From: an uncultured cyanobacterium
Lineage (GTDB): Bacteria; Cyanobacteriota; Cyanobacteriia; CAKZMO01
NCBI GenBank assembly: GCA_963719515.1
Contig: CAVRCJ010000011.1
Location: 435,035 to 499,034 of the forward strand
Direction: 5' to 3'
Length of the DNA stretch: 64,000 nt
The notes beneath the pieces are model-generated. The model ran no database searches and was not told the DNA's origin. It worked only from the letters and a program-made list of their open reading frames with translations. Position numbers and translations under genes: made by a program. How positions within the stretch are numbered: position 1 is the first letter of the stretch; each line of letters opens with the position of its first letter. This document shows positions 1 through 64,000 of the stretch, one piece after another.

Positions 1-779
1 AGACCTCTCATCACGCTCTGCTAGCCCACGGCTTGGGCACTCAGGCCATCCGCGCGGCCTCTCCCCAGCCCTGCTCTGTGGCTTTAGTAGATAACTTCGC
101 CGTACCCGTGCCCCTCACCGAGACCGAGGCTGACATCGCGGCGGCGCAACAGGCTTTCCCCCTGCAGTGGGCCAATGGCGGCATTATTGTCCCTGCTCTG
201 ACGGGGCGCTACAGCCCGGAACTGCTAGAGCAGCTCGGCAAAGAGGCCCCCGATATGCAGCCGGGAGACCTAGAGACTATCCATCAGCCCCTCGACGCCT
301 TGGGCATTAACGTTTACTCCGGCGTCTACGTCCGCGCCATGGGCGATGGCTATCAGGTGCTGCCTTTTCCGAAAGGCTACCCCCGACTACACATGCCCTG
401 GCTACAGCTGATGCCCGACGTGCTCTACTGGGCCGTGCGCCACGTGAGCGACACACTAGGTCAGCCTGACCTACCGCTGCTGATTACCGAAAACGGCTGC
501 GCCGCCCAAGACGAGGTGAGCGAGACCGGGACCGAAGTACTCGACAGCGATCGCATTCTTTACCTGCGCTGCGCCCTCAGAGCCGCCCATCGCGCTATCG
601 ACGAGGGCTATCCGCTACAGGGCTACTTTGCCTGGAGTCTGCTGGACAACTTTGAATGGGCCTACGGTTACGACCGCCGCTTTGGCCTCGTCTACGTAGA
701 CTACGCTACCCAGCAGCGACTGCCGAAGGCTAGCTACCACTGGTACCGCACTTGCATCAGCCAAGGGCGAGTGGTTTAG
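1..779 (+). CDS. Glycoside hydrolase family 1 beta-glucosidase, C-terminal part (5' end outside window)
   Basis: GH1 motifs ITENG (nucleophile), GYFAWSLLDNFEWAYGY and RFGLVYVDY. Confidence 0.9.
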   Translation, partial: TSHHALLAHGLGTQAIRAASPQPCSVALVDNFAVPVPLTETEADIAAAQQAFPLQWANGGIIVPALTGRYSPELLEQLGKEAPDMQPGDLETIHQPLDALGINVYSGVYVRAMGDGYQVLPFPKGYPRLHMPWLQLMPDVLYWAVRHVSDTLGQPDLPLLITENGCAAQDEVSETGTEVLDSDRILYLRCALRAAHRAIDEGYPLQGYFAWSLLDNFEWAYGYDRRFGLVYVDYATQQRLPKASYHWYRTCISQGRVV

Positions 780-824
780 GTCTGCTAGCATGGCCAGAAG
801 CTTAGCTAAGAGATTGCGTGAGGC

Positions 825-1599
825 ATGCCTGTGGTTGTTGAAGGACTCGTTGCCAGCTTGCTCGCGGGGCTAGGAACTGGACTGGGGGCGCTGCCGGTTC
901 TATTTATCAAAACGATTAGCGATCGCCTCCAGGGCATGATGCTGGGATTCGGCGGCGTCATGCTGGCAGCGACCACCTTTTCCCTCCTGCTGCCGGGGCA
1001 AGAAGCTGCCGTAAAGCAGGGATACAGCGAAACGGGCGCGGCCCTGGCAATGGCGTTGGGGCTGCTGGCGGGCGGCGTCTTTCTGTGGGTGGCCCACAAC
1101 AACTTTCCCCACGAGCATGTGTTCAAGGGCAAAGAGGGCCCCGTTCGAGAAAATTTAACCCGCATCTGGCTATTTATTATTGCCATCACTATCCACAACT
1201 TTCCCGAAGGTTTAGCGGTCGGGGTAGGGTTTGGCGGCGACAGTATCTCCAACGCCCAGGCGCTAGCGGTTGGCATTGGCCTGCAAAACATTCCAGAAGG
1301 TCTAGTAGTAGCGCTAGCTCTGCGCGCCCCTAGATTACTCCGTAGCCTACGCCGTGGGAGTGTCGCTGCTGACGGGGCTAGTGGAGCCGGTAGGGGGGCT
1401 TGTGGGGGTGGGGGTGGTGAGCCTGGGGCAGACCCTGCTGCCCTGGGGCATGGCGTTTGCTGCGGGGGCCATGCTGTTTGTCATCAGCGATGAAATCATT
1501 CCTGAAACCCAGGATAAAGGCGTGGCCCAGGAGGGCACCTTTGGCATTATGACTGGGTTTGCGGTGATGATGGTGCTCGACATCGCTTTGGGCGGCTAG
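825..1599 (+). pseudogene. ZIP (ZupT/GufA-like) metal transporter, split by a +1 frameshift near 1327-1330 (real mutation or assembly error)
   Basis: HNFPEGLAVG and QNIPEG motifs in 825..1493; C-terminus VEPVGG...AAGAMLFVISDEIIPET in the other frame. Removing one C from GCCCC gives a continuous LRALDYSVAYAVG. Confidence 0.85.
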
Positions 1600-1675
1600 C
1601 CCCGAAGCGTGGGGTAGGCCAGAGCGGACGGTAAGACAGCACACAGGTCCAGCGCAGACATGTTATGCTGAAGCT

Positions 1676-1771
1676 GACTCGGACCCATGCGGTTACAACG
1701 CCCAAATCTTGTCAGGACCGGAAGGTAGCAGCAATACGGGATGCTTGAAACAGGCGTGGTCTCCGGGTCTC
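1676..1771 (+). ncRNA. ffs: Signal recognition particle RNA (4.5S, small bacterial type)
   Basis: Conserved helix-8 motif TCAGGACCGGAAGGTAGCAGC at about 1712-1732; complementary ends GACTCGGA...TCCGGGTC. Confidence 0.92.
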
Positions 1772-1877
1772 TTGCGTATGAGCTGCCACCCACCACGGCA
1801 GACGCGGCATTTATCGATAGAGTTTTATTGATATAGCGCGTATTGATAGCGCTCAGTGCGTTAGCTAAGGAGTCACT

Positions 1878-2255
1878 ATGCCTGGTCTTGGAGATTTAGT
1901 ACAGCGAGCGTTTTATTTAGGGGTTGGTGTCGCATCCTACGCGGGTGAGAAGGCCGGAAAAACGATAGCAGAGCTGCGCGTTCAGGCTCAGAAGATTGCT
2001 GATGAGATGGTTGAGCGGGGCGAGATTACGGCGGATGACGCCAGACGTTTGGTGGATGAAATGGTGCGGCGAGCCCAGGTCGGCGACGGTCAGCGCCCCG
2101 ATTCTGCTAACGTAACGGTAGTAGATGTTGACGCTCAGGAAGCCCAGACCCCGCGCCCGATTGAAATTACGGACGATGAGGACGATGTGGGTGATTTGCG
2201 TCAGCAAGTCGACAAACTCCAAGATGAGCTGCGACGCTTGAAGCGTGAACCGTAA
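1878..2255 (+). CDS. Phasin-like cyanobacterial protein
   Basis: N-terminus KAFYLGVG-like ...ADEMVERGE, C-terminal coiled coil; RBS AAGGAG upstream. Confidence 0.65.
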   Translation: MPGLGDLVQRAFYLGVGVASYAGEKAGKTIAELRVQAQKIADEMVERGEITADDARRLVDEMVRRAQVGDGQRPDSANVTVVDVDAQEAQTPRPIEITDDEDDVGDLRQQVDKLQDELRRLKREP

Positions 2256-2289
2256 GCTCATCACTACGCTATACCCTCCAAACTGCTTT

Positions 2290-2727
2290 ATGGATGATTG
2301 GTTTGAAGAGCTAAACCGCGCCGTTGACACGATGCGGCAAGATTTAGAAACCTTGTTTCAAGAGGCCACAGACGCCGCTATCGAGTTCACCGACTCGATG
2401 ATTCAGATTTCTGAGGAGGTGGGAGAGCAGGTGCAGACTACGCTGCTCACTGAGGCGGAGCAGGTCGTCGGAATCCTCGTCGAGCAAGTGGACGAATGGT
2501 TGACGCCGGGGTACTTCTCCCTCGACATTGACCTGTATTGGGACCCAGACCTTAGCGAGCCTTGGGTTGAGCGCGTCACCCCCAGCGATAGTCAGCATCC
2601 GGCCTGCGTAGGCTGCAAGCACTACCACGGACGCGTCTACAGCGGCAATTTGCTGGTGTGCGGCATGCATCCCTACGGCTCGGAGAGCGAGGAATGCCCC
2701 GATTGGGAACGCAAGGTGCTGGGCTAA
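2290..2727 (+). CDS. Conserved cyanobacterial protein with Cys/His-rich C-terminus (possible metal binding)
   Basis: HPACVGCKHYHG...LVCGMHPYG...CPDW motif. Confidence 0.7.
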   Translation: MDDWFEELNRAVDTMRQDLETLFQEATDAAIEFTDSMIQISEEVGEQVQTTLLTEAEQVVGILVEQVDEWLTPGYFSLDIDLYWDPDLSEPWVERVTPSDSQHPACVGCKHYHGRVYSGNLLVCGMHPYGSESEECPDWERKVLG

Positions 2728-2749
2728 AACAAGACGTTCATAATTTGGC

Positions 2750-2777
2750 GTAGGGGCATGCAGCTGTGTGCCCCTAC
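2750..2777. repeat. REP-like palindrome GTAGGGGCA...TGCCCCTAC between convergent genes
   Basis: GTAGGGGCATGCAGCTGTGTGCCCCTAC; similar units at 55271, 55381 and 55680. Confidence 0.7.
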
Positions 2778-2783
2778 AGCGCG

Positions 2784-4433
2784 TCATTCTAGGCACCGCA
2801 CAGAGTCAGCAATCATCGCCGTCACAAACGTCTTGTAGCCCACCGTCTCAAACAAAACCACCACCTTGTCCGCCTCGTAGCGCAGCACCTGACCCTTGCC
2901 AAAATTCGTGTGAATGATGGTGCTAGACAAAGGAAACGGCTGGGCGTATTTAACTTTAGGCTTGCCCCCATTGCGATCGCAGTTGTCGCAGTTTCCGCAG
3001 GGGGCCTCAAATGCCTCGCCGAAGTAGCTGAGAATATACTCCCGGCGGCAGCTCTCGGTCTCGGCGTAGCCCCGGATCATCTGCAGCCGCGATCGCTCAA
3101 AGGTACGGCGACGCTCTTGCGCCGTCATTACCTGGTCGATGGCTTGCTCCAGCTCTTCATCGTCATCCTCGGCAATCACCTCACCGGCCACAATATCCCC
3201 GTCGGCCTCCTGGTCAACAACCCCAAAGGCTTCTAGGTGGTCTAGCGCGGTGGCGAGCTTGGCCTGGGAAAGGTCGATTGTCTCGCGCAGCCCCTCTACC
3301 GTCAGCGGCTTACCGCTTTCCCGCACCTGCTCAGCGATCGCATCCAATGCCTCTTCATCGACGCTGCCGCCCCCAGCGAAAAAGCGCTGTAGCTTTAGGT
3401 CGTCGGGGTGGTAGAACAGCTTGGCCTTAGCGGGCTCCCCGTCCCGTCCGGCCCGGCCAATCTCCTGATAGTAGGCGTCGATGGAGCCGGGAATATCGTG
3501 GTGAAAAACAAAGCGCACGTTGGGCTTGTCGATGCCCATGCCAAAGGCAGTGGTAGCCACGATGACGTCCAGCTCGTCGGCCATAAACTCCGACTGCACC
3601 CTCTCGCGATCGCTGCTGTTCATGCCCGCGTGGTAGGCCGCCGCCTTTAGCCCTTCCTCCTGCAGCAGCTCGGCGATCGCTTCGGTGGCCTTGCGGGTGG
3701 CCACGTAGACGATGCCCGGCGGGTCGGCTTGGGTCACCGCCTCGACGAGGGTAGGCCGCTTCTCCGCTTCGGCGTAAAACCGTTGAGCATCTAGGTGAAT
3801 GTTGGGGCGGTCAAAGCCGCGAATGACCTCCACGGGGTCCCGCAGCCGCAGCCGCTTCCCAATTTCCTGACGCACCAAAGGGGAAGCGGTAGCCGTCAGC
3901 GCCAGCACCGTCGGGCGGCCCAGCGCTTCAACCACGGTGTCGAGCTGCAGGTAGTCCGCGCGAAAGTCGTGGCCCCACTCGCTGATGCAGTGGGCCTCAT
4001 CCACCACAAACAGGGAGGGCTTGATCGTCGTCAGCCGCTCTAACGTCTCTGGGTTGCCAAACTGCTCCGGAGCCAAAAATACAAACTCCAGCTCACCTTC
4101 CGCGAGCTGCCTAAACACCTGCTCCCGCTCGCCCTTGTTCAGCGTTGAGTTGAGCACGGCAGCCTTCACCATTCCCAGCTCGGCGATCGCCCTCACCTGG
4201 TCCTGCTGCAGGGCAATGAGGGGCGAAATCACCAGGGTTGGCCCGGGCAGCCGCAAGGCCGCAATTTGATAGATGGCAGACTTGCCCGAGCCGGTGGGCA
4301 TGATGCCCAGAGTATCTTGCTGGGCTAAGACGGCCTCCAGCACCTCTCGCTGTCCCGGCCTGAGACCGTCAAAGCCAAATACCCGCTGAGCGATTTGCTC
4401 GGCGACCTGGAGCACTGCGTCAGAATTGGTCAT
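2784..4433 (-). CDS. recQ: RecQ family ATP-dependent DNA helicase
   Basis: MPTGSGKS, VDEAHCISEWGHDFR, FGMGIDK, QEIGRAGRDG, and Zn-binding CRR...CGNCDNC. Confidence 0.93.
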   Translation of the reverse strand: MTNSDAVLQVAEQIAQRVFGFDGLRPGQREVLEAVLAQQDTLGIMPTGSGKSAIYQIAALRLPGPTLVISPLIALQQDQVRAIAELGMVKAAVLNSTLNKGEREQVFRQLAEGELEFVFLAPEQFGNPETLERLTTIKPSLFVVDEAHCISEWGHDFRADYLQLDTVVEALGRPTVLALTATASPLVRQEIGKRLRLRDPVEVIRGFDRPNIHLDAQRFYAEAEKRPTLVEAVTQADPPGIVYVATRKATEAIAELLQEEGLKAAAYHAGMNSSDRERVQSEFMADELDVIVATTAFGMGIDKPNVRFVFHHDIPGSIDAYYQEIGRAGRDGEPAKAKLFYHPDDLKLQRFFAGGGSVDEEALDAIAEQVRESGKPLTVEGLRETIDLSQAKLATALDHLEAFGVVDQEADGDIVAGEVIAEDDDEELEQAIDQVMTAQERRRTFERSRLQMIRGYAETESCRREYILSYFGEAFEAPCGNCDNCDRNGGKPKVKYAQPFPLSSTIIHTNFGKGQVLRYEADKVVVLFETVGYKTFVTAMIADSVRCLE

Positions 4434-4645
4434 GTAGGGTTCGAAATAATAATATTCTTTGTTGTCTGGCCCAGACTCAGCGGCGACTCTTGGCCGAAGG
4501 AAATTCCGCGTCTAGGGTTTACGGCGTTGGCGAATAAAGGTGCGAATTCGCAGCGTTGAACGTAGCTCAATATTCAGGCGGTAGGGACATGACAGCGTCA
4601 TGTCCTCACGAAAGGCATAGCCAGCACAACGCCGGTTTTGTGTCG

Positions 4646-4927
4646 CTAGAGGGACCAGTTCAGCTTCGAGACCAGCATTGCTGCCAGCACGATCAGCCCT
4701 AGCGATCGCCGAAAGTAGTTGACGCCCTGAAACAGCTCTAGCCACGCCCAGGTAAACAGCGCCCCGAACGATAGGGCGTCTAGAAAAGTCTCGACGTTGC
4801 CGCCTGTGGGCAGTAGGTTAATGCCTGCGGCGGCGAGCCACACCAGCAGCGGTAGGCTGGGCGGCTGGGCAATGACAATGCTACCGGTGTCGTCTCGGAA
4901 GATGCGGTCAAACAGCGTCGTTTCCAT
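4646..4927 (-). CDS. Small conserved membrane protein
   Basis: FRDDTGSIVIAQPP...WAWLELFQGVNYFRRSLG; three hydrophobic segments. Confidence 0.7.
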   Translation of the reverse strand: METTLFDRIFRDDTGSIVIAQPPSLPLLVWLAAAGINLLPTGGNVETFLDALSFGALFTWAWLELFQGVNYFRRSLGLIVLAAMLVSKLNWSL

Positions 4928-5001
4928 GGAGCAAATCGTATGACTACACTTAGCATTAGAGCGATGCACTGTGGCTCTAGTCTTCCCCTCAAAGGCAGGC
5001 T

Positions 5002-5404
5002 TGATACCACTGGCGAATTTTATGTCTTGTTGCATCTCGGCTATTTCCTGCTCCGAAGAAGGCCCCCTTTTCTGGTATGCCCGAAGGGCTTTAAGCCTCC
5101 AATTGAGAGGACTTCAGAGAAGTCAGAACTCCTTGAAGTCAATAGCGACAAATAGTATGGCCACTCGGGTTCCCCCAGAATTGATACCGCTGGCGAATTT
5201 TATGTCTTGTTACATCTCGGCTATTTCCTGCCCCGGAGAAGCCCCCTAAATCCCCCAATTCTGGGGGACTTCAGAGAAGTCAGAACTCCTCAAAGTCAAT
5301 AGCGGTCAATGGTATAGACGCTGCTTGGGTTCCCCCAGGATTGGGGGCGGAGGGGGCCTCCAGAGCGTGCAACTCAATTACAAAATATTTCGCCAGCGGT
5401 ATCA
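5002..5404. mobile_element. Nested MITEs: truncated copy 5002-5181 plus full ~223-bp copy 5182-5404
   Basis: Terminal inverted repeats TGATACCRCTGGCGAA...TTCGCCAGCGGTATCA; the two internal sequences are near-identical to each other and to 14172-14393. Confidence 0.85.
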
Positions 5405-5556
5405 AGCTTGGCGACAGGGCGCACAGAGAGTTAACCCTTTGGGCCTCGTGCTCGTGCCGTACCAAGGGCTCAGGCGATCGCCTGCTAGGACTGCGACAAA
5501 GACAGCGATCGCCAGTAATCTCATCAGGACAGTGGCGATCGCTGCTTGGATGGCGC

Positions 5557-5835
5557 TTACTGCAGGCCGCGCAGGCGCATCAGGTAGGCCAAGACCTGCC
5601 CTTCTCGGCGGCTGAGCCGCACACCGTCGGGGCCGATGGGCACGGGGCCGGTCCACAGGCTTTGCTCTACGAGGTAGCGGTTAATGTGCATCAGGTGAAT
5701 GGTTTCCCGGATGCCTTCTGGGGTGCCAATGAGGATGTGACGCACCACTTCGCCGTCGGGCTGATGCGGGGGATCGCTCAGGCGAAGCTGTGCCGCCTCA
5801 GGGCTGAGGGGCTGCTCGGGGATTAGAAATGTCAT
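5557..5835 (-). CDS. Small cyanobacterial protein of unknown function (RHILIG.P.G...W family), copy 1
   Basis: VRHILIGTPEGIRETIHLMH...LWTGPVPIG...GQVLAYL; homologous to ORFs at 18964 and 55341; RBS AAAGGAA. Confidence 0.75.
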   Translation of the reverse strand: MTFLIPEQPLSPEAAQLRLSDPPHQPDGEVVRHILIGTPEGIRETIHLMHINRYLVEQSLWTGPVPIGPDGVRLSRREGQVLAYLMRLRGLQ

Positions 5836-6085
5836 GGGTTGGGTTCCTTTCTGGTGTAGATGGGTAGGAAACCCAAGTTTGGCCACCCCTCACAAGGTTG
5901 AACCAGTTCGGAGTGGCCGTGGGAAAATAACCACAGCTTTCGAACAGGTCTGCTCTGTTTCGGAGGTCAGGCGGCGGCTGTCAATGCCACTGGCAGTCGC
6001 TGCCGTTATGACCAAAGCTTGGGAGTCGAACTGCGGGATGCAGCTCTCAAGACGAAATTCTAGGGCATTTGGGGATGGGTGGCAA
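5836..6085 (-). promoter_or_regulatory. Sigma70-type promoter (TTGCCA-N17-TAGAAT) followed by a ~215-nt structured leader ending in an RBS-occluding hairpin
   Basis: -35 at 6085-6080, -10 at 6062-6057; stems GGCCACTCC/GGGGTGGCC and GGGTTTCCT/AGGAACCC. Confidence 0.6.
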
Positions 6086-6168
6086 GAGCCAGTGCTGCGA
6101 TCGCAAAGGCTCAATCGCCCCAGCGGCTAAAATAGACCCAACCCGTCTCAAGCGATCGCCGTGACGCC

Positions 6169-6831
6169 ATGATCATTTCTACCCAGGTCAGCGAGCTAGA
6201 GCTAGACACCACTAGCGGGCAGCTCACCCAAACCGTCACCCTTGCGGGCATTAGCTGGCCGACCTACCAGGCTATGCTCACCGACATGGGAGAGCACCGC
6301 GCTACCCGCATCGCCTACAACCAGGGAACGCTGACCCTCAAAATGCCATCCAAGCTCCATGAGATTATCAATCGCCTGCTGGCGCGCATTGTTAAAACCT
6401 TGACTGAGGAGCTGGGCTTAGAGGTGGTGGATGTGGGGTCTATGACGCTGGAGCGCGAAGATTTGCGCAAAGGTGCGGAGCCCGACACTGGGTTCTATAT
6501 CCAAAATGCGTCTCAGTTGGACGGGCTCGACCCGCAGATCCCGGCGGGGCTGCCACCGGATCTGGTGATTGAGGTGGATATTACGAGCCCGTCTACTCAG
6601 CGCATGGCGATTTATGAGGCGTTGGGGGTGCCGGAGGTTTGGCGCTACACCAAGCGGCAAGGGCTGGTGTTCTATCGGCTGGATGGCAATGCGTACGTGG
6701 AGGCTGAGGTAAGCGTGGCGTTTGGGCAGGTTTCTTCGGTGCAGCTGAATGCGTTCTTGGCGGCGCGGCAGCACAAAGGGGAGAATCAGGTGATTCGTGC
6801 GGTGCGCGATTGGGTTCGCGGGTTGGAGTAG
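6169..6831 (+). CDS. Uma2 family (DUF820) endonuclease-fold protein
   Basis: ISWPTY...EPDTGFY...PPDLVIEVDITS...YEALGVPEVWR. Confidence 0.92.
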   Translation: MIISTQVSELELDTTSGQLTQTVTLAGISWPTYQAMLTDMGEHRATRIAYNQGTLTLKMPSKLHEIINRLLARIVKTLTEELGLEVVDVGSMTLEREDLRKGAEPDTGFYIQNASQLDGLDPQIPAGLPPDLVIEVDITSPSTQRMAIYEALGVPEVWRYTKRQGLVFYRLDGNAYVEAEVSVAFGQVSSVQLNAFLAARQHKGENQVIRAVRDWVRGLE

Positions 6832-6946
6832 GCGGCGTCTTGTCTTTTGAGATTTGGGATTTGGGCGATCGCTGCTGCTGTAGATGATGGGTATCATCTG
6901 AGAATAGCGGCCAGGTTGAAGCAGCTTTATTAAGAGAGGATGACTT

Positions 6947-7210
6947 ATGACTCAAGTGACTATCGAGCTGCCAGACCAGGTGGCGAGAGACTTAGAAGCT
7001 TATCTCCAGGCTAATTCGCAGGAGAGCTTGGCTGAGCTAATCCATGAGGTTCTGCAGGTTAAGCTACCGTCTACTCTGCCCTCTAAGGCGATGCAGGGAA
7101 ACGATTCTTCCTTGGTTGATTTCTTCCGTAACTCTCCGCTCCAAGCTGTGGCTGGGGAGATTGACCTGAACCGCGATGATCGCGCTGCTGACGAACGTAT
7201 TACTCTATGA
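6947..7210 (+). CDS. Putative type II antitoxin (VapB-like)
   Basis: VTIELPD N-terminus, SLVDFFRNSPL...LNRD C-terminus; ATGA overlap with the PIN toxin gene. Confidence 0.7.
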   Translation: MTQVTIELPDQVARDLEAYLQANSQESLAELIHEVLQVKLPSTLPSKAMQGNDSSLVDFFRNSPLQAVAGEIDLNRDDRAADERITL

Positions 7211-7629
7211 GGTATTTGCTCGATACCTGTATCATTTCGGAGCTTGTTGCAAAGCAGCCTAACCCCAAAGTCTTGAGCTGGGTTACAGACCAGCCTGACG
7301 AGAACTTGTACTTATCTGTCATTACGATTGGAGAGATTAAGAAGGGAGTTTGCAAGCTGCCAGATTCTAAACGTAAATCCGCGCTGTCTGCTTGGCTAAG
7401 GCAAGACCTCCTAGTTCGCTTTGCAGGCAGAGTTCAAGCCGTCGATATTGAAACTATGCTGTATTGGGGAGAGCTGCTAGGCCGTTTAGAGACCCAGGGT
7501 AGAGCACTGCCGCTTTTAGATTCTTTGATCGCGGCGATCGCGCTTCGAGGTTCTTTTCAGCTTGTAACACGTAATGAGAAGGACTTTGATAGAATAGGTG
7601 TCTCTATAGTGAATCCATTTGTAGGGTAG
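7207..7629 (+). CDS. vapC: VapC/PIN-domain toxin
   Basis: YLLDTCIISE...SVITIGEI...DSLIAAIA...LVTRNEKDF. Confidence 0.92.
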   Translation: MRYLLDTCIISELVAKQPNPKVLSWVTDQPDENLYLSVITIGEIKKGVCKLPDSKRKSALSAWLRQDLLVRFAGRVQAVDIETMLYWGELLGRLETQGRALPLLDSLIAAIALRGSFQLVTRNEKDFDRIGVSIVNPFVG

Positions 7630-7906
7630 TGGTGAGACTCCTGTAGCACTTGTAAGCGATCGCTCACACCTGTCAGTAAGCTCAAGACAAAGCATCTCAA
7701 AATGAGCCTACCTTGCCTCATAGGCTACTGGAGTAAATTCGGACTATTTTTCTTAACTGTCACACGGCTGAAATACTGATTCTGTCGTGGAACTGATGAG
7801 ACTGACCTATAGGTAGGCAATTGAACTCTAGTCACTGTTTAATCGACATTTTGGTAAGTATCTCAGTTATAGAGTGGTTGTAGCTCTGGGGCAATTACTC
7901 TGAGTG

Positions 7907-7993
7907 ATTTAACGATCCCAATCAGCGGCAGCAGGCAACCTCGAACTCCACTGATGTTAAGTTCGACCGTCCGCTGCATTGGGGTTGTTATGC
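7907..7993 (-). other. attC-like integron recombination site (87 bp)
   Basis: Minus strand GCATAAC-AACCCCAAT-G-CAGCGG...CCGCTG-ATTGGGATC-GTTAAAT: AAC/GTT cores, imperfect palindrome with one extrahelical base in the left arm. Confidence 0.8.
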
Positions 7994-8204
7994 CGCAATG
8001 TTGAAGATAAATAAAAGAATAGCGTAACCTGTTGCATAATTAGTAAGTATGTACTAAAGTACGATTTATACACTCTGTGCAGTGTTTCAGAGGTGCAGCA
8101 GATAAACCTAAGAACTTTCCCAACAGAGTCAATCTTTCCTGATCTTTAAGGACATCGAGAGAAGATCTAAGTGATTATATTTCAGATCACTTAGGTATTT
8201 TCCC

Positions 8205-8672
8205 ATGCCGCATGACTTTAGAGAGTTTCCCAATCCCCTACGTAATCACTTGAGGGAGCTATTTGAAACCATGAGCCAACTACAAGAAGAAATTGAAAAT
8301 CTCAGTGATCGTCTTTCCGATTCAAGGCAAGCCTTTAAACAGAGTATTGAGGATTTCTTTCAACAACCAAACCAGAACCCATTCCCTACGGAAGGAACTA
8401 TTGACTCTGATGTCGAGCAATACACGAGGCTCGTGTCTTATTGTCTAGAGGCAGGGGATACAGAAATTTTGGATAGATGGGGAATTCAAAACATCCTTAC
8501 CAATCCGACCATTCTAGCCTCTAGTAACTACGAGTTATATTACTTAGCTTTCAATAATGCACGAGAAACATCTAAAACGCCTCTAGAAGAAGAATGCTGG
8601 ATTAAAGTAATTGAGATGTTTCAAATCTTGCAAAATCCAGGAGGTACACTTATCACTGTAGGAAACAGGTGA
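8205..8672 (+). CDS. Cassette-borne protein with a phycobiliprotein/globin-like segment
   Basis: DVEQYTRLVSYCLEAGDTEILDRWGI resembles the RD..YLRL..YCLV.G.TGPLDEWGI segment of phycobiliprotein alpha subunits; low GC. Confidence 0.55.
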   Translation: MPHDFREFPNPLRNHLRELFETMSQLQEEIENLSDRLSDSRQAFKQSIEDFFQQPNQNPFPTEGTIDSDVEQYTRLVSYCLEAGDTEILDRWGIQNILTNPTILASSNYELYYLAFNNARETSKTPLEEECWIKVIEMFQILQNPGGTLITVGNR

Positions 8673-8696
8673 AAGAGGATTAGCACTTTTAAGAGA

Positions 8697-9218
8697 TTAT
8701 TTATCCTGAGAGCGCCGTGCAGCTTGCTGGGCACGAGCTGCACTAAGGTATTGGCTACTGAGCTGCTTCGCATTTCTTCGCATTTCTTCGCCTCTACTAA
8801 CGTCTATGATTTGCTCTAAGAGGCTTTTTATCTCTCTAATAGCTTCCACAGATAGTTCATGAGTTGCACTTAAATCATCAACATTTTCCCTTAAGGAATA
8901 AAGCTCACTATTCTCGGGAAGTGTTGATGCCAAAACTTTCAAACGCTCAAGAGCTTCACTTTTCTTGGTTTGAAACGAGGAATTTTGTCTCTTTATTTCA
9001 TATATTTTATCTTTAATATCATCAGCAACCTGCTTAAGTCGATTTCGCTTAGCTTCGACTTCTGATTCAAACTTCTTAATTCTGGCAAAGTCTTGAACTC
9101 TTTTTCTAAAGCCCTGTATGGCATTCCATATTTGATTACGAGCTAGAAGGCACCCAAATATAACAATAACTGCAATTAACGCAGGGAGCTTACTGAGATC
9201 CGAAAAATCACCTTTCAA
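8697..9218 (-). CDS. Cassette-borne membrane-anchored coiled-coil protein
   Basis: N-terminal hydrophobic helix (LIAVIVIFGCLLA) then a long charged helical region; start uncertain. Confidence 0.6.
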   Translation of the reverse strand: MKGDFSDLSKLPALIAVIVIFGCLLARNQIWNAIQGFRKRVQDFARIKKFESEVEAKRNRLKQVADDIKDKIYEIKRQNSSFQTKKSEALERLKVLASTLPENSELYSLRENVDDLSATHELSVEAIREIKSLLEQIIDVSRGEEMRRNAKQLSSQYLSAARAQQAARRSQDK

Positions 9219-9524
9219 GATATCTTGAACTAAGTCAAAAATTTTCTCAAATATTCAATCCATTAGAAACTCGCTCTTCTAAGGTAGTTGCACAAGCCGA
9301 ATTATAGTATGCGCTTTATAGATAGCGCGACTTTAGGGATCGTGAGCTATTAGCAGTAGAACATTGAATTAAGGCAAAAGCCAGCTTAAGCATATTTCAG
9401 ATTTGAGGGATTTTATACCATTATCCCAAAAATTAAGTAATTCTCAAGAATACTTAAACATGCATAGTTCAACAGCTTAAAAATTTGCTACAAGGGCTAC
9501 TGTGTCCCAACCAAAAATTCAGCA

Positions 9525-9612
9525 GCATAACGTTCCGATTGAGCGGCATCAGGTCTGCTGTAACATTAGACAAAAAGGTTCCCGGCTGTCCGCTCCAATC
9601 GGATTGTTAGAC
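9525..9612 (-). other. attC-like integron recombination site (88 bp)
   Basis: Minus strand GTCTAAC-AATCCGATT-G-GAGCGG...CCGCTC-AATCGGAAC-GTTATGC; same architecture as 7907-7993. Confidence 0.8.
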
Positions 9613-9877
9613 ATCGAGATATTAACTGAATGTAGAACACACATCTATGGCTTTCTTCTAAAAAACCAGTTTAGAAAGGCAATAATAGCGACCGCTATCA
9701 TGGTTATTATTTGAAAAGGATTGAATATCTTAGTTATGCTTTGCATCGTACTCGTTTTAGTTAACTAGATAGGTTATTTTAGAAACGGTTTTGAATCAGT
9801 GTCTTTTGAATCTGGGGAAGATAAATACAAAGCCTTAAAACATCGGTTTTACTAGACTTTCAACATTCAGGCGTCCC

Positions 9878-10351
9878 TCAGCGATCTCGGAAACGCTGTA
9901 AAGTCATTTGCAGGCTTTTATAGATATTTTTCCAGTCTTGAGCCAGAAAATCTTCTAATCCCTGTAGGTCCATTTTCTTGAACGTCAACTCACCTCGACT
10001 ATTCTGAGTCACGCGAAAATTCGCGTTGTACAATCTCAGCATCTCCTCGGGTTGCATTGTTTCTACTTTCTTTTCGTAGTTCGAGTACAGAAAAGTTGCG
10101 GATAATCCCCCTACTGCGGCAGCTCCTGCCCACCCAATAGGACCAAGGGCAGCTACACCAAAAGCTCCAAAAACCGCAACCTTTTCCGCAATTTTTTCCC
10201 TAGATATTCTCAAAAGTCGGTAATAGATCTTCACAGCATACGAGTACACCTCACCTTTGACTATGATTTCATCCCCAACCGCAAAAGAATCGATCCTTGC
10301 CAGAACGTCTGTCCAGTCATCATGAGACTGAACGATAGCCACTTTACCCAT
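9878..10351 (-). CDS. Cassette-borne hypothetical protein with a Gly/Ala-rich hydrophobic hairpin
   Basis: 157-aa ORF with RBS GAGG; segment VAVFGAFGVAALGPIGWAGAAAVGG; oriented with the attC array. Confidence 0.7.
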   Translation of the reverse strand: MGKVAIVQSHDDWTDVLARIDSFAVGDEIIVKGEVYSYAVKIYYRLLRISREKIAEKVAVFGAFGVAALGPIGWAGAAAVGGLSATFLYSNYEKKVETMQPEEMLRLYNANFRVTQNSRGELTFKKMDLQGLEDFLAQDWKNIYKSLQMTLQRFRDR

Positions 10352-10427
10352 ACAACCTCATTAACTCTCTCAATACAAAACACAAGATAAAAAAACTTAC
10401 TTGCTATTCTAGCCTGGGACTAAAACT

Positions 10428-10660
10428 GTCTAACTATATATTCAACGTCAGATCTGCTCGATAACACCCCATTCCCCGGATCTTATCAGGCAGATCTGAC
10501 GGATAACACCCTATTTCTCAGGCTTATCTACCACATCTGACGTCTAACTCCAGAAATCCGGGGTGTTATCTGTCACTTTTGCTTGATGATCCTAGCCTCT
10601 GGAATATTATTTGTCACTTCTGACGGATAACAACACACATAGCCGTGTTATCCGGCGATC
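10428..10660 (-). repeat. attI-like site (GTTAGAC core at 10434-10428) preceded by ~42-bp direct and inverted repeats with ATCTGAC/GATAACAC motifs
   Basis: The core matches the R'' of the attC at 9612; GATAACA at about 10460, 10502 and 10626, and its reverse complement at about 10563 and 10645. Confidence 0.55.
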
Positions 10661-10859
10661 GCCATGTGCCATTGACCATGAAAAGCAGTGCAGCGTCGCT
10701 GCCGGGCGCAGCAGCTAATCAGGCTACACAGCAAAGTTTAAGATATCCTGACGAAATCTCTCCTCGCCGACAAGTCCATTCGTTTGCTACGCCGCTTTCC
10801 CAGAACTGTAAATCGCAAGCACCCAAGTACTTCATACCGCTATACCGCGATCGCCCCAT

Positions 10860-11060
10860 GCACTTAAGCAAAACCAACAAACGCTTACTGAGATCAAGCA
10901 AACGCTTAAGCAAAACCGACTAACCACAAAGCGAAACCTCAAAACACTTAAGCCGTAAGCCATATCGCTTATTGAGCTATAAGCAACGCTTAAGCGTTTC
11001 TCGCTAACGTATAAACGTTGGTCGATAACGCTCAAGCAAAACCAACAAACGCTTATTGGT
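10860..11060. repeat. Degenerate ~21-bp periodic repeat tract (CTTAAGCAAAACC...)
   Basis: AAGCAAAACCAACAAACGCTTA occurs twice; CTTAAGC/CTCAAGC recurs. Confidence 0.65.
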
Positions 11061-11459
11061 TACCCCAAACCGAGCCCACGCCAAAGGCTCAACCCCACTC
11101 GATACAATGGCAGCACAACAGCCCAGACTCAGCGCAGCCTAGATACGCCTCAGCGATCGCCCCCCATAGCTGACAAACATGGGGTGCATATGCACCGGCT
11201 ACAGCGTGAGAATGCTGGTGTTGGATTTCCCCATCTAGGCAAAGGCGATCGCTTTCGATCGTCCGTGAGCTGTATCGACGCTGTCCCCTTGTAGGCTGCG
11301 GCGAAGCGGTACAGGTGTTCCCTGATCAAACAAGATTTTCATTAACCTGCTATGCGCTCTAACCTAGTGAGTTCATAGTCTAGAAGGGACTCCACCTGAC
11401 TACGTGCTACTCCTGGAAACCAGTCCAAAAATTGATCGATGGAAGCGCTATCTTTAAGA

Positions 11460-11602
11460 TTTTCAAGTTATCTTCGCGATGTCGGGTCAGCAGCAGCAGG
11501 CAGAGCAGATTGGCCGCCAGCGCCAACAACGCCCATAAGCTCTGCGGTGGGAGCTGCCCCGGTCATAAATTGATAGATAGCCCGAGCGAAGACGGCGATC
11601 GC
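11460..11602 (-). pseudogene. Fragment of a cation-efflux (CDF-like) transporter gene
   Basis: Hand translation AIAVFARAIYQFMTGAAPTAELMG / LLALAANLLCLLLLTRHREDNL with one frameshift; starts at a HIP1 site. Confidence 0.5.
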
Positions 11603-11697
11603 TGCTGGCACCGCCGCGAGCCGCAATTTGCCACGTTCAAAGCCCTACTTGCCCCAAATGGTCTACGCTTAGAGCATATTTTTTTAGAGCCGACTAA

Positions 11698-12513
11698 ATG
11701 CGTGTTGAAGCCTGCTGCCAAGCCCTGTTGGAAAACCTGCTGCCCGATCTTGACCCCGATCGCCAGGGACTCTGCGTGGATGTAGGGGTTGGCACCTTTG
11801 CCTTTTACTGCGAGCTGTTTGCCCGGCTGGGGTTCGCCACCGTAGCCGTAGAGCCTTCTCCCACCGATAAGCTGCGGGCGCTCTGCCAGCAGTACTCCAT
11901 CCAGCTCATTGAGCAGTGCCTGTCAGACCAAGTGGGGACCCAAACCCTATACATGGGACAGTTTGCCAACTTAGCCAACAGCAATTTTAGCTCGCTGGCC
12001 GCCGACTGGTTTGGCGCGTCAAGCTCGACTCGCTCAGTGCCAACCCTAGATTTAGCGACCTTACTCCGCCAGGTCACCGCCCCCTACATCACCGCCTTTA
12101 AGCTCGATATTGAAGGGTGGGAGCCGGTTGTAATCCAGCAGTTTGTCGAATTACCCAGCAAGCAACTGCCCCAAGTTGTGATGTTCGAGTACGGCGGTGG
12201 CGGCAGTCGTGCCCAGGGGTCAAAAGGCTGGTCGCCCAACTTTTTTCAGGGCACGATGACTTGTCTCGAAGTTTTGCAGCAGCAGGGATACGCCTTTAGC
12301 GTTATGGTCGACTATGCCTCTGGTACCCAGGCTAAGGTGTTTGATCTGCAATCTCTAGATTTGGCTCACGAGTCGCCCTTTTGTGCCAACGGCGTCTACG
12401 GCAACATTCTTTGCTTTCACCAACAGCGCTTTTCCACCGAGAGAATACAGCGCATCTGCGCCCCCTATCGCGGTGGTTTGGCCAACTGGCTGGTGAGCAC
12501 CTTCGTCTCCTAA
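11698..12513 (+). CDS. FkbM family SAM-dependent methyltransferase
   Basis: VDVGVG, VAVEP, FKLDIEGWE, VMFEY. Confidence 0.85.
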   Translation: MRVEACCQALLENLLPDLDPDRQGLCVDVGVGTFAFYCELFARLGFATVAVEPSPTDKLRALCQQYSIQLIEQCLSDQVGTQTLYMGQFANLANSNFSSLAADWFGASSSTRSVPTLDLATLLRQVTAPYITAFKLDIEGWEPVVIQQFVELPSKQLPQVVMFEYGGGGSRAQGSKGWSPNFFQGTMTCLEVLQQQGYAFSVMVDYASGTQAKVFDLQSLDLAHESPFCANGVYGNILCFHQQRFSTERIQRICAPYRGGLANWLVSTFVS

Positions 12514-12714
12514 GCCTGAGTTGAAAGAGGCGGTGCGATCGCAGCCAATATCCGCCATTCTGACGGTGATGACGAGGCTGCACCTCCTGACTGAGCCAAG
12601 TAGTCTACCCATAAAGCACGCATCTACGGGCAAAGTCCAAGCCCCACAGTCTTTAGCGGTTTTGTCAGGCCGCTTTACGGTTAGACACACCATCACCAGC
12701 AGAGCGTTCAGGGT

Positions 12715-14091
12715 ATGTCACTTAAAAGGTCTATTGCCACTGTATCTTGCCTCGGGGTGCTATCCTGCACTCCTGCTCAAAGGCAAGATTCTGAGCCGCC
12801 GACGGCAATATTCCAGGCCTTCAACCAGCCCTATAGCGACATCAGTACCTTTGTCTGCGCGCTGGCCGACCAGGGCTACTCCCACCTGCAGATTTCCCCC
12901 GCGCAGCAGTCAAACCCGGGAGGCGAGTGGTGGAAGCGCTATCAGCCCGTCGACCTAAGCGTCATTGAAGGGCTGGGGTCGGAGCGGGATCTCAAACAGC
13001 TGATTGACCGAGCTGCGAGCTGCGACGTCAAAGTCATCGCCGACGTCGTCTTCAACCACATGGCCAACCTCGACGGGGACGACGGGTTTGAAGACCTGAC
13101 CCAGTACCCCAATCTCTCCCCCAGCGACTTCAGCACCGCTCCTGATAACGTCGGTCAAAAGCCGTGCGACATCAACTACAGCGACGGCAACCGCACCACA
13201 GAATTAGACTGCTGGCTAGGGGGCCTGCCCGATTTAATCTTCACCGGCAACGTCAAAACGATTCAGAAGGCCTATCTGAAGCGCTTGCTCGACCTAGGCG
13301 TAGCGGGCTTTCGGTTTGACGCCGCCAAGCACATTCCAGCAGAAGTGCTCAGCGAATACGTGGCCTTCGTGAACCAAGAGAGTGGGGGCACCGCTTGGAG
13401 CTACCTGGAGGTGATTCAGGATAGTGATACCCGCGCCGAAGACTACAATGCGATCGCCCCTGTCTCAGACTTCGTTCTCTACAACACGATGAAAGCGGCG
13501 TTTACCTATGGGGGAGATTTGCGATCGCTTCCCCCTCGCGCCGTTGACGACCCCGACAGCGTTACCTTCGGCCAAAACCACGACACAATCGCTGCCCTCA
13601 ACCCCTCCGCCATCAACCCCTACGACGACGTCACGGACGCATACCTGGCCGACGCCTACGTTCTGGCGCGGCAGGACGGGACGCCGCTGGTATTCAACGA
13701 AGACAACGCCAGCTCTCCCTTCGTTCCGACTGGGGTCAAGTTTCGCCAGATTATGCATCAGCGGCAGGTAGAGGGCAAGCGCACGGCGGAGACCGTTCTC
13801 AGGGCGATTGATAGCCCCACCGTCGTCGTGCTGGAGCGGGGGGCGGAAGGCTTTTTTGTGGCCAACAAGGGGACAGATGCGCTAGACCTACCGGCGCTGG
13901 ATTTGACGCTGACGAACTTGGAAGGATGCTACCGAGAGCTGCGCAATGACTTTACCGTTGCCGTTGAGCAGCGCGGAGACCAGAAGTTTGTGACCCGCTG
14001 GGGCACCTGGGAGCGCGGCGGCATTGAGGTGCAGGGGCGAGACGCCCTTTACTTTGTGCGCGAACCTTTTGACCAGTGTCAGCCCCGCTAG
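12715..14091 (+). CDS. Alpha-amylase (GH13), probable lipoprotein
   Basis: RYQPV, DVVFNH, GFRFDAAKH, YLEV and NHD catalytic motifs; lipobox-like VLSC. Confidence 0.9.
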   Translation: MSLKRSIATVSCLGVLSCTPAQRQDSEPPTAIFQAFNQPYSDISTFVCALADQGYSHLQISPAQQSNPGGEWWKRYQPVDLSVIEGLGSERDLKQLIDRAASCDVKVIADVVFNHMANLDGDDGFEDLTQYPNLSPSDFSTAPDNVGQKPCDINYSDGNRTTELDCWLGGLPDLIFTGNVKTIQKAYLKRLLDLGVAGFRFDAAKHIPAEVLSEYVAFVNQESGGTAWSYLEVIQDSDTRAEDYNAIAPVSDFVLYNTMKAAFTYGGDLRSLPPRAVDDPDSVTFGQNHDTIAALNPSAINPYDDVTDAYLADAYVLARQDGTPLVFNEDNASSPFVPTGVKFRQIMHQRQVEGKRTAETVLRAIDSPTVVVLERGAEGFFVANKGTDALDLPALDLTLTNLEGCYRELRNDFTVAVEQRGDQKFVTRWGTWERGGIEVQGRDALYFVREPFDQCQPR

Positions 14092-14171
14092 CAGTTTCTT
14101 CCTAGCCTGACCCGCTGTGTGCAATTGTTTAGCGTATCGAAGGCCCTCACCCCCAACCCCTCTCCCAAGGC

Positions 14172-14600
14172 TGATACCGCTGGCGAATTTCATGTCTTGT
14201 TACATCTCGGCTATTTCCTGCCCCGGAGAAGGCCCCCTCAATCCCCCAATTGAGAGGACTTCAGAGAGGTTAGAACTCCTTAAAGTCAATAGCCGCGAAT
14301 AGTATGGCCACTGCTCCGGTTCCCCCAGAATTGGGGGTTAGGGGGCCTCGAAAGCGTGCAACTCGATTACGAAATATTTCGCCAGTGGTATCAAGTTTGG
14401 GGGAACCAGAAAAATGCCAGACCTCTTGATATTAAAGACTTTCAAGAATTCTGGCTTCGAATCTTGCTCCCCCATTCGCGTAGCGTAGCCGTTGGCGAAG
14501 CCTGTCCGAAGGACATAGGCTGTATTTTGGGGGCCGGGGGCCTCTTTAAGGGGTGAAACAGCACGAATGTTGCAAGGTATAAAATTCGCCAGCGGTATCA
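14172..14600. mobile_element. Nested MITEs: full copy 14172-14393 next to an inverted, truncated relative 14394-14600
   Basis: Same TGATACCGCTGGCGAA terminal repeats at 14172, 14393 and 14600. Confidence 0.85.
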
Positions 14601-14835
14601 GAATTGGGGGAAGGGCTAAGGATAGGGGTTTCCAGGACGCTAAACACATACATGTAGCGGGTCAGGCGCTTAAAAGCGAGCAGCTTAACTTAGGCGATCG
14701 CCCTTTCTAGGGGACATTCCTCTGATATCCCTCTGGGTTGATGAAATTGGAGCCGTTCTTAAGTATAAGAAACGTAGGATAGGCAGCGCCCCTGCCCGTC
14801 GTCACGCTGTATTTCCCAATACCCCTAAAGTTGCT

Positions 14836-15987
14836 ATGGCTTCTAGACACCAGCGCGCCCTTGGCGTGTTCCCCAACCGCACCACCACAGCTTCGGCGCT
14901 ACAGGCCTTGCGAGACTCCGGCTTTTCCATGGCCGACACCTCGGTGATCACCCGTGAGGCAAACCGCGAGGCCGATATCGCGGGGGTGGAGGTACAGGAC
15001 AGCGTCGGCAATAAGGCAGATACCGGAGGCGCAGTAGGCGCTGCTACGGGTGGCCTATTGGGCGGCGTTGCCGGTTTGCTCGTAGGTCTAGGGACGATCG
15101 CCATTCCGGGGGTTGGCGCGGCAATTCTAGCGGGGGAAGCTGCTGCAGTGCTGACGACCCTCATCGGGGCGGCGGGCGGGGCCGTAGCGGGCGGGCTCGT
15201 GGGGGCACTCATTGGTCTGGGGGTGCCCGAACACCAGGCCAAGGAATATAGCGATCGCGTCTCGGCGGGGGACTACCTCGTCATGCTCAAGGGCACGGAG
15301 GTGGACATCAACCGGGCTGAGCAGGTGCTGAAGCAGCACAATATTCAAGATTGGGGCATTTACGACGCGGCTAACCCCGACGATGTTGAGCCCAATAGGG
15401 GCGCTCGCAGCGGGGCGGTAGCGAACCCGCGAGGCCAAGATGCCGGCAGCCCTGGACCCATCGCAGCTTTGCGCAACCTGCAGGGCAGTCCGACTATGGG
15501 ACAGCGGCGCATCATGGGGGTATTCCCCAACTGGCAGGCCATGGAAACGGCCCTCGACCGGGTGAGGGAGGCGGGCCTGTCGCTGCAGCAGGTGGCGATC
15601 GCGGTGAAAGACGACAAAACTAACGAGAACTACCTCACCGGCGGGCATGGGGCCATGGGGGGCGTGACGGGGCTGCTGTCAGGGCTGAACCGAGTCGATG
15701 TACCGGGCGTCGGCTCTATACTGGTGGTCGGTCCGGCAACCTCGGGGCTGGTAGGGGCGGCGCGGGACGGACGCGTCAGCGATATGTCCTACGCGCTGAG
15801 CCATCTGGGCATTTCAGAGGAGCAGGCCAGCCTCTACGGACGGCGCATTGCTGACGGTGACGTTCTAATGACGACGCAGGGCAGCGGCAGCGAGGCCAAT
15901 GAGGTTGCCTCCCTGCTGGGCCAGTACGGCATGCGCGACTGGGGTGTTTACGAGATTCGGGGGGGCGATGCTCGCACGGGGGTTTAG
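14836..15987 (+). CDS. General-stress (YflT-like, glycine-zipper) membrane protein with a duplicated domain
   Basis: Two repeats of R.(A/I)(L/M)GVFPN...GL.GL..IPGVG...DWG(I/V)Y. Confidence 0.8.
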   Translation: MASRHQRALGVFPNRTTTASALQALRDSGFSMADTSVITREANREADIAGVEVQDSVGNKADTGGAVGAATGGLLGGVAGLLVGLGTIAIPGVGAAILAGEAAAVLTTLIGAAGGAVAGGLVGALIGLGVPEHQAKEYSDRVSAGDYLVMLKGTEVDINRAEQVLKQHNIQDWGIYDAANPDDVEPNRGARSGAVANPRGQDAGSPGPIAALRNLQGSPTMGQRRIMGVFPNWQAMETALDRVREAGLSLQQVAIAVKDDKTNENYLTGGHGAMGGVTGLLSGLNRVDVPGVGSILVVGPATSGLVGAARDGRVSDMSYALSHLGISEEQASLYGRRIADGDVLMTTQGSGSEANEVASLLGQYGMRDWGVYEIRGGDARTGV

Positions 15988-16379
15988 CGACTAGACAGGA
16001 AGCCCCGCGCTCTACCCGTCAGGGTGAGCGTCGGGATGAGAGTCGCGCTAGCCGAAGTGCGCCCGCAAAATGATGCACAGCGGATAGTGCGCTCAGCGCT
16101 GAGGCTAGCAGTTGGTATGATAGAGATAGCAAGGTGATACACCCCGCAAAGAGTGTGACGGGCCCGTAGGCGAAAGCTGCAAGTCACCCGTTCCTCAGTT
16201 TACAAATGTATCTGCGACACATAGTGCGTATCCTCCCTCGCGGAGATGAAAATTCAAAACTCTGCCGTGGGGCATCAGGCGGAGTATAAACCTATCTCAG
16301 GATATGTCTCGGCAATAGCTGGGAGTCACTGAGGAAGCCCGCGCTGTACAGCTTGCTGTCAGCGTCGGGAGGATGTCAC
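15987..16379 (+). mobile_element. Non-autonomous, internally deleted IS200/IS605 (IS1341/TnpB-type) element
   Basis: Both ends carry the related hairpin GGAAGCCC(C)GCGCT.TAC...AGCGTCGGGA; right end terminates in GATGTCAC; no ORF inside. Confidence 0.65.
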
Positions 16380-16466
16380 CCTGTCGGTCTCGCTACGCTA
16401 GCGCATTAGAACTGCGGCTAAAATGTTAGGCTCAAAACACGCTGATTTCCGTTAGCCGCGCCGCCT

Positions 16467-17237
16467 ATGCTGATTCCGCTGAGCCGTAAAAAGTTTGAAG
16501 AGCTAATCCCGCCTCTAGCCACTGCTGAGCAGTACAAATACTGCTGGGGCGGGCCTAGCGACATTTTGCGGCGAGTTTTGTTTTCAGTGGCAGTGCTGCT
16601 CGGGGCTGCGGCCCTGCAGCAGGTTGTCAACGAATACCTGCAGTTTTTTACGTTTTTTGCGATTATCATATCCGGCACCTACTGGATGTGGTCCCCCATT
16701 TACTTTGCCAACCGCCGCAACCGAGAGCTGCGCCGCTACGGGTTTGCAGGCTTTTTGCGGGGTGAGGTGCTCGACAAGTTTATTACCGAAGAGCTGATCG
16801 GCAGCGAAGAAAAGGTGAATAAGCAGGGGGAGCTGATGATTATCGAGAATCGGGAGCGCCGCCTCAACCTAGAAATCGGGGACGAGACGGGGTTTTCGGC
16901 GCAGCTGCAGGTGCCGCTGCAAAGAGAGCACCGGGCTATCCGGCGGGGAGACTTGGCCGAGGTGCTCGTGGTGTCGAACCGATCTGATCTGAGCCGCATC
17001 GCCAAAATCTCGGACGCCTACCTGCCCGACAGCGGTTTTTGGATTTCGGACTATCCCTGCGTGCGGCGAGACGCGTTTCGTGAGGTGAGCCGCAGCCTAG
17101 AGCGCCGCTGGCAAGAGCCCGAGGTGGGCTATCAGCCCCAAGGCGACCCGCGCCGCAGCGACGCTTTCCCCCGCGATCGCTCTCCGCGCCGCGATGGCTA
17201 TCGGCCTGACGACTACCTGCCCCAAGATGAGTATTAG
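16467..17237 (+). CDS. Conserved cyanobacterial two-TM membrane protein of unknown function
   Basis: MLIPLSRKKFEELIP...QYKYCWG...IENRERRLNLEIGDETGF. Confidence 0.75.
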   Translation: MLIPLSRKKFEELIPPLATAEQYKYCWGGPSDILRRVLFSVAVLLGAAALQQVVNEYLQFFTFFAIIISGTYWMWSPIYFANRRNRELRRYGFAGFLRGEVLDKFITEELIGSEEKVNKQGELMIIENRERRLNLEIGDETGFSAQLQVPLQREHRAIRRGDLAEVLVVSNRSDLSRIAKISDAYLPDSGFWISDYPCVRRDAFREVSRSLERRWQEPEVGYQPQGDPRRSDAFPRDRSPRRDGYRPDDYLPQDEY

Positions 17238-17282
17238 CGCCATGGTAAGGTTCTAGAGTACGGCCCACCAGAAGGCGTCGGT

Positions 17283-18241
17283 TTGGCAGACGAAGCGTCA
17301 GCAGGAAAGAAGCCCCGTGCTCCCCGTAACCGCACCCTGACCCTAAGTGCGGCGGAGCGGTCCGAGTATCGGCAGCGGCTGCTGCAGCTGAGCGAGCCCG
17401 CAGCCCTAGAGGCGATCGCGGTCGTACCATCCACCAAAACCTGTTTGAGGCGCTGCCCCACCTGCCGCCCCATTGCATCGACCTGCTGGTGGTGGACCCG
17501 CCCTACAACCTCGACAAGGTTTTCAATTCCACCCGCTTCAAAAAGACCGACCTGGGCACCTATACCGACTGGCTGGCGAGCTGCTTTGACGGCCTGCTGC
17601 CCCTGCTAAAGCCTTCGGCCTCCATCTACATCTGCGCCGACTGGCAGTCCTCCCCGGCGGTGTTTCGCGTTGCCCAGTCGCGCTTCCACGTGCGCAACCG
17701 CATTACCTGGGAGCGAGAAAAAGGGAGGGGAGCCCGCAGCAACTGGAAAAACGCCTCGGAAGACGTCTGGTTTTGCACCCTATCTAATCGCTATACCTTC
17801 AACGTGGAGGCGGTGAAGCTAAAGCGGCGGGTGCTGGCTCCCTATCGGCAGGCGGGCGCTCCTAAAGACTGGGACGAGACCCAGCAGGGCAACTTTCGCC
17901 TCACCCATCCCTCGAATCTCTGGACCGACCTGACGGTGCCGTTTTGGTCGATGCCGGAAAACACGGACCACCCCACCCAAAAGCCGGAGAAGCTGCTGGC
18001 AAAGCTAATTTTGGCGAGCTCTAACCCGGGAGACTTCGTGTTTGACCCGTTTCTAGGGTCGGGCACAACCGCCGTGGTCGCCAAAAAGCTGGGGCGGCGC
18101 TACCTAGGGGTGGAGCAGGACGAGCTGTACTGCTGTCTGGCGGAAAAGCGGCTGGCTTTGGCGGCGGAGGACTCCACAATTCAGGGGTTTGCGGAGGGGG
18201 TGTTTTGGGAGCGCAACACCGGCAGGCTGCGTCGAGTTTAA
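17283..18241 (+). pseudogene. Orphan N4/N6 DNA methyltransferase with a one-base deletion near 17420 (or assembly error)
   Basis: DPPYN, HPTQKPE and DPFLGSGTT motifs; the N-terminal RAPRNRTL frame joins ...RTIHQNLFEAL if one base is added. Confidence 0.85.
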
Positions 18242-18455
18242 AGATCGCCTGCGCAACTTTCTAATGCGACGCCTCAACTCTCAAATGCAGATCGCGATCT
18301 TTAAAGTGTGATGCCTCAACTCTCAAATGCAGGCCGCGATCTTTAAAGTGTGGTGCCTCAACGCTTAAATGCAGGCCGCGATCTTTAAAGATCATCCGCG
18401 CAACTTTAAAGATCGTCTGCGACAGCTCAAATTGCACGGCTCAACTTTTATATGT
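18238..18455. repeat. Tandem 42-bp repeat (two 21-bp halves), about 3 near-exact copies plus degenerate flanks
   Basis: GCCTCAACTCTCAAATGCAG..CGCGATCTTTAAAGTGTG.T starting at 18271, 18313 and 18355. Confidence 0.85.
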
Positions 18456-18704
18456 GTTTAGCGCAATTCGGCACCTCTCCCCCGGCCCCTCTCCCGTTCT
18501 AGGCTACCAAGTACACACATCTTGGTATGACGTCTCAATGCTGCTTTACCCCTCTTAATCTCCCCTTGGAAAGGGGAGAAACTGACTCGTTAGGACGTCT
18601 GGATGGGCGCGATGCAAACGTAGGAATCCCCTTTGCCCCCCTTAGATAAAGGCAGGTGCTAAAGGCGAAGGGATTCCAATGCGCAGAAAATTTCTCTAAT
18701 ACGG

Positions 18705-18963
18705 TTGTCTTGCTGCCGCAAATGCTCTATTCTCTGGAGCTAGAGCCGTGGTCCCCATGGCTTTGTCTCCCAAGAATTCGGTCGGGCGGAGCTACGTGTT
18801 GATACCAACAACCCGTAGCCCCTAATCCCACAAGACAGCGTGCACTGTCTCGGCAGGACTGAGGTTGATCATAAGAGATACCCGTGTCATCCGAGCAAAA
18901 CAACGTTTTGAGGGTGGCCGGTTTTTGGGGGACTCCTAACCACATCGACTTAAGGAGTCCCTC
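18705..18963 (+). promoter_or_regulatory. Sigma70-type promoter (TTGTCT-N17-TATTCT) followed by a ~225-nt structured leader ending in an RBS-occluding hairpin
   Basis: -35 at 18705-18710, -10 at 18728-18733; stems GTCATCC/GGGTGGC and GGGACTCCT/AGGAGTCCC. Confidence 0.6.
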
Positions 18964-19343
18964 ATGGTATCTCAATATAATTCGCTGCCCTTGGCTCAAG
19001 AGGCAGCAAAGATCGCTATAGCCCAGCAGCTCGCGGCAGACCAGGCCGCGCGGCTTGCTTCTCCCACCGAAGCAGAGCCCCACATCCCTGCGCTAATCGA
19101 GCCTGCCCCCGCGCCAGGGTGTGTTGGTCCCTTCAGGACCAGTCGCAGACTCACACCTGCGTCACATCATTATCGGCTCCCCCGACGGCGTGCGCCACGC
19201 CATTGAGCGGCTACATGTGCTGCAGTACGTCGAGGGGCGGCTGCTGGACGCCGCTGATTGCTATCGGTGATAAAGGCATCCATATCACTCCTGCCCACGG
19301 GCAGGTGCTGAGCTACCTGGTGCAGCAGCGGCCTCTGCGTTAG
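18964..19343 (+). pseudogene. Small protein family copy 2, with two frameshifts (about 19153 and 19235)
   Basis: Reassembled HLRHIIIGSPDGVRHAIERLHVLQYVE...WTPLIAIGDKGIHITPAHGQVLSYLVQQR aligns with 5557..5835. Confidence 0.7.
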
Positions 19344-19486
19344 TCACGGGGGGGCGATCGCTGCGAATACTGCAATAGAACAGACGTCTTTCCATATCAG
19401 CCAAAAGTCTCCTAGACAAGGAGTCTGCACAGCGCAGCAGTCTCCTGCGATAGAGTGAATGATATTGATTCTCTCTGTAACCCCTT

Positions 19487-21295
19487 GTGACAGCCCCCTC
19501 CCTTCATCCCCAACGGCGCGACGACAACGACTGGCAGCTCGTCAAAATGCTGCTCCCCTACGCCAAGCGCCACAAGCGACTGTTAGCGATCGCCCTGCTG
19601 CTGCTCGTACCCCTCTCCGTAGCAGAGGCCGTGCAGCCCATCGTGGTAGGGCAGGCGGTGTCGCTGATTCGCGGCGAGCCAGTAGCCGCTTTCTTACAGG
19701 AGCTCACTCTAGCCGTGGGGCTGAGATTGCTGGTGGGGCTGCTGGCCCTCACCATCGCAGTGCGGCTGGCCCTCAGCGGCTTCCAGGGCTACCAGGTGCA
19801 AAAGGTAGGGCAGCTGATTACCCAAGACGTGCGCAACGACCTGTTCGACCACGTCACCTCCCTCGCCGCCCGCTTCTTCGACCGCACCCCGGTAGGTCGC
19901 CTAATCACCCGCCTCACCAGCGACGTGGAGGCCTTGGGGGACGTATTCTCCACGGGGGCGATCGGCATTGTGTCGGACCTGTTCACCATGCTGATTATCG
20001 CAGTGGTGATGTTTTTGGTGCAGTGGCAGCTGGCGCTGCTGCTGGTGGTGGTGCTGATTCCCGTCACTGCCGTCATGATCTACTTTCAGCAGCAGTATCG
20101 CCGCGCCAACTACAAGGCCAGGGAAGAGCTGTCGGTGCTCAACTCTAACCTGCAGGAGAACATCGTTGGCGTTAGCATTGTGCAGCTGTTTCGTCGGGAG
20201 CGATTCAACAGCGAGGCATTTCGCGACATCAACCAGCGCTACGTGGAGCAGGTCGACCGCACCATCTTTTTTGACTCGGCGGTGTCTGCCACTCTGGAGT
20301 GGGTGGGCTTAGCGGCCATCGGCGGGGTGCTGTGGCTGGGGGGACGGCTGGTGCTCGCGGAGTCAATTGAGCTGGGTACCTTGACCACCTTCGTGCTGTT
20401 TGCCCAGCGGTTGTTCAACCCCCTGCGCCAGTTTGCCGAGCGGTTTACGGCGGTGCAGGCAGGGCTGACGGCGCTAGAGCGGGTGAATGACCTGGTGTCT
20501 GAACCTATTGAGATTCAAGACCCGGACAAAGCCATCTCCCCCGCGATTCCAGCCTCTCAGAATGCGGGAGAAATTCGCTTTGAGGACGTCTGGTTTGGCT
20601 ACAAGCCGGACGAGTACGTGCTGAAAGACCTTAGTTTCACGATTCGTCCCGGCGAGAAGGTGGCGATCGTCGGCCCCACGGGTGCGGGGAAAAGCTCCAT
20701 CATTCGGCTGCTCTGTCGGCTGTATGAAGTGAGCCGAGGCCGCATTTTGCTCGATGGAGTCGATATCCGCGACATGGCCCAAGGCGAGCTGCGGCGGCGG
20801 ATGACGGTGATTCTGCAGGAGGGGTTTTTGTTTGCGGGGGATGTGAAGAGCAATATTGCCCTAGGCGAATCTTATTCTCTAGAGGAGATCAAGCGCGCCG
20901 CTGAGCAGACCAACGTCTCGGACTTTATCGAGCAGCTGCCCCAGGGCTATGACACTTCCCTGCGGCAGCGGGGCACCAACCTATCAGGAGGGGAAAAGCA
21001 GCTGCTGGCCTTCGCCCGCGCCGCCGTCCGCAACCCGCCAATTTTGGTGCTTGACGAGGCGACCGCTAACCTAGACGTGGGCACTGAAGCGAAAATTCAG
21101 CAGGCCCTAGAGCGGTTGCTCACGGACCGCACCGCGATCATCATCGCCCACCGCCTCTCTACCATCCGCAATGTGGACCGCATCTTTGTCATGAAGCAGG
21201 GTGAACTGGTGGAGTCGGGATCTCACGATGAGCTGATTCGGGCAGATGGGCTCTACGCTAGTCTCCACAAACAGATGCAGGAGAGCCAGAGCTAA
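19487..21295 (+). CDS. ABC exporter, fused permease/ATPase (MdlB-like)
   Basis: TM domain, GPTGAGKS, LSGGEKQ, ILVLDEAT. Confidence 0.92.
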   Translation: MTAPSLHPQRRDDNDWQLVKMLLPYAKRHKRLLAIALLLLVPLSVAEAVQPIVVGQAVSLIRGEPVAAFLQELTLAVGLRLLVGLLALTIAVRLALSGFQGYQVQKVGQLITQDVRNDLFDHVTSLAARFFDRTPVGRLITRLTSDVEALGDVFSTGAIGIVSDLFTMLIIAVVMFLVQWQLALLLVVVLIPVTAVMIYFQQQYRRANYKAREELSVLNSNLQENIVGVSIVQLFRRERFNSEAFRDINQRYVEQVDRTIFFDSAVSATLEWVGLAAIGGVLWLGGRLVLAESIELGTLTTFVLFAQRLFNPLRQFAERFTAVQAGLTALERVNDLVSEPIEIQDPDKAISPAIPASQNAGEIRFEDVWFGYKPDEYVLKDLSFTIRPGEKVAIVGPTGAGKSSIIRLLCRLYEVSRGRILLDGVDIRDMAQGELRRRMTVILQEGFLFAGDVKSNIALGESYSLEEIKRAAEQTNVSDFIEQLPQGYDTSLRQRGTNLSGGEKQLLAFARAAVRNPPILVLDEATANLDVGTEAKIQQALERLLTDRTAIIIAHRLSTIRNVDRIFVMKQGELVESGSHDELIRADGLYASLHKQMQESQS

Positions 21296-21473
21296 ACCGA
21301 AGTCGAAGCGGCATCCCTGCTAATCACTTGCTCAATCCAAGGACGCATCTTTGAGATACGAGCGGAGTACGCTATCTAGCCGTAGCGCCACGACGACTGA
21401 AGGCATTCGGCTCAAAATAGGCCGAGTCTGCCTGAGGGTCAGCAGGGTCAAGCAGTTTTTGGCGCTTCACCAG

Positions 21474-22202
21474 TCAGGGTTCAGCGTAGCTCATTTCACG
21501 AGCTATCCATGACTGAAACAGGCGATCGCGAATGAGCTGGTGAACCTCATCGGTTAGTTCAGCGGGGATGCGCTCTTCGACGAGCAACAGATCGTATCCC
21601 TGCTCAGATTTGACGGGACCAATTAGCTCTCCCATCTGCCGGCTAAAGGCGACGGCAGCGATCTGCGGGGGCAGAGCCCAGCGGTGGTGACGGCCTTCAT
21701 AGCCGCACTTTAGCCGCCTCGTAGTATCTGTATCGTATAGGTGCGCTGCCTCATAAAAGCTGATCTCATCTTCCTCAATTCTATAAAACAGCTCTTGGGC
21801 AAGGGCGCTATAAGGGACAACGATGCGGTAGAGCGTAATTTGCTCAAATTCAAGCTGGTGTTCAATAAAGTAAGCCTCAACCTCTTCGTCAAATAGAGAC
21901 CCAGCGACATTTTCTGCCAGCAGGCGATCGCGAATTCCGAGTTCCCAGAGCTCCGGGGTAATGAGCTGATCGGCTAGCCAAGCGTAGGTATCGCTGGCAT
22001 TCTCGAGCTGCAGCTGACGGCGTTGACGATCGGCCTCGGCCTGAATCTCGTCCGGCTCTACCGTAATGCCTCGCTCTTGAGCCGCCTGTTCAACAATGTC
22101 TTGAGAAAAAATGCGCTCACAGATCGCTTTGAACTGCAGCTGACGCTTGAGAAAATTGACGATCCTGTCAGAATCGGATGTGATATCGGTCAAACTTTTC
22201 AT
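21474..22202 (-). CDS. PpiC/parvulin-type peptidyl-prolyl isomerase-like protein associated with type I export loci
   Basis: ERGITVEPDEIQAEAD...LAQELFYRIEEDEISFYEAAHLY...IGPVKSEQGY. Confidence 0.8.
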   Translation of the reverse strand: MKSLTDITSDSDRIVNFLKRQLQFKAICERIFSQDIVEQAAQERGITVEPDEIQAEADRQRRQLQLENASDTYAWLADQLITPELWELGIRDRLLAENVAGSLFDEEVEAYFIEHQLEFEQITLYRIVVPYSALAQELFYRIEEDEISFYEAAHLYDTDTTRRLKCGYEGRHHRWALPPQIAAVAFSRQMGELIGPVKSEQGYDLLLVEERIPAELTDEVHQLIRDRLFQSWIAREMSYAEP

Positions 22203-22283
22203 CGTTCTCTCTGCACAACTCGAACGGTATAAGCTCTCTACCTGTTCTCCTTTTCGGGACTATTCTCCTCATCCGCACCGCGC

Positions 22284-23453
22284 TCACCATCCCAATACTG
22301 ATAGATTGAGGGTCGTTTGACCAGAAGAAGTCACGGAATTTAAAGCGATCGCCAGGATATTGCCGCTTGTTCGCTCAATGATGGCAGTAGCTGGCTCATG
22401 GTCGGTACTTCCATTGCTAATCACTCGAAATCGAACGTCGTCCAATTCCACCGCTCTAGGCAGTCTGATGTAGTCGCCTTGAGACGCTTTAAAATCGACG
22501 AGGATATCCGCCCTGCGAGTATTTTGCGCCCCACGTCCCAACACAAACTCGTCAGCGCCACTGCCGCCTCTATACTGATCTTTCCCCCCACGACCAATCA
22601 AGGTATCGTCGCCGCCCTGTCCCATCAGCAGGTCATTCCCCCCACCCCCCACTAGGTGGTCGCTGCCGCCGCCGCCCAGCAGCTTATCGTCACCGCCGCC
22701 GCCGCTAGCCCTATCGTGACCGCCCCCTGTGATGATTAAGTCGTCTCCGGCCTGGCCCGAAGCCCGGTCTTTTCCCGATCCGGTGCGGATAATATCGTTG
22801 CCGCCGCCGCCAAAGACGATATCGCGCCCTTTACCGCTGACAATGCGGTCTCGGCCTTCGCGTCCGCGAAGCCTGTCGCTGCGGTTTGTCCCTCGAATCA
22901 AAACTATTGGCCCCAGAGGCAGAGCATCATCGAGGATTACCGTAGCGCTGGCGTCCGCTCCATCAGCAGTGGCGATCGCTCCTGCCGTAGCGTTGCTGGA
23001 GGTCGCACCGGGTACAAACCCAGAATCGGAGCTGCTGCTGGTCTCGCCATTCGGGGCGGTGGCGGTAGAGTAGCTACGCCCCCCTGCGCCCTCATCATTG
23101 ACGTAAGCGGTGGAGCCGCTGGAGCTACTGGAGCTGCCGCTGGCGGCGCTCGGCAGCGAGGCGGCGGACGAGCTTGGCACCGGGCGGAGCGAGGCGGAGT
23201 CATTTTGGCTGGTGGCTGGGGCGATCGCCTCTGCTGTGGTTGTGGCTGTGTCGTCAGCCCGGCCGCTAGCGCTAGCGGTAGCTGAGCTTGCTCCTGGGGT
23301 AAACACTGCGTCGCTGCTGCGGCTAGTTTGGCCGCTGGCCGAAGTAGCAGTCGCCTGGGATGAGCTTCCAGCCCCTGATGCACTGACGTAGCTAGAGCTG
23401 CTTGAAGAGGAGCTTGCCAGCGAGAATCGGGTTCCGTCTTCACGTTCAAACAT
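22284..23453 (-). CDS. Secreted RTX (hemolysin-type Ca-binding) protein with a duplicated Ser/Ala-rich N-terminal domain
   Basis: About 12 GGxGxD nonapeptide repeats; two similar S-rich modules ending FTPGASSATA and FVPGATSSNA. Confidence 0.85.
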   Translation of the reverse strand: MFEREDGTRFSLASSSSSSSSYVSASGAGSSSQATATSASGQTSRSSDAVFTPGASSATASASGRADDTATTTAEAIAPATSQNDSASLRPVPSSSAASLPSAASGSSSSSSGSTAYVNDEGAGGRSYSTATAPNGETSSSSDSGFVPGATSSNATAGAIATADGADASATVILDDALPLGPIVLIRGTNRSDRLRGREGRDRIVSGKGRDIVFGGGGNDIIRTGSGKDRASGQAGDDLIITGGGHDRASGGGGDDKLLGGGGSDHLVGGGGNDLLMGQGGDDTLIGRGGKDQYRGGSGADEFVLGRGAQNTRRADILVDFKASQGDYIRLPRAVELDDVRFRVISNGSTDHEPATAIIERTSGNILAIALNSVTSSGQTTLNLSVLGW

Positions 23454-23539
23454 TGGAGTTATCTTTCCTCAATTAACTGTAAGCTTTAGAGGTAAAAACC
23501 AACAGCTTACTAATAGTAAATCAAGCAAAATAGGCATGT

Positions 23540-23552
23540 GGCCAAATTGGCA
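23540..23552 (-). promoter_or_regulatory. TGCCA-N3-TGGCA-like site upstream of the RTX gene
   Basis: GGCCAAATTGGCA (one mismatch); TACTAT 21 nt downstream on the minus strand. Confidence 0.6.
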
Positions 23553-23768
23553 GATTCTTTAATTCACGCAAGTTTTTAGCTATTCAATCGAGAGGAAAGA
23601 CGTAGCCTAACTCGCGCGAATCATTCGGAGTTTTCGCATCTAAGACGTTAATTTCCTTTAAATCGTAGGTGCTCAAGCGGTGCGTCTGGCGATCGTGGTG
23701 TATGCTGACTTCAGTAAGTTCGATAAGGCCGTTGTTCGTTTTTTATCTTTTGCGAAGCAGCTAAGCCG

Positions 23769-23950
23769 ATGTAAATTCGGAACCTTGCCTGCTGGCATTA
23801 CTTCTGAGACTGATTCAGCAAAGCTAAAAATCAGGCTACCGGTGGTGAATGAGTTACTGCGTTTGCCGATGCTTATACCAAACCGGGTTTTGCAAACGCA
23901 GGGGCTGATGCTGTAGCCCTTGGCGACATTACCCTAGACGGGGTTCAATC
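23769..23950 (+). pseudogene. Decayed double-glycine-leader small protein (paralog of 24253..24579)
   Basis: In-frame M*IRNLACWHYF*D*FSKAKNQATGG-E*VTAFADAYTKPGFANAGADAVALGDIT. Confidence 0.6.
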
Positions 23951-24050
23951 TGCACCTTTCAAAACCAGACTGGCGATCGCCTCTGCTACAGGCTCGTGGT
24001 CAATTATTGTCCTACGCTTTTATTATCGCAGCGTTTTAGCGTCGGGTAGA

Positions 24051-24063
24051 TGCCAGTTTGGCA
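24051..24063 (+). promoter_or_regulatory. TGCCA-N3-TGGCA palindrome
   Basis: TGCCAGTTTGGCA; TATTCT 23 nt downstream. Confidence 0.65.
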
Positions 24064-24252
24064 ACCTGGACTGTGCTTAATACTGATATTCTACGTGAAT
24101 CTTTTGAATCAAATAGTTACGTAAGTGAGTGCTCAAAATTAAACGTATGGATAGGCGCTCTCAGCGGAAAAATTATCCTGATGGCATCGTTCACTTATAG
24201 CTCCTTACTTGTTTGATCCGTACTAAATGAAACACTGGAGTTGCCAAAGCCA

Positions 24253-24579
24253 ATGAAAATTATAGACCTCGATCACTGCAGTGTTCTAACGCCAGCATAT
24301 TCTCAAAGCTTGACTAGTCAGTCTGTCGCTGGTGGGGCAGCGGCCACCACGGATGTCGATACCTACGCTGGTGATGGCTTAGCCTCTGCCTCTGCTAGCG
24401 CAAACGCGCTTGGTGATTATTCAAGAACATATACATCAACTCGAACAAGCAGCCGTAAAACCCGTCATGGCTCGTTTTCCTGGGCGATCGCTATTGCGCA
24501 CTCAGTCGCGCGTTCGAGGTCTGATGTCGCCATATCTTCGTCCTTGGAGAGTTCCGTATCGTCAAACAGTTTTCGTTGA
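24253..24579 (+). CDS. Small secreted Ser/Ala-rich protein with double-glycine leader
   Basis: MKIIDLDHC...SQSVAGG leader, then ASASASANALGDYSRTYTST. Confidence 0.75.
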   Translation: MKIIDLDHCSVLTPAYSQSLTSQSVAGGAAATTDVDTYAGDGLASASASANALGDYSRTYTSTRTSSRKTRHGSFSWAIAIAHSVARSRSDVAISSSLESSVSSNSFR

Positions 24580-24819
24580 TGCTCTGTCTCAGAAAGAATA
24601 AGGTCTATTAAGACAGACAAGTTAGATCAGCTGATGGTTTATAGAAGATGAGGGCAAGCTTTCGAACGGTGGGTAGAGAATTTCGCGGCTGGCGCAAAAG
24701 ACGCTGTCTCTAAGGCTCTGTCTAAGGCTCTGGGCAATCACATTAACGCTATTTGGTACTTCACCACCGCTACAACGCATCCCTTACGCCTTCAGGACTA
24801 CTAGCTAGCTTCTATATCG

Positions 24820-24832
24820 TGCCAAATTGGCA
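24820..24832 (+). promoter_or_regulatory. TGCCA-N3-TGGCA palindrome
   Basis: TGCCAAATTGGCA; TATTAT 22 nt downstream. Confidence 0.7.
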
Positions 24833-24908
24833 CCTCTCTATGCTTATAGGTATCTATTATTTCAGTATGTCACTTTAGTAAACTGGCGATGCGACAAGGA
24901 GCATAAAG

Positions 24909-25196
24909 ATGCATATTACTGACTTGGAACACAAACAAACCTTATTGCCGCAGTCATCAATAACAGGAGGAGAACTGCCGGTTGAGTTTTTCAGACAAAG
25001 AATCAACGCTTTAAAGCAAGGAATTAGTCTCTCGTCTCAAGATATAACGTCTCGTAGGCGGAATTTTGACGGCGGAAGCTTGGCCTCTAGCCGAAGCTCT
25101 GGAGGTAACTTTTCGCGAACTAGAATTCTTGTTCCTACTGGGTCAGATGTTACCGCCGTTGTTATTCAAGCAGTTGCGCCCAGCTCAAACTCTTGA
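24909..25196 (+). CDS. Small secreted protein with double-glycine leader
   Basis: MHITDLEHKQTLLPQSSITGG leader; RBS AAGGAG. Confidence 0.75.
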   Translation: MHITDLEHKQTLLPQSSITGGELPVEFFRQRINALKQGISLSSQDITSRRRNFDGGSLASSRSSGGNFSRTRILVPTGSDVTAVVIQAVAPSSNS

Positions 25197-25344
25197 GCAA
25201 GGGGCCATAGTTAAGCGATGCTAAACCTCGTCTGACTCGAAAGTTGCGGTTTTTGTCTGGCTTTGAAAAGCTCTCAAGCGTAGCGCTTCAGCTTTGAAGC
25301 GCAGACTCCCAAAAACTCCTGGCCTCAACATAGACGACATGGCT

Positions 25345-25455
25345 TATTGAGGGGAGCGCCCAGGCACTCCTCTCAATAGCTATTTCATCCGTATGCATTC
25401 ACCCATAAATCAGGCGTTTAGAGGTCACCTATAACTATGGGCGACCTCTAAACGC
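25345..25455. terminator. Two intergenic stem-loops (terminator or RNA-stability elements)
   Basis: TATTGAGGGGAG...CTCCTCTCAATA and GCGTTTAGAGGTC...GACCTCTAAACGC. Confidence 0.5.
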
Positions 25456-25652
25456 TCTTTAAAGGCACCACAGTGTCGGTGCTGAGATAGTCTTTTGGAA
25501 TAATTTTGATTTGATCTGGTCTATTGGATTCATAAGAAGCGGATAAAACAATAGCACACCAAGCCGCTTATCGTCTTTATATGGACATAAAAACATAAGC
25601 GCCTTGAGGTTAGTTTATTATCAATTTAAAGACGCCTATTTGCCTTAAATTC

Positions 25653-25665
25653 TGCCATTTTGGCA
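25653..25665 (+). promoter_or_regulatory. TGCCA-N3-TGGCA palindrome
   Basis: TGCCATTTTGGCA; TATTAT 22 nt and TATAAT 25 nt downstream. Confidence 0.7.
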
Positions 25666-25752
25666 ACCAATAAATCCGTATTTTAATTATTATAATAGTG
25701 TCAGTAATAAAGCTGACAAGTTTAGCAAAAGACATTGAATGGAGACAAAATC

Positions 25753-26070
25753 ATGATTATTTTTGACCTAAGCTATCTTGAAACTGCTGGTGAAGACGTT
25801 CTTGGCAGCCGCGGTCGCCGGCGTCATGGTGGTGGTTACGATGTTGACGGTCGCATCAACATCAGAAAGCATGTCAATATCAACGTTAACGTCTACGAAA
25901 CCTACGATAAGGCTGTCTATGGATACGTTGAGATTTACGGCAATCTAGCTACTGCCGAAGCTGGGGCTTCTGCTAAGGGATACAACTCGCTCTCCGAAAC
26001 CATCACCTTTACAGATGCCACATACGGCGGCTCCGAGTCCTACAGTGGTTCCGTCTCTGCCGTTAATTAG
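25753..26070 (+). CDS. Small secreted beta-strand-rich protein with a GG/GS-type leader
   Basis: MIIFDLSYLETAGEDVLGS leader; alternating-pattern core VNINVNVY...ATAEAGASAKG...SETITFT; RBS GGAG. Confidence 0.8.
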   Translation: MIIFDLSYLETAGEDVLGSRGRRRHGGGYDVDGRINIRKHVNINVNVYETYDKAVYGYVEIYGNLATAEAGASAKGYNSLSETITFTDATYGGSESYSGSVSAVN

Positions 26071-26104
26071 TTGGTTAGCTGGCTAAAATGTAGAGTTTCG
26101 AGCT

Positions 26105-26226
26105 CAGATAAGCTGACTCCAGATGCCATTCTGTGAGTCAGCTTATCTGTGGCATTGGCTATATCGAGACCAAAGTAGAAAAAGGCGCTGAAGGTCGTCT
26201 ACTCTGCTTGAGTGACCTTCAGCGCC
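26105..26226. terminator. Paired stem-loops between convergent genes
   Basis: CAGATAAGCTGACTC...GAGTCAGCTTATCTG and GGCGCTGAAGGTC...GACCTTCAGCGCC preceded by an A-run (U-tract on the minus strand). Confidence 0.65.
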
Positions 26227-26273
26227 GCGCTATTTATTTATAGCCATGTACGAGCAATCTTAGGCAGCTATTT

Positions 26274-26627
26274 TTAACAGGCTTCGTCGAAATAAGACCA
26301 TAAAGAATAACAGCTAGATATTCCACCAACTACACCGGAAGACTGATTCCTGACTGAGTCTATGTAGTTGAGGTCACGAATAGAATGAGAGGCTTTTCGA
26401 GAAGATACTTGTTCTTTCTGAGCAGATTTAGGCTGCTTCAAGCAGTTATCCTTCATCAATCTGTTGTACGTCCTGTAGGGAATATAATGGAGTGGGTTAT
26501 AGCCTGCAAACCGCAAGATCAAGACGCAGGCCCAGGAATATTTACCGTTGAGGATGGCCTCAACGACCTGCGTAAACTGCTCGGGGGTCATTGCTTTACT
26601 CAGTTCGCGATCGCAATCTAACGTCAT
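26274..26627 (-). CDS. hetP: HetP family protein
   Basis: [45 protein letters not shown], the HetP signature; RBS AGGAGG. Confidence 0.9.
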
Positions 26628-26699
26628 GTGTAATTGCCTCCTTTAAAACCGGTTCTAAAAAGTATTTGATCAGCTATATCTATAGGGTTGTGAATAGCA

Positions 26700-28079
26700 T
26701 TAGAGATTGATGCCGCCTTCCTGAAGCTGTCGAATGGGGTCAAGCAGCAAATCGAGAATGCGCTGCCGCCGAACCACGATCTCAGCGCTAGCGGTTTGTC
26801 CTGCCTGAAGCACAACGGGCTGATTTTCGTGAATAACGTGATTTCGCTCTAGAGCAATATCGACGTCATAGATAGCCCCGAGCTGCTCATTCACTTCAGC
26901 ATCAGGGGAAATCGAAATGACGGTCCCCAAAACCACGCCATAGTCCTGATAAGGAAAGGCGTCGAACTTGATGTTGACTGCCATCCCTTTTGTGATCAGG
27001 CCTGCTTCGCGGCTGGGCAAAGCTGCTGAGAGAATTAAAGGGGCTTCGCTAGGTGCAATCTCAGCCACGGTCTGACCAGATTGCACCAGCTCTCCAGTAT
27101 TTTCCACATCCAGCGACAGTACTAGGCCATCGAAAGGCGCATAGATGAACATCTGATTCAGCTTTGTCTCTGCTGCTTTGAGCAGCGTTTCTGCCTCTGC
27201 AAGGCTAGCCTGAACTGTTTCAGCTTCCCGCTCGAGCTCGTGGAGCCGTTGCTGGAGTTCAACCTGGCTGCGCTGGCCCTCGGCCTGCTGGCGCATGAGC
27301 TGCGACCTCAGGCGATCGCTCTCCACTAAAGTTTTCTCTAAATTGCCCTTGCTCTGCGTGATGGCCTGTTCGCTCTCGCGAATTGATTGCTCTACCTGAA
27401 ATAGCTGGTCGGCGGCGATCGCCCCCACCTCAACGAGCGGCTGCAGCCGTTCAAGGCGCATCCTGTGGGCGTCCATTTCGGTGTCAAGATGCCCTAGCAT
27501 TTGACGGGTGGTGCTCGCGTCCGTCTCGGTCTCCACAATGGCCTCCCGCTGAGCCTCAACGTCAGCTCCCGCGATCGCCGAGCGCACGCCCGTCTCAAAT
27601 TGAGTGCGCTCAACTAGCGCCTCAATCTGCAAAAGCTGAGAGCGATAGGACGCGATACTCTGCTCTAGCCGCTCAATCTCTGTCTGCTGTAGGCGGGTAT
27701 CTAGAGCGGCAATCAGCTGTCCCTTTTCGACCGCATTCCCTTCCTCAACTAGGATTTGCGCCACCTCGCCCTCAACCATGGGCTGCAGCTTGTGAGTTTC
27801 CCCCAAGGGCACGAGCTGCCCTTGGGCGTGGCTGACGTGCTGGACTCGCCCGAACCAAGCCCAGCAGCCAACGACGCAGCTGAACGCAACCCCACCCAAT
27901 AAAAGCCGTTTTGACAGCGCTGCCGGGGGGCGATCTAACGTCGATTGAAGGGCGGCGCTCCAGACAGAAGGTGGCTGAGTATCAGATTTGACTGCAGAGG
28001 ACGATGAAGACTGCGATAATTGTGTCCTAGGCTCATTCAGGGTAGCTGCTGTAGAGCTAGCAGACTGAGATGAAGTCAT
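26700..28079 (-). CDS. HlyD family type I secretion membrane fusion protein
   Basis: TM helix, long coiled coil, IYAPFDG, KFDAFPYQDYG, GQTASAEIV. Confidence 0.92.
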   Translation of the reverse strand: MTSSQSASSTAATLNEPRTQLSQSSSSSAVKSDTQPPSVWSAALQSTLDRPPAALSKRLLLGGVAFSCVVGCWAWFGRVQHVSHAQGQLVPLGETHKLQPMVEGEVAQILVEEGNAVEKGQLIAALDTRLQQTEIERLEQSIASYRSQLLQIEALVERTQFETGVRSAIAGADVEAQREAIVETETDASTTRQMLGHLDTEMDAHRMRLERLQPLVEVGAIAADQLFQVEQSIRESEQAITQSKGNLEKTLVESDRLRSQLMRQQAEGQRSQVELQQRLHELEREAETVQASLAEAETLLKAAETKLNQMFIYAPFDGLVLSLDVENTGELVQSGQTVAEIAPSEAPLILSAALPSREAGLITKGMAVNIKFDAFPYQDYGVVLGTVISISPDAEVNEQLGAIYDVDIALERNHVIHENQPVVLQAGQTASAEIVVRRQRILDLLLDPIRQLQEGGINL

Positions 28080-28314
28080 AATCAATTCCAACTAATGGAC
28101 ATTGCAGGCGATCGCGAGTGGTGCGGCTTCGTCGCCCATTTGAGTAGGGGTCAGGTCACTCGAAAGTGCTGCCGGTCAGAAAGTTCTGTCAATGCTTGCC
28201 CAGGCTATGGGAGCCAAAAAGTCTCCTGAAAGACATCAATACTGCACGGCAATGGGCCAATGCCGTAGATAGACCGTATATAGAAAAATCATAGAGGGCT
28301 CCTTGGGGTGGGCC

Positions 28315-28327
28315 TGCCAAAATGGCA
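28315..28327 (-). promoter_or_regulatory. TGCCA-N3-TGGCA palindrome upstream of hlyD-hetP
   Basis: TGCCAAAATGGCA; TATGAT 21 nt downstream on the minus strand. Confidence 0.7.
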
Positions 28328-28485
28328 TTCTCGCAACATATTTCCATACTTATCTGCTTGAAAGCAACATTTATACAGAGGGCGTTACTGTGCAAAGAGC
28401 AAATGCGTTGAGTGATGCTACGTTTGTCGCTAAGGGTTAGGCCGCTATGGCCGCTGTATAGCGTTAGGCCACTCAAGACTAACCA

Positions 28486-31400
28486 CTAAAGATTGAGCTG
28501 CTGCTGGACAAGATGGTAGTACAGCCCTCGCTGAGCCATGAGAGCGTCGTGGTTTCCTGTTTCCACCAGAACGCCTTTGTCTAACACCAAAATTTGATCG
28601 GCGTGGCGCACCGTTGAGAGCCGATGGGCAATGACAAAAGTCGTGCGATCGCGCCTGATGTAGGCTAGGTTGGCTTGGAACCGGCGTTCGGACTCCGTAT
28701 CCAAAGAGCTAGTAGCCTCATCCAAAATCAGAATGCGCGGCTGACTGAGCAGGGCCCGGGCGATCGCAATTCGCTGGCGTTGCCCTCCCGACAGAGTTGA
28801 TCCCCGTTCGCCAACGGGAGTGCTGTACCCCAGAGGTAGGGATTGAATAAAACCGTGGGCCTCGGCGAGCTTGGCCGCCTCGATTGCGTCTTCTAGCGAG
28901 AATTCCGGGCGGTGAAGCACGATGTTGTCCAGAATGGTGCCCGAAAATAGGAAGCACTCCTGAGGCACCACCCCCAGCTGCGATCGCAGAGATGAGGGAG
29001 AGACATGGCGAATGTCGTGTTCGTCGACTGAAATTCGGCCCTGGTCGGGCTGATACAGCCCTTCCAAGAGCTTCACCAGCGTGCTCTTGCCCGAGCCGCT
29101 GCGCCCAACAATTGCCGCAGTTTGCCCCGCACTCAAACTGAAGGAGATATTTTGCAGCGTGTTGCGTTCGGCGTCGCTGCCGTAGCGAAAGGTGACATCC
29201 TCAAACACGACGTCGCCCTCAATAGGCGGCATCGTCATCATCGGCTGGCCCGACACTTCTTCGGGCCGCGTCTCAAAGACGTCGTTCAACCGCTCCACAG
29301 AGATGAGCACTTCTTGCAGCTCGTCCCACAGGTCTGCGAGTGCGATCACCGGGCTGATGACGTAGCCGATCATCATGTTAAAGGCCACAAACTGACCGAT
29401 GGTGAGCTGGTCTTGAATCACCAAGCTTGCCCCGTACCACAGCAACAGGGTGCTGCCCAGCGTATTGACCAAACCGTTCGCGGCCTGCAGCCCAATGCCA
29501 AATTTCTGCCCTCGAAACCGCACGTTCAGCTGCCGAGTGAGGTGCTCTTCCCACTGCCACCGCACCTCCCGCTCGGCGGCAGCGGACTTGATGCTGTGGA
29601 TGCCGGTCATCATTTCCACGAGTGATGAGTTTTGGTCGGCAGCTTCCTTAAAAATTTGCCGCGAAATTCTGCGGAGGAAGGGCGTCGACCCCAAGGTCAG
29701 CAGGACGATGGGCGGGATTAGCAGCAGCACCAGCAAGGTCAACCGCCAGTTGTAGTAGAGCATTAGCCCCAGGTACACAAATCCGGTGACAAAGTTGAGC
29801 CATGCTAGAACCACCTGGCCAATCAAAAACCGCTGAATCTTTTGATTTTCTTGAACGCGGGTAATGATATCCCCCACTCGCCGAGACTCAAAGAACTTGA
29901 GCGGCAGCGAGACGGTGTGACGAATAAACCCGCTGATCAGCGTCAGGTCGAGGCGATTGGAGAAATAGCTCAGCAGATATTGCCGCACCGACGACATGGC
30001 AATTGACCAAAGCCCAAAGATAACCAGCCCGATGGCGAAGACGTTCAGCGTCTCCAGGCTTTTTTGCACCACCACCTGGTCTAAAATCAGCTGAGTGAAT
30101 AGCGGCGTCACCAGCCCAAACACCTGAATGAGGAGGGAAACGCCAATCACCTGCAGCATCAGAGACCGGTAGGGCAGCAGTGCCCCCACATAGCGGCCTA
30201 GGGTGGCCTGTTTGACGGTGGTGTCGTATAGGGCATCCGTGGGGTCGAGCAGCAGGCCATAGCCGGTCCAGTGGGAGGTGAAATACTCTCGTGAGACGGA
30301 CTGCCGTCCCAATACCGGATCGGCGATCGCCACCTGATCCCCCGTGATCCGGTACACCACAATGTAGTGGTCTCCCTGCCAGTGGGCAATCCAGGGGTTG
30401 GCCTGCTCGGCCATGCGCCCCAGGCTCGCCCGTACGGGACGGGCCTGGTAGCCCAATCCCTCTGCCGCCTTGGCCAAACTCCGCAGGGTTGCCCCGGCGC
30501 GCCCGACGTTAGCCTGCTCCCGCAGAAAGTTTAGGGGAAATCGCTTGCCCCAGTACTGGGAAACCATTGACAGACAGGCTGCGCCACAGTCAGACGAACT
30601 CTGTTGCTCAACCCAGGGATACCGGTGCAGCCAATCTAGTAGTTTCCGGTTGACGGGTTTGGGGAAAGCGGGCGATCGCGGCGCTGAATAGGGCTCTGGC
30701 GATCGCTCTGGCGCTGAGGACGCGGTTGCCGAAAGGTGCCGGTCCTCACGGTTTGGAAGCACAGGTCTAACCCTGATTTCAGAACTCGCTCCCAGAGAGG
30801 CCCCAGATGGATTTGCCTGACTTGTACTCAGGGTTCTACCTGAGTGGGGCGACTCTGCTTCGCAAATGCTAGGAAGCCAATAGGCAACAACTTCAGTTTG
30901 GGTCGCGTGAACCGGCTGCTCGTCCGAATAGCTCCAGCTATCTCCCACTTGCAGCGGGGCGAGACCTTGGCCGTTGTTGGGATGCCGCTGAACCACCCCT
31001 TGTCGAATCCACCACCGGCCGTCTGAGCGGTAAGCGTCAGTAGAAAGGTCGGTCTGGGGCGCGATGCGGTGCTCAACTAGCTGAGAGAGCCAGGATTGAA
31101 GTTGATAACTGTGGGTGCCTGACAACGCCGTCAGACTCTTAAAGAAAATGAGCTGCTCTCGCTGCTGGGTCTTGGTTTGGAGGTAATCTCGCAGGGCCGG
31201 ACATTGGTCTAGCAGGACTATCAGCGTAGCTCTCGAAACGACAAGAAGCGTGGCTTGACTAGCCGCGATCGCCCGGTAGGGTAGCGCCGTTTCTGTAAAG
31301 ACGTCATCACCGCCGAACATGCCATCGGCCTGAAGCAGCTGCGCCGTCACGTCGCGCGCGCTTGCAGGGTTGTGGCACAGCAGCCGAACGCTGCCCTGAA

Positions 31401-31620
31401 CGACGAAATACAGGGCAGCGTTGGCCTCTTCAAGGGAGCGGCAAATGTCGTCTCCTAGGGAGTAGTCTTTGAGCGTAATGTTGGCAAGCAAGCTGTCGGA
31501 TATTGCAGACGCGCTTGGGTCTACCAAACTCATCAACCGCATTACGGTCTCAGGAACCTGAGTGACGCCTATGGTATCAGGAATAGGCGAATCTTTTCTG
31601 ATACCAAGATCGTAATTCAT
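28486..31620 (-). CDS. Peptidase-containing ABC transporter (cNMP-like + C39 + TM + ATPase), HetC-like architecture
   Basis: LYFVVQGSVRL cNMP-like domain; QQSSSDCGAAC...HYIVV...ADP C39 triad; GRSGSGKST, LSGGQRQ. Confidence 0.92.
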   Translation of the reverse strand: MNYDLGIRKDSPIPDTIGVTQVPETVMRLMSLVDPSASAISDSLLANITLKDYSLGDDICRSLEEANAALYFVVQGSVRLLCHNPASARDVTAQLLQADGMFGGDDVFTETALPYRAIAASQATLLVVSRATLIVLLDQCPALRDYLQTKTQQREQLIFFKSLTALSGTHSYQLQSWLSQLVEHRIAPQTDLSTDAYRSDGRWWIRQGVVQRHPNNGQGLAPLQVGDSWSYSDEQPVHATQTEVVAYWLPSICEAESPHSGRTLSTSQANPSGASLGASSEIRVRPVLPNREDRHLSATASSAPERSPEPYSAPRSPAFPKPVNRKLLDWLHRYPWVEQQSSSDCGAACLSMVSQYWGKRFPLNFLREQANVGRAGATLRSLAKAAEGLGYQARPVRASLGRMAEQANPWIAHWQGDHYIVVYRITGDQVAIADPVLGRQSVSREYFTSHWTGYGLLLDPTDALYDTTVKQATLGRYVGALLPYRSLMLQVIGVSLLIQVFGLVTPLFTQLILDQVVVQKSLETLNVFAIGLVIFGLWSIAMSSVRQYLLSYFSNRLDLTLISGFIRHTVSLPLKFFESRRVGDIITRVQENQKIQRFLIGQVVLAWLNFVTGFVYLGLMLYYNWRLTLLVLLLIPPIVLLTLGSTPFLRRISRQIFKEAADQNSSLVEMMTGIHSIKSAAAEREVRWQWEEHLTRQLNVRFRGQKFGIGLQAANGLVNTLGSTLLLWYGASLVIQDQLTIGQFVAFNMMIGYVISPVIALADLWDELQEVLISVERLNDVFETRPEEVSGQPMMTMPPIEGDVVFEDVTFRYGSDAERNTLQNISFSLSAGQTAAIVGRSGSGKSTLVKLLEGLYQPDQGRISVDEHDIRHVSPSSLRSQLGVVPQECFLFSGTILDNIVLHRPEFSLEDAIEAAKLAEAHGFIQSLPLGYSTPVGERGSTLSGGQRQRIAIARALLSQPRILILDEATSSLDTESERRFQANLAYIRRDRTTFVIAHRLSTVRHADQILVLDKGVLVETGNHDALMAQRGLYYHLVQQQLNL

Positions 31621-32257
31621 GGTAAGCCTCGGAAATAAGGGGTTACATTGACGTCAATCTAGCCGGATCAACTGGAATCCTATTTGCGAAGTCTGGAAAT
31701 CGAATGGAGAACAGAGCCTATCTATTGGGATCTAGAGCAGTTCTTAAAATAGAGCCATTACTATTTACGGCCCCTTACCGCCGAAGGGCACTGTCACGGC
31801 ATGAGAAAAAGCCGCTGATGTATTATTAACTTTCATGTTTAAAGTTTGCTTAAATTGAATGAATTAGTTGGCAAATACAGACGGAGCGTAAACGAGAGAT
31901 CTAAAAAGTTACAGAAGGTATCTCAGTTTAAAAAGTCCTGAAAACTCCTTGCTGCACTGCTGCTAGCGCCAAACCTTTAATTTACGTACTCTGTATTTTA
32001 TTATTTAATTTGTATAGGCTATTTTCCCTGACATGAGCCTTCTATGTCAATTCAATGACTCAATATAAAACATTATTAAGACATTTGTAGTCTTGTTTTA
32101 CTGATGAAAACAGCTTGCCGACCTAACACCAACTGGTAAAGACGTAGCTATCGGTAGAAGCCTCTTAGATCACCCGTCTACTTTCTAGGACAGGGTTACT
32201 CAAAGCTTGAACTGTTTCCTGAGTCGATGACCTACGATCGCCTCTCTCTTTCGGCAT

Positions 32258-32803
32258 CTATTCGCTGATGCAGCGTGGCTTAATAGGTTCAGCAGGATTA
32301 CCGGCATAAATGGTCATGGGCTGAAGCGATCGCCCGGTGACGCTTCCCAGCCCCAGTACTGCGCCTTTGGCAATCGTTACGCCGGGACCGATGACGGCCT
32401 TAGCCGCTATCCAGGCGCTAGATTCGATGGCGATGGGGGCAATTTTGAGCGAGAAATGGGGATGGCTCCAGTCGTGGTTGCCGGTGCAGAGATAGACGCC
32501 TTGGGAGAGGCAGACATTGTCGCCGATGGTCACCTCGGCCAGGTTGTCTATCCAAGCGTCTTCGCCAATCCAGCTGTGGTCGCCAATGGTGAGCCGCCAT
32601 GGAAACTTGATGCGCACGCCGGGCTTGATGCGCACGCCGGTGCCGACGGTGGCTCCGAAGAGACGGAGGGTTTTGACTTTGAGAGCGGAGAAGGGAAGGA
32701 GATGGCTTTGGATGAGAGGGCTGCCAAGAAAGTACCAAAGAAGCTGTTGGAGGCGCACAGCTCCCGGGTTGTAGGGGCTGGTGGTGTAGTGACTGAGATG
32801 CAT
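32258..32803 (-). CDS. wcaF: WcaF-like polysaccharide acetyltransferase
   Basis: RIKFPWRLTIGDHSWIGE...CLSQGVYLCTGNHDW; hexapeptide repeats. Confidence 0.85.
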   Translation of the reverse strand: MHLSHYTTSPYNPGAVRLQQLLWYFLGSPLIQSHLLPFSALKVKTLRLFGATVGTGVRIKPGVRIKFPWRLTIGDHSWIGEDAWIDNLAEVTIGDNVCLSQGVYLCTGNHDWSHPHFSLKIAPIAIESSAWIAAKAVIGPGVTIAKGAVLGLGSVTGRSLQPMTIYAGNPAEPIKPRCISE

Positions 32804-32843
32804 CTATCTATTAAGCAAATTTTTGTTTCTCTGGAAACAATAG

Positions 32844-32955
32844 TCCGGACACTTTTCTGGACAAGTGCCGAAACCATTGATTTCTCGTTGACCGAGCTGC
32901 TGTAGAAGAGGCTTGAAACCCTCATTCCACCGTTAGCCATCAAAAACTGTCCGGA
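32844..32955. mobile_element. Small (~112 bp) element with inverted ends, followed by a long palindrome
   Basis: TCCGGACACTTTT...AAAACTGTCCGGA; adjacent GTGCCACCTGAAAGCGCT...AGCGCTTTCAAGTGGCAC. Confidence 0.45.
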
Positions 32956-33094
32956 GTGCCACCTGAAAGCGCTGTACCAGCGCTTTCAAGTGGCACTACC
33001 CATTTCAGCAATAGGAGCAAGCTGATGCTTCTTGCCCCTGTTGCTGAGTAACACAGGAAAGTAGGGTGAGCCCTACCTTCCCCGTGCTCCAAAT

Positions 33095-33688
33095 CTAGGC
33101 CTCTTCTACAGCGGCCTCGCGGCGCTTGCGGCGGGCAGCTGCGGTCATACCCACTACTGCCGCGATCGCCCCTGCAGTAGTGACTGGCTCGGGAACGGGT
33201 TCATTGACGGTAAGAGGCTCTGCGGCAGGATTAAATCCACCGCCCCTGACCGCTAGAAAGTCGCCTGCACCAGGGTCAAAAAAGGTAAAGTTAGTGCCAC
33301 CTAATGAAAACCGAAAGAATTCGCCGTCAACGATATCTAGCTCGCCAGCGCCGTTTATCGCAAACAAGCCCGGATCAGAGAAGGTACCCGAATCCATAAA
33401 CGGTCTTAAAAAGCTTACCGTGAATTCGCTGAGATCAGTCGGGTCTGTAAATTCGATACTGCCTTTAAAGGCTGGATTACCCAGTCCCGTATTGCCTGCA
33501 GTAGTTTGAGTAGTGAAACCGAACTTAACTGCTTGTGCTGGAGTGAAAAACCCTGCTGTAACGATTACGGAAGAAGCTCCTAAGGCGGCGAGCATCACCT
33601 TACGGTTAAGCAGGCTGGCGCTAAATGTGCCTAAGTTAGAAAGTGGATTGCGAATCATGGTTGTGTGTATAAGTTGATTACTGGACAA
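33095..33688 (-). CDS. PEP-CTERM sorting-domain surface protein
   Basis: Signal peptide ending PAQA; C-terminal VPEP + TM helix + RRKRR. Confidence 0.88.
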   Translation of the reverse strand: MSSNQLIHTTMIRNPLSNLGTFSASLLNRKVMLAALGASSVIVTAGFFTPAQAVKFGFTTQTTAGNTGLGNPAFKGSIEFTDPTDLSEFTVSFLRPFMDSGTFSDPGLFAINGAGELDIVDGEFFRFSLGGTNFTFFDPGAGDFLAVRGGGFNPAAEPLTVNEPVPEPVTTAGAIAAVVGMTAAARRKRREAAVEEA

Positions 33689-34201
33689 TTAGTTACTGGA
33701 CAATATAGATGCCCAATGTGGCGAGTCACCCTGACGTTAACCCGAGAATACCTAACCTCGTCTATCAAAGCTTGAGCAGAGCTACGCTTCGCCTAAATTG
33801 GTATGGAAGAATCCCTATACAGCTGTAGCTTTAGATGGATATATCGTCTGAATTTAGCTCAAGGTGTGGGCTAGCATCTTAAATCTTGGTTACGGCAATC
33901 TGCGACTTATCACGAAAGCCGTGTAGAGTCCCTAAAGTAGACGCCATTCCCAATAACACCGGCTAAAAGGGCAAGCGCAATCCCGGTATTGAGAAGAAAT
34001 ACGCTTATAGCCACGTTGCTGCTACTACAGCGTCTGAATTAGCAGTTGCACAACTGCAGCTTAACGCAGCCATGCGGCTTAGTACTAGGAAAACAATTGC
34101 GAATTCATGCAAATTTCATAGCACCTTTCCAACCTTAAGCCACAACAACTTTCCTAAGCAAAACGCTACTTTTCAACCTGGCTGATGCCTCTTTGTTATC
34201 G

Positions 34202-34957
34202 CTACACTCTTACCCAGGAGCTAGCTTGCCAAAGACAGTAAAACAGCGCTGCCGAAACTAATGCTCCCAAGCACCATTTGATGGCCGTTTTCAGTAAGTC
34301 TAAACGCTGACGCGATCGTAGCGCTAGAGCGGTAGAGTCGAGCTGGCTTTGCGCTTGTGTCAGCGAAGTAGACAGATCATTTTTCAGATCGGCGACGGGC
34401 GCATTGGGCGCTGCCCCCGCTACCCCACTGGCCTGTAATAGCGGAGTCAGAGACTCTACCGTACTTGCCTGCTGCAGCTGTTCACGGGCCTGCTGAATCT
34501 GGACTCGCTGCTGCTCCAGCTGGATAACAACGCGATCGCTGTTTAAGTTATTAACGCGGTAGGTATTAATAACTCCCAGTGGCACTAACAGCACCAAAAC
34601 CACAGCCTGAGCGAGACAGAGCCAAGAGAGTATGCGCAGTACAGGCAGCTCCCAAGCGGAGCGATGTTTCTCATACCCGGCAAAGATGAAAACAAATGCT
34701 AGTAGGGGAATTACCGTTTTCTCGACAATTTGCCCGAAGGTTTGAAATTCCCACTCAGGATTGAGACCCTGAAATGGAATCATCATCACAACAAGATCAA
34801 AAACGGCAAGCACGAGCAGACCATAACCGAATAGACGAAATAGATTAATCGACTTGCTTAGAGATGCCTCTAATCCTTGAAGTTGCGTAGTAATACTCTG
34901 CTGCCATAGAGGCTCACCGGTAGGCTGCTGGTTTGAATGGGGATGAGTAGGGGTCAT
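34202..34957 (-). CDS. HpsJ-like membrane protein (cyanoexosortase A-associated)
   Basis: GYGLLVLAVFD...NPEWEFQTFGQIVE...KWCLGALVS. Confidence 0.75.
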   Translation of the reverse strand: MTPTHPHSNQQPTGEPLWQQSITTQLQGLEASLSKSINLFRLFGYGLLVLAVFDLVVMMIPFQGLNPEWEFQTFGQIVEKTVIPLLAFVFIFAGYEKHRSAWELPVLRILSWLCLAQAVVLVLLVPLGVINTYRVNNLNSDRVVIQLEQQRVQIQQAREQLQQASTVESLTPLLQASGVAGAAPNAPVADLKNDLSTSLTQAQSQLDSTALALRSRQRLDLLKTAIKWCLGALVSAALFYCLWQASSWVRV

Positions 34958-34999
34958 AAATAGTTCGATTGGATGAAAGTGACGTCGAAAGGAACAAGT

Positions 35000-35620
35000 T
35001 CAAATTTGCGGAAACTCAGGTTGCCAACGCGCATTGAGATCACGCCAAGCTGTCTCTAACAGCGGAAGCACTGTTTCTGCCCGCTGAGACTCTAGCGGTG
35101 TCGACAATGTGAGCCGTAAGCAACGAGGATCGCGAAACACAGCGGTCTGGTCCAGCGCTAAGGCCATAACTCTCTGAGGTTGAACCGCCTGCCAGAGCTG
35201 GTTACGGCTGAACTGCTGCGCTGTGACAGTTGTCGTGCCATTTGGATTGATGCAGGCCGTTAAAAAGGCGGCTTCTTCAGTGACAAACAGTCCGTAGGAG
35301 CCAAGTTTTTCCACCTTACGGATCATTATCTCTGTCTCCGGAACGCGCCACTGATTTCTGATTTTGCTGGGCAAGTTTCCACCCTGCTGCAGAGTTGTAT
35401 GAATCTTGAGCGTTGTCTCTTGATCGCGGTAGTAGTAAGTGTTGCTTCGGTCTACCTGTTCATGATTGAACCACTGCCAGTCTGAGAGCGGCAGCTGCTC
35501 AGGCAAGACCAGTGGCGATGGCTTGACAGAAACAACAGGCGTCGTCAATGTTTTCACGAAGGTGAACGCTGTTGCGGCACAGGCCATCCCCAGTACAAGG
35601 CGCGTAAGCATGGTAGGCAT
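35000..35620 (-). CDS. Cyanoexosortase A system-associated protein
   Basis: LPEQLPLSDWQ...LTACINPNGTTTVTAQQF...DPRCL; adjacent to the exosortase. Confidence 0.75.
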   Translation of the reverse strand: MPTMLTRLVLGMACAATAFTFVKTLTTPVVSVKPSPLVLPEQLPLSDWQWFNHEQVDRSNTYYYRDQETTLKIHTTLQQGGNLPSKIRNQWRVPETEIMIRKVEKLGSYGLFVTEEAAFLTACINPNGTTTVTAQQFSRNQLWQAVQPQRVMALALDQTAVFRDPRCLRLTLSTPLESQRAETVLPLLETAWRDLNARWQPEFPQI

Positions 35621-35622
35621 TT

Positions 35623-36561
35623 CTATAGGGGAACTGGCTGCTGAGGGCTCTGAGTGGCGACGTCAATAGACGGGAGTCTGTAGAGGTAAATTCCTATAAA
35701 TAGACTCATCGCCACTAGGCTGAACAGGCTTGCTCCTTCTCCCTGGTGCCAGTAGCTAAAGCTGTCGCTCTGATTGGCGACAAGGATTGTGAGTAAGACT
35801 ACACGTACGCCGTTGACAACAAAGGCTATCCCCATCGCGAGCAGGGGCGCGGCAACATTGGCCCATCGCCTGACGGGAAAGACAATCATGAAGGCTAGAC
35901 AAATGCACAGCAGGTGGCTGATGCTGCCGATGCCAGAACATTCTGCATAGACATCCACGCTCCCGGACGGCAAGCTAATGACGGTGCCCTGCTGGCTGAC
36001 GTCGAATCCGGTATACCACAGAATGGCGGTGGCAAACGCTGCCGTTAGCGGCGAAATGTCTACAAACCAGCGAGGCATTAGCAGACTCAATGGCCCCAGC
36101 AACACCAGCAAAGTTAAAACTTGAGAGTGCCGCTGTATGCCTTGAAAGCCTTCTACTAGCAGAAGCAATCCCAGCGCGATCGCGATCGGTAGAATAGCGG
36201 GCGATCCCCCTGGCTGGCTGTACAAATATGCCTTAAGTAATATCAGTCCTAGGAGCAGGAGGCCTATGCCCTTAGCGATATAGCTGCCAGTCCACTGAAT
36301 TTGATTGCGACGTAACCAGACGAAGTAGCTTGTGATAGACCAAGGCAGCAGGCTGTGGTTAACAAAGTCAAGCTGAGGCGTTTTCGCGACCAAGCTCGCT
36401 TGAATGGCAATCAGACCGGCTGCTAGCGCCAGTATCCAGTAGCGCAGGGTGTGGAACTCATTAGCGGCAGGTGGTGTCGATGAAAGTAGCATGTCGGCAG
36501 GACTCTGCATAGGAGTAGGCATTATGGCCAAGGGCACAATACGGGCCCTTTCCAATTCCAT
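35623..36561 (-). CDS. Cyanoexosortase A
   Basis: Multi-TM protein with V..ECSG, VNGVRV and FSYWHQGEG (Cys/Arg/His triad). Confidence 0.88.
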   Translation of the reverse strand: MELERARIVPLAIMPTPMQSPADMLLSSTPPAANEFHTLRYWILALAAGLIAIQASLVAKTPQLDFVNHSLLPWSITSYFVWLRRNQIQWTGSYIAKGIGLLLLGLILLKAYLYSQPGGSPAILPIAIALGLLLLVEGFQGIQRHSQVLTLLVLLGPLSLLMPRWFVDISPLTAAFATAILWYTGFDVSQQGTVISLPSGSVDVYAECSGIGSISHLLCICLAFMIVFPVRRWANVAAPLLAMGIAFVVNGVRVVLLTILVANQSDSFSYWHQGEGASLFSLVAMSLFIGIYLYRLPSIDVATQSPQQPVPL

Positions 36562-36639
36562 TACTCCCTACGTAGGGCTTGTGCTGAGTCCAGCTAAGTT
36601 TGGGCGTTGCTTACGCAATTTTTGGATATAGCTCTCTGC

Positions 36640-37407
36640 CTACTTCTGATTCTCATATTCGATGAGGCGAATGGAGAGCAGCGTTTCGGCTAGTATCCTT
36701 TGAAAGGCGTAATACCAGCCAGGCCAGCCGTCGAGGATACCGCGCTTGATAACAAGGCAGTATACAAGCACAATGAAGGGGGCAAGAACTTTGGTTTTGC
36801 GGATGCGATCGCCCACGCTCAGCTCACTGGTGGGGGTTCCAAGCAGCTTTTTGACTTCTAGCACCATGTAGCGATCCTGCGCCCAGAGCCAGCGGCTCAG
36901 TGGCTTGCGATCGTCGTGGTAGACGTAGCTAGTGAGCTGGCCTGAGTTGCCATCCACTGCTAAAACCTGGGTGTGACCGTCATCGATATAGTGGCTTTTT
37001 TGAGTGCGGTGAAGCACCTGGCGCGGAGGCAGGAGGGTGCCGCTGAGAGGTTTGCCGAAGACGCAATATTTGAAGCGTATGAAGTAGCCGTCGTAAGAAT
37101 CCTCTGGGGAAAGAACTTTTAGTTCGGCAATGAGGTCGTCGGACAAGACATAGTCGGCATCGAGGGAAAGGGTCCAGGGAGTAGTGACTTGCTCTAGACC
37201 ATAGTTCCACTGGTTAGCGTGAGTGTCGAAGGAGCGCTGGAAGACTTCGACCTGAGGATATTTCTTGAGGATATTGAGGGTGCCGTCAGAGCTATATTTG
37301 CTGTCGACGACGACAATGCGGCTCGCCCAGGTTAGCTTTTGCAGGGTACGATCGATATTGGGAGCCTCGTTGTAGACAAGGATGAGGGGCGTGACTTTGT
37401 ATAGCAT
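36640..37407 (-). CDS. GT2 glycosyltransferase
   Basis: PLILVYNEAPNI, SLDADY, HDDRK. Confidence 0.88.
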   Translation of the reverse strand: MLYKVTPLILVYNEAPNIDRTLQKLTWASRIVVVDSKYSSDGTLNILKKYPQVEVFQRSFDTHANQWNYGLEQVTTPWTLSLDADYVLSDDLIAELKVLSPEDSYDGYFIRFKYCVFGKPLSGTLLPPRQVLHRTQKSHYIDDGHTQVLAVDGNSGQLTSYVYHDDRKPLSRWLWAQDRYMVLEVKKLLGTPTSELSVGDRIRKTKVLAPFIVLVYCLVIKRGILDGWPGWYYAFQRILAETLLSIRLIEYENQK

Positions 37408-37409
37408 TA

Positions 37410-38095
37410 AATTACTCCATCTAGCTTGAAAAACGAACTTTAGAGCCAAGTTTAATGAAGTTTATAAAAACCTTGGATACAGCTGGAAGAGAGAAAATTT
37501 TGTCATCAGTTCTAGCAATAATTCTCCCGTCAAAAATTCGAAATCTGTACTCTTTTAGTAAGCTAACAACTTCTTCCTTTTTGAAAAATTTGTCTAAGTA
37601 AACGGCCTTTGTCCGGATTTTCTTTAACCAGATTACCTGCACCTATTAGAGCTTCAAGCTCTTGGCCTTCGCCGTCGATTTTTATTATTAGAGAATTTCC
37701 TGCAAAGCCAAATGAATCTAGTCGTTTATATAGAATCTGCGTAGTAGATTTGTTTTCATAGTGATACCCGGATGCATTCTCTACAGTTGTAAAGGTATGC
37801 AAAACAGTCCCATGTAGGAATTTAAGATTGCCTTCCTTATCCGATATGGCGTAGTTAAAAGCTTCAAAGCCGTATCTATGAGAATTTATCTCAAGCCTCT
37901 TATAAGTATCTGGGTTAGCTTCAAAAGCGTACACGGCGAGGTTATTTATTATGTTTTGTATCGGCCAAAAACGGAAGAAATACTTTTATATTAACGCCAA
38001 CATCTATAAATAAATCTCCTGCCTCTATTAATTTTGAAAATAATACTTTAAATTCACCTTTAGTCTTTGTTTTGATTTCGAGCTACTCAGGACTA
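37410..38095 (-). pseudogene. Degraded FkbM family methyltransferase
   Basis: Fragments FIDVGVN, YAFEANPDTY and IKIDGEGQE in different frames; AT-rich. Confidence 0.7.
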
Positions 38096-38098
38096 GAA

Positions 38099-39290
38099 TC
38101 AATGTCCATTTTTTAGCTCTTTATGAACAGTGCACTGATAGATCGCTACAAGCTGAGCTGCAACGCTCTCCCAGGTATAATTTCTCAAGACAAACTGTCG
38201 GGCGCGATCGCCCATCTCTTTAGACTCTTCAGGATGCTGAAGAACCTTTTCTAAAGCAGTAGCCACTGACTCAATCGTCATACTCGCCACGTATCCTAGT
38301 TCGTGCATCTCGACTAGCGTCGACAGCGCGACCCCAGGCGTCGACACGACCGGAAGTCCTGCTGCTAGCGCCTCTAGAACAACAATTCCGAAGTTTTCAG
38401 AATATGAGGTTAGAGCAAAAACATCAGAGCCTTGCAGCAGCTGAGCTTTTTCGCTTCCTTGAACAAATCCAGAAAAACGGACCCGATCAGACAGATGAGA
38501 GTTACTCACTAAAGCCTTAATACTATCTTCGTATGTCGGATCTCCGCTGCCGGCAATAATGAGCGTGAACCGATGGTGCTTTAGCTGTTCTGCTGCAGAA
38601 ATCAACAGCTCTAGTCCCTTCTTGGGATGGATCCGAGATAGGAACAAAATGATGGGCTCATCCGAGGGAAGCTGGAGCTCGCTCTCGCAGCTGGCGGCGA
38701 GCATCAGGAATTTGATCGGGAACGTGAAGCCCATGGGGAATTGTCAGCATCGGTGGAGCCAACCCCAAATCAGCGATCTCTTCCTGCTCTAGGCTGGAAT
38801 TAAGAAGTAGAGCTGAGCTGTGATTGAGATTTCCTCGCTCCGCAAGTTCAAGATAGACTTGCTTCTTGGCAGCACTTTGCTGCCTTGACCATTGACAGAG
38901 CAGACCATGGGGAGAGATGACATAGGGTACCTTTTTCAGGCGAGCAATGGCCATGGCAACGGTGGGAACGTAGGAGAACAGCGCATGAACATGGAGGACG
39001 TCATAGCGCTGAATGTTTTGCCATAGCCAAACGGTAAACTCGCGCGAGACAGCGTATTCTCGAACAGCGGCGCTGTTGGGGGAAAAGCGAGGGAAGAATT
39101 GAACTGGAACATGACGATATTGGCTGAAATAGCCAAGCGGCACGTCTAAAGTCTCAAGGCCATTGTCGTTTGTAGTTGCAATCTGTGCATTGACGTTATG
39201 GACTTGAAGTGCGCCAATCATCTCTAGTACAGCTTGGCTGACCCCTCCCCGAACATCGGCGACAGAAGGCGTGACGTGCAAAATTTTCAT
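38099..39290 (-). pseudogene. GT4 glycosyltransferase split by a +1 frameshift near 38678 (or assembly error)
   Basis: MKILHVTP...HVHALFS...SPHG in the first frame; FLSRIHPKKG...ENFGIVVLEA in the second. Confidence 0.85.
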
Positions 39291-39307
39291 GGTTCAATAC
39301 TTCTGTA

Positions 39308-40714
39308 TCAGATCTCTGAAGCGCTGATTCGAGGACTGACCGTATAGCCCTCCTCATCAGTAATTGAGGATGGCCAAGCGGCGTGTTGGCTCTGCGCTTG
39401 CTGAACGTCGAGGAGGTACTGCCCTAAGCTTAGATAAAGCAGCAGGGCTAGCAGAGCAAAGGTCAAGTTACCGAGCAAGAAGGCTTCGAAAATGCTGCCA
39501 ATAAGTAGGGATAATACTCCAGCAGTGACGGTACTACAGGCGAAGTAGTAGCTTGTGTTTCGTGCCGAAAACTGCTCTAGGCGATACAGCATACGAAGAC
39601 AGCTCACGCCAAACCCAACCATTGGCAATAGACCCACAATGCCTAAGCTCGCCGCCGTTGCTAGCCAGGAGTTCTCGCCATAGCCCAATCGCGCTCCTCT
39701 AAGGGGCACCCCAAACATTGGATAGTTTTGAAATCCCCGCCACATCGCCGCCCAAACGTCTGCTCGGCTGTTTCGCCCCGAGGAAAGCTTGTCAACAGAC
39801 GAACCAAAGTCGATGCCAATGGCGTCAAGATTCAACGACGGTCCAATTACCGCTAGCCCAACACCGACAATAACTATAAGCCACAATAGCTTGCTGCTAC
39901 GGTGGCGATAGAACAGCAGTATGGAGACAAAAGCCATGATCGATCCGGTGCGAGAGCCGGTCATGAATAAGGCCACGCCTATAAGCGCTAACGTGACTAA
40001 CCAAAATGCCTTGGGCGGACCCCACCTGGGCTGAGCTTCAAACAAAAATAGACAGCAGGGCACACAGCTTGCCAGCAAAGTTGCGGCGTGCTGAGGATTC
40101 CCGGTTGTGCCCAATAAAAGCCCTTGAACGAAGGTGATGGGATAAAGATCTACAGCGGCCTGATAGGCATTGGCTACTACAAAGATCACTCCAACCAAGG
40201 CGATCGCTCGAATAGCTAAGTAAAAGTTACCGTTGTCTTGTAGCCATTGAGAGGGGCCAGTCCTAATGGCGAGAACAACCCCGCCAAAGGTCAGCGCCGA
40301 TAACGTGGCAAACCCTAAGCTGCCAAAGGCTGCTGTCTTGAAGACAATCAAGCCTTGAACAATAATCAGAAAGATGAGGGGTGTCGGTAGCTGGAGAGAT
40401 CGCCAGCTGTACTGTCTCAAGTCGTTTTGCTTCCAAAAGCTGACGGCCAGCAGCAGCGCCAACAGCACAATGCTGATGGGTCGCCCAGAGCCCCGTAGCT
40501 GCTGAAGCGGAAACACGAGGGGCGGCGGGATAGGAGTATATTGGTCCCGAAAAACAGCAAGGGAAGAGGCAAAGCCCAATAGCGAGACCAGCAGCCACGC
40601 ACCCTGGGGCGATTGCTTGGCTTGGTAGATGAGAATAAAGCCCACGACAATGCCAGCGACCCCAATGGGGCTGCCGACCAAGTCTAAAAGGATATCGATA
40701 TAGTTTGAGTTCAT
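39308..40714 (-). CDS. O-antigen ligase/Wzy-like polymerase membrane protein
   Basis: About 12 TM helices; GTTGNPQH, TGSRTG, R..VW and ENSWL. Confidence 0.75.
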   Translation of the reverse strand: MNSNYIDILLDLVGSPIGVAGIVVGFILIYQAKQSPQGAWLLVSLLGFASSLAVFRDQYTPIPPPLVFPLQQLRGSGRPISIVLLALLLAVSFWKQNDLRQYSWRSLQLPTPLIFLIIVQGLIVFKTAAFGSLGFATLSALTFGGVVLAIRTGPSQWLQDNGNFYLAIRAIALVGVIFVVANAYQAAVDLYPITFVQGLLLGTTGNPQHAATLLASCVPCCLFLFEAQPRWGPPKAFWLVTLALIGVALFMTGSRTGSIMAFVSILLFYRHRSSKLLWLIVIVGVGLAVIGPSLNLDAIGIDFGSSVDKLSSGRNSRADVWAAMWRGFQNYPMFGVPLRGARLGYGENSWLATAASLGIVGLLPMVGFGVSCLRMLYRLEQFSARNTSYYFACSTVTAGVLSLLIGSIFEAFLLGNLTFALLALLLYLSLGQYLLDVQQAQSQHAAWPSSITDEEGYTVSPRISASEI

Positions 40715-41817
40715 GCCGCTGCCTTGGAGGAACTGCTTTTAGGCGCGGACTGGTCTACCGATGGCGTTAGCTGCTGAAACAGTGCCATCCAGCGGGTCGT
40801 CCAGAGCGCAGCGCTGTAGGGAGCCGCCATCTGCTGCGATCGCTTTCCCCATTTAGGGAGACTATCGTGCTGCTGATGCAGAGCAAGCAGCGCCTGAGTG
40901 AGGGACGCGGCGCTGTCTTCAGCAACAAGCAGACCATTGTGCCAAGGGCGAACCACCTCCACCGCTGAACCACAGACTTCAGTGCAAACAATCGGTAAAC
41001 CGGCGGCAGCCGCTTCTACAATCGCCAGCGGCCAAGGGTCAAAGCGGCTAGGCATGATAAACGCCCCTGCCTGCTGCCAAATCTTTGTCATGTCTGAGGG
41101 TTGAACAAAGCCAAGGTTTTGAATCCCAGGCTGGTCTAGTAATGAAGCTAATTCGCCTTTGCCGCAGCATACTAAGGGCCAGGGATCTGAGGTGAGGCGT
41201 CGATAGGCTTGATACGCTTCGACCAGAACGTCAATTGCCTTGACGTTGGTATAGCGACCCACAAACAAGAAAGAGTGAGGCCAGAGCTGCTGTCGATGCT
41301 CATATAGCGGAGACCAAGCCTCGTAATCGATGCCGTAGAGCCCTCGCATGATTTGACTAGAGCTGAATCCCAAACGGCGGGCGTATTGCCAACTGCGTTC
41401 GCCGGTAACCACCACATGGCTCATGCGCTTCAGATAAGTTCGCAGGGCAAAAGGCGCGAGTCGCTGCTTTGAGGTACCCCACCAGGGCGTATCCATACCC
41501 ATAATAAATTTGACATGCCGCAGGGCGGAGTCAAAGGCGAGCTGGCGGTAGGGCGGATGAAGCCAGCCACAGAGCACAACAATATCGGGATTGGCGGCTT
41601 TGACGAGCTGTTTGATGAGTTGAGTATTGGACTGCTGCTCTGCCGTTAGGAGCTGGCAGGGAATGTCCTCCATGAGGTCATCGGCGAAAGCGGTGGCGCT
41701 GTGGGACTGGAAGGCGATGATGGTGAGATTGACATCGGGCTGTTGCTGGAGCGATCGCCAGCAGGCAGCCATGTAGCCGGAGATATCGGACCAGCAGAAG
41801 ACGACGTTTAAAGCCAC
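40711..41817 (-). CDS. GT4 glycosyltransferase
   Basis: FLFVGR...PSRFDPWPLAIVEAAAAGLP. Confidence 0.88.
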   Translation of the reverse strand: MALNVVFCWSDISGYMAACWRSLQQQPDVNLTIIAFQSHSATAFADDLMEDIPCQLLTAEQQSNTQLIKQLVKAANPDIVVLCGWLHPPYRQLAFDSALRHVKFIMGMDTPWWGTSKQRLAPFALRTYLKRMSHVVVTGERSWQYARRLGFSSSQIMRGLYGIDYEAWSPLYEHRQQLWPHSFLFVGRYTNVKAIDVLVEAYQAYRRLTSDPWPLVCCGKGELASLLDQPGIQNLGFVQPSDMTKIWQQAGAFIMPSRFDPWPLAIVEAAAAGLPIVCTEVCGSAVEVVRPWHNGLLVAEDSAASLTQALLALHQQHDSLPKWGKRSQQMAAPYSAALWTTRWMALFQQLTPSVDQSAPKSSSSKAAA

Positions 41818-41835
41818 GGATTAGTTGGAGTGGTA

Positions 41836-42963
41836 TTAAGCAAAAGTGTGAAATGCATCGAGGACGCGATCGGCGCAGGCTGACCAGGTATATTGGGCCG
41901 CGTGGTCATGGCCTCGCTGGATGTAATCCTGACGCAGCTGGCGATCGTTGGCCAACGCTATCAAGGTATCCGCAATCTGTTCGGTCTGCTCCGGATCAAC
42001 AATGAGACCGGCATCGCCCACAATTTCAGGAAGGGAGGCGCGATTGGAGACGACGGCAGGGACGCCAGCGGCCATCGCTTCTAGCGCTGGGATGCCGAAT
42101 CCCTCGTAGAGGGAAAGGAAAAGTAGTGATGAAGCGCAGCGTAAGATCCGGGGCAGGTCAGCATCGGCGACCATACCCAGCAATTTGACATTGGGGTTTT
42201 GCGCAGCGGCTTCAATATACTGAGGTTCAGAATCCCCCGCGACAAGAATTTGAAGAGGGCTCTGCTGCGATCGCAGCTCTGCAGCAACAGCTAGCACGGC
42301 GTCGGCACCTTTCTTTTGCCGCAGGCCGCCGATGATGAGGCTATAGGGATTATCTACTGGACGCACTAATATATTGGCGTCAGCAGAGGCGATATCAAAA
42401 AAGGCTTGCTCTACGCCGTTGCCGACGACGACGAGTTTGTTGGGGTCTGCGCCGAGGAGGGAAACCATGCGCTGCTTTGAGAATTCTGAGACGGTAAACA
42501 CGACGCGGCAGTCTCGTAGGGCACGGCGGACCCAGCGACCCCATTTATAGCGAAAGAGTCGGTGGTGCCAGGTGTTAGACCAGGACAAATTAGGTTCGAA
42601 TGCTTGGATATCGTGGATGGTGACGGCGACAGGACATTTGGAAACGGGAATGTAGGTTTCCATTGGAGCGTAGAGCCAGTCGGTTACGTCTGGGATGTAA
42701 CGGTCCATGTTTGGAAAGCCAAACAGCTTCCAGCCTCGCTCGGTAGCATTTTCTGCGGATGGGAAGGTATTAACAGGGAGCGTACTTAAGGGGCATCGAG
42801 AATCTAGCTTTCCGTCCTCTAGCCACTGTTGAGACACAAGCAACTCCAAGCTAACTGCGTCGCTTTGAGCAAGCTTTCCCAAGACTGAATTCATATGTCT
42901 ACCAACGCCGGTACATGGCAAATATGTTCGCACAGGGTGAATATACGAAACTGTATTTAGCAT
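41836..42963 (-). CDS. GT4 glycosyltransferase (mannosyltransferase-like)
   Basis: TIHD, TVSEFSK, SLYEGFGIPALEAMAAG. Confidence 0.9.
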   Translation of the reverse strand: MLNTVSYIHPVRTYLPCTGVGRHMNSVLGKLAQSDAVSLELLVSQQWLEDGKLDSRCPLSTLPVNTFPSAENATERGWKLFGFPNMDRYIPDVTDWLYAPMETYIPVSKCPVAVTIHDIQAFEPNLSWSNTWHHRLFRYKWGRWVRRALRDCRVVFTVSEFSKQRMVSLLGADPNKLVVVGNGVEQAFFDIASADANILVRPVDNPYSLIIGGLRQKKGADAVLAVAAELRSQQSPLQILVAGDSEPQYIEAAAQNPNVKLLGMVADADLPRILRCASSLLFLSLYEGFGIPALEAMAAGVPAVVSNRASLPEIVGDAGLIVDPEQTEQIADTLIALANDRQLRQDYIQRGHDHAAQYTWSACADRVLDAFHTFA

Positions 42964-42989
42964 TTAGAGTATATGTTCATAGTAGTTAC

Positions 42990-43190
42990 GAACCCAGCAA
43001 AGTTTCTTCTTCAAAACTTTAACTGGAGGACTAGTAAGCAATCTTCCCTAGCATTATTTTACCAGCAATGCTTCCTGCTACCAAGATATAGCCGTTAAGG
43101 TAATAATATTAGGCAATAGTATATGATTGCTACCAATCCAGCAGCTATCGTCAATAATATTTCCAAATACTTCTCTTTCTTGCGATCTAC
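42990..43190 (-). pseudogene. Remnant of a hexapeptide-repeat acyltransferase
   Basis: Hand translation IIDDSCWIGSNHILLPNITL / GYILVAGSIAGK / PPVKVLKK with stops and frameshifts. Confidence 0.5.
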
Positions 43191-43199
43191 TACTGAAAT

Positions 43200-44135
43200 C
43201 TAAGCTTCAGATAAATTTTTGATGATTCTTCTCAATTCTGATTTTCTTAAAAGAGAGCGAAATACATTAAAGATATGGTATGTTGCTCTATAGGGAATAG
43301 AAAAATAAAGTAGATGAACGACTCTAATTAGCAACCACGAAAACTTTACCCGTGAACGGCTCTTTTCAAGACTCTCTATCCAATTAGAGAAGTCAAGCTC
43401 AGTTATTTCTGATTGCAGATCTTTAATTTTGGGTAGCCATTTGACGGCAAGATACCACTCAAGCATGGGATGAATTTTTTCTTTATTTTTCGATTTGTTT
43501 GGTTTTAATTCAAGCACCTCAGCGAGCACCACATCTCTACCGCCAACATCAATAAACCGAAGAACATCATTGATAAGCATTTTGGGATTACTAGTAAGAT
43601 CATCATATTTTCTAACTAGTATCTGATCCGCATCAAAAAAGCGATTCCAGTTTTTATAAGCAGAGCTGTAATCTGTTAGGCGATAGGACAAACTTGTGTC
43701 GACGTATCGAAGCAATGCAAAAATGTTTGTCTTCTTAAATGCTGCTTTGTCTACATATGAATATGTCCAACCTCGGGTAATTGAGGAAATCAAGCGATCG
43801 ACGGGATTACGAATGATATAGATGATTTTTAAGTCGGGAAGTAAGTTGCTAACAAGTTCTATCTCATAAGGAAACATAGCTGAGTAGGTGGGGGTTACGT
43901 CACCCCTAGCCTTTGCAATATCCTGAGCCGAGTTTTTCTCAAAGCATGCATAGTATGGTTCAAAACCCTCGGTTCTTAACTTTAGGTTGAAGAAGCTGTA
44001 CTCTTTAGGTGACATGACAATATCGGGGTGTTCCTGTATCACTTTGTGTAGCCAAGTGCTGCCACACCGCTGTCCTCCAATGCAAATAAATGTGGGCAGA
44101 TTGCTTTGTTTTATGTGAAGTTTTTCTTTAGGCAC
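43200..44135 (-). CDS. Sulfotransferase
   Basis: PAPS-binding IGGQRCGSTWL and IIRNPVDR..S. Confidence 0.88.
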   Translation of the reverse strand: MPKEKLHIKQSNLPTFICIGGQRCGSTWLHKVIQEHPDIVMSPKEYSFFNLKLRTEGFEPYYACFEKNSAQDIAKARGDVTPTYSAMFPYEIELVSNLLPDLKIIYIIRNPVDRLISSITRGWTYSYVDKAAFKKTNIFALLRYVDTSLSYRLTDYSSAYKNWNRFFDADQILVRKYDDLTSNPKMLINDVLRFIDVGGRDVVLAEVLELKPNKSKNKEKIHPMLEWYLAVKWLPKIKDLQSEITELDFSNWIESLEKSRSRVKFSWLLIRVVHLLYFSIPYRATYHIFNVFRSLLRKSELRRIIKNLSEA

Positions 44136-44529
44136 TTTACGACTCTTTGCTTAGTGATAAAAATTGCTGATATATTAGAAATCAATTTTTGGCAAGAAAA
44201 AATCAATATTTGAAATTGACAGCTACACCAAAACTTGCAGCCTGCGCAATAAAGTAGGCTTAGCTTCTTCTTATGGAGCAGATCACCGTGGCTCTAAAAA
44301 TAGTAGCTGGTCTGATTTTTATAAATGCTTCCAGGCTACCGTTCTCAGCTGATGTCTAGCCTACCACCTTAATCTAAACGCTGTTGATGGATAAGTAGTT
44401 CTAGGGCAATTGCTTCTATTGACTATAATTCACTTAAAACTACATTGACGTAGCGATTCACGTCAATGTAGGGTAGCTAAGTGTAAATAGAATGAATACA
44501 TGAATTTACTCTTATTCATTGGTAAACTC

Positions 44530-45228
44530 TTAGTTGCTCAGTTGGCAATAATTCCCCCATAAAAGAACTTGCTTTTTGTCGATTGTTCGCTTAGCTAGAT
44601 TATATTCAAAACACATAATTTGTTCAGCCTTTAGGTTAAAAGGTCTTTCTCGAAGTTGTATTGGCCTCCAATCACCATTAGAAATATCAGAGTTAACTAT
44701 CCCTACTTCCTTTGTTCCCCATGGAAAGGGCCAGTATGGTTGATGATAGCGATTGCAGTCATTTGTAAGTAGTGCAAGTTTGTATTTCTTTAGCTGGCGC
44801 AAGAAAGTTAGAACACTTTCATTTTTTAAATGCTGAAGGACATCTTTAACAATAATAAGGTCAGCTGCAGGCAGTTCTTCACAAGTCAGATCAATGCAGG
44901 CAAAGTCTATATTTTGCTTTTTATATATCCTGTTTAGGTCATCAATGAGTTCTGGAACAACATCTACTCCAAGATATTCAACATTGCCCCAACTAATATT
45001 TCTAGAAATTGCCCAGTCACCACAACCAACATCAATCACTGTTTTGATAACATCTCGGTTAGCATCTACAAATTTTTGCAAATAATCTGTATATTGAGAG
45101 CAATTTCTAGTATCAGATCCAGGCCCACTTCTCGAATTACCTCTCCAAACGTGGCTTTTATAGATGTTGCCAAAGACATTCTGATTTTGCAATTTACTCA
45201 TGACAATTTTTATTTTACTACGAAGCAA
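44530..45228 (-). CDS. Class I SAM-dependent methyltransferase
   Basis: SRSGPGS, IDVGCGD, KDVLQHL. Confidence 0.85.
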   Translation of the reverse strand: MLRSKIKIVMSKLQNQNVFGNIYKSHVWRGNSRSGPGSDTRNCSQYTDYLQKFVDANRDVIKTVIDVGCGDWAISRNISWGNVEYLGVDVVPELIDDLNRIYKKQNIDFACIDLTCEELPAADLIIVKDVLQHLKNESVLTFLRQLKKYKLALLTNDCNRYHQPYWPFPWGTKEVGIVNSDISNGDWRPIQLRERPFNLKAEQIMCFEYNLAKRTIDKKQVLLWGNYCQLSN

Positions 45229-45252
45229 ATACTCTTGCTATTTAACTGGTAA

Positions 45253-46227
45253 TCAGGCACTATATTTCATGCGCAGGCTATGATATAGTTCGTTTATAAA
45301 ACGATAATTTCTAGCTATTTTCAATGGAGCCTTTAAAAAAAATTCAAGCATACTTTTAATCTTGATTAAGCATGCATAATGGAAAGGCCTGCGCATATTC
45401 ATAAACTTCATAAACAAACCTCTTTTAGGAATTAGAGGATCTAGCTGATAACTCGCCCAGTGAAGTAAAACCAGCTTTTTCTTATGATCTAGCCCTCCGT
45501 GGTCCCAAAGCCGATACTCTCCCTTTGCTTTATATACTGAGCCTGATTGACGTGCCCAGGCTATGTGACAAATATCACCAAGTACCTCAGCTACATGTCC
45601 ATAGCGAATAGGCTTTATATCGCAGCAGTAATTAATGAACGCCTGATCCGTATTTCGCGGATTGAGCTGGTCTCTTGCCTTCACTGCTTCAATCGCGTAT
45701 TTCTCGAATTCTTCAAGCGTAAATATGCCCTTTCGAGAAGCCCACAATCCAGAAAGAAATCCCTTGGCTTTACCACGTCGTAATAACTCTCGACGAAGTT
45801 CTCCTGGCTCATAAACTTGCTCAATTGCGCAGTCGAAGTGAAGTAGCTCAAAGTCGTAGTCATCAAGTGCGTTAATGATGGGTGTTAGGTCTGTAAGTAC
45901 AACCTGACGGGCGTCGAGATACATGAAGCGATCGCACTCACCCCAGAAGGCAGCGTAGCGCCGAAACCAGTAGGGTCCTGTTGGCGTATGGCCTAGCTCA
46001 AAGGCTTGGCCAATGGCTTCTAGCCTCTCAAAGGATGGATCGTTGTAGATCTCGAAATTGTAGGTCTCTTGTAGCTTTAACAGGCGATCGCACTGATCAT
46101 TGAAGGGGATGAGCAGCAGCCGCAGGTCTGGGTTGAAGGTACGGAAGCTGTTGAGGAAGGCGATCGCCCAATCATAGACAACATCATTGGCGGAGAAGTA
46201 AACTCCCATGGAGTTTGAATCAGACAT
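45253..46227 (-). CDS. GT-A-fold sugar transferase (Npun_R2821/R2822-like)
   Basis: GVYFSANDVVYD...FMYLDA...DQAFINY...LHWA. Confidence 0.7.
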   Translation of the reverse strand: MSDSNSMGVYFSANDVVYDWAIAFLNSFRTFNPDLRLLLIPFNDQCDRLLKLQETYNFEIYNDPSFERLEAIGQAFELGHTPTGPYWFRRYAAFWGECDRFMYLDARQVVLTDLTPIINALDDYDFELLHFDCAIEQVYEPGELRRELLRRGKAKGFLSGLWASRKGIFTLEEFEKYAIEAVKARDQLNPRNTDQAFINYCCDIKPIRYGHVAEVLGDICHIAWARQSGSVYKAKGEYRLWDHGGLDHKKKLVLLHWASYQLDPLIPKRGLFMKFMNMRRPFHYACLIKIKSMLEFFLKAPLKIARNYRFINELYHSLRMKYSA

Positions 46228-46229
46228 AT

Positions 46230-47198
46230 TTAATCTTTAGCCCACATAGCTTTTAGTTCCTTGACCCTCGTCAGCACGCTCTCAGCCCTATAGGGTCCAA
46301 ACCACTGAACAAGCTGAGGGTAGGGCGATGCTCCAACAACACACCGCTGAGAAAGCGATCGCGCCGCCTGAAAGTACTGGGCTGCTGCTGCTGAGTGTCC
46401 CTCTCGGAGAACACCACGGCCGAACTGCCAGTACCTTTTGGCGATCGCTTGGCGGATAGACTCCGGCAGCGGTTGCCCCATTTGCTTTTCGATCAGAGCC
46501 TGCTGCTTTTGAAGAATGCCGTATTCCACCAGTGCGCCCTTACTGCTGAGCGAGCTACCGCTAATGCGACCTTTGGAAGTGTAATTGCGGTAGTCGTAGA
46601 CGATGCCGGGATGATAGACAAATTCGACTCTAGATAGAGCTAGGCGTAGGTGAAGATCGTGCTCTTGGCCGCGAGGCAGAGTGGGGTCAAATCCACCGAC
46701 CTCTTGCAGGTACTCTCGTTTATGCAAGGGGCAAGAGGTAAGAGGGCAGGCGGTTAGGATGTGGGCGATTGGATCTTCACTGGGCTGTCTAGATCGGAGC
46801 GAATAGCCAGGGACGGGCTGCTGGTGCTCGTTGACCCACTGCGCATCGCCATAGACGATAGCCTTACGGTCTTTTGGAAGCTGCTGAGCCTGTTGAATTT
46901 GGCGCTCGATGCAGTCAGGTTGTAAGACGTCGTCGGCATCGAGAAATTTTACGTAGTCGCCTTTAGCGAGGGCAAGACCACGGTTGCGTGCAACGGGTGC
47001 TCCTTGGTTTGGTTGAGTTTCGTAGCGGATGCGATCGCCGAAAGAGCGGATAATATCTAGAGTGCGATCGGTTGAGCCATCGTCAATGACGATAATTTCA
47101 GTGTGAGAGTACGTTTGTGCAAGGGCTGAGGAAATAGCATCTTCTATAAAAGCGGCGCTATTGTAGCTCGGAATAATAATGGTAACTGCGTGGAGCAT
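46230..47198 (-). CDS. GT2 glycosyltransferase
   Basis: IIIPSYN, IDDGSTD, ARNRGL, FLDADD. Confidence 0.9.
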   Translation of the reverse strand: MLHAVTIIIPSYNSAAFIEDAISSALAQTYSHTEIIVIDDGSTDRTLDIIRSFGDRIRYETQPNQGAPVARNRGLALAKGDYVKFLDADDVLQPDCIERQIQQAQQLPKDRKAIVYGDAQWVNEHQQPVPGYSLRSRQPSEDPIAHILTACPLTSCPLHKREYLQEVGGFDPTLPRGQEHDLHLRLALSRVEFVYHPGIVYDYRNYTSKGRISGSSLSSKGALVEYGILQKQQALIEKQMGQPLPESIRQAIAKRYWQFGRGVLREGHSAAAAQYFQAARSLSQRCVVGASPYPQLVQWFGPYRAESVLTRVKELKAMWAKD

Positions 47199-47199
47199 A

Positions 47200-48198
47200 T
47201 TACTGAGCTTTTTGATAAATTCTGTCGCTAATCTGCTCTAAAAAATATTTTGTAAATTGAGCTTTGTCTGTCATATCAAGGTGCGATGTATCTAGTAGCT
47301 CAAATTGCTTAAGTTCTGAATGTTCTGCGAAATGAATACTTTTGACCTGCCACTCATCCATGATAGGGTTCCAATATTTTTCAGGCGGCATGAATTTTTC
47401 TTCAATTACCCAGCGCTCGCTTCCAACAGGTAGCCGAACAAATATGACTGTTCCACCCCGCTTACGAATTTCTGTAATCAAGGGCAACCAATGCTGAACT
47501 TTCTCTTGCCAAGTATTGAAGCTCAGAGCTTCTATCCGCGCGCTAGATTGAACACCTTTTAGCCGTTGGTTGCGCAAGCCTTGCAGCGCGTCTTCGTCAG
47601 CACGGACATAATCAACGAGCTGCTGACGGTCGGCAAGTGTTTTGGTGTAAAACGGTTCAGGTAATTCTTGCTGGGCCAGTAGGTTTCCCCATAGCCGAAG
47701 CGAGCTACTTTGAGGATTTAGAAATGTCAATCGACTTTGAAGTAGTGCTGCAATACCGTGGTTAATCCTTTGGTTTATGGAAAAGCTGTTACGGCAATAG
47801 TCAATAAACTCTTGCTGGTTGCGTTCAGACGAGGTTAAGGTTTTCTCTGTTTCATCAATAATCAGAACACCGCTAAATTCGGTGTTCCTAACGATATCTC
47901 TAAAAACTGGGTAAGAGGTTCCTCGCCCTGACTGTGCTAGAAGTAGCACGTCGCGCTGAGAGTAATATGTTCTGAATGTGCTTAGGTCAAACCCTGTTTG
48001 CATCCGCGAGGCTCCCAGAAGAATCACATCTTTCTGCTTAAGTTTGGGAATCTCCGAATATGTATCACAGAACAGGCCAGCATTGCTGACAACTGAAGGT
48101 TGATGATCAGCTAGTCGTAGTAAAAACTCGTTAATTCCTATTCCAAGCATTAGTAAAAATGGAGTAAAGCACCAAACCTTAAACCAACTCATAGTCAA
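47200..48198 (-). CDS. SGNH-like periplasmic acyltransferase partner of the MBOAT protein
   Basis: N-terminal TM, LLGASR and C-terminal DTSHL; directly downstream of the MBOAT gene. Confidence 0.7.
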   Translation of the reverse strand: MTMSWFKVWCFTPFLLMLGIGINEFLLRLADHQPSVVSNAGLFCDTYSEIPKLKQKDVILLGASRMQTGFDLSTFRTYYSQRDVLLLAQSGRGTSYPVFRDIVRNTEFSGVLIIDETEKTLTSSERNQQEFIDYCRNSFSINQRINHGIAALLQSRLTFLNPQSSSLRLWGNLLAQQELPEPFYTKTLADRQQLVDYVRADEDALQGLRNQRLKGVQSSARIEALSFNTWQEKVQHWLPLITEIRKRGGTVIFVRLPVGSERWVIEEKFMPPEKYWNPIMDEWQVKSIHFAEHSELKQFELLDTSHLDMTDKAQFTKYFLEQISDRIYQKAQ

Positions 48199-48208
48199 TT
48201 AGTGCTCC

Positions 48209-49633
48209 CTAAAACTGGAAATAGATAAATGACTGATCTTGACCGGGCATCGTAGCGATCGCATACAGCATTCCAGCTAAACCTACAGACATCCCCCACC
48301 AAGGCAAACGATGTATCAGCGTCATAAGGTCTCTATCTCGCAATAGCCAGTGGAGGCAAACGATGGCCAATGTTGTCGCTAGGGCGATCGCCAGCGATTC
48401 ACGGCCCAGCAGGATGTTGACCGGCTCGGACGATATCATTAGCATGGCAGACAAAATAGCCGTAGCTTGAGTAAATGAGGTTGCCCGAAAAAAGACCCAG
48501 CTCAAGCAGACTAATAGAAACGTCATCGCGGCTAGCAGTAGCTGAAGCATGGGATGCTGCCATATCAGCTGGTGACCTAGCTTACGGTGGAGCATGCGCT
48601 CCGCAATTAGATACCCGCCATGCAACCCGCCCCAGGCAACAAAGGTCCAAGAAGCTCCATGCCAAAATCCTCCCAGTAACATCGTGATCATGAGATTACT
48701 GTGGGTTCTCAGCGTTCCCTGGCGATTACCTCCCAAGGGGATGTATAGGTAGTCCCTAAGCCATGTAGAAAGGGTAATATGCCACCTGCGCCAGAAGTCT
48801 GAGAAGCCCACAGCAGCATAGGGAAAGCGAAAGTTTTGCGGCAATGCAAAACCTAAGCAAAGTGCCGTACCAATGGCGCAGGTTGAATAACCCGCAAAAT
48901 CGCAGAAAATTTGCCCTGAAAAGGCCAATGTCCCTCCCCAAGCCGCAAAGAAATCGGGCGTTCCGCTGCCAGAATATAGAATCTCTACGATGGGTGCTAA
49001 CAGGGCATCTGCAATCACGGACTTCTCAAATAACCCCAGGGTCAATAGACTCAAGCCCCAGCCGAGATTTTGACCAGATAGAGACTTGGGAGTCTGGCAC
49101 TGGGCTAGGAAACTTGAGGCGCGCACGATTGGTCCAGCTACAAGCTGCGGAAAGAAAGTTACGTAGAGGGCATAGTCGAGGAAAGAATGCCAGGGCTTGC
49201 CTCTTCCACGATAGATATCGAGCGTATACGAAAGGGTTTGAAACGTATAGAAAGAAATTCCGACAGGTAAGATAATATTGAGCTGGGGAGGGGCGTAGCT
49301 AATCTTAAAAATATGTAGAAAAGCGATGACATTGTCAAGGAAGAAGTCTCCATATTTGAAGAATCCAAGAAGCCCTAAATTTACAAAAAGGCTAACCATC
49401 ATAAAAATGCGCTGACGAGCTATGCTCTCTGAGCTATAAATTATCTTTGCAAGCCGCCAGTCTACAATGGTAGAAATCAGAATTAGCATAACAAAAGGCG
49501 GGTTCCAAGCAGCATAGAAAAGGTAGCTAGAACCCAAAAGAAAAAGCTTACGCGTACGCCATGAAGCTAGCAAATAGTAAATAATTAGAACAAAGCAGAA
49601 AAAAATGAAGAATGTGTAAGAATTGAAGATCAT
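48209..49633 (-). CDS. MBOAT O-acyltransferase (AlgI/DltB-like)
   Basis: LPVGISFYTFQ, FFPQLVAGPI, DFWRRWHITLSTWLRDYLYIPLGG, GFWHGA. Confidence 0.93.
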   Translation of the reverse strand: MIFNSYTFFIFFCFVLIIYYLLASWRTRKLFLLGSSYLFYAAWNPPFVMLILISTIVDWRLAKIIYSSESIARQRIFMMVSLFVNLGLLGFFKYGDFFLDNVIAFLHIFKISYAPPQLNIILPVGISFYTFQTLSYTLDIYRGRGKPWHSFLDYALYVTFFPQLVAGPIVRASSFLAQCQTPKSLSGQNLGWGLSLLTLGLFEKSVIADALLAPIVEILYSGSGTPDFFAAWGGTLAFSGQIFCDFAGYSTCAIGTALCLGFALPQNFRFPYAAVGFSDFWRRWHITLSTWLRDYLYIPLGGNRQGTLRTHSNLMITMLLGGFWHGASWTFVAWGGLHGGYLIAERMLHRKLGHQLIWQHPMLQLLLAAMTFLLVCLSWVFFRATSFTQATAILSAMLMISSEPVNILLGRESLAIALATTLAIVCLHWLLRDRDLMTLIHRLPWWGMSVGLAGMLYAIATMPGQDQSFIYFQF

Positions 49634-49648
49634 TTACTATCTCATGCG

Positions 49649-49771
49649 TCAAGGTCGAATGATTTGTAGCAAATCCTGAGTAAATTTACCTTCGTCGCGT
49701 TGGTCTAAGTGCGACGTATTTGGACATTCGGATACTGATTGCGAATAATCTTCGAAGTATATAGTCTGCAG
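49649..49771 (-). pseudogene. C-terminal remnant of a second SGNH-like gene
   Basis: LQTIYFEDYSQSVSECPNTSHLDQRDEGKFTQDLLQII aligns with KSIHFAEH...DTSHLDMTDKAQFTKYFLEQI of 47200..48198. Confidence 0.6.
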
Positions 49772-49852
49772 ATTTAAAGAGTATATAGTCTACAGACTAA
49801 AAAACTTAATAGTTCATTTGCAAAGAGAAGTAACTCTTAATTAAGAGATAAA

Positions 49853-51010
49853 TTATATTTTGTCTATCACCTCTTTTATTTGATGCGTCCTTTGCTTTCC
49901 TGAGTAGTTTGAATCAGCTTTAATACGGCCTTTTATCCCTATCGCTTTTATCGATGTGGTATCCGAGAGTAACTTCCCTAAATAAAACGCCATTGTTTCA
50001 TAGTCAAATTCTCTCACCAGAAAACCGGTCTCACCATGAACTACCTGTTCAGGAATTCCGTTGTGCCAGGTAGAAACCACGGGTAGCCCCAGAGCTGCGG
50101 CTTCAGCTAGTGAAACACCAAATCCTTCTTGATCTCCACTAGGTGCCGTGACGCTGTGCTGAGCATATACCCAGTGTCGATTCACGATTGATAGAGCTTC
50201 GTGGCGAGGCAATGCGCCATGAAGCGTCACGGAATTCTCAAGATCGAGTTGAGCGATACGGTGCTTGACGCGAGACATCTCTGGACCATCGCCAACCATT
50301 GAAAGCTGAGCGTCAGGAACCTGCTGTTTTACAAGGGAAAATGCTTGTACCAAAGCGACCGGGTGCTTTTTAGGTGTAAATCGCCCCAGAAATACGATAG
50401 AGGGGGGAAGCTCGCTTCGCCTCTCCCAAGACATCGGCTCTAAGCCCTCTAAATCAATACCCAGCCGTACTACTCGGATCTTATCCGCTGGAGCCCCCTC
50501 TAGAATAAGCAATCGTCGCATGTGCTCTGACGCAACGACCAGGCCTGCCGCATCTCGAAAAACATTCTGCAGTTCCTGACGGTAGGCGCTATCATTCAAT
50601 CCGCTGGTGATGTCGGCTCCGTGAAAATGAACAACAAACGGAATTTTAAGAGCTTGAAGAGCTGCTCGGGCTAGCGCCGCTGTTGTTCCATAATCGATAT
50701 AAGCAACGTCGGGTTGGTAGTGACGTAAAGCCGGATACAATTTACGGTAAGCGTGATCAAGGTAGCGCTGATAGGTACGATAGCCTCCCTGCTGTGCTCG
50801 CAGCTTATCAACACGGAGCCCGATGCGGTCGGCTAGAGAGCGTACGCCGACGAAGCCGATTTCTTCAACGGATAGGTTGGGAACATTAATAGATGCACCG
50901 TGGCTGCAAAATACGGTAACCTGCCCTGACTTTGCGAGGCCAGTGGCTAGGTCCGTAATGAAGGTTTCTGAAACTAGCCCAAAGTCGCTCGCAAGATATG
51001 CAATCTTCAT
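49853..51010 (-). CDS. GT4 glycosyltransferase (WcaL-like)
   Basis: SETFI, HFHGAD, GRFTPKK, GDQEGFGVSLAEA. Confidence 0.88.
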   Translation of the reverse strand: MKIAYLASDFGLVSETFITDLATGLAKSGQVTVFCSHGASINVPNLSVEEIGFVGVRSLADRIGLRVDKLRAQQGGYRTYQRYLDHAYRKLYPALRHYQPDVAYIDYGTTAALARAALQALKIPFVVHFHGADITSGLNDSAYRQELQNVFRDAAGLVVASEHMRRLLILEGAPADKIRVVRLGIDLEGLEPMSWERRSELPPSIVFLGRFTPKKHPVALVQAFSLVKQQVPDAQLSMVGDGPEMSRVKHRIAQLDLENSVTLHGALPRHEALSIVNRHWVYAQHSVTAPSGDQEGFGVSLAEAAALGLPVVSTWHNGIPEQVVHGETGFLVREFDYETMAFYLGKLLSDTTSIKAIGIKGRIKADSNYSGKQRTHQIKEVIDKI

Positions 51011-51033
51011 GCCGTAAAAGCTCGCTACCGTTG

Positions 51034-51879
51034 TTACAGAGAATATCCAACCGCACGCATGGTATCTCCGCAAATTTCTTCAATACGGTCTAAATTCTTC
51101 GCTCCAAAAAAGTCTTCTAAGGCGATGGCTGCGTTCCCCCTAGGCTGAAACTGGATATCTTTAACTTGGTCTATAGAATGGACAAACGGTAGACCGAGCT
51201 GAGCCACTAGCTGATGTATAGCAGTTACCTTGTCTTCGTTGAAGTGCTCATAGTAGATGGGCACCACTGATGACTGGTGCTCAGCGTGAATCTGAAACAC
51301 TTGTTGGCAGCGAAGTGCGAGGGCTTCGATGTATGTCATTTGGGAATGGCCAGTAAACCGTCCATCTAAGATGGGGCACCAGCCGGGAAACTCTCGTTGT
51401 AGCCTTGCCCAATGTTCGGGCGAGAGATCATTTAAGTGGCCTGGTAGCGCTAGCCGATTGAGGATGCTGCGAATATTTTGGCGTGGATCCCGGAGCACAA
51501 ACACCCGTTTTGCTTGAGGAAAACGAGCTGCTAGCTCATCGTAGAAGAAGACAAAGCTAGGATCTTTGACAATATCTTTAGAAAAAGAGTAGCGAGCTTT
51601 TTTAACGAGCGCGTCGAAGGGAACTTCACTACGCAGCAGTTGCTCCTCTAAACCCTGATAAAAGCAGAAGATGTCGATGGTGTAGGAAAGCCCTGTCGCT
51701 TCTCCCAGCAAAGCCGCGATCGCCGATGTTCCAGCCTTCTGGTTACCAAACACTAGGACAGGTTCTGGATTGACACGGGATGTATAACGCCGCCAGGTCT
51801 CCCGGAGGCGATACTGGACATTGTTTACACTGCGAGCGGGGCTCTCCAGAAAATGCTTGATAGAGGCTGGGGAAGACAT
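51034..51879 (-). CDS. Sulfotransferase-fold protein
   Basis: GNQKAGTSA and LRDPRQNIRS. Confidence 0.75.
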   Translation of the reverse strand: MSSPASIKHFLESPARSVNNVQYRLRETWRRYTSRVNPEPVLVFGNQKAGTSAIAALLGEATGLSYTIDIFCFYQGLEEQLLRSEVPFDALVKKARYSFSKDIVKDPSFVFFYDELAARFPQAKRVFVLRDPRQNIRSILNRLALPGHLNDLSPEHWARLQREFPGWCPILDGRFTGHSQMTYIEALALRCQQVFQIHAEHQSSVVPIYYEHFNEDKVTAIHQLVAQLGLPFVHSIDQVKDIQFQPRGNAAIALEDFFGAKNLDRIEEICGDTMRAVGYSL

Positions 51880-51884
51880 GATAA

Positions 51885-52907
51885 TTAGTGAGAGCGACCT
51901 ATTTTGGACTTGAGCGATCGCAGAATACGAATATTGCGCTGGGCCTGCGCAAAGCGCCGGAAGTGAAGGAAGTAGCTTTGTAGGCGGCCCATGGCGTGAA
52001 GGTAGCTGATTCGGTTGGGGTGCATGGGCGTATTTGCGCGGCCTAGCGATCGTTTAAGCCAGTAGCGCAGCGCTCGGTTGAAGAAATGCCAGCTATAGCT
52101 CAGCACGGCCCAGTAAGGGTTGTATAACGGCATACGCCAATATTCATTGCGGTAAATACCAAGAATGGCTTTGCTTTTACCACCGTTCTGGATAAGCCGT
52201 TCAACATAGGGAACTTCTAATCGGCTTAACGGAATATCGTGGACGAATGATATCTGGTGTGTATAGTAGGCATCCCACCCTAGCAAGGTGAGCGACAGGC
52301 ATAGTTCGTGATCTTCGCCACCATAGGTCTGTTTTCCGGTTCGCCCGGTCAAGCAAGTAGAATAATCAGTGTTCTTAAGATCGTCAAAGGCTTTTAAGCG
52401 CAACGATAAACCCGCTGTCCAAAATGAAACGGGGCGATCTTCCACAATACCTTCGGTAGAAAATCGAGTACCCACGGCCAGCCAGCCCTTAAAGCCTTCA
52501 AAGAAATCAGGTGGTGGTGCCGAGAGGTTAGCAGTAGACGGACAGCTGATCATCCCAACAGTAGGATGTGCCTCAAATATGCGGTACACCTCCTCAACCC
52601 AGTTTCTAGAAATCCAATTGTCGTCATCAATGTAACTGAGGTAAGCGTATCGCGCCTCCCTTAGCGCTTTCTTCCTAGCATGGATAGCGCCCGGCGTCTT
52701 TTCATGAATTATCCTCAGCTGGTGGGTGCCCTTCGGCCAAAACTCCTTAACAAAATTGGCAGTGCTATCAGTGCTTGCATTATTTACAACCAATAGTTCC
52801 CAAGGAATATCTATAGCCTCGTTTTTAAGGATCGCCTCTAGTGTCTTCTCTAAGCGATTTGCACCATTATAAGTGCAAATCGCTAGCGTCAATCCTCTTT
52901 CACGCAT
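51885..52907 (-). CDS. GT2 glycosyltransferase
   Basis: AICTYNG, VNNASTD, YIDDDN, GGEDHEL. Confidence 0.9.
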   Translation of the reverse strand: MRERGLTLAICTYNGANRLEKTLEAILKNEAIDIPWELLVVNNASTDSTANFVKEFWPKGTHQLRIIHEKTPGAIHARKKALREARYAYLSYIDDDNWISRNWVEEVYRIFEAHPTVGMISCPSTANLSAPPPDFFEGFKGWLAVGTRFSTEGIVEDRPVSFWTAGLSLRLKAFDDLKNTDYSTCLTGRTGKQTYGGEDHELCLSLTLLGWDAYYTHQISFVHDIPLSRLEVPYVERLIQNGGKSKAILGIYRNEYWRMPLYNPYWAVLSYSWHFFNRALRYWLKRSLGRANTPMHPNRISYLHAMGRLQSYFLHFRRFAQAQRNIRILRSLKSKIGRSH

Positions 52908-53059
52908 TCTTATTTCTCTCTTTTATGAAAATCTGTAGATATCTATTACATGTCAAAACAGCTCTTCAACCAAGATCCTAAAATACTAATGAAGAAGCGA
53001 GTACAGCGTGCTCCGCACTCCATCCGCACGCTATTGGAAATCACTATATATCTCATCTA

Positions 53060-54877
53060 CTATGCTACAACCACGCCACTCTGCAATTTCCAATAGCGTG
53101 CATACCGACCGCTTTCCTTTAGCAGCTCTCTGTGATTACCGCACTCCAAAAGCTGCCCCCGCTCCAGTACCAATATCTGGTCCGCATCCACAATCGTTGA
53201 AAGCCGGTGGGCAATCACAATTACCGTCCGATCTTTTTGAAACTGCTCTAGCGCCTGCTGAATTAGCTTTTCCGACTCACTATCTAAAGCGCTCGTCGCC
53301 TCATCCAAAATTAAAATCTCCGGCTGCTTCACCAGCGCCCTCGCCAAAGCTAGCCGCTGTCGCTGTCCGCCAGAGAGCCGATAGCCCCGCTCCCCCACCA
53401 CCGTCTCATACCCATTCGGAAGCGCCAAAATAAACTCATGCGCTTGCGCCGCCTGCGCCGCCTCAACTACTTCCTCCAGCGCTGCCGCAGGCCGACCATA
53501 GCGCAAGTTCTCCAAAATGCTGTCATTAAAGATGAACGTATCCTGGCTTACCACCCCAATCTGCTGTCGCCATTCTTCCAGCTGATACTCGCCCAACGGT
53601 CTGCCGTTTATCAACACCTGCCCAGCCGTCGGCTGATACAGCCCCATCAGCACATCCACAATTGACGACTTCCCCGCCCCAGACTCGCCCACAAGGGCCA
53701 CTGTCTGGTTTCGTGGAATCGTGAAAGTCAGATCTTTCAGTGCATAGGTCTCGTCGTTGCCATACGACAATGTCACAGACTTAAACTCGATGTCTCCCTT
53801 CAAACCTGGGAAAGTCTTATCGCCCGACTGCTCAAACGCCTTATCCCGCCGGTCCAAAATAGTCTCCAACCTCAGCATGCGGGCGCTGTTATCAACAAAG
53901 ATTGTAATTGCGCCGACCGCCCCCCTCAGCCGTGCCGAAAGCCGCTGCAGCACGAGCAAAAAGGTTAGTAGCACCGGCAAAATATTGCCCTGCGACTCTT
54001 GAAACAGCACCGCCGTCACCGCCAAAACCCCAATCGCCACCATCGGCACAACATCTAAAATGGGCTCCGGTAGGTAGAAGATAAACGCCCGCTTTTGCAA
54101 TTGCTCCTGGGTTTTACCCAAAAGGCTTCTGGCGTTTTCTACCGACCGCCGCTGCATGCCAAACATATGCAGCAGCCGCAGCGCCTGAATACTCTCTGTG
54201 AGATACTTTGCCGACTCCACTTGGGTTTCCGTGACGCGCCGCACCACCCGCCGCAGCCGGGGAATGAGCCGGTACTGCACAAAGGCAACGGCAAGCGTCA
54301 GCACCGCAGCAGCGATCGCTAATATGGCCGACAGACGAACAATCACCGCCAAATACATTAGCGAGAACGTCAGATTGACGGCGATCTTGTTGACCTCCGT
54401 TATCTGCCGGTCCACGGCTAGCGCCGCGTCATTGGCAAACAGCACTAAATCTCCCACCTTATAGCGGCTGACGCAGCCATAGCTAAAGGTCATCACCCGC
54501 TCAAATACCTTGCCCGTCACATAGGGCTGCGCCTTTGCCGATAGATAAGCAGCAGACACCTTGTTGACGTAGCTGCTGAGGCTCAAGAAAAGCTGTAGCA
54601 GCACAGCCCCACCAATCAGCAGCAGAAACATTTGCTCTGGTGGTAGCGGTACAACCGACGACAAAAACCGCATCGCCGCCGTTTGCTGACTTTGGTCAGC
54701 ATCAGGTTCAGAAAGGTAGGCCACTGCCAGGTAAATGATGCCAAGCGTGCTGCCTTCTAGCACCGCACTTAGCACGTTAGTCACTAGGTTAACGGCAATC
54801 AGCCACCAGTTTTGCTGCGCCGTCTCGATCACCAGCTGATATGCCGGTGACTGCAAATTTCGGAAAAGTTTTCTCAC
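53060..54877 (-). CDS. ABC exporter (HepA/MsbA-like) at the head of the polysaccharide cluster
   Basis: TM domain, GESGAGKS, LSGGQRQ, DEATSALD. Confidence 0.9.
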   Translation of the reverse strand: MRKLFRNLQSPAYQLVIETAQQNWWLIAVNLVTNVLSAVLEGSTLGIIYLAVAYLSEPDADQSQQTAAMRFLSSVVPLPPEQMFLLLIGGAVLLQLFLSLSSYVNKVSAAYLSAKAQPYVTGKVFERVMTFSYGCVSRYKVGDLVLFANDAALAVDRQITEVNKIAVNLTFSLMYLAVIVRLSAILAIAAAVLTLAVAFVQYRLIPRLRRVVRRVTETQVESAKYLTESIQALRLLHMFGMQRRSVENARSLLGKTQEQLQKRAFIFYLPEPILDVVPMVAIGVLAVTAVLFQESQGNILPVLLTFLLVLQRLSARLRGAVGAITIFVDNSARMLRLETILDRRDKAFEQSGDKTFPGLKGDIEFKSVTLSYGNDETYALKDLTFTIPRNQTVALVGESGAGKSSIVDVLMGLYQPTAGQVLINGRPLGEYQLEEWRQQIGVVSQDTFIFNDSILENLRYGRPAAALEEVVEAAQAAQAHEFILALPNGYETVVGERGYRLSGGQRQRLALARALVKQPEILILDEATSALDSESEKLIQQALEQFQKDRTVIVIAHRLSTIVDADQILVLERGQLLECGNHRELLKESGRYARYWKLQSGVVVA

Positions 54878-54959
54878 CGTTTAAAGCTCATCTCCAAGTC
54901 AACGATCGCTGTACGGTCGCTATCTCACAACTAAGGCTCACAAAACCCCCTTACCCCGG

Positions 54960-55340
54960 TTGCATAACCGGCCCGCATACTGTAATCTGGCATGCCATAG
55001 CCCTTAATACAGCTATACGCCTATGTAGCAGCCCATCAGTCCATCAAGCCAACTACGCCTCCTAACTGTGCCGGAAACACAGCTAGAAGGCTGAGCCCCA
55101 GCGCTGAACAGAGCAGCACGGAGACCTATTCTGGATTTTATCCTGTAAGGCCATCCTGCTTTGTCCTGCCCGGCCTCCCGGTGCAGCAGCGGGGTGGCTT
55201 GATTGTTTGGCTCCTTCATCGGCAGCGCCGTTCGATCGACAAATCATCGTATCGGCGCGGCATTGACACGGTAGGGACATGGCATGCCATGTCCCTACAA
55301 AACCTATCGAACACAACCAAACAAACACAGGAATTCACCC
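54960..55340 (+). promoter_or_regulatory. Sigma70-type promoter (TTGCAT-N17-TAATCT) followed by a ~345-nt structured leader
   Basis: -35 at 54960-54965, -10 at 54983-54988; stem GGCCATCC/GGGGTGGCTT; TTGTTTGG/CCAAACAA pairing next to the RBS; REP-like insertion at 55271-55298. Confidence 0.55.
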
Positions 55341-55707
55341 ATGACCACACCCAATAAGCCCAACCAACCCAACGAACCCCGTACGGGCAACCGGCCGGTT
55401 GCCCCAACCAATCGCCCCAACCCCTTCCCTCAGCCCGAAGACCCCAACAACGACACCCTGCAAATCATCGCCATCGGTCCTCGCACCGTCGTCGACCACT
55501 ACATGATTCGCCAGCACCAGCTCAACTACGCAGAGCCCAAAGAATGGAGCTGCGTCCTCCCCGCTCCCGACGGCATCAACGCCATGCGCATTCTCACCAA
55601 GCGCTTTCCCAAGCGCCGTAACGATTAACCTCTTCTAGCGCAACCTCATCCAAAACGGGCTGAGGCGATCGCATACCTCGTACGGGCAAGCGGCCGCTTG
55701 CCCCAGC
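55271..55707. repeat. Three REP-like palindromes (55271-55298, 55381-55408, 55680-55707)
   Basis: GTAGGGACATGGCATGCCATGTCCCTAC; GTACGGGCAA.CGGCCG.TTGCCCC twice, one inside the ORF. Confidence 0.65.
55341..55628 (+). CDS. Small protein family copy 3 (divergent)
   Basis: LQIIAIGPRTVVDHYMIRQHQLNYAEPKEWS matches the (R/Q)(H/I)I.IG....V...I...H...Y.E...W pattern. Confidence 0.65.
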   Translation: MTTPNKPNQPNEPRTGNRPVAPTNRPNPFPQPEDPNNDTLQIIAIGPRTVVDHYMIRQHQLNYAEPKEWSCVLPAPDGINAMRILTKRFPKRRND

Positions 55708-55772
55708 CAACCTAAAAAGCCCCTCTTCCGAAGAAGAAGGGCTTCGATCGCAGCAATAGAGCCGAACTTACG

Positions 55773-56186
55773 CTACATCGCCTCGCTCATTTCCACCGAT
55801 GGCGGCGCACTGTTGGCTTCGGCCTCAGACGACGGCTCCACAGCCTCTCGCCGCGATCGCCGCTTCCGCTCGCTCTTGCGCACCCCGCCCGCCATCTCAT
55901 ACTCCGAGCTATCCTTGCCGTAGTGAAACGCCACCCCCAGCAGCATCTGCTCCGACTGATCTAGCAGCAGCCTCTCAGCCCCCAGCATATTGTTGTAGGC
56001 CGCATCCACCGTAGACAGCAGCGTATTGTAGCTGGTCAGCTTTTGTCGCACATCATCAATCATTTGGTAGAACCCCTCTAGCGTCAGCCCATTGCCCAAA
56101 TCCAGGTTTGAGTCAATAGACATCAAGGCCGCCGCCCGCCGCTCCGCTCGCTCTAACGCCTTAGAGCTACGCTTTCGTCGTGCCAT
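55773..56186 (-). CDS. Conserved helical hypothetical protein
   Basis: MARRKRSS..LERAERR...IDSNLDLGNGLTL...YGKDSSEYEMAGGVRKSER; RBS GAGG. Confidence 0.8.
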   Translation of the reverse strand: MARRKRSSKALERAERRAAALMSIDSNLDLGNGLTLEGFYQMIDDVRQKLTSYNTLLSTVDAAYNNMLGAERLLLDQSEQMLLGVAFHYGKDSSEYEMAGGVRKSERKRRSRREAVEPSSEAEANSAPPSVEMSEAM

Positions 56187-56559
56187 AGTCGTAACCTCGC
56201 TATGTATGGGTCACTTTTAGGATAGGCACTCATCCAGTGCTATCACCCCCGTAGCAGCCACCATATTGTTCGCTTAGCTACATAGAATATCTAGTGATTA
56301 CACGTAACTTATTAGGGTACACAATTGGGCCAGTGAGCCGTTGAGTGGCAAGCCTCCTCATCCCATAAATCTTGGCAAAGTCCGCTTTAGCGGACGGTTT
56401 TTAATAGGCCGCGATTTATCTACGGGCGCTGTTCGCCCCTCTATTCACCAGCAGCAGCATCCATCTATCACCAACAGCAGCATCCATCTACGGGCGATCG
56501 CGAGGGTATCTAAAGCACCCAGGGAAACTAAAGAGGGGGAATAAGGGCGATCGCCTCAA

Positions 56560-56860
56560 CTAATGCCTTTCAAGCAGCTCTTAAAGGAAAATCTACAGTT
56601 ACTCAAGCAAGAGCCTAAACTATAAAAGCATTAATTTATACTGCTTAAGCAAAACCTATAACCGAACCAGCCACAGTCATAAACATCACAGCCAAACCAG
56701 CTTCCCGCTAACCGTCAGTCGCAACCGCTCAAGTCAAACGCTGTCCCGCTCAAGCACTAGCCAAATTCATCCGGGTCAACCCTCAATGCTCTCAGCCGCT
56801 GGGCCAATTTCTCTGCCCGCAGGGCTTCCCAATTCGTCCGCTGCGATTCCCGCTCTGTAA
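56560..56860. repeat. Degenerate ~21-bp periodic tract (CTCAAGC/CTTAAGC)
   Basis: Recurrent (C/T)T(C/T)AAGC units; CTTAAGCAAAACC shared with 10860-11060. Confidence 0.45.
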
Positions 56861-57257
56861 GCTGTAGCGGCGTCGGCCACTGTCGCACTGTTTCATTAGC
56901 AGTCTCGGTTTAAACGCAAGAATTCTATATACGGCCTTCTTAAAAAGAAGGCTACGTTTAGAGGAGCTGAGATCACGCCTGCCAACAGGGGACCGTCAAA
57001 GCTCAACTCTACTGAGAAAATCTACGGAAGGGGTAGTGTCTGATGTCTCCAATATCTTCCGCCCTAGCCCACCCCTATCAGGACAAAGCGCCGAGAGGTA
57101 TTTGAGACGCGACGCCAGTCCGACACAAGTCTAGCCTCACCGTCTCAAGAATCTCAGAGTTCAGTATTCTGCTTCATGGAATTCAGAGATCTTACGGAAT
57201 GATTCTTCACGCACAGCTGCCCATACTAAGCGGGGTACTACAGATATAAGGGCATCG

Positions 57258-60200
57258 ATGCAGCACCGACGACCAACTGACGTTCTCGTAGTGGACAACA
57301 GCGAAGCAGAGGTTAACCAGGTTCGCTACGCTCTCAGCGCCGCGCAGCATAGCTTTCGGCTTCGCGCAGCCACATCCCTCGAAGACGCCGGTGTCCAGGT
57401 TGCTCAGCATCCCCCTGACGCTATCTTGCTCAACTTCAACCTTGGCGGCAGCGCAGGCATCACCACCCTAAGGCAGCTCCTCAACGACAGCGCCATTACT
57501 CCCATCGTGGTGCTAATGGACAGCGAGGAAGAGGACACCGCAGCCCAGGTAGTTCAGGCTGGCGCGCAGGACCACCTCGTCAAGGGGCAGTTCAACACCC
57601 AATCTTTAACTAAAACTATTCAGTACGCCATCGAGAGAGCCGTCACCGCTCAGCGGCTGCAGGCGCGGGAGCGGCAGCTGACGAGCGTTATCGCCCAGCT
57701 AGAAGAGGAAATTGAGCGCCGCACCCAAACGGAGAAAGCCCTAGAAACCATAGTTCGCCAGCGGATGGATGCGCTGAAGGTACAGGCAGCTCACTGCCAG
57801 CAGACCGAGGAAGATCTCAAGCACGCCGAGCAGGATCTGCAGCATCAGGCCGCTAACCTAGAAATCATCTTTAAAGCGCTGCCCGATGCCATCGTCTTTG
57901 CCGACGACAGCCGCCGTATCCGCCGGGTCAGCGCTGCAATCGCCACCCTATTTGGCTATACCCCAGAGGAGCTGCTGGGGAAGCCAACCCAGATGCTGTA
58001 TCACGACGCTAAAGAGGCCCAGGCCCAAGGCAAAAAACGCTTCAATGCCTCAGCGCAGCAGACCTTTGAGCCTTATGACATGGTCTACCGGCGCAAAGAC
58101 GGGTCTACCTTTACTGGGGAAACCATCGGCACGGTGGTGAGACATAGCACCGGACAGCCCCTAGGCTTCGTCGGCATTATCCGCGACGTGACCCAACAGC
58201 GGCAGCTCCGCCAAGAGCGCGATAAAGCCCAGGCCGAACTTGCCCGCCGCGAGCTGCAGCTGCAGCAGTTCGTCAAGCATATGCCCGCCGCCGTAGCCAT
58301 GTTCGATGCCCAGATGCGCTACTTGTTCTACAGCGATCGCTGGCTCACCGACTACGGCATCCCGGTCACCGACATCACCGGGCAAAGCCACTACGAGGTC
58401 TTCCCCGACATCAGCGATCGCTGGAAAGCCGACCATCACCACTGCTTGGGCGGCAGTATCCTGCAAAACGACGAGGATCGTTTTGTGCGTCAGGACGGCA
58501 CCACAGACTGGCTGAAGTGGGAGCTGCGCCCTTGGCATGAGCCCTCGGGGGAGGTAGGCGGACTGCTGATGCTCACTGAGGTGATTACCGAGCAAAAGAA
58601 GGCCCAGCTCAGGCTAGAGGAAAGCCTGCAGGAGAGCAAAGCTCGCTTTAGAACCTTCATGGACCATAGCTTTGCCGTCACCTTTATGAAGGATGCTGCA
58701 GGACGCTACCTCTATACCAATTGGCAGTTCGACCAGTTTGCAGGCCTGAATCAGGCGGATATTTTGGGAAGAACCGACACAGATTGGCTTCCCCCCGCCG
58801 TGGCGCAGCGTCTAGGTCAGCACGACGCTACAGTCCTAGCGACGGGCAGAGCCAGTCAGTCTTTAGAAGAAATTTGCGATCGCAGCGGCAGCCCCAGCTA
58901 CTGGATGATGTGCAAGTTTCCCTGCCCCACCGACGACGGGCAGACCGCCCTAGGCGGCATCGCCATCGACATTACGGCGCAGAAGCTAATTGAGCAAAAG
59001 CTCACCTGGCAAGCCTCCCACGATGAGCTAACCGGGCTTAAAAACCGCCGCTATTTTGAGCTAGAGCTAGAGGCCGTTCTCAAGCAGCCCTACCGGGAGC
59101 ATACCCTCTGCTTCCTGGACCTTGACCAGTTCAAAATCGTCAACGACACCTGCGGCCACGCGGCAGGGGACGAGCTGCTCAAGCAAATTAGCGCCATTGT
59201 GAGCCATAACGTCCGCGCGACAGACGTTGTCGCCCGACTGGGAGGAGACGAATTCGGCATTTTGCTCAGCCACTGCACCTCAGAGAACGCCCGCGTCATC
59301 ATGGACGTCATTCGCCAGACGGTCCAAGATTTCCGCTTTGTGTGTCAAGGTAAAACCTTTGGCGTCGGCGTTAGCATTGGCATGGTAGAGCTGACGAGCC
59401 ACACCAATACCCTGGCGGACGCCCTTGGGGCAGCCGACATGGCCTGCTACGCCGCTAAAGAGCGGGGACGCAATCGCCTCTATGTCTACCGGGCAGACGA
59501 TCAACAGCTTTCCGAACAGCGGAGTCAGCAGCAGTGGATTAGCCGCATTCGGCAGGCGCTCGACACAGATCAGTTTCAGCTCTACCAGCAGCCCATCGCC
59601 CCGGCGTCTCTTCAAGGGGAAACGATGCACCACTGTGAAATCCTGCTGCGGCTCAAGGATGACTCAGGAAAGCTTATTCCCCCTATGGCATTTATCCCAG
59701 CGGCAGAGCGATACGGCCTGATGCCCGCCATAGACCGCTGGGTGATTCAGACGTTTTTTGCCCAGATAAGGTTAGCAGCCCGCTTTCGGCCCATCTGGCG
59801 TGATATAGGCTTCTATGCCATCAATCTCTCTGGGGCCAGCATCAACGACGAGCAGTTTTTGCCCTTTTTAAAGCAGCAGGTAATGCAGAGCGCTATCTCG
59901 CCGAAGGCGCTTTGCTTTGAGATTACGGAAACGGTGGCGGTCTCAAACCTCAACGCGGCCCGCATTTTTATTCAGGAGCTCAAGGCACTGGGCTGCTCGT
60001 TTGCGCTGGACGACTTTGGCAGCGGCATGTCGTCGTTTGGCTATTTGCGTCACCTTGCCGTTGACTACATCAAGATTGACGGGTCGTTTGTGCGTAACCT
60101 ACTGCAGGACGATATCAGCACCTCGATTGTGGAGGCGATTACGAAAATTGCCCACTCCATGGGATTGGAGGCGATCGCGGAGCGGGTCGAGGATGCGGAA

Positions 60201-60341
60201 ACTCAGCGAAAGCTACAGGCCTTGGGCGTAGACTACGTGCAGGGTTACGGAATCGGTAGGCCTACGCCCCTGCGCCTCCCTCAAGCGAGCAGCTGTCCGA
60301 TAACCTCCCTCAGCCAAAGCCTGGTGACTCAGGCGTCCTAG
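57258..60341 (+). CDS. REC-PAS(x3)-GGDEF-EAL c-di-GMP signalling protein
   Basis: Receiver-like N-terminus, three PAS/PAC domains, RLGGDEF, EILLR, LDDFGSG. Confidence 0.92.
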   Translation: MQHRRPTDVLVVDNSEAEVNQVRYALSAAQHSFRLRAATSLEDAGVQVAQHPPDAILLNFNLGGSAGITTLRQLLNDSAITPIVVLMDSEEEDTAAQVVQAGAQDHLVKGQFNTQSLTKTIQYAIERAVTAQRLQARERQLTSVIAQLEEEIERRTQTEKALETIVRQRMDALKVQAAHCQQTEEDLKHAEQDLQHQAANLEIIFKALPDAIVFADDSRRIRRVSAAIATLFGYTPEELLGKPTQMLYHDAKEAQAQGKKRFNASAQQTFEPYDMVYRRKDGSTFTGETIGTVVRHSTGQPLGFVGIIRDVTQQRQLRQERDKAQAELARRELQLQQFVKHMPAAVAMFDAQMRYLFYSDRWLTDYGIPVTDITGQSHYEVFPDISDRWKADHHHCLGGSILQNDEDRFVRQDGTTDWLKWELRPWHEPSGEVGGLLMLTEVITEQKKAQLRLEESLQESKARFRTFMDHSFAVTFMKDAAGRYLYTNWQFDQFAGLNQADILGRTDTDWLPPAVAQRLGQHDATVLATGRASQSLEEICDRSGSPSYWMMCKFPCPTDDGQTALGGIAIDITAQKLIEQKLTWQASHDELTGLKNRRYFELELEAVLKQPYREHTLCFLDLDQFKIVNDTCGHAAGDELLKQISAIVSHNVRATDVVARLGGDEFGILLSHCTSENARVIMDVIRQTVQDFRFVCQGKTFGVGVSIGMVELTSHTNTLADALGAADMACYAAKERGRNRLYVYRADDQQLSEQRSQQQWISRIRQALDTDQFQLYQQPIAPASLQGETMHHCEILLRLKDDSGKLIPPMAFIPAAERYGLMPAIDRWVIQTFFAQIRLAARFRPIWRDIGFYAINLSGASINDEQFLPFLKQQVMQSAISPKALCFEITETVAVSNLNAARIFIQELKALGCSFALDDFGSGMSSFGYLRHLAVDYIKIDGSFVRNLLQDDISTSIVEAITKIAHSMGLEAIAERVEDAETQRKLQALGVDYVQGYGIGRPTPLRLPQASSCPITSLSQSLVTQAS

Positions 60342-60481
60342 CTCGCTAAGCGAAAAGAAGCAATATACGGCTTAGTTTCGGGCTTAGCGCCGCCGCTTTG
60401 CTGCCGATACGTCTTCAGGACTACGTGCAGAATCAAAAAAATTCGCCATCATAGTAGCTGTAGCGGTACTCGGCAATCCCC

Positions 60482-62533
<2,052 letters not shown>

Positions 62534-62625
62534 GCTCCTATAAGATTCAAAGCGCTTTCGGCGGCGATATCAATGCTATCATCCCCATAGCGCTGGTCTC
62601 CTCGGTGAGCGACAAAAATCAGTCT

Positions 62626-62859
62626 ATGGCCAATCTAATCGTTCGTAATATTGACAATGCTATTGTCACAGCCCTTAAGCAGCGAGCTGCTCGCCACGGC
62701 GTCAGCGCAGAAGCTGAACATCGCAAAATTCTAGAACAGGTTTTGCTGCAGCCGCCCAGAAAATCCTTTGCCGAAGTCCTAGGTCTGATACCTACCGTTG
62801 GCATTGATGCTGACTTTGAGCGCGTGCAAGACGATGCAGCCCGCGATGTATTTACTTGA
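62626..62859 (+). CDS. FitA/Arc-like ribbon-helix-helix antitoxin
   Basis: MANLIVRNID...ALKQRAARHGVSAEAEHRKIL. Confidence 0.85.
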   Translation: MANLIVRNIDNAIVTALKQRAARHGVSAEAEHRKILEQVLLQPPRKSFAEVLGLIPTVGIDADFERVQDDAARDVFT

Positions 62860-63274
62860 CACCAATGTTATTAGCGAACTGCGGAGAAAGAGCAGCGCTG
62901 ATTCTGGCGTTCAGCAGTTCTTCCAAGAGGCGATTGAAAAGAGCGATCGCCTTTACATCAGCGTTATCACTGTTGGAGAGCTTCGTAGAGGCGTTGAACG
63001 CATCCGCTATCGCGGTGACCAACCCCAAGCAGAAGCCCTAGAAGCTTGGCTGCAGGAAATTTTAGATAACTATCGCGACCATATTTTGGAGTTTACTGCA
63101 GCTGAAGCTCAAGTCTGGGGACGCCTATGCGTTCCTTCCCCGCAGAACTCGATTGATAAGCAGATCGCTGCGACGGCGCTTACTTGCGGACTCACTCTAG
63201 TTACCCGCAATGTTCGTGACTTTGTGGAACTGGGGGTACCGCTACTCAACCCGTTTGGCGCTGCTGCCTTTTAA
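62846..63274 (+). CDS. vapC: VapC/FitB PIN-domain toxin
   Basis: MYLLDTNVISELR...SVITVGEL...DKQIAATA...LVTRNVRDF. Confidence 0.92.
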   Translation: MYLLDTNVISELRRKSSADSGVQQFFQEAIEKSDRLYISVITVGELRRGVERIRYRGDQPQAEALEAWLQEILDNYRDHILEFTAAEAQVWGRLCVPSPQNSIDKQIAATALTCGLTLVTRNVRDFVELGVPLLNPFGAAAF

Positions 63275-63348
63275 GTGCGAAGTACAGGTCAGCATCTGGT
63301 AATTCTGATAGCGATGGCGATCGCGCTAGTACAGGATAAAGTTCTTCC

Positions 63349-64000
63349 CTAGACCCCCTTATACGCTACTGCCTCAGCCCTCTCCTTATCCGTCGGCTGC
63401 TGCTTCGGCGCTGTCGCATTCAGCCGCTGCACCCCAATCTGATTGAGCGCAATGCCCACTACGATAACGCTGCCACCGATGTACTGGGCCAGCGTCGGCG
63501 CTTCACTGAGGATGAGATAGGCCGCCAGCACGCCAGCAATAGGCGTAAAGGCCGTCGCCAGCGAGATCTCGCTCGCCGTGCTCTGCTTCAGTCCACTAAA
63601 CCAAAACAGCTGTCCGCCCACCACAATTACGGCGCTGTAAATCAGCATCCAGCGCCACAAAAACTCAGAGGTGACATCCATAAAGTGGCCGGGGTCAAAC
63701 AACACCAGCACAATAACAAAAAAGCAGACCGTACCCAACGCCATTCGGAACAAGCTGAATACCCCCAAGGGCACCTGCTTGAGACTGACTCGGCTAATTA
63801 GGTTGGAAATTGCCTTGAGGATAGCGGCAACCACCGTAAACAGCTCTCCCCGACCGACCTCTAGCCCCATTCCCATAGACACCATGTCGCCCCCAGCAGG
63901 CTGCAGCACCACCGTCAGCACCACCCCCACAAAAGCCAGGATTGCTCCGGCTACGACCCAAGCGTTGACGCGATCGCCCAACAGCAGCACCGACAGCGCC
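63349..64000 (-). CDS. DMT/EamA family transporter (5' end outside window)
   Basis: Multiple TM helices; P..GVLAAYLILSEAPT..QYIGG. Confidence 0.85.
   Translation of the reverse strand, partial: ALSVLLLGDRVNAWVVAGAILAFVGVVLTVVLQPAGGDMVSMGMGLEVGRGELFTVVAAILKAISNLISRVSLKQVPLGVFSLFRMALGTVCFFVIVLVLFDPGHFMDVTSEFLWRWMLIYSAVIVVGGQLFWFSGLKQSTASEISLATAFTPIAGVLAAYLILSEAPTLAQYIGGSVIVVGIALNQIGVQRLNATAPKQQPTDKERAEAVAYKGV

Follow-up and report, generated by a model that had tools for sequence, protein, structure and literature searches.

Three units, each made up of a promoter, a long structured leader and a small coding region, lie in the 64,000-nucleotide stretch of cyanobacterial DNA that was analysed (the window). 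The promoters, leaders and coding regions of the "three copies" described in an earlier note on this DNA were found where it had placed them, and they are merely 3 of 78 loci of one family in the genome. The features of the first copy and its neighbours are as follows.

6057..6085, minus strand: sense promoter, TTGCCA-17-TAGAAT, with 10 of 12 matches; the sole site in 5300-6300, with start-codon spacing as in the paralogues
5836..6050, minus strand: leader of about 215 nt (221 nt from -10 to ATG)
6028..6046, minus strand: 5' hairpin P1, its wobbles biased towards the sense strand in subfamilies A1 and B
6009..6025, minus strand: 5' strand of helix P2, long-range partner 5872-5885; sequesters the anti-Shine-Dalgarno (anti-SD) sequence in the predicted ON state
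5972..6005, unstranded: P3 hairpin with a hypervariable loop of 7-8 nt; better pairing on the plus (antisense) strand
5943..5959, unstranded: P4 hairpin with a 5-bp stem and a hypervariable 7-nt loop
5923..5928, plus strand: predicted antisense -10 box, GAAAAT
5935..6025, plus strand: predicted cis-antisense RNA of two hairpins, about 75-95 nt, drawn from the sequence
5872..5917, minus strand: P6 helix and 3' strand of P2, overlapping the anti-SD
5839..5876, minus strand: P7 hairpin, burying the Shine-Dalgarno (SD) sequence in the predicted OFF state
5557..5835, minus strand: ORF of 92 aa with a Pro-rich N-terminus and a soluble beta-alpha-beta core, without known family
6169..7629, plus strand: Uma2 gene, 87-aa ORF and PIN-domain gene, neighbours of copy 1 outside the unit

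The other two copies are read from the plus strand, with the predicted antisense RNA on the minus strand.

18705..18963, plus strand: copy 2 promoter and leader
Copy 2 helices: P2, 18765-18783 with 18916-18933; P3, 18787-18822; P4, 18834-18849; SD strand, 18953-18961
18765..18873, minus strand: copy 2 predicted antisense -10 box TATGAT (18873-18868) and antisense RNA from near 18861
18964..19343, plus strand: copy 2 coding region with two frameshifts
54960..55340, plus strand: copy 3 promoter and 352-nt leader
Copy 3 helices: P2, 55042-55051 with 55195-55205; P4, 55101-55119
55042..55140, minus strand: copy 3 predicted antisense -10 box TAAAAT (55140-55135) and antisense RNA from near 55128
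55341..55628, plus strand: copy 3 ORF of 95 aa, divergent subfamily

Much of what the earlier note had read from the letters was borne out. All three promoters have 17-nt spacers (TTGCCA/TAGAAT at 6085-6057 on the minus strand, TTGTCT/TATTCT at 18705-18733 and TTGCAT/TAATCT at 54960-54988), AAATGCYC precedes the -10 box in copies 1 and 2, all three copies have the GYCA..GGGTGGC stem (P6), and SD-burying hairpins are present in copies 1 and 2. Other readings required correction. The element CTCCCAAG, taken to close the first hairpin, instead pairs over a long range with the anti-SD and forms the 5' strand of that helix. A hairpin containing ACAG had been assigned to every copy; in copy 3 the ACAG sits in the P4 loop, outside the stem, and the match is therefore coincidental. 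Three homologous ORFs had also been proposed. Copies 1 and 3 both match the family HMM (their proteins share 19% identity), but 18964-19343 is not one ORF: the coding region of copy 2 is spread over three reading frames and carries two single-base insertions relative to the closest intact paralogue, L045, so that it is either a pseudogene or an assembly error. Programmed frameshifting in copy 2 was rejected, as paralogues with the same 9-residue insert stay in frame. This in-frame insert lies ahead of the core in a branch of subfamily B (window 19115-19150, L005, L006, L039, L045, L060 and L061), and the DNA encoding it holds a small inverted repeat. An insertion behind P2, about 120 nt long and shared with one paralogue, L043, accounts for the length of the copy 3 leader. 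Within the insertion is a 28-nt perfect palindrome (55271-55298), probably a small dispersed repeat; its GTAGGG..CCCTAC pattern occurs 25 times in the genome. All three leaders folded better than every shuffled version (z of -3.7, -4.4 and -4.5 for copies 1, 2 and 3).

A search with an HMM of the protein core found 78 loci in the 5.28-Mb genome, a count repeated in a second search, and these were dispersed over 18 of the 21 contigs among chromosomal genes. The 65 loci with a recognisable promoter and leader (about 220 nt) were kept and the remaining 13 were left out. A start codon was assigned in 63 of the 65, and the distance from the -10 box to the start codon was 214-233 nt in all but 4 of these 63. 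For the leader alignment (A2, MAFFT), 56 leaders were used, after removal of 7 divergent or longer leaders (copy 3 among them) and 2 without a start codon. Comparisons were made among subfamilies A1, A2, B and C and an external set. Two modules of the same genome, L020 and L025, have a deviating leader layout that the leader parser could not read. As judged by eye, homology among copies extends from just above the -35 box to the stop codon, and no shared termini or terminal repeats were seen at the module ends.

The protein is present in at least 35 of 301 sampled genomes of the phylum, with up to 17 candidates scored in each, and in all 8 other genomes of the same taxonomic family, with 1-49 matches each, so that copy number within that family ranges from 1 to 78. 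The long-leader motif was matched in 39 of 108 external loci, one of the 39 being a false parse, with examples in Elainellaceae, Crinalium and Synechococcales assemblies. Many other external relatives have a short one-hairpin leader or adjoin HTH/ParG genes on plasmids. Short-leader relatives (L067, L079, L085, L089, L130, L134, L157, L168 and others) have a single hairpin, whose loop is often of the TTGG/CCAAG type, followed by a small SD hairpin. In a loose parse, 31 of 47 such loci have ATnATG or ATGAT around the start, compared with 2 of 63 long-leader copies; this context could represent an antisense -10 box placed over the start codon, a second arrangement resembling that of SymR.

Proteins of the family are 90-120 aa long, and just one Gly and one Trp are invariant. 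Second codon positions differ at 0.10, compared with 0.28 at four-fold sites, and the protein core is therefore under purifying selection. In AlphaFold models (mean pLDDT 73 for copy 1 and 81 for the relative P0038), a Pro-rich, disordered N-terminus precedes a beta-alpha-beta core. No membrane helix was found in 59 proteins, in which the maximum 19-residue hydropathy was 0.25-1.2. Pfam had no match for the family ORFs in the window. PHROGs, NCBIfam and PADLOC, searched with five proteins each, assigned no family, the single PHROG match being 8 residues long at E 0.67, and the ESM Atlas returned unnamed cyanobacterial clusters only, with no usable named match. Searches by fold gave no PDB match and no viral structure match at E<=0.001; in VIA the best scores were Z 4.5 and 4.1, with ties, and none reached Z 5. 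These fold-search results show neither a new fold nor a function.

The leader begins with the 5' hairpin P1, followed by the long-range helix P2, the hairpins P3-P6 that P2 encloses, and then P7. P2 joins the 5' end of the leader to the strand containing the anti-SD, and P7 pairs the anti-SD with the SD; because they share the anti-SD the two helices are mutually exclusive, and both covary. The covariation figures that follow are not probabilities, since the structure was picked from the same alignment and the paralogues are related and not independent: for the helices of the ON state (56 leaders), 85.2% of cells were paired versus 71.4 in shuffled alignments, 343 cells were double changes versus 123, and the score was 0.384 versus at most 0.106 in slid controls. 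Changes on both sides were seen in 7 of 18 P2 pairs and 13 of 14 P3 pairs. For P6 and P7, 85.9% of cells were paired and there were 89 double-change cells versus 36 in shuffles; both sides had changed in 6 of the 10 pairs of P7, the helix that sequesters the SD in the leader. Two of the five measures, pair count and pair type, did not exceed the shuffles, either for the ON set or for P6 and P7. This covariation supports the proposal of the earlier note that the leader is a functional structured RNA through which translation is repressed.

At gathering score, Rfam matched SRP RNA only in the whole window, had no match for the copy 1 leader, and gave sub-threshold matches only for 20 loci at E<=5. 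A relation to T-boxes was considered from GGGUGG, which we take to be a T-box motif, and was abandoned since, in subfamily B, the motif changes together with the strand it pairs with. No literature describing the family was found, within coverage that takes in a minor part of the subscription literature. A screen for RNAs in 202 cyanobacterial genomes was anchored on KEGG orthologs and, by its own statement, excluded overlapping antisense RNAs (PMC12873609); its supplement could still list part of the leader. This is apparently an undescribed RNA-controlled gene family, marked by its copy number and by the diversification of its loops.

The opposite strand of the leader carries signals of its own, and the transcript predicted from them had been overlooked in the earlier note. 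The P5 loop reads ATnnTA (TAnnAT on the antisense strand) in 66 of 96 parsed leaders, several of the 30 misses being misplaced windows, compared with a mean of 7.9 after shuffling and 0 in upstream windows. In a parse-free comparison the best antisense TATAAT-like hexamer lay 120-139 nt past the sense -10 box in 55 of 63 leaders; the sense strand gave 15 of 63. The box is TAAAAT or TACAAT in most paralogues and a weak GAAAAT in copy 1. No conserved antisense -35 box was found among the leaders.

An A-C mismatch on an mRNA corresponds to a G-U pair on the antisense strand. Helices were located by Watson-Crick pairs alone and the mismatches classed afterwards; the -10 box served only as a parse anchor. 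P3 had 92 A-C to 13 G-T mismatches, P4 had 47 to 3 and the flanking extension 50 to 6, so that P3 and P4 together held 139 antisense-type and 16 sense-type wobbles. The bias of P3 was present in A1, A2, B, C and the external set separately. The remaining helices lean the other way: P2 had 111 G-T to 31 A-C, P6 had 49 to 12, P7 was without clear bias (36:38 in one parse, 23:17 in another), and P2, P6 and P7 together held 196 sense-type and 81 antisense-type wobbles. In 93 of 96 leaders, all three window copies included, the antisense strand of the span also has the better fold (-39.9 versus -26.2 kcal/mol for the opposite strand in copy 1, -43.3 versus -21.9 in copy 3). A cis-antisense RNA is therefore likely to be made from a promoter inside the leader, as far as sequence can indicate. 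In copy 1 it would start at 5935, about 100 nt upstream of the ATG at 5835, and be transcribed away from the SD. As an intrinsic terminator for its 3' end, no terminator-like site was found in 5300-6300 (copy 1). Wobbles in the 5' strand of P2 were neutral (8:9), so that reach of the antisense RNA into P2 is assumed, and a third antisense hairpin at this strand was not supported.

The loops of P3 and P4 differ among paralogues about twice as often as synonymous sites. Divergence was compared in 15 non-overlapping pairs chosen by leader similarity and in 16 pairs chosen by ORF similarity. In the former, the P3 loop differed at 57 of 104 and the P4 loop at 48 of 103 positions, versus 84 of 306 four-fold sites; the P7 loop differed at 47 of 209 and the P4 stem at 3 of 150. 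In the latter, the values were 60 of 106 and 51 of 110 versus 92 of 379 (p 1e-9 and 2e-5, with sites treated as independent). The columns of the antisense -10 box differed at 0 of 73 positions in leader-chosen pairs but at 14 of 76 in ORF-chosen pairs. All 56 pairs of P3 and P4 loops are unique. A raised mutation rate in hairpin loops may be an alternative cause, but other loops have no such excess. L029 and L054 have leaders 99.5% identical outside the two loops and ORFs that differ at 10 of 31 four-fold sites, a contrast which suggests that leaders may be exchanged between copies.

Loop complementarity to the copy's own module and 300-nt flanks was not above that of other copies (smallest p 0.027 among 12 tests), and co-occurrence of sites for both loops elsewhere in the genome was not above chance (ratios of 0.95 and 0.92 versus a null of 1.02). 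A fully complementary cis-antisense RNA allows for loops that match neither module, flanks nor paired genome sites. A bridge-RNA-like role, in which the loops would match the insertion site, was rejected because the loops have no match to the flanks.

These strand and loop data also bear on the possibility that the leader is a riboswitch-like cis-regulatory RNA sensing a ligand or protein, with the antisense signals as by-products. Such an RNA would account for the many branches of the fold, for an SD platform that covaries and can be switched, and for a leader length fixed at 214-233 nt in most copies. The loops are, on the other hand, the least conserved positions, without conserved unpaired nucleotides of a ligand pocket; the A-C mismatches of P3 and P4 can pair, as G-U, on the antisense strand alone, the chief unpaired motif that is conserved is an antisense -10 box when read from that strand, and Rfam has no match. 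We consider this explanation improbable. Among the choices that the earlier note had offered, the riboswitch is disfavoured, as is a C4-like processed RNA, given the lack of an Rfam match and of a/b target boxes; antisense control is best supported, by the conserved antisense -10 box, the strand-specific wobble pairs and the hypervariable loops.

The unit is thus probably a cis-antisense translational attenuator, in which each leader would be repressed by its own short antisense RNA with copy-specific loops. Each copy would be self-contained, with a promoter, a bistable leader of about 220 nt and a small gene. P2 would form on the growing mRNA before the SD is made, giving ribosomes a period in which to load. 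With its two loops the antisense RNA would first contact P4 and P3 and then zip into the 5' strand of P2; with P2 blocked, P7 would close over the SD. The unique loops would limit each antisense RNA to its own copy. The weakest step is the last, that the protein is harmful or costly in the manner of type I toxin-antitoxin systems, to which we give somewhat less than an even chance.

Folding predictions show what the attenuator would need. P2 forms in 53 of 59 copies when the SD strand is barred and is present in the minimum-energy fold of 24 of 59. The ON fold lies a median of 4.8 kcal/mol above the minimum (59 copies), and the model therefore needs folding kinetics. With the antisense span blocked at equilibrium, SD accessibility was lower in 15 of 59 copies (mostly subfamily C), higher in 1 and unchanged in 43, copy 1 (0.24 to 0.23) being counted as unchanged. 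In most copies of subfamilies A and B the SD is buried even in the minimum-energy fold, which would make repression appear superfluous at equilibrium. This would suit a leader that is OFF by default, with an antisense RNA that activates it or is itself the real product, a trans-acting sRNA whose loops read cellular or foreign RNAs; multi-copy sRNAs with variable target loops have been proposed for the C4-like RNAs of Acinetobacter, as described in PMC5320573. Activation is hard to reconcile with the opening of the SD in just 1 of 59 copies when the span was blocked, and a trans-acting role with the chance-level loop matches given above, both to a copy's own module and flanks and at paired sites elsewhere. 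We regard this reading as unlikely.

Comparable antisense control operates in plasmid replicons and type I toxin-antitoxin loci of about 4-14 copies, according to PMC4147584 and PMC1891008. By analogy, the unit would work like the pT181 attenuator and is laid out like Ldr/Rdl, as these are described in PMC5435934 and PMC4147584. In the pT181 repC leader, kissing-loop binding of the antisense RNA removes a competing strand and a downstream hairpin containing the ribosome-binding site forms (PMC5435934). Here, too, a predicted cis-encoded antisense RNA would act in a long 5' leader and an SD hairpin would be released by removal of a competing strand; P2 competes with P7 as the alternative helix, and its 5' strand, into which the antisense RNA would have to reach, is wobble-neutral (8:9). 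Unlike in pT181, the hairpin here has no U-tract, and control would therefore be translational; 0 terminator-like sites lie in 5300-6300 around copy 1, the product is a chromosomal protein of 90-120 aa where pT181 encodes a plasmid Rep, and one genome has about 65 copies.

Ldr/Rdl and hok/Sok, as described in PMC4147584, resemble the family in their repeated chromosomal units, in the length of the 5' leader and in a short antisense RNA, predicted for the family, that lies over the leader and spares both SD and start codon. Ldr, a peptide of 35 aa, has 4 copies, compared with 65 here, and most type I toxins span the membrane, whereas the family protein is soluble; SymE and RalR are soluble exceptions (PMC4147584). 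The leader-peptide coupling of hok/Sok and Ldr/Rdl has no general counterpart, as only 20 of 63 leaders have an upstream frame that follows an SD and extends to the start region. In Ibs/Sib, variable recognition regions set specificity among paralogues, as proposed here, but Sib covers the whole ORF and the ribosome-binding site, unlike the predicted antisense RNA (PMC2943612). Loop nucleotides likewise set specificity in RNAI of I-complex plasmids, which has a single loop and controls replication (PMC10724649).

SymE/SymR (Rfam RF01809) is similar in its soluble protein of about 110 aa, its several copies in some genomes and its two-hairpin antisense RNA, but SymR overlaps the SD and start codon, whereas the RNA predicted here starts about 100 nt upstream of the ATG (PMC1891008, PMC4147584). 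The SymR model matched the predicted antisense strand and span in 3 of 20 loci at 25-27 bits (best 26.9) versus a gathering score of 61, and the resemblance is therefore one of shape only. The family protein had no SymE/AbrB match in Pfam, and the fold searches gave no match of any kind at Z 5 or more. MsoT1/MsoA1 of Microcystis, a type I candidate from a cyanobacterium, likewise has a cis-antisense RNA of two hairpins; its 63-aa protein with membrane helices and the position of its antisense RNA, at the 3' end, set it apart (PMC12390103). No other cyanobacterial type I candidate was found in the literature covered. C4 of phages P1/P7 and its multicopy Acinetobacter relatives are multi-branch RNAs closed by a long helix, with variable loops and many chromosomal copies, but C4 is released from the sense transcript through RNase P cleavage and has separate a/b boxes as its targets (PMC5320573). 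No such boxes were found for the loops, own and other-copy matches being equal in the module body and 300-nt flanks, and Rfam C4 had no match. On the features tested, the family does not belong to pT181, SymE/SymR, C4 or the typical membrane-toxin type I systems.

Of the first 60 of the 65 modules, 17 had a toxin-antitoxin, restriction-modification, TIR or transposase gene as upstream neighbour, compared with 2 among 40 gap-flanking genes taken at random (p=0.004); the category was defined after the matches were known, and without transposases the comparison was 14 versus 0. Among the 13 loci not kept, one decayed locus retains the promoter and P1-P4 and has lost the antisense -10 box, the SD and half of the ORF, its start included; two others have an intact ORF and P7 but lack the promoter, the P2 strand and the antisense unit. 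This pattern, which is anecdotal, fits a product that must not stay unlocked. A bolder and rather doubtful proposal is that about 60 mutually orthogonal antisense attenuators, with two kissing loops diversified by positive selection, each lock an undescribed soluble toxin; these toxins would guard variable defence islands and be set free once antisense synthesis ceased, as might happen when a phage infects or the locus is lost. A chromosomal family of 65 members whose loop pairs are all unique would illustrate how RNA-RNA recognition diversifies against cross-talk. An RNA family and a protein family, neither of them represented in Rfam, Pfam, NCBIfam, PHROGs or PADLOC, would be gained as well, along with orthogonal RNA switches ready for use in engineering cyanobacteria.

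The earlier note had further suggested that the unit spreads selfishly. The range of copy number, 1 to 78 within one taxonomic family, and the differing occupancy of one site among relatives agree with this; terminal repeats were not seen by eye and no mobilising enzyme was identified. At the site, near recQ, a subfamily A2 module is present here and a 5'-truncated subfamily B module in G304 (L182:2167-2312), and the G302 and G303 stretches have none. The modules could accordingly be non-autonomous mobile elements or the control regions of decayed ones, with loops that guide insertion or a switch that limits a mobility factor, and the short-leader relatives that adjoin HTH, ParG or replication genes on plasmids would fit such an origin. 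Homology that runs from above the -35 box to the stop codon without shared ends (by eye) and loops without a match to the flanks speak against it, as does the lack of a convincing phage relative: a phage collection gave no match and four viral scans gave two short matches at E 8e-4. There is little probability, in our view, that mobility explains the unit, and the antisense attenuator remains the preferred reading.

Some members are divergent from an XRE/HTH repressor-like gene (G000:C14:59910 on the minus strand, L075-L084, L096 and L067); the HTH is annotated on the plasmid locus L067 and the remaining cases were judged by eye. This suggests that protein control may replace RNA control at such members. 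Beside copy 1, the 87-aa ORF after Uma2 overlaps the PIN-domain gene, forming a VapBC-like pair (6169-7629). A DNA methylase (N6_N4_Mtase) gene lies upstream of copy 2 and is preceded by a 256-aa ORF without a Pfam match (17489-18241, ~17951-18238). Convergent with copy 3 is a 137-aa ORF (55773-56186, minus strand) without a Pfam match, and a similar-looking ORF follows the C10:120438 module. Elsewhere in the window are, by Pfam, a phycobilisome gene, which together with the taxa of the homologues points to a cyanobacterial host, and a bacterial small SRP RNA at 1676-1772 (Rfam RF00169, 60 bits).

Follow-up and report, generated by a model that had tools for sequence, protein, structure and literature searches.

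An attI platform with two captured gene cassettes and no local integrase gene in a cyanobacterial genome

The cassette array and its attC sites

The window, by which the whole analysed stretch of 64,000 nt of DNA is meant, carries two gene cassettes behind an attI-type platform, the array being read on the minus strand (Table 1). An array with interlocking core sites and no local integrase had been claimed in an earlier note, and this reading was borne out, with all coordinates and both attC sites exact. The cores GTTAGAC (10434-10428), GTCTAAC (9612-9606), GTTATGC (9531-9525), and GCATAAC (7993-7987) lie where they had been placed, and in both cassettes R'' is the exact complement of the opening R'. 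The last core of the array is GTTAAAT (7913-7907). Among related arrays, 26 of 49 cores interlock exactly, far above chance, as 5000 shuffles gave a mean of 4.0 and a maximum of 12. No tyrosine recombinase is encoded in the 64,000 nt, and the region is AT-rich, both as the earlier note had stated, with G+C content of 0.41 in cassette A and 0.39 in cassette B compared to about 0.57 in the genome. The HIP1-free stretch was confirmed as well, with no GCGATCGC between 7663 and 10655, and is counted as no more than a supporting feature because 75 of the genome's 7716 HIP1 gaps are equally long.

Table 1. Features of the cassette array and of the adjacent DNA, with positions in the window.
Feature	Position	Strand	Characteristics
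AT-rich 250-bp tail past the last core	7664..7912	-	no match to the attC model, no ORF
attC2, 87 nt	7907..7993	-	R'' GCATAAC, L'' CAATGCAG, L' GCTGATT, R' GTTAAAT
Cassette B, 1618 bp	7913..9530	-	two convergent genes; homologous copies elsewhere
Cassette B gene 2, 155 aa	8205..8672	+ (antisense to array)	phycobiliprotein-like
Cassette B gene 1	8697..9263	-	predicted membrane helix and coiled coil
attC1, 88 nt	9525..9612	-	R'' GTCTAAC, L'' GATTGGAG, L' GCTCAAT, R' GTTATGC
Cassette A, 903 bp	9531..10433	-	bounded by GTTAGAC and attC1, R'' exact complement
Cassette A ORF, 157 aa	9878..10351	-	ORFan
attI/cassette A crossover core GTTAGAC (G|TT)	10428..10434	-	metagenome contigs diverge here
attI platform, ~230 bp, ten boxes	10435..10662	-	box map and homology to intI-adjacent sites
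Place expected for intI	10663..10845	+	no recognisable intI
Gene remnant, synteny marker outside the integron	11444..11602	-	tblastn against the intact L116 gene

Both attC sites, 1.6 kb apart with no intI in the window, have the R'', L'', L', and R' boxes, and their bottom strand folds into a hairpin with extrahelical bases (z = -3.1 for attC1 and -4.5 for attC2, 200 dinucleotide shuffles). The covariance-model check proposed in the earlier note was done with our own model R2, based on 55 attC of other genomes, and yielded 65.8 bits (genome-wide E 2e-11) and 69.1 bits (4e-12). R2 is only partly independent of the two sites, because its training set was chosen with model R1 and two of the seven seeds of R1 were attC1 and attC2. 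In the 55 related attC, 83% of cells are paired, versus 67% when shuffled and 26-42% when slid, in an alignment fitted to the model. No match was found here in Rfam. Nine of the 11 attC of the genome lie behind one of five attI platforms.

The protein of cassette A has a hydrophobic stretch rich in glycine and alanine. It has no match in Pfam, PADLOC, or NCBIfam, and a search of 5.8 billion proteins returned the protein itself alone, with all Atlas leads under 0.9. At the DNA level, no homologue was found among the loci compared, nor was cassette A found in other arrays. Cassette B, judging from its copies in other arrays, is a mobile unit. In genome G218, which belongs to a different family and also holds an unbroken full-length intI, a copy with 88% DNA identity begins exactly at 9531 (GTTATGC) and sits behind another attI-type repeat block. 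The copy from metagenome run X1 is 98% identical and diverges after 7910 into a cassette opened by GTTAGGC.

Gene 1 of cassette B has a stop at codon 3 in the present copy and is open only as a 173-aa frame from TTG 9218, while all five homologues found have 188 aa. Its only profile matches are weak coiled-coil ones, and defence annotation of the window cassettes with PADLOC gave nothing beyond weak coiled-coil matches. Gene 2 is predicted to encode a chromophore-less phycobiliprotein-like protein. It scores 29.9 bits with PF00502 (curated cut-off 22.2), far under the CpeA and ApcA equivalog cut-offs, and aligns with phycoerythrin alpha at E 3e-5. The phycobiliprotein alpha subunits compared (PF00502; phycoerythrin alpha 7f86_A and 1b8d_A; allophycocyanin 8or7_A) have in common with it the region of the motif D-x-x-x-Y-x-R-L-V-x-Y-C-L-x-x-G and the way the C-terminal helices are arranged. 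Unlike them, it has Ile at the position aligned with the bilin-binding Cys of phycoerythrin alpha (in the query profile), a long N-terminal helix, and a whole-protein TM-score of at most 0.38, and it is carried on a cassette together with a membrane/coiled-coil gene. In its structure model (pLDDT 90.7), residues 62-140 match allophycocyanin and phycoerythrin with Z 6.8-6.9 and rmsd 2.6-2.8 over 77-78 aligned residues, a result tied by unrelated helical proteins, and Foldseek gave no match at E<=0.001. No paper linking integron, cassette, and phycobiliprotein was found in the literature search.

The tail past the last core may represent either a third cassette cut short or what was originally the right half of the site; an 80% match to it was located in G001:C482, where no attC was found.

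The attI platform and the integrase

The boxes of the platform are alternately GATAAC-like and GTTATC-like, with spacing of about 21 bp and offsets of -218, -197, -177, -157, -136, -114, -94, -73, -53, and -31 from the crossover, and are followed by a simple site, GTTGAAT - 5 nt - G|TT. They stand at fixed positions across 54 platforms and are predicted to be accessory protein-binding sites, most simply for IntI. Four homologous platforms in the same genome bring the total to five, with 73-79% identity among these paralogs; three of them retain intI 5' stubs, and the C14 platform has an eroded core. The same core adjoins full-length intI at 12 of 50 GTDB sites, and the intI match begins 234-248 nt upstream in 11 of these 12 loci. 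Besides this homology to intI-adjacent sites, the core is the exact point at which different cassettes are joined, as expected of an attI with G|TT crossover. Among the matches listed, all 15 metagenome contigs that reach the core end their match at 10429-10432, 13 by divergence and two as contig ends. In a promoter scan of the platform, the minus strand showed two sigma-70-like matches of 9/12, the scan total being 7 versus 7.4 by chance. The genus-specific attI pattern had no match in JGI metagenomes, and a broader pattern had four.

The locus is a genuine integron docking site with two captured gene cassettes in a cyanobacterium. Of the earlier classification as a CALIN or satellite array, the formal definition holds (two attC, no nearby intI), but the attI platform that heads the array had been overlooked. 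Because crossover in an attI platform that has been kept takes place at the core GTTAGAC with which the array opens, this is not a headless attC cluster; it is a CALIN/pseudo-integron that kept its attI, a variant of a known category. Insertion of the cassettes by a distant integron at a secondary non-attI site, next to unrelated upstream repeats, would suit the formal definition and is among the routes named in the available part of PMC4889954. Yet the upstream 230 bp are homologous over their whole length to the intI-proximal platform, by which this origin is largely refuted and left with next to no probability.

No intI protein or DNA profile matched beside the window platform, nor did nhmmer with intI profiles find anything in 10663..10845. 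The first ~50 nt of this segment are common to the C14 platform (window versus C14 p~0.002), and a weak likeness to intI 5' ends appeared in five of eight non-independent comparisons (p 0.006-0.03, uncorrected). A decayed intI here, suggested by an HSFAT-like peptide in ORF 10645-10923, gave no profile match, and the pairwise likeness is weak. An intI deletion mediated by HIP1 at 10655 was rejected: homology with C14 runs through this site, which is therefore no junction and has the form CAATTG in C14 and L116. A small-ORF family considered as a general accessory factor near other platforms was found at three of 45 GTDB platforms versus one of 41 control stretches. It has 83 domain rows in G000, the genome of the window, and lies near five of 20 intI loci; with a profile biased to G000, these counts gave no general link to platforms.

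The genome-wide search for intI suggested in the earlier note revealed no intact gene, only remnants, in an assembly that is 100% complete in 21 contigs. Four genomes of the same genus, all fragmented, contained no intI over the cut-off. The sole PF00589 match in the genome is a tyrosine recombinase of 382 aa (C10:431334-432482). Its takeover of the orphan platforms, five of which persist, is highly improbable, as the protein gave no match to the model for integron integrases and the platform partner in relatives is a standard IntI.

Integrons had been described in the earlier note as little characterised in cyanobacteria. They are commoner than this implies, with intI over the family cut-off in 23 of the 61 genomes searched (G000 included). 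The literature search found no title on a cyanobacterial attI. It likewise found no paper joining attI site, integrase-less state, integron, and cassettes, and none combining integron, Leptolyngbya, and attC. At 50 GTDB attI with the platform core, intI is open in seven cases, broken in five, present as fragments in 10, and without trace in 25. An unbroken full-length intI is held elsewhere by six of 21 genomes with orphan attI; 15 show none. A mobile source of the cyanobacterial IntI/attI was also sought and rejected: plasmids gave no match, viral contigs lacked the attI pattern, and phage matches were under 60% identity, none with a listed cyanobacterial host.

Probable cassette exchange at docks without integrase

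Service of the array in trans, as proposed in the earlier note, is impossible in the current assembly because no intact intI was found in it, and comparison with related loci argues for it historically. As for the cassette content across strains, which was to be compared according to the same note, the locus was not found in the G001-G003/G007 regions of the same genus, and its probable ortholog, the L116 platform, has wholly different cassettes. L116 shares with the window a single-copy CDF neighbour, and on the far side it gives the best match to window positions 6009-6195. When the intact gene beside the L116 platform, presumably a cation-efflux (CDF-type) gene, was compared with the genome by tblastn, the remnant at 11444..11602 was the sole match. 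The window, C14, and L116 platforms form a clade with support of 0.89, and no intI trace was found in any of them. At the junction, L116 resembles C14 (p~0.002), and the likeness between window and L116 runs only via C14, the direct comparison being not significant (p 0.16-0.25). The CDF gene also occurs in G001 and G002, where no platform lies in the surrounding 1-1.3 kb; because the neighbourhood is plastic, the orthology of the window and L116 platforms is probable, not certain. In a second pair, L082 and L084, both without intI, the sequences are 91% identical over 2.3 kb and diverge directly after GTTAGGC. Cassette turnover in trans after intI loss is thus likely at such docks, because those of L116 and L082/L084 carry different cassettes. 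Such turnover is further favoured by cassette B, whose copy in another array context is 98% identical although the intI-less platforms differ by 22-33%, and by the unbroken intI in six of the 21 genomes with orphan attI and in G218. Circular cassettes or excision joints were not seen in contigs of four runs, and assembled contigs cannot show their absence; RNA-library contigs among these runs are no indication of transcription.

On balance, the locus is probably an integron reduced to its attI and two IntI-inserted cassettes, with at least some of the swapping after the loss of the local intI by an IntI elsewhere in the genome. According to integron biochemistry, IntI would cut a circular cassette in the folded bottom strand of its attC as well as the double-stranded attI at G|TT; the attC x attI junction would then be resolved by replication. 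With such a crossover and replicative resolution, the first bases of each cassette would be complementary to its own R''. The insertion of cassette B would have come first, then that of cassette A, and a putative Pc promoter within the platform may drive cassette A. Decay is visible in the stop codon of cassette B gene 1 and in the eroded core at C14, and the array in the present strain probably lies dormant, a state that would last until the genome acquires an intact intI again.

An unlikely, though still sizeable, alternative is that the cassettes entered beside a local intI, that each lineage later lost this gene in a deletion of its own, and that nothing has moved since. The genome without intact intI, the graded decay at the 50 GTDB sites (5 broken, 10 fragments, 25 none), the stop codon in gene 1, and the orphan pair L080/L091, 98.5% identical with the same first cassette, all agree with such stasis, as does the commonness of intI pseudogenes described in the available part of PMC2426708. 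Parallel losses are possible because intI decays often. However, repeated complete losses would be required that left common non-intI sequence (window-C14 and L116-C14, each p~0.002), and the 98% identical cassette B demands a recent loss, yet no clear intI trace is left. Quite improbable is the replacement of the whole array through natural transformation, perhaps with the help of HIP1, or through homologous recombination, with platform homology as the anchor and without IntI. The five paralogous platforms and the HIP1 sites flanking the array would allow it, and an effect of HIP1 on transformation is reported in the accessible part of 10.1101/2024.09.10.611283. A donor platform would come along with the array, though, and the window and L116 retain one platform subtype; nor is the HIP1 site at 10655 a junction, given the homology with C14.

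A wider picture may tentatively be drawn, in which Leptolyngbya-like cyanobacteria would hold a distributed integron of many enzyme-less attI docks spread across the chromosome, each with integrase boxes phased at ~21 bp and reloaded in trans when one intact intI is present or regained. The cyanobacterial cassette pool would include defence systems and a repurposed chromophore-less phycobiliprotein.

Comparison with known integrons

To our knowledge, attI is known only for a few integron classes, and largely because of this the question of dead versus still-exchanging CALINs has been hampered. A searchable cyanobacterial attI is now to hand, and among sites with the platform core, intI-less docks exceed intact integrons about 25 to 7. 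Window/L116 and L082/L084 are specific pairs with differing cassettes at integrase-less docks. With an IntI and an attI now named, servicing of CALINs in trans can be tested directly, and a native site-specific integration system for cyanobacteria is possible. Were the array a frozen relic, the locus would represent ordinary integron decay.

The spacer of attI1 is 5 nt long. In the available part of bioRxiv 10.1101/2022.02.06.479319, attI1 of class 1 integrons is described as a simple site S1/S2 with accessory IntI1 sites DR1 and DR2; the present site is similar in its G|TT crossover and in an L-like box that precedes the core by 5 nt, but in place of two direct repeats it has ten alternating boxes, predicted sites at about 21-bp spacing over ~230 bp.

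As far as the accessible text of Cury et al. 2016 (PMC4889954) goes, a CALIN is a cluster of attC sites lacking an integron-integrase, about half of CALINs are in replicons without IntI, and the proposed routes include loss of intI as well as mobilisation by another integrase. The window array resembles these clusters in its two attC sites without a nearby intI and differs in keeping an identifiable attI, so that in principle its role is not limited to donating cassettes, and new ones could still be taken up at its head. Sedentary chromosomal integrons and pseudo-integrons, as presented in the available parts of Nemergut 2008 (PMC2426708) and of the Xanthomonas study (bioRxiv 10.1101/2025.06.18.660453), are similar to the cyanobacterial loci in that intI and attI are divergent in intact relatives, that intI pseudogenes are frequent, and that the arrays consist of small AT-rich cassettes, defence genes among them. 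In Xanthomonas, according to the same part of that study, intI lies at one ancestral locus (ilvD), whereas the present cyanobacteria have several dispersed attI platforms per genome (five here), mostly without intI.

attI platform and integrase remnants

The array had been identified in the earlier note, but not the 230-bp repeat block that precedes its first core. Judged by its sequence, this block is the intI-attI intergenic platform, because in 11 of 12 cases the full-length intI match begins at a distance of 234-248 nt, counted from the G in GTT. GTDB was searched by a pattern of the platform's last 33 bases, which gave 50 loci, mostly in cyanobacterial records. Upstream of the 50 distinct sites counted without overlapping locus L108, full-length intI is open in seven cases and broken in five, ten sites have intI fragments, 25 have no intI trace, and three contigs are too short; these counts cover one attI subtype only, as a second escapes the pattern. 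The platform boxes alternate in orientation with steps of about 21 bp, their positions are constant across 54 platforms, and they are predicted IntI-binding sites. In all 15 public contig records that reach the core among the matches listed (from four runs and perhaps not independent), the match ends at 10429-10432; 13 diverge there and two are contig ends. These contigs represent other platforms, since they are only 80-90% alike.

The second cyanobacterial subtype, with like phased repeats (GTTAGGCGGA/CTGCCTA-type), was seen at L113 (G218:C53), L003, L004, L008, and L009. A pair of attI cores facing in inverted orientation is located at L124:1577-1583 and L131:1572-1583 (G005). The cultured strain Nodosilinea nodulosa PCC 7104 (L103) carries two cassettes, which interlock exactly, at an orphan attI and has no intI over the cut-off.

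The genome under study, G000, carries four homologues of the window platform, on contigs C14, C1 (two), and C18, and three of the four adjoin head-to-head intI 5' stubs. The two on C1, both with such stubs, are at 270827-277803 and 253737-256178. At C18:28932-31843 (L001, L045), the first ~44 codons of a collapsed intI are fused to its last 20 codons, followed by attI and a cassette with a type II restriction-modification pair. The C1 arrays have a first cassette of ~60 bp without a gene, shared with locus L070, and the defence genes PDC-S51, PDC-S57, and a weak match to a LeoA-like GTPase.

A TIGR02249 search of G000 (21 contigs, 100% complete) returned one remnant and nothing more. The window has no match to a DNA profile of ten intI genes; the five short hits of this profile, all to remnants, are on C1 and C18. 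The sole PF00589 match in G000, on C10, is not IntI-like. An intI over cut-off was found in 23 of 61 genomes searched and in none of four same-genus genomes. A search for a plasmid, phage or viral source of cyanobacterial IntI or attI found none; therefore, a source acting in trans would be chromosomal.

attC sites and cassettes

Features of the array in the window
Feature	Position	Strand	Remark
attI platform	10435-10662	-	repeat block
First core	10434-10428	-	GTTAGAC
Cassette A	9531-10433	-	
attC1	9612-9525	-	usual boxes; best fold = bottom strand
Cassette B	7913-9530		gene 1 on minus, gene 2 on plus strand
attC2	7993-7907	-	usual boxes; best fold = bottom strand

All core positions claimed earlier are exact on the minus strand, and each R'' is indeed the exact complement of the opening core of its cassette. 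The bottom-strand fold of attC1 has -15.9 kcal/mol (z -3.1; 3 of 200 shuffles equally good) and that of attC2 -19.4 kcal/mol (z -4.5; 0 of 200). Covariance model R1, with both sites among its seven seeds, retrieved 55 attC at 49 loci, all in other genomes, and model R2, built from these 55, scored the window's two sites at 65.8 and 69.1 bits. Paired cells make up 83.4% of the 55-attC alignment, itself fitted to the model, versus 66.6% when shuffled and 26-42% in slid controls. Exact interlock occurs in 26 of 49 cassette intervals of those loci, a count reduced by any missed attC; 5000 shuffles gave 4.0 on average and never more than 12. R2 found 11 attC in G000, nine behind platforms and two solitary ones without a platform (C4:91761-91846 and C13:43863-43949). 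That on C4 stands after a 393-aa gene labelled pentapeptide-repeat-like from its sequence.

Cassette A encodes one 157-aa ORFan, and no second occurrence was found in a protein search and DNA comparison with fetched loci. Gene 1 of cassette B has a stop at codon 3, and its homologues reach 188 aa in 5/5. Gene 2 is phycobiliprotein-like in sequence, its family is small, with 36 representatives at E<=0.001, it is without the bilin cysteine, and its model partially matches the phycobiliprotein fold; its product is unlikely to be a light harvester.

The AT richness reported for the region is real, and so is its HIP1-free gap, but 75 of the genome's 7716 HIP1 gaps are equally long. The HIP1 frequency of 12-18 per 10 kb, together with the mostly cyanobacterial platform matches, points to a cyanobacterial host. 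Another tract of ~21-bp period (CAAAACCAACAAACGCT-type) lies at window 10860-11060, flanked by HIP1 sites; part of it recurs once, at C6:484255-484311. A ~100-bp segment between HIP1 sites (11153-11252) is matched in many cyanobacterial genomes. Broken toxin-antitoxin-like fragments, presumably DUF433/DUF5615-like, lie at 11145-11460. Directly downstream of the array are a VapBC-type pair with PIN domain (6947-7629) and a Uma2 gene (6169-6831). A small-ORF family without Pfam match has members at 5557-5886 (-) and 18964-19343 (+) and 83 domain rows in G000; it adjoins four of five G000 platforms but only 3 of 45 GTDB platforms.

Probable cassette turnover after intI loss

The locus is almost certainly an integron remnant. 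Its dock, cores, hairpins, cassette boundaries, and lack of intI are established from the DNA itself. According to PMC8352920, IntI joins the attC bottom strand to attI and the junction is resolved by replication. Cassette B would have been inserted earlier than cassette A, IntI from another platform may have worked in trans, and the array is probably dormant at present. A putative Pc within the platform would drive cassette A; the promoter scan of the platform was at chance level.

G218, of a different family, also has cassette B, 88% identical over window positions 9531 to 7975. Its start there coincides exactly with GTTATGC, behind a different repeat block of attI type, and its attC is truncated; the 10.9 kb examined yielded no intI, and an unbroken one is on another contig. 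A 2390-nt contig of metagenome run X1 matches window 8822-7910 with 19 differences, after which it runs into GTTAGGC and a different sequence. Both genes also occur in G289, convergent as here and with no attC. A search of 400 further genomes of the class recovered the cassette B gene in two.

On balance, we lean towards cassette turnover having continued after intI was lost, as supported by the cassettes of L116, the split of L082 and L084, and the small divergence of cassette B. Metagenome contig L116 has a platform without intI, and at 62 nt from this platform lies an intact efflux-type gene, to which G000 has a single match, the remnant at window 11444-11602. Past the array of L116 lies the best match to window 6009-6195 (80% over 187 nt). 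The platforms of the window, C14, and L116 form one clade (0.89), none with an intI trace, and L116 is a probable orthologue of the window locus. Its cassettes are wholly unlike the window's, and the first interlocks exactly. L082 and L084, both without intI, are 91% identical for 2.3 kb and diverge directly past GTTAGGC; the genome of L084 has an unbroken intI elsewhere. Cassette B and its X1 copy differ by 2%, versus 22-33% among intI-less platforms. Against such swapping, L080 and L091 share their first cassette, and unbroken intI was found in only 6 of 21 orphan-bearing genomes (21 of the 25 orphan loci, each from a different genome). By itself, the likeness between the junctions of the window and L116 is not significant, and they are linked only via C14; G001 and G002 carry the efflux gene with no platform within the short stretch available, and the window's 60 nt past the platform are weakly like intI 5' ends in five of eight related comparisons.

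Relation to known integrons

By formal definition the locus is a CALIN, functionally a pseudo-integron with attI retained. Cyanobacterial integrons and attC models are on record (PMC4889954, PMC8352920, PMC2426708, PMC8618304), as are intI decay and proposed mobilisation in trans (bioRxiv 10.1101/2025.06.18.660453); PMC3108266 and bioRxiv 10.1101/2022.02.06.479319 were also consulted. The literature search, covering few subscription papers, gave no account of this cyanobacterial attI or of multiple orphan docks, and the supplements of PMC4889954 and PMC8352920 may include such loci. The locus extends these records with a probable orthologue whose cassettes differ and with cassette transfer across families.
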